A stretch of 27,218 nt of DNA from contig NIVC01000724.1 in NCBI GenBank assembly GCA_002269645.1, forward strand, positions 1 to 27,218. The letters are read 5' to 3'. The translations under genes were made by a program, and so were the position numbers. This document shows, piece by piece, positions 1-27,218 of this stretch. The notes beneath the pieces are model-generated. The model was not told the DNA's origin, did not search any database, and worked only from the letters and a program-made list of their open reading frames with translations. The stretch comes from Macrostomum lignano. Taxonomy: Eukaryota. The first letter of the stretch is position 1, and each line of letters begins with the position of its first letter.

Positions 1-12422
<12,422 letters not shown>

Positions 12423-12439
12423 TTCTAACTGGCAACATG

Positions 12440-13100
12440 GCACGCTTGCGAGAGGCCGCTCTACTTCGAAATCACTTGCCCGGCCACCTCCCGGCTTCTT
12501 TTAGTAGAGGAGAGAAGGGTGGAAATGTTTTTTAAAAGCCGCACAGAGAAGGGGGAACCTGCCCGGTTGGCCAGGGAGAGGGGAGGAGCCGGCGGCCTTG
12601 AGGTGGTCCAGTTGGTCCGGCGATTGGCTGGCAGACGGACAGCCGCAAACATGCAACAGACAGGCGGACAAAGAATTCACAGACTGGCCTGTTCGCTGGG
12701 TCTTTTTTCTGTCTGTATTCGGTAATTTCTGCTCAATATAAATCTGCTCGTTGATTTTTCTTTTACCTTTTTCTCTACTAAATGACCATGTCAAATTAGA
12801 GAATTTGGAGAATTACTGCTCCGTAGATAGAAGCCATTTATTTTAGTTACGAAAACGTGCCACACTATGCTGTCCGCAAGCGGCCACTGTACTGCCGGCC
12901 GTGCCAGGTGGGGTGGGGGCCGCCCGAGCCCCTGCGCCCGGGCCAATGGACCGCCAGACCAATCAGTGGCTCTCGGTCGGTCCAGGGGAAGGGGCAGGGC
13001 AGGGGACCCCGTCGACGCCACTTCCCCAAGGCAGCTTTTTCCCTCCAAAGTCTTCCCAGCCATTTTTTTGGTCTTATCATTGGTCAGGTGGCCGAGTGGG
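12440..13100 (-). promoter_or_regulatory. probable promoter / 5' UTR region of the bcl11-like gene
   Basis: GC-rich unique sequence directly upstream of exon 1, with several CCAAT motifs on both strands (about 12623, 12944, 12959, 13079). It is bounded by the (TAGA)n array. The TSS cannot be determined from sequence. Confidence 0.35.
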
Positions 13101-13216
13101 AGGAGGCGGGGGAGATAAAACGATACGGGAAGGTGGGTGCTCCGGCGGACAGAGAGAGACACATACTACTATACTAGGTGGGTCCAGTAGCATGTGACAA
13201 ATATATGCAAATTAAC

Positions 13217-13691
<475 letters not shown>

Positions 13692-14384
13692 AAGCTCATA
13701 CTGCATCCGGTTTACCAGGTGGCCCCCAGGTGTGAAGCGCGTGTCACCCCGGTTCCGCATGCAGTCTTCGCTCCTTACTCCCCTATTTTCTCTCATCGGC
13801 AATCCTCCGACAACAATGAACCAAGAGGATTTTCAAGAATTATAAATTAGCTCTCAGATTTGGCAAGGCACCCATTGTCCTCAATGATAGGCGGGGCTCG
13901 GAGTCACTCGAGTTTGAAGGTCGCTCAGCTTCTTAAGCGCACTTATGAATCGCCCAGAGCATCAAATCTGCCCCGCAACCCTCAGCTCGACCCTGCAATT
14001 TTATTTTTTAACCAGTGATCTTAATAATGAAAAAAATGGACGGCTCAATTAAAAATGTAGTTGCCATGCCGCACCAGCGATAGTTCACAGGAGTCGTCTT
14101 CCTTTTTGTTGCAACGCAAAACCGTGACTTCGCTTCTGACCCCAAAATCTGCTTTCCACAATGCTCAGACCGAATCGCCTCGGGGTGGCTTTTAATAGTC
14201 GCTCGGGTCGCTCGTAGAGCAGATGTTGAAGCCCGTTATTCCGAATTTATATTTCATTGATGCACTGAGCTGGCCAGAGAAGTTCTACCTCGCTATTCTC
14301 CTTTTTCTCTACTTACCGTCTCACCATTTCTCACTACACAGCTGGTTGTTCTCCCGCCCTGTGTCTTCTCTTTTCTCTTCCCAC

Positions 14385-15110
14385 TCCACCATCTCTCCCT
14401 CTCCATTTTCTCTCTTCCTCTCTTCCCTCTCTCCCACTCTCCCACTCTCCACTTCTCTCCCACTCTCCCCCTCTCCACCTCTCTCCCACTCTCCCCCTCT
14501 CCACCTCTCTCCCACTCTCCCCCTCTCCACCTCTCTCCCACTCTCCCCCTCTCCACCTCTCTCCCACTCTCCCCCTCTCCACCTCTCTCCCACTCTCCCC
14601 TCTCCACCTCTCTCCCACTCTCCCCCTCTCCACCTCTCTCCCACTCTCCCCCTCTCCACCTCTCTCCCACTCTCCCCCTCTCCACCTCTCTCCCACTCTC
14701 CCCCTCTCCACCTCTCTCCCACTCTCCCCCTCTCCACCTCTCTCCCACTCTCCCCCTCTCCACCTCTCTCCCACTCTCCCCCTCTCCACCTCTCTCCCAC
14801 TCTCCCCCTCTCCACCTCTCTCCCACTCTCCCCCTCTCCACCTCTCTCCCACTCTCCCCCTCTCCACCTCTCTCCCACTCTCCCCCTCTCCACCTCTCTC
14901 CCACTCTCCACCTCTCTCCCACTCTCTACCTCTCTCCCACTCTCCCCCTCTCTCCCACTCTCCAACTCTCTCCCTCTCTCCTACTCTCCCACTCTCCCAC
15001 TCTCCTCCTGTCTCCCACTCTTCCACTCTCCCACTCTCCCCTCTCCCCTCTCCCCCACTCTTTTTCTACCTAGTCTTCCTATCTCTTCCTCTTAGCTCTC
15101 TGCCTCACTC
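14385..15110. repeat. 26-bp polypyrimidine-rich minisatellite (CTCTCCCACTCTCCCCCTCTCCACCT) with CT-rich degenerate flanks
   Basis: cactctcc recurs at 14461, 14487 and 14513. Confidence 0.95.
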
Positions 15111-15769
15111 TCTCGTCGCCTCTCTCCCCTAGCTCTCTCATATCCGTCTTCTGTCTGTTCCTCTGAGTGCGACTTCGGTACGATCCTGCAGCCAGCAGTC
15201 AGATCTTTCTTCTCTTCACTCGCTGAGCTGAAAGAGCTGAACTCTTACCGCTCGTACGAGTAGTCTCTAGAAAAAGCTGTGCTCGGTTTAACATTGAAGT
15301 GTCAAAAAAACGTAAGCGCTTCTCTTTCTTAACGCTCTCCTCTTTTTTAGTCAGCGAAACAATAAACTGAGAGACTGGTTCAGACCAGAGGAACAAATTC
15401 TAACTACGAGTACAATGACAGCTTTGTGGGCGAAACTCTAAAGAAAAGGTTGTCAACTGTCAAGTCAAGTGTCCAAGCTTTTCTGGTATTGTATTTTTTA
15501 AACAAAAAAAGTTTGCACGGGCGCTGGGACACTCGATGATATTGATCCCACACTGGTCCGCTCTCGGTCCAGTGAGTTTTGGATTGCCCATCAGAGTCAT
15601 CAAGTGAGCTTTGTGCGAACATGGGGTTTATATATGTTTATATATTTAATTTTAATATTCTGTCTGCTCTAACCAGCTAGGAATACTACTGTGAGTAGAA
15701 ATATAGTCATGGGTATAAAAAATATAAACGATAGTTTATCCGAAGAAATAGGTGCTGCTGGTCAAAGTG

Positions 15770-16730
15770 TATATCTGTCTAATTGTTTGTCTAAGTGTCT
15801 GTCTAGTGTCTTTCTAAGTGTATTAATGTCTGCCTTGGTGCCTCTCTCAGTGTCTAAGGGTGCTAGTGTCTGTCTTAATGTCTGTCTTAGTGCCTGTCTT
15901 AGTGTCTGTATTAGTGTCTGTCTTAGTGCCTGTCTTAGTGTCCGCCTCAATGTCTGTTCTAATGTCTCAGTGTCTGTCTTAGTACCTTTTATGTCTTAGT
16001 GTCTTTCTAAGGGTCTGTCTTAGTGTCTTTCTAAGTGTCTGTCTAAGTGTCTGTCTCAGTGTCTGTCTCAGTGTCTTTCTAAGTGTCTGTCTCAGTGTCT
16101 GTCTCAGTGTCTGTCTCAGTGTCTGTCTCAGTGCCTGTCTCAGTGCCTGTCTCAGTGCCTGTCTCAGTGCCTGTCTCAGTGTCTGTCTCAGTGTCTGCCT
16201 GTCTCAGTGCCTGTCTCAGTGCCTGTCTCAGTGCCTGTCTCAGTGCCTGTCTCAGTGCCTGTCTCAGTGCCTGTCTCAGTGCCTGTCTCAGTGTCTGTCT
16301 CAGTGTCTGCCTGTCTCAGTGCCTGTCTCAGTGCCTGTCTCAGTGTCTGCCTGTCTCAGTGCCTGTCTCAGTGCCTGTCTCAGTGCCTGTCTCAGTGCCT
16401 GTCTCAGTGTCTGTCTCAGTGTCTGCCTGTCTCAGTGCCTGTCTCAGTGCCTGTCTCAGTGCCTGTCTCAGTGCCTGTCTCAGTGTCTGTCTCAGTGTCT
16501 GCCTGTCTCAGTGCCTGTCTCAGTGCCTGTCTCAGTGTCTGCCTGTCTCAGTGCCTGTCTCAGTGCCTGTCTCAGTGCCTGTCTCAGTGCCTGTCTCAGT
16601 GCCTGTCTCAGTGTCTGTCTCAGTGTCTGCCTGTCTCAGTGCCTGTCTCAGTGCCTGTCTCAGTGCCTGTCTCAGTGCCTGTCTCAGTGCCTGTCTCAGT
16701 GCCTGTCTCAGTGCCTGTCTCAGTGTCTTT
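15770..16730. repeat. 12-bp minisatellite (GTCTCAGTGYCT, with 16-bp variants); degenerate on the left and homogeneous on the right
   Basis: Seen directly; starts about 15 bp beyond the iGluR stop codon. Confidence 0.97.
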
Positions 16731-16745
16731 CTGTCTATCAGCCTG

Positions 16746-17016
16746 TCAGTACAGCACGCAGTCGGCGGGCTGTCGGTGCCCCAGCCGAGTCCAGGCCAGC
16801 TCCATCAGTAGGATGCAGACTCCGATGCTGTACAGACCGCCCACCAGCAGCAGGCAGCCGCCCACCCTGTCCAGTCCGATGGATGCCGCTTCGGTCGCTG
16901 CAGCGCCGCTGCCCCCGCCGCTGCTCACATCGCAGCCGTCGCCCCTGGACTTGGCGAAGTCCACATACTCGTCCAGCAGTTTCTGCAGCAGCCCTGACTC
17001 GCGCAACTTCTGCAGA
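16746..17016 (-). CDS. iGluR exon 12 (S2 end, M4, short tail, stop)
   Basis: ctgcag| acceptor, phase 2; reads LQKLRESGLLQKLLDEY...GC...ASIGLDRVGGCLLLVGGLYSIGVCILLMELAW...DCVLY, with TGA at 16748-16746. Confidence 0.9.
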
Positions 17017-20000
17017 CTGCAGGTTTTTTGGGGGGCTCGCTTTCGCTCTTCCAGAAGAAGTACAAGTAATTGGTAAGCCCTAATTACCGAAATCGACTTC
17101 CCTAATTCCCCCTAATCGACTTCCCTAATTCCCCCTAATCGACTTCCCTAATTCCCCCTAATCGACTTCCCTGATTCTCCCTAATCGACTTCCCTATTCC
17201 ACCCTAATCGACTTCCCTGATTCCCCCTAATCGACTTCCCTGATTCCCCCTAATCGACTTCCCTGATTGCCCCTAATCGACTTCCCTGATTCCCCCTAAT
17301 CGACTCCCTAATTCCCCCTAATCGACTCCCTAATTTCCCCTAATCGACTTCCCTAATCCACCCTAATCGACTTCCCTAATTCCCCTAATCGACTTCCCTG
17401 ATTTCCCCTAATCGACTTCCCTAATTCCCCGAATCGACTTCCCTAATTTCCCTTAATCGACTAATCGACTTTCCCAATTTCCCACTCGTCTCATCAATTC
17501 TCCTGCACGAGCTCCCCTATTATCGCTCTCACTGGAAGTCCATCAGTTCTGAGTACACAGCATCCTCAGGGTACATATAGGCTAGGCTGGCCCTGTTGAA
17601 CTGCTCCTTGGCCAGGTAGAACTCTGAGCAGCTGCGACTAGCAAAGACCATCAAGAAGGTGTAGTCTCCGATGCAGGCTCGCTCCTTTGATTCCATCTGT
17701 GAGAAAAATTTCATTGATTTTTTGTTGGATTTAACAGAGATTACTGCATCGGATAGCTGAAAGTGCTAGAAATCCGAAGACTTGGAGAATCCCATATAAG
17801 AGTCTGAGTTTTTGGAGTATTTCATCACTGAGATCATGAGAGTCTCAACATTGAGATCACGAGAGTCCAAACATTGAGATAATGAGAATCTCAACGTCTC
17901 ACTGGTGAGCTCATGAGAATCTCAGAACTGAGATCATGAGAATATCAGAACTGAAATCATGAGAATCTCAACATTGAGATCATGAGAGCTCAACATTGAG
18001 ATCACGAGAGTCTAAACATTGAGATAATGAGAATCTTAACAGCTCACTGGTGAGCTCATGAGAATCTCAATGGTGTGATAATGAGAATCTCAAGGGTGAG
18101 ATCGTGAGAATCTCACAACTGAGATCATGAGAATTTCAGAACTGAGATCATGAGAACTTCAAGCGTGAGATCATGAGAATCTCAGAACTGAGATCATGAG
18201 AATCTCAACGTCTCACTGGTGAGATCATGAGAATCTCAACATCTTACTGGTGTGATCGCAACACGAGACCATGAGAATCTCAACACTGAGACCGAGAATC
18301 TCAACTTTGTTGACTTTCATCATGTTTAGTTTCTATAAAACAAAACAGCGATCTCACCTCATCCATGCATTTCCGACCAGACTCTACCGGTATCACGGTA
18401 TCGCCGACCTGCTTGTAAACGCCAGATTTTGCTTCCTTAAATAGCGAGTGAGAATTCGTATCGACAATGACCATCGGCTTGATGGCGGACTGAGCCACCA
18501 GCTCATCCAGGGTCTCGATTGACTTGGCCACGGTGTTTACAGTCAGGTGTGACGTTAAATCAGCTGCAGATGAATTTGCAGATATTATAATACTTTCAAA
18601 TCACTGATAGCTCATCCTCAGATGTAATCATTCCCGTGTACACCCCAAAGCATAGATAACTCATTCCCGTGTACACCCCAAAGCATAGATAACTCATTCT
18701 CATGTACACTCCAAAGCATAGATAACTCATTCCCGTGTACACCCCAAAGCATAGATAACTCATTCCCGTGTACACCCCAAAGCATAGGTAACTCATTCCC
18801 GTGTACACTCCAAAGCATAGATAACTCATTCTCGTGTACACTCCAAAGCATAGATAGCTCAAACCCGTGTACACCCCAAACCATAGATAGCTTAAACCCA
18901 TGTACACCCCAAACAATACAGTGTAGATAATTCCTCTGTGTACATTTCAAACCATAGATAATTCCTCCGTGTACACCCCAAACCATAGATAATTCCTACG
19001 TGTACACCCCAAACCATAGATAATTCATTCCGTGTACACCCCAAACCATAGATAGCTCAAACGCGTGTTCACCCCAAACCATAGAATACACCCAATACCC
19101 ATTCCAATAACCCCTCAGCTCATGAATTCATCCGCTTTCTCACCCCTCACGATCTCAAGTCTTACCCGTGAAAGCGCAGTAGATAATCACGGTAAATATC
19201 CACCAGAAAGCCATGGCAGTCCGGGCAGACACAGCGAATGGATAGAAGTCCTGGCCTTGCTGCATAAAACTGCCAATCGCACTCCACAGATACTCCTGCA
19301 GCCAGACCTCGTCGGCGATAGAAAACTCAAGACCGAGATTGTACGCCGAGAATGGAGAGAAATAAGCAAAAAACCAGACGGAGATTGCGCAAAACGCAAT
19401 GGACGCTACTAACAGTAGCCAGATTAGGATGCCAAATGATTGAAAGGCATTCCACAGTCGGGGCGGCGGCCGCGGCCGAGGCAGCATCATACCGGTCGAC
19501 TCCTCCATCAGTGGCACCGAGAATTCAATCACCGTTTGCCGAGCAGCCGTCATCGTGAAGTGCCCGGCGGCCAGGGTCACAAGCTGCAACAGTGACACAG
19601 CTACCTAAACTCCAGGTCAGGCTACAGAACACCCCAGACCCCCTGCAGACTACTCACGCCTTTCTGCAGCTCTCCAACACAGCCGGAAAAGATGCTTGAG
19701 TTCGGCAGTGGAGCGCCCCATTTATTGTCGTCAGAACGTTTCGCAATGAAACTTGAGGAGATGGATATTTTGCATGGATTTTGTATTGATGAGGTAGCCT
19801 CAATTCTTAGTTTTTGGTCAACAGATACCTGAGCGACACCGTACACACTCCATGAGCAGCCAGTCTCTGACCGACACCGCACACACTCCATGAGCAGCCA
19901 GTCTCTGACCGACACCGCACACACTCCATGAGCAGCCAGTCTCTGACCGACACCGCGCGCACTCCATGAGCAGCCAGTCTCTGACCGACACCGCGCGCAC

Positions 20001-23000
20001 TCCATGAGCAGTCAGCCCCCGCCAACACTTACCGGAAGTCCATTTTCTCAGCCAGCATGTTTAGCACGGATGCTGTGAAGCCAGAAAATTTGGCGCTGCT
20101 GTCCTACAAAGAGTATTTTTGCGGTTTGGCGGCGTGAATATTGACACAACGTTAAAATTTATTTCTCTCAGCAACACCCGACTTACCGCAGGTGCCTCGG
20201 GTGCGCAAATGGTGATGGTCTCGTTCTTGAAGCCCAGAAAGGTGTTGGGGAAGACCAGCTGCTCAGACCGGTAGCTGAACAGTTTGCTCAGCTCACCGCT
20301 GGACACGTCGAACGCGGCTGATCGAAGGAACTCCAGCGGTGAGGACTTCAACTTGTTGTAAGAAGCGACCAGCTCTAGACCCTGCGAGTCGAGGTGTCTG
20401 GTGCTGGCGTTGAAGGACGTCCGACCTTTCAGCTGTGAAATGGTGAACAGGTATGAGTAGGTATTTGACTCGACTATTCAGTCCTGGTAATCTAGCGAAG
20501 CTTCAATCTATATAGCTCAGTTGGCTCACAGCGATCAGTTTAGTCATCACGGAGCTACCGTTGCTCCAGGGTTGCAGAGGCAGACAGGAGGCATTGCTGG
20601 GCTGGAATCCGGGCAACAGCAGCGACTGGTTCAGCGCGGCAGCCACAGCTTCCACAGCCTCAACGAATCGAACGTCCAGGGTCTGCGGATCAAGTCAAGC
20701 TCGCATTTTTACTAAATTTGCGCAAAGTCAACAATTGATCTCTAAGACTTAGAGAATGATACATCATTCACATCTTTAAGCCTCAAACACTTTTGCATCT
20801 TAAAACAAAATTTGTCCTGACGCTTTTTATCTTTAGGAAATCCTTTCATCCTTGACGCACGCGTTTCGACACTCCTGTTCACATCATGTGCCGTTGAAAA
20901 CTACGGAAACTGTTGGCATTCGGGTTCTTGACACTTTCAACTTCAGTGTTACGAGCTGCATCATGTTACTTAATATACCAAATAATGTGACCTGTTGGGC
21001 CGTTGGCGACACCAGCTGGCAGGCAACATCATCCGCACCGAGTCGTACATGTACTGCCCACAGCGTGGTGCAGTAGGTGCTGCTGCTGAGGATCTCACAT
21101 CCTTGATGCAATCCTCAGACACTGCTGTATCTCACACCCTTGATGCAATCCTCAGACACTGCTGCACCTCACATCCTTGATGCAATCCTCAGACATTACT
21201 GCATCTCACATCCTTGATGCAATCCTCAGACATTACTGCATCTCACATCCTTGATGCAATCTTCAGACATTACTGCATCTCACATCCTTGATGCAATCCT
21301 CAGACATTACTGCATCTCACATCCTTGATGCAATCCTCAGACACTGCTGCATCCATAACGTCCATTGCCATCTCGAGTCCTTACTCCCAGCTCACCCGCA
21401 AGCTCCGGCCGTCTCCAACTTCAAGCAGGTCCGTGCAGGCGGTTGAGCACTCGGCCGTGGCTCCTCTGAGCAGCGCCACATTGGCGCCAGCCGAGGCGGC
21501 CAGCGAAGCCGCCAGCGGGCCCGTGGAGAGGCCGCCGCCGTCCAGCAGCAGCCAGAAATAATTCTGCCCGAGCACCGCCGCGTCGGCCGCACGTCGCAGC
21601 GTTTCGATCGCGTTGGCCGGCGTTGCCAATAGCAACAGACGGCGGACTCGCTTGCGGACGAGGCTGCGCAGACGCGACGTCAGGTTGGAGGAGGCCGTAG
21701 CTGTTGAGTCGAGCTGCAGGGCGAAGCTGCCGACTCCAACTCGAGACAGGCGGGACTGCAGCCGCTCCAGCACTGGCTGACCTAATGTTTCATAAAATAA
21801 AGCATAAATTCAGCGTCATATTTTTACTGCTAAATAATTGGCTTCATATACTGAATCTCAACTCTGCTCCCTATCGAAGAGAATCGCGGCCTGGCTGTTC
21901 CGCGATGAGCTGCCAGTGCCAGCTGACTGGATGGCCGCCACGGCTGCCGAGATGAAGTCCCGACTTGAATGCATGCCGAACAGGACAGAACTGCCGTCTG
22001 AAGTGTGAGAAAGTCTGTTGATAGCTAATAATGTCTTTTGGAGTCAGTCGAAATCTCTTGTAAGCATCGACAGCGTTTCGCAAAAAATCAAAGGAATCAG
22101 CTTTTAAAAATTTGACTAATGGCCCTTCTAGATTTCTGGATATCACTGTAATCAGTGGAGCTAAGCTTAGAGTAAAGTATTAGATTTCTAATATATCAAA
22201 CAGTCTTTCACTTCGAAATCAGAGAATCTCCCCCTGAAATTTAAGAATCTCACCTTGAAATTTGAGAATCTCACCTCGAAATCCGAGAATATCACCTCGA
22301 AATCTAAGAATCTCACCTTGCAATTTAAGAATCTCACCTTAAAACCTAAGAATCCCACCTCGAAATCTAAGAATATCACCTTTAAATCTTAGAATCTCAC
22401 CTCGAAATCTATTATTCCTACCTCACATCTTATATTAGAATTATCTAGAATCTTAAATTTTAAAAAGACTCCCCCAAAAAGTCTCAAAGAGGCTCTCTAG
22501 TAGGTGGCTCACCAGTCCAGTCGCACCCCAGCTCGGAGGGCAGGGCCAGCAGAGGCACCCGCAAAGACTCGGCCAGGGGAGTCACCTGCCTGAGCAGGCG
22601 ACAACGGCCGGTGGCAATAATTGCTGAGAGATTCCGCTCGCTGCACACTGTGAGGTTGAAAATGTGTCTTTGTACATACTATGGACATGTACTGTCTATG
22701 GACACAAGCTGTACCGCCTGTGGACATAAGCTGTACTGTCTATAGACACGGACTGTATTGTCTATGGACACAAAATGGACACAAACTGTACTGTCTGTGA
22801 ACACAAACTGTACTGTCATTAGACAAACTGTGCTGTCTGTAGACACAAGCTGTACTGTCGATGGACACAAGTTGTACCGTTTATAGACACAAACTGCACT
22901 GTCTGTCGACACAAACTGCACTGTGTATAGGCAAAAACTGCGCTGTTAGTAGACACAAACTGGACGCATACTGGACTGTCTATAGACACAAACTGTACTG

Positions 23001-23821
23001 TGTGTAGACACAAACTGTACTGCCTATGGACACAAAATGGTCACAAGCTGTACTGTCTATGGACACAAATGGTCACAAACTGTACTGTCTATGGACACAA
23101 AATGGTCACAAACTGTACTTTTCTATGGACACAAAATGGTCACAAACTGTACTGTCTATGGACACAAATGGTCACAAACTGTACTGTCTATGGACACAAA
23201 ATGGTCACAAACTGTACTGTCTATGGACACAAAATGGTCACAAACTGTATTGTCTATGGACACAAAATGGTCACAAACTGTACTGTCTATGGACACAAAT
23301 GGTCACAAACTGTACTGTCTATGGACACAAATGGTCACAAACTGTACTGTCTATGGACACAAAATGGTCACAAACTGTACTGTCTATGGACACAAAATGG
23401 TCACAAACTGTACTGTCTATGGACACAAAATGGTCACAAACTGTACTGTCTATGGACACAAATGGTCACAAACTGTACTGTCTATGGACACAAATGGTCA
23501 CAAACTGTACTGTCTATGGACACAAAATGGTCACAAACTGTACTGTCTATGGACACAAATGGTCACAAACTGCACTGCCCATCACTCACACGCTCTCGCA
23601 GCCTCCAGACCATCACTAGTTCGCACAATGACCGCAGTCATTGTATGACCCGCCAGCACTCTCCAGTTATTGCTGATCCGCAGTCGAAGTGTCAGGTTGA
23701 TTAAAGAATCGCTCAGCAGGTCGGCCTCAGTCACCACAGCAATCTTCAGCAGCAGGCTGCAGCTGGGATTAAAACTCAGACCCAGTAAGAGAATCAAGGA
23801 AAGTCCTGTGAAACCTGGCAT
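16746..23821 (-). CDS. ionotropic glutamate receptor-family subunit with ATD (divergent, AMPA/kainate-like pore), 12 exons, 836 aa
   Basis: Exons 23821-23590, 22647-22513, 21997-21863, 21781-21396, 20682-20530, 20432-20187, 20103-20033, 19751-19658, 19583-19166, 18563-18358, 17696-17533 and 17016-16746 sum to 2511 nt, with all phases compatible and all introns GT-AG. Motifs: signal peptide, ATD, S1 GHFTMTAARQTVIEFSVPL, M1, FSPF, pore LWSAIGSFMQQG, M3, S2 with both conserved Cys, M4 and a short tail. Confidence 0.93.
17080..17480. repeat. 23-bp minisatellite CCCCCTAATCGACTTCCCTAATT, about 17 copies (iGluR intron 11)
   Basis: Period of 23; two CCCTAA hexamers per canonical unit. Confidence 0.95.
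17533..17696 (-). CDS. iGluR exon 11 (S2, RACIGDYTFL...RSCSEF...)
   Basis: cacag| ... |GTGAGA; 164 nt, phase 0-2. Confidence 0.88.
17826..18310. repeat. degenerate minisatellite of about 23 bp, TGAGATCATGAGAATCTCAGAAC (iGluR intron 10)
   Basis: gagatc at 18121 and 18144; variable insertions between units. Confidence 0.9.
18358..18563 (-). CDS. iGluR exon 10 (M3 end and S2 start, ADLTSHLTVNTVAKSIETLDELVAQ...)
   Basis: tgcag| ... |GTGAGA; 206 nt, phase 1-0; fits the pattern LT...PI.S.EDL..Q. Confidence 0.9.
18625..19085. repeat. 33-bp minisatellite GTGTACACCCCAAAGCATAGATAACTCATTCCC, about 14 copies (iGluR intron 9)
   Basis: 11-aa periodicity (FGVYTGMSYLC) in the track ORF. Confidence 0.95.
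19166..19583 (-). CDS. iGluR exon 9 (S1 end, M1, pore loop, start of M3)
   Basis: tgcag| ... |GTAAGA; 418 nt, phase 0-1; contains TAARQTVIEFS, FSPF, LWSAIGSFMQQG and RTAMAFWWIF. Confidence 0.95.
19658..19751 (-). CDS. iGluR exon 8 (DDNKWGAPLPNSSIFSGCVGELQKG)
   Basis: caag| ... |GTGAGT; 94 nt, phase 2-0; fits the S1 pattern DG.YG...WNGMVGEL. Confidence 0.87.
19835..20012. repeat. 38-bp minisatellite, about 4.7 copies (iGluR intron 7)
   Basis: cagtctc at 19861 and 19899. Confidence 0.95.
20033..20103 (-). CDS. iGluR exon 7 (DSSAKFSGFTASVLNMLAEKMDF)
   Basis: tgtag| ... |GTAAGT; 71 nt, phase 0-2; fits the S1 pattern F.GF..DLL..LA..L.F. Confidence 0.87.
20187..20432 (-). CDS. iGluR exon 6 (ATD end to S1 start, ...FKNETITICAPEAPA)
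   Basis: cacag| ... |GTAAGT; 246 nt, phase 0-0. Confidence 0.87.
20530..20682 (-). CDS. iGluR exon 5 (TLDVRFVEAVEAVAAAL...SCLPLQPWSNGSSVM)
   Basis: cgcag| ... |GTGAGC; 153 nt, phase 0-0; fits the ATD pattern DAV..A.AL...C....PW..G. Confidence 0.85.
21090..21352. repeat. 37-bp minisatellite, about 7 copies (iGluR intron 4)
   Basis: tgcaatc at 21181 and 21218. Confidence 0.95.
21396..21781 (-). CDS. iGluR exon 4 (ATD lower lobe, ...RRLLLLAT...VLGQNYFWLL...)
   Basis: ttag| ... |GTGAGC; 386 nt, phase 1-0; overlaps track ORF 21381..21773. Confidence 0.85.
21863..21997 (-). CDS. iGluR exon 3 (DGSSVLFGMHSSRDFISAAVAAI...AAILFDREQ)
   Basis: cttcag| acceptor; 135 nt, phase 1-1; ILFD matches the ATD ILYD motif. 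The donor GTTGAG is weak. Confidence 0.7.
22212..22410. repeat. 21-bp minisatellite GAATCTCACCTYGAAATYTAA, about 9 copies (iGluR intron 2)
   Basis: Period of 21 (22266, 22287, 22308). Confidence 0.9.
22513..22647 (-). CDS. iGluR exon 2 (LCSERNLSAIIATGRC...LRVPLLAL...)
   Basis: cacag| ... |GTGAGC, 135 nt, phase 1-1; fits the ATD pattern C..GV.AI.G...L.IP. Confidence 0.82.
22660..23575. repeat. compound minisatellite: degenerate 22-bp units grading into homogeneous 32/33-bp units TATGGACACAAA(A)TGGTCACAAACTGTACTGTC (iGluR intron 1)
   Basis: Seen directly; 11-aa periodicity (MVTNCTVYGHK) in the track ORF. Confidence 0.95.
23590..23821 (-). CDS. iGluR exon 1: signal peptide and ATD start (MPGFTGLSLILLLGLSF...)
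   Basis: ATG at 23821, hydrophobic leader, donor GTGAGT, phase 1. Confidence 0.8.
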
Positions 23822-24215
23822 TCTTTTTGGTGATAAGAAATCTTCAAATAATTTCTTCCGCGAATCTATGTCTTTTATATAAAAATGAGAGAAGGCATTT
23901 TCACCTGTTATTGATTTATTGAAGTTAAAAGTTAATAGCTTAATTCTGATTTATTGGCATTGGCAAAGCTCTCTTTCGCCTTACAGACTTTTATTGAATT
24001 ACTTTTTCCTGAAAAAGCATTGAGGGACATGATAAAAGCTTTTAGTTCCACGTGTAATATTGATTTCATTTTTGGTTTGATAAATGCATTTACTTTTACC
24101 GATTAAGTGAACTGACTTAATGGAAATTCGACATTAAGCTAGGACTGATGACAAGCTTCGGATAATTTTCGAAAAACAGCAATATATCGATGTCTTTTAG
24201 CCCAAGAAAGGGGAT

Positions 24216-24660
24216 GTCAACTTAAGCACCAGAATGGAGCCCGAAGTTCAGCTCCGGACCAAACCGACTGCAATCGATAACTTGTCGGCCCAGACGACTA
24301 GAATCGCCGAGACATCCCATCCGGGTCCCTTCCTTGGGGTCCCAGGGGATAAAGGGGATAAAATGGGGATCTCATGTCAACTTAAGCACCAGAATGGAGC
24401 CCGAAGTTCAGCTCCGGACCAAACCGACTGCAATCGATAACTTGTTGGCCCAGACGACTAGAATCGCCGAGACATCCCATCCGGGTCCCTTCCTTGGGGT
24501 CCCAGGGGATAAAGGGGATAAAATGGGGATCTCATGTCAACTTAAGGCTCTGGAATGGAGCCCGAAGTTCAGCTCCGGCCCAAACCGACTGAAATCGATA
24601 ACTTGTCGGCCCAGACGACTAGAATCGCCGAGACATCCCATCCGGCTCCCTTCCTTGGGG
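24216..24660 (+). repeat. 160-bp tandem array, left inverted arm
   Basis: GTCAAC unit starts at 24216, 24376 and 24536. Confidence 0.95.
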
Positions 24661-25545
24661 TGACTGAAACTCCTCTTGCTGGCCGCTAGACTGTTGCTCA
24701 GTAGGCTTCCGCTGCTGTGGTAAAGCATTTTCTCTGGCATAAAGTCTGGCAACAAGGCTGCGTGGAACTTCCAGCTTCCAGCTTTTGCTGATGAGTAGTA
24801 GCCACGAAGAAGTTGCAATCCAGGATCTCTAAAACCAAAGCGATTGTCCGCTGCTGTCACACACTCTAAGAATCACGCGTAGGATTTCGAATTATGGCGC
24901 GAGAAAACGACAGCTAGTAAAATCAAAACGGATGCCACCGACCGAATAGGTTGCTCCAGTTTTCTAACGGCGTCTCTTGCCGAATCTTCCAACACTCCCG
25001 GCGGCTCGGATGTGTAACTCAAAGTCTCTCCAGGAGTCACCTTCGTAGCTACCGAGAACCTCCTTGACACGAATGTTTTGAATGTAATAATCAGCTTGAT
25101 TTAGTTGATACGGACCCACCGAAACCTCTGACAAATTCACTGTGTGAATTCGGGGAACCCCGAGCTTTTTGGATCCAGCGGGTTGACGGCAATCCATGCC
25201 CTTGTGTTAGCAGGGGGGCACGCTTCAGATCACAGTTGAAGTGCAGCTGCTCAATTTCGTCCAGTTCGTTGGACAAGAGCACTCGGCGCATGAAATTCTG
25301 ACCGAATTCGAACAACGATAGCCCTGTCCATGACGGTGGAGCTGTTTAAATGATTCAAAACCTGGATGCGCCCGGTTGTACTTTGCCATCGAGGTCTCGA
25401 TAACAACGTCTAATCGGCTGGGCTTACTGAAGCCGGCTGACGCAGCCACTGATACGGTTTGTGCCTCTCGTTAACACATTAGTCCTGCTTAATGGCAGCA
25501 AAGCAGCACATAGCGGAACATAGTGGCACAGCGGATGTCTCTGCG
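24661..25545 (-). pseudogene. decayed transposase C-terminal fragment (likely DDE_Tnp_4 / PHIS-type, with a degenerate SWIM-like end)
   Basis: Frameshifted fragments occur in colinear order: RDIRCATMFRYV, FMRRVLLSNEL, WIAVNPLDPKSSGFPEFT, LSEVSVGPYQLNQADYY, VFSRHNSKSYA, LRGYYSSAKAG. They resemble the pattern SR.VT..RWVVE...W..ID..FP.LT...L..G.YQLKQA.SY...I.SRH...Y...GWYC.CK.G that I recall from invertebrate DDE+SWIM transposon proteins. Recognised by eye and needs HMM confirmation. Confidence 0.55.
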
Positions 25546-26283
25546 ATTCTTGTCGTCTGGGCCGACAAGTTATCGATTGCAGTCGATTTGGGCCGGAGCT
25601 GAACTTCGGGCTCCATTCCAGAGCCTTAAGTTGACATGAGATCCCCATTTTATCCCCTTTATCCCCTGGGACCCCAAGGAAGGGACCCGGATGGGATGTC
25701 TCGGCGATTCTAGTCGTCTGGGCCGACAAGTTATCGATTGCAGTCGGTTTGGTCCGGAGCTGAACTTCGGGCTCCATTCTGGTGCTTAAGTTGACATGAG
25801 ATCCCCATTTTATCCCCTTTATCCCCTGGGACCCCAAGGAAGGGACCCGGATGGGATGTCTCGGCGATTCTAGTCGTCTGGGCCGACAAGTTATCGATTT
25901 CAGTCGGTTTGGGCCGGAGCTGAACTTCGGGCTCCATTCCAGAGCCTTAAGTTGACATGAGATCCCCATTTTATCCCCTTTATTCCCGGACCCCAAGGAA
26001 GGGACCCGGATGGGATGTCTCGGCGATTCTAGTCGTCTGGGCCGACAAGTTATCGATTGCAGTCGGTTTGGTCCGGAGCTGAACTTCGGGCTCCATTCCA
26101 GAGCCTTAAGTTGACATGAGATCCCCATTTTATCCCCTTTATTCCCTGGGACCCCAAGGAAGGGACCCGGATGGGATGTCTCGGCGATTCTAGTCGTCTG
26201 GGCCGACAAGTTATCGATTGCAGTCGGTTTGGTCCGGAGCTGAACTTCGGGCTCCATTCTGGTGCTTAAGTTGACATTCCCTT
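25533..26283 (-). repeat. 159-161-bp tandem array, right inverted arm
   Basis: GTTGAC at 25630, 25790, 25951, 26110 and 26270; reverse complement of the left-arm unit. Confidence 0.95.
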
Positions 26284-26379
26284 CAAGAAATTCTGCGACC
26301 GTCCCAGAAATGCACAAAATCTTGTGGTCTTCAGTGCCAGTCTTTATTGATCTTGTGGCTTCGAACTTTACATAAAAAA

Positions 26380-27020
26380 TCTCCCGGATGTCACTTGTCT
26401 GGGGTCTTCATGACGTCACATGTCTGGGGACTTCAGGATGTCACATGTTATAGGTCATCAGGACGTCACATGTCTGGGGTCTTCAGGACGTCACATGTCT
26501 GGGGTCTTCAGGACGTCACATGTCTGGAGTCTTCAGGACGTCACATGTCTGGGGTCTTCAGGATGTCACTTGTCTGGGGTCTTCATGACGTCACATATCT
26601 AGGGTCTTCAGGACGTCACATGTCTGGGGACTTCAGGATGTCACATGTTATAGGTCTTCAGGACGTCACATGTCTGGGGTCTTCAGGACGTCACATGTCT
26701 GGAGTCTTCAGGACGTCACATGTCTGGGGTCTTCAGGACGTCACATGTCTGGGGTCTTCAGGACGTCACATGTCTGGGGTCTTCAGGACGTCATATGTCT
26801 GGGGTCTTCAAGACGTCACATGTCTGAGGTCTTCAGGACGTCACTTGTCTGGGGACTTCAGGATGTCACATGTTATAGGGTCTTCAGGATGTCACATGTC
26901 TGGGGTCTTCAGGACGCCTCATGTCTGGGGTCTTCAGGATGTCACATGTCTAGGGTCTTCAGGACGTCGCATGTCTAGGGTATTCAGGCGTTAGGACATC
27001 TTGGGGTCTTCAGGATGTCA
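26380..27020. repeat. 25-bp minisatellite GGACGTCACATGTCTGGGGTCTTCA, about 25 copies
   Basis: ggacg at 26461 and 26486. Confidence 0.97.
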
Positions 27021-27087
27021 CATATTGACCCTTCATCTTAATTTGATTCTTTGATCGGGTAAGTCCTTGAATTTCTTAAGCTCATTG

Positions 27088-27140
27088 ACACTCTACTGTC
27101 GTAGTCTAAAAAACACTCTACTGTCGGTAGTCTAAAAAAC
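27088..27140. repeat. short tandem duplication ACACTCTACTGTC(G)GTAGTCTAAAAA x2
   Basis: Two adjacent copies of about 25 bp that differ by one G. Confidence 0.8.
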
Positions 27141-27218
27141 ATGGACTAGAAACCGTTTTAAAGTAAATGCTAAAGTAAAAGTTTTATCTTAAATAAAACG
27201 GATGTGAAGTAGAACTCG

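Follow-up and report, generated by a model that had tools for sequence, protein, structure and literature searches.

Within the window, a 27,218-nt stretch of Macrostomum lignano DNA (contig NIVC01000724.1), a composite element occupies positions 24208 to 26283. One 160-bp unit is arrayed on opposite strands in two unequal arms (454 nt on the left, 751 nt on the right; 98-100% complementary), which enclose an 871-bp core (Table 1). Tandem Repeats Finder (TRF) reports a left array of period 160 at 24214-24661 (2.8 copies, 96% matches) and a right array of period 161 at 25533-26277 (4.7 copies, 95% matches). A repeat search of the window pairs 24232-24638 with 25533-25939 (407 nt, 98% complementary) and, at the outer ends, 24208-24386 with 26105-26283 (179 nt, 99% complementary). 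These periods and pairings bear out a preliminary description of the region, in which arrays of a 160-bp unit on the plus and minus strands flanked about 870 bp of decayed coding sequence; the core is frameshifted and lies on the minus strand. The stem of about 450 bp proposed there also fits the complementarity, and it is possible that the arms pair as a stem of roughly 410-450 bp in single-stranded DNA. Such long inverted arms probably make the locus unstable.

Table 1. Coordinates of the element and its parts in the window. L001 and L079 carry relatives of the enclosed gene.
Feature	Position	Strand	Remarks
CAAGA, candidate 5-bp target-site duplication, left copy	24203..24207	.	read from sequence
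Left outer terminus AAGGGGATGTCAACTTAAG	24208..24226	+	3' end relative to relic gene; matches right terminus, L001 5' end, L079 3' end
Left arm	24208..24661	+	terminal prefix AAGGGGAT + units V1, V2, V3 (A, A, B)
V1	24216-24375	+	type A unit
V2	24376-24535	+	type A unit
V3	24536-24661	+	type B unit, cut at ~126 nt
Core, decayed internal fragment of DDE_Tnp_4-like transposase gene	24662..25532	-	tblastn of P0002, L002/L003 nucleotide alignments, protein alignment, hhalign columns
Right arm	25533..26283	-	outer to inner: prefix AAGGGAAT + U1-U5 (A, B, B, A, B)
U5	25635-25533	-	type B unit, cut at ~103 nt
U4	25795-25636	-	type A unit
U3	25956-25796	-	type B unit
U2	26115-25957	-	type B unit
U1	26275-26116	-	type A unit
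Right outer terminus, minus-strand reading AAGGGAATGTCAACTTAAG	26265..26283	-	5' end relative to relic gene
CAAGA, candidate target-site duplication, right copy	26284..26288	.	read from sequence

Unit boundaries and order were obtained by dividing both arrays in register. Every 160-bp unit starts with GTCAACTTAAG and is preceded by GGGGAT(CTCAT), a near-copy of the element end. The units fall into two subtypes, A and B, which differ from each other at 6-9 sites, and units of opposite arms can be identical or nearly so: V1 and U4 are identical, and V3 and U3 differ at a single position. Neither the unit nor the core has a further copy within the 27,218-nt window, a single unit has no unusual fold (z = -0.6), and an Rfam search of the window returned no match. 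A proposed homology between the unit and the transposase codons upstream of the junction was not significant (p ~0.02-0.08).

The core is a relic and not an active gene, with multiple frameshifts and stops and with two thirds of the gene missing. Its best intact counterpart is P0002, a metagenome protein of 560 amino acids, which matches with E 2.9e-30; by tblastn, P0002 residues ~362-560, the C-terminal part of the protein, align to the core across three frames. At the nucleotide level the core is 72% identical to L002 and 69% to L003, and the transposase relic that had been proposed for the middle of the element is thus confirmed. The reading starts at 25533 with R-C-A-T-M-F-R-Y and passes through at least three frames to a C-terminal Cys/His-motif region near 24720-24770; about 60-110 nt beside the left arm fall outside the assigned part. 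Comparison with L002 and with L003 reveals an 8-nt deletion over the VVE codons that removes the catalytic E codon; both catalytic D regions are deleted in the window copy as well, and the DDE triad is therefore not intact. A six-frame Pfam scan of the core gave no match, the fragment being too degraded and not long enough, and it could be identified solely via P0002. The element in the window has no second ORF of the Myb/SANT-like or YqaJ kind. A weak tblastn match of P0002 at 11231-11440 (E 0.005) was taken as chance, other family members having given none there.

Membership of the PHIS superfamily has been defined by a transposase that can be aligned with members over the catalytic region at E < 1e-4 (PMC4482050). 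Such alignment is found here through relatives, from the core to P0002 as above and from the P0002 clade to canonical DDE_Tnp_4 proteins, with which the clade profile aligns in hhalign over 462 columns at a probability of 100% and E 2.9e-47. For this reason the PHIS/DDE_Tnp_4 type suggested earlier holds at the level of the superfamily. Residues D197, D291/G293, R368 and E372 (P0002 numbering) are invariant in the clade, the triad being D197, D291 and E372. Pfam matches in P0002 itself lie below the cut-off; DDE_Tnp_4 is matched by 16 of the 25 outer-shell proteins (best 7.5e-22), and HTH_Tnp_4 is recognised in L002 at 33.5 bits. Some relatives carry a C-terminal SWIM-like motif and some are fused to a UCH/USP domain. 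Searches of NCBIfam and of PDB sequences with P0002 returned zinc-finger matches only, a PDB profile search of the clade matched solely the USP domains of its long members, and a further profile search of named proteins with an enlarged alignment was saturated, with three self-matches. With 105 representatives in a set of 1.84 billion proteins, the clade is rare, and Pfam covers it poorly, and it is plausible that the family is undescribed as to its transposase clade. L001 has one called gene, and the distant relative L004 has an upstream ORF of 580 amino acids with C2H2 fingers only and no Myb/SANT or YqaJ domain; no clean TIRs or target-site duplications could be defined at the ends of the distant marine relatives L004-L009.

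Other copies of the arrangement exist in M. lignano. The 297-aa ORF that runs through the right array has one match, P0001 (UniRef A0A1I8IYQ6), which reads from unit to relic to inverted unit across both array/core junctions at ~95% identity, and whose remaining exons are absent from the window. A second M. lignano gene model, P0014, spans the junction on the right and shows less decay at one place. The 8-nt deletion is implied in both models, each of which reads AVPLCSAMCCFAAIKQ, and the copies differ from one another by private frameshifts and stops. Since P0001 and P0014 read through other copies with identical junctions, we conclude that the element belongs to a family with multiple copies and that misassembly does not account for it. 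The closest intact gene, encoding P0002, is ~34% identical, and no intact autonomous copy from M. lignano was found in the protein and locus collections searched.

The terminal motif of the element recurs beside relatives of the enclosed gene. It lies 5' of the intact ORF in L001 (17/18 match), a match whose significance rests on the position having been fixed beforehand, as an arbitrary 18-mer anywhere in the window has E 0.076 and about 6 of 30 shuffles match. A stronger match, of 40 nt (E 2.6e-5), lies 3' of another relic, L079. The ends of L001 and L079 are not arrayed, which argues that the arrays arose secondarily, by expansion of the terminal region. Together with the inner junctions common to P0001 and P0014, these ends uphold the earlier proposal of a mobile family with shared termini. 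A 25-bp minisatellite beside the element resembles the L001 5' region at a level expected by chance (E 1.2).

At both ends the arms finish in AAGGGRATGTCAACTTAAG, with CAAGA immediately outside. The termini quoted in the preliminary description as matching are exact in both arms; the CAAGA flanks and the two unit subtypes are additions to that description. The outer junction reads AAGGGRAT|GTCAAC at both ends and lacks 16 nt (AAAATGGGGATCTCAT) that are found at every internal unit junction, where the sequence is GGGGATCTCATGTCAACTTAAG; the two ends therefore have one specific terminal form in common. The terminal 19-mer is presumably the recognition sequence of the transposase. The flanking repeat is a candidate target-site duplication, and it can be parsed either as the 5-bp CAAGA or as a 3-bp AAG (24204-24206), in which case the TIR would begin at the preceding base. 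A 5-bp flank match would arise by chance about once in 1000 at a fixed boundary, and less than once in 100 if a few alternative boundaries are allowed. The predicted empty site is TTTTAGCCCAAGAAATTCTGCGACC with one CAAGA. The groups of PHIS have duplications of TWA, AT, none, ANT, CWG and C|TNA|G (PMC4482050), and neither CAAGA nor AAG, as seen in the one copy with both flanks, is among these types. Both L001 and L079 conserve AAGNGGAT, which stands upstream of GTCAAC, and this excludes an ISL2EU-like duplication of 2 bp (AT) in which the TIR would start at GTCAAC.

We note that the ends also resemble those of prokaryotic IS6-family elements from environmental metagenomes (L015, L018, L058 and others), whose TIR, GAGGATGTCAACTTAAG, is identical to the element ends at 16-17 of 17 positions. 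IS6 elements differ in having prokaryotic hosts, an 8-bp target-site duplication (seen in a MITE in L058) and a DDE_Tnp_IS240 transposase for which no resemblance to the proteins of the P0002 clade could be detected. No IS240-type sequence is present in the window and the element is not assigned to IS6; oddly, the terminal 17-mer alone is common to these otherwise unrelated elements.

The anatomy of the locus, its homology, its multiple copies and its conserved termini are all observed, and behind them there very probably stands a non-autonomous deletion derivative of a PHIS (IS5 / PIF-Harbinger-like, DDE_Tnp_4) cut-and-paste transposon of M. lignano or a close relative, with its terminal region amplified in both arms and moved in trans. 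The ancestral element would have had simple ends starting from AAGNGRATGTCAACTTARG, and its gene would have encoded a C2H2 / HTH_Tnp_4 / DDE transposase; from this gene the first ~360 codons, the 3' part and, by the 8-nt deletion, the catalytic glutamate codon would have been lost. The terminal ~160 bp would have been amplified in tandem within both arms. Immobile alone, such an element would be moved in trans, now or formerly, by a relative of full length, the transposase of which would recognise the terminal motif. Each unit would add one copy of this presumed binding site, and by analogy with Galileo and Tetris the repeated units may be of benefit as extra subterminal binding sites. Unequal recombination, slippage or abortive gap repair probably alters the length of the arrays and lets the two arms swap variants, and these processes would explain why one arm has 2.8 units and the other 4.7, why A and B come in mixed order, and why opposite arms contain identical units.

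An inverted duplication around a short unique centre is a recognised artefact of long-read assembly, and the region is extremely rich in repeats, with 56 TRF rows in 27 kb, which is the setting in which one might suspect a palindromic chimera, or a satellite array that was collapsed or inverted in assembly. Such an origin is nonetheless scarcely credible here. One arm does not mirror the other, as the units run A-A-B in the left arm and A-B-B-A-B in the right, and the inner cut points differ, the flanks outside are different minisatellites (a 33-bp unit at 23009-23577 and a 25-bp unit at 26386-27023), and P0001, an independent gene model with other exons and ~95% identity, has both junctions, with P0014 repeating the right one. 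The difference in arm length and unit order, and the inner junctions at 103 versus 126 nt of the unit, would also suit two separate events, whether part of an ordinary 160-bp satellite became inverted or two elements with satellite arrays inserted in head-to-head orientation on either side of an unrelated transposase pseudogene. We consider this improbable, as both outer ends share the specialised terminal form and the same flanking pentamer, the end motif is that of relatives of the enclosed gene (L001, L079), and the whole arrangement recurs elsewhere with identical junctions.

A host function is an equally unlikely reason for the persistence of the element. A fixed, immobile element could be kept as a regulatory module, as a hairpin source of small RNAs or piRNAs, or as a boundary element that lies within the neighbouring iGluR-like gene or upstream of it, the exons of that gene being on the minus strand ~2.4 kb away; arms that are 98-100% identical could yield long double-stranded RNA if transcribed, and the P0001 and P0014 models take in copies as exons, which may reflect transcription. 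The conservation is, however, no more than recent copying explains, and the private frameshifts and stops among copies fit neutral decay. A broader proposal extends the favoured reading, the non-autonomous derivative of a PHIS transposon, to an undescribed PHIS group formed by the element and its relatives. This group would have a C2H2 + HTH_Tnp_4 + DDE + SWIM-like transposase, sometimes fused to a ubiquitin-specific protease, a 5-bp target-site duplication unlike those of the listed groups, an end sequence common with prokaryotic IS6, recent activity in Macrostomum, and arrayed ends that seed 160-bp satellites; in this full form we regard the proposal as doubtful, if worth entertaining.

The element provides a clear case, outside insects and plants, for the idea that foldback architecture arises independently across transposon lineages when the transposase is lost and the TIRs lengthen. 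Its parent lineage can be named, since part of the gene remains inside, and simple-ended relatives exist for comparison. It offers a starting point for annotating part of the largely unclassified repeat fraction of M. lignano, a regeneration model with a hard-to-assemble genome. Inverted arrays of such length probably contribute to breaks in assemblies and to rearrangements. For specialists in transposons, the fusions to a USP domain and the end motif common with IS6 elements offer leads.

The closest architectural parallels are FB, Galileo and Tetris, described in PMC4079207 as having long TIRs built of tandem repeats of the terminal domain, unequal arms, and a middle with little or no coding capacity. 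According to the same source (citing Marzo et al. 2008 and 2013), the Galileo repeats carry extra transposase-binding sites, and the TIR repeats of Tetris in D. virilis (TIR-220) also seed satellite arrays. The present element has the same long TIRs of tandem subrepeats, one arm longer than the other, and its core likewise forms a middle domain without a functional transposase; the Foldback-type architecture put forward at the outset (long, repetitive, unequal TIRs around a non-functional middle) describes it well. It differs in its flatworm host, where theirs is Drosophila; in a DDE_Tnp_4-like relic, where theirs is P (Galileo) or Mutator-like (FB, Tetris); in a flanking repeat of 5 or 3 bp, where theirs is a 7-10-bp target-site duplication; and in a repeat unit that starts at the very terminus, the array lying 8 nt from the end. 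The element is thus foldback-like in architecture and outside the FB, Galileo and Tetris families.

A repeat-array architecture is already on record for PIF/Harbinger in the account of Medicago truncatula MtPH-A6-4, with its 60-bp VNTRs (PMC2213677). MtPH-A6-4 belongs to the same superfamily in the broad sense, and differs in its plant host, its 60-bp unit, a 14-bp TIR that is apart from the VNTR, and a TTA/TAA duplication of the canonical 3 bp; in its transposase clade, too, the M. lignano element is far from canonical PIF/Harbinger. With the PHIS groups at large (PIF/Harbinger, ISL2EU, Spy, Pangu, NuwaI and NuwaII) the clade shares HTH_Tnp_4 and DDE_Tnp_4, with D..D..E in the same motif context, and a second, upstream ORF in L004. 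That ORF has C2H2 fingers, whereas the second ORF is Myb/SANT-like in PIF/Harbinger and Nuwa and of the YqaJ type in ISL2EU, and the UCH/USP fusion of some members sets the clade apart as well. The architecture is therefore already known, from Foldback, Galileo, Tetris and MtPH-A6-4; what is new is its occurrence in a flatworm, with a rare and divergent transposase clade and with flanking repeats outside those of the listed PHIS groups.

Two arrays of a 160-bp unit face each other around a decayed core, and the inverted arrangement with matching outer termini proposed in the preliminary description is confirmed in every detail by Tandem Repeats Finder (TRF), a repeat finder and in-register cutting of both arrays into units at GTCAACTTAAG. 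The units fall into subtypes A and B, whose differences lie mostly within the 12 nt following GTCAACTTAAG. All internal unit junctions read ...AAAGGGGATAAAATGGGGATCTCAT/GTCAAC, whereas both outer-end junctions read AAGGGRAT/GTCAAC and are 16 nt shorter, and are therefore a specific shared terminal form rather than arbitrary satellite breakpoints. No further copy of the unit or of the core is present elsewhere in the window.

Coordinates of the element, its matches and its surroundings in the window
Feature	Position (strand)	Description
Element	24208-26283	
Left arm (units V1-V3)	24208-24661 (+)	prefix AAGGGGAT, then units A, A, B; B cut at ~126 nt
Core	24662-25532 (-)	transposase relic
Right arm (units U1-U5)	25533-26283 (-)	outside inward: prefix AAGGGAAT, then A, B, B, A, B; last B cut at ~103 nt
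Left array (TRF)	24214-24661	period 160, 2.8 copies
Right array (TRF)	25533-26277	period 161, 4.7 copies
Reverse-complementary arrays (repeat finder)	24232-24638 / 25533-25939	407 nt, 98%
Paired outer ends (repeat finder)	24208-24386 / 26105-26283	179 nt, 99%
P0002 residues ~362-560 (tblastn)	25533->24959	three frames, stops present
L002 (Logan) match	25153-25530	72% nucleotide identity
L003 match	24770-25533	69% nucleotide identity
Surroundings of SWIM-like motif	~24720-24800 (-)	residues kept (NRFGFRDPGLQLLRGYY...FHAALL), cysteines lost
Candidate iGluR-like exons	19155-19598 (-); 21381-21773 (-)	
(TAGA)118	13217-13690	perfect array
(GACA)56	4345-4569	array
About 15 further arrays, e.g.	491-1074; 14412-15061; 15865-16732; 17091-17462	22 bp within 175 bp at 491-1074
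Further arrays	18628-19085; 21092-21353; 23009-23577; 26386-27023	

Mini- and microsatellites are extremely abundant in this eukaryotic window (56 TRF rows), and Rfam has no match along it. Many of its minisatellites have 21-38-bp units, some with higher-order periods, and two lie near the element ends (a 33-bp unit within ~630 bp and a 25-bp unit within ~100 bp). The element sits ~2.4 kb from, and on the 5' side of, two candidate exons that, reading the translations by eye, we take to resemble those of an ionotropic glutamate receptor (iGluR), with a ligand-binding/pore region and an N-terminal receptor domain.

Pfam has no match in any of the six frames of 24640-25560, and the stitched minus-strand translation of the core matches two proteins in all: P0001, a Macrostomum lignano gene model (UniRef A0A1I8IYQ6; E 5.9e-57), and P0002 (E 2.9e-30), a 560-aa protein encoded on the 3-kb JGI metagenome contig L001. 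P0002 contains a C2H2 finger, HTH_Tnp_4 (E 2e-4) and DDE_Tnp_4 (E 0.011), all three under Pfam cut-offs, in the order expected for a PIF/Harbinger-type transposase. An exhaustive search found closer relatives on contigs L002 and L003, and against both of these the window carries an 8-nt deletion exactly at the V-V-E codons of RCATMFRYVVECCFAAIKQ, through which the catalytic glutamate has been lost. The ancestral ORF ran past the P0002 stop, as seen with P0020 and a profile alignment, in which ETPLENWSNLFGRW and NRFGFRDPGLQLLRGYY...FHAALL of the window are conserved columns leading to a Cys/His (SWIM-like) motif. By the tblastn, L002/L003 and profile alignments, almost the whole 871-bp core is thus a decayed fragment from inside the gene, running from the E motif to roughly residue 640 in a longer protein. 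A C-terminal motif resembling a SWIM-type zinc finger, W.C..C..G.R..GCC.HV, is common to the P0002 clade and its canonical DDE_Tnp_4 neighbours.

The clade is small: in 1.84 billion proteins, 105 representatives reach E <= 1e-3. D197 (xxDxTY), D291/G293 (DxGY), and R368 and E372 (RxxVE) are invariant across its long members. Among 20 members, Pfam finds DDE_Tnp_4 in three (best 8.6e-8), HTH_Tnp_4 in six and a C-terminal UCH/USP domain in four; a weaker shell of matches consists of canonical DDE_Tnp_4 proteins (16/25, best 7.5e-22). The earlier assignment of the relic to PHIS/DDE_Tnp_4 is right at the superfamily level, because the clade matches canonical DDE_Tnp_4 proteins profile to profile, with the second profile built without P0002 (probability 100%, E 2.9e-47, 462 columns). 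In the distant members P0128 (L004:2008-5154) and P0004-P0009, of ~1040-1075 aa, the DDE transposase is joined at its C terminus to the UCH/USP (ubiquitin carboxyl-terminal hydrolase) domain (Pfam E 5.8e-13), a fusion of which the literature searched gave no description. Contig L004 also holds an upstream ORF (202-1944; 580 aa, C2H2 zinc-finger) and, downstream of both genes, a ~102-bp tandem array of 5-6 copies (5832-6346), which may mean that subterminal tandem repeats have appeared more than once in the P0002 clade.

The ends of the element recur beside its transposase relatives. On L001, AAGAGGATGTCAACTTAGG lies ~800 bp upstream of the intact P0002 gene, oriented as the window right arm is relative to the relic, and L079, a contig from the same metagenome sample, holds a deleted relic with the inverted motif ~900 bp downstream, where 40 nt match the window terminus (82.5%, E 2.6e-5). 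Were any position in the window admissible for an 18-mer, the L001 match (17/18) by itself would fall short of significance (E 0.076, equalled in ~6 of 30 shuffles); it carries weight because it sits exactly at the element ends, where it was expected and with the orientation expected. Aligned from the outermost base inward, the four ends give AAG[G/A/T]G[G/A]ATGTCAACT[T/G]A[A/G]G..TGGA.CCC.AAG; they belong to the transposase lineage of the enclosed relic. Since the L001 and L079 ends carry no tandem arrays, those of the window element are a derived state, produced in its lineage by expansion of the terminal ~160 bp. L079 is itself flanked by minisatellites (1-67 and 2002-2092).

CAAGA directly flanks the element at both outer ends, a 5-bp repeat if the TIR starts at AAGGG; a start one base earlier (A or G) leaves 3-bp flanks, AAG. 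Conservation of AAGNGGAT in both L001 and L079 excludes a 2-bp AT duplication of the ISL2EU kind. For this single window copy, neither CAAGA nor AAG fits the target-site duplication types defining the six PHIS groups (PMC4482050).

In metagenome contigs AGRGRATGTCAACTTARG occurs at 69 loci, about the chance expectation, of which at least 25 are real element ends. Several families with unrelated flanks share (A)GAGGATGTCAACTTAAG as their exact start; one encodes a DDE_Tnp_IS240 (IS6-family) transposase (L018), and one is a ~230-bp MITE (L058 rc 8134-8370) with an 8-bp duplication, ATTCACCA. The terminal 17-mer GAGGATGTCAACTTAAG is also the TIR of several prokaryote-type IS6 families in environmental metagenomes (L010-L078; e.g. 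L015, L018, L021, L058, L071). These IS6 elements have the end 17-mer in common with the window element, but their transposase is prokaryotic and unrelated, with no protein similarity between them and the P0002 clade.

Misassembly of the inversion, raised in the preliminary description as what could undo the structure, is strongly argued against by further copies with the same junctions and deletion. Residues 62-251 of P0001 run from a B-type unit through the relic to an inverted unit and cross the two array/core junctions with ~95% identity; nothing in the window corresponds to the first 61 or the last 83 residues of this model. P0014, a chimeric 2393-aa M. lignano model, reads one and a half units and then the relic, with the right junction of the window, and is less decayed at one point, where RDFEFTSELPSRLECWKF is uninterrupted and the window is frameshifted. 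Both models read AVPLCSAMCCFAAIKQ, requiring the identical 8-nt deletion; since it is common to all three copies, truncation and deletion are older than the spread of the non-autonomous family, and the stops and frameshifts private to the window copy arose after it. Judging from these models, the window is probably DNA of M. lignano itself or of a near relative. Element copies built into public gene models as exons are an annotation hazard: splice points fall at the AG inside GTCAACTTAAG/G and at the GT in unit CAAG/GT (P0001 residues 1-61; P0014), and one such model is named 'DUF3480 domain-containing protein', a name backed by no Pfam match.

Alongside the observed anatomy, homology, copies and conserved ends, we infer that the element is non-autonomous and would be moved in trans by a full-length relative recognising the terminal motif. 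Every unit starts with GTCAACTTAAG, preceded by GGGGAT and five extra bases, and these starts resemble the end sequence, so that eight near-copies of it are spread across the two arms. Galileo repeats of this sort carry secondary transposase-binding sites, and the TIR repeats of Tetris are duplicates of its outer TIR domain (PMC4079207); to read the repeated units here in the same way is most economical. V1 and U4 are identical and V3 differs from U3 at one site, against 6-9 sites between A and B types, a pattern pointing to unequal exchange or conversion that is still going on, both inside each arm and from one arm to the other. The different inner cut points (103 versus 126 nt) fit deletions through abortive gap repair, a route put forward for Medicago elements that carry subterminal VNTRs (PMC2213677).

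In the literature searched, no element of this kind is described from Macrostomum. Its novelty lies in the flatworm host, in a transposase clade that is both divergent and rare, in an array that comes to within 8 nt of the end, and in a flanking repeat of atypical kind. The window element works like FB, Galileo and Tetris, yet it lies outside their lineages.
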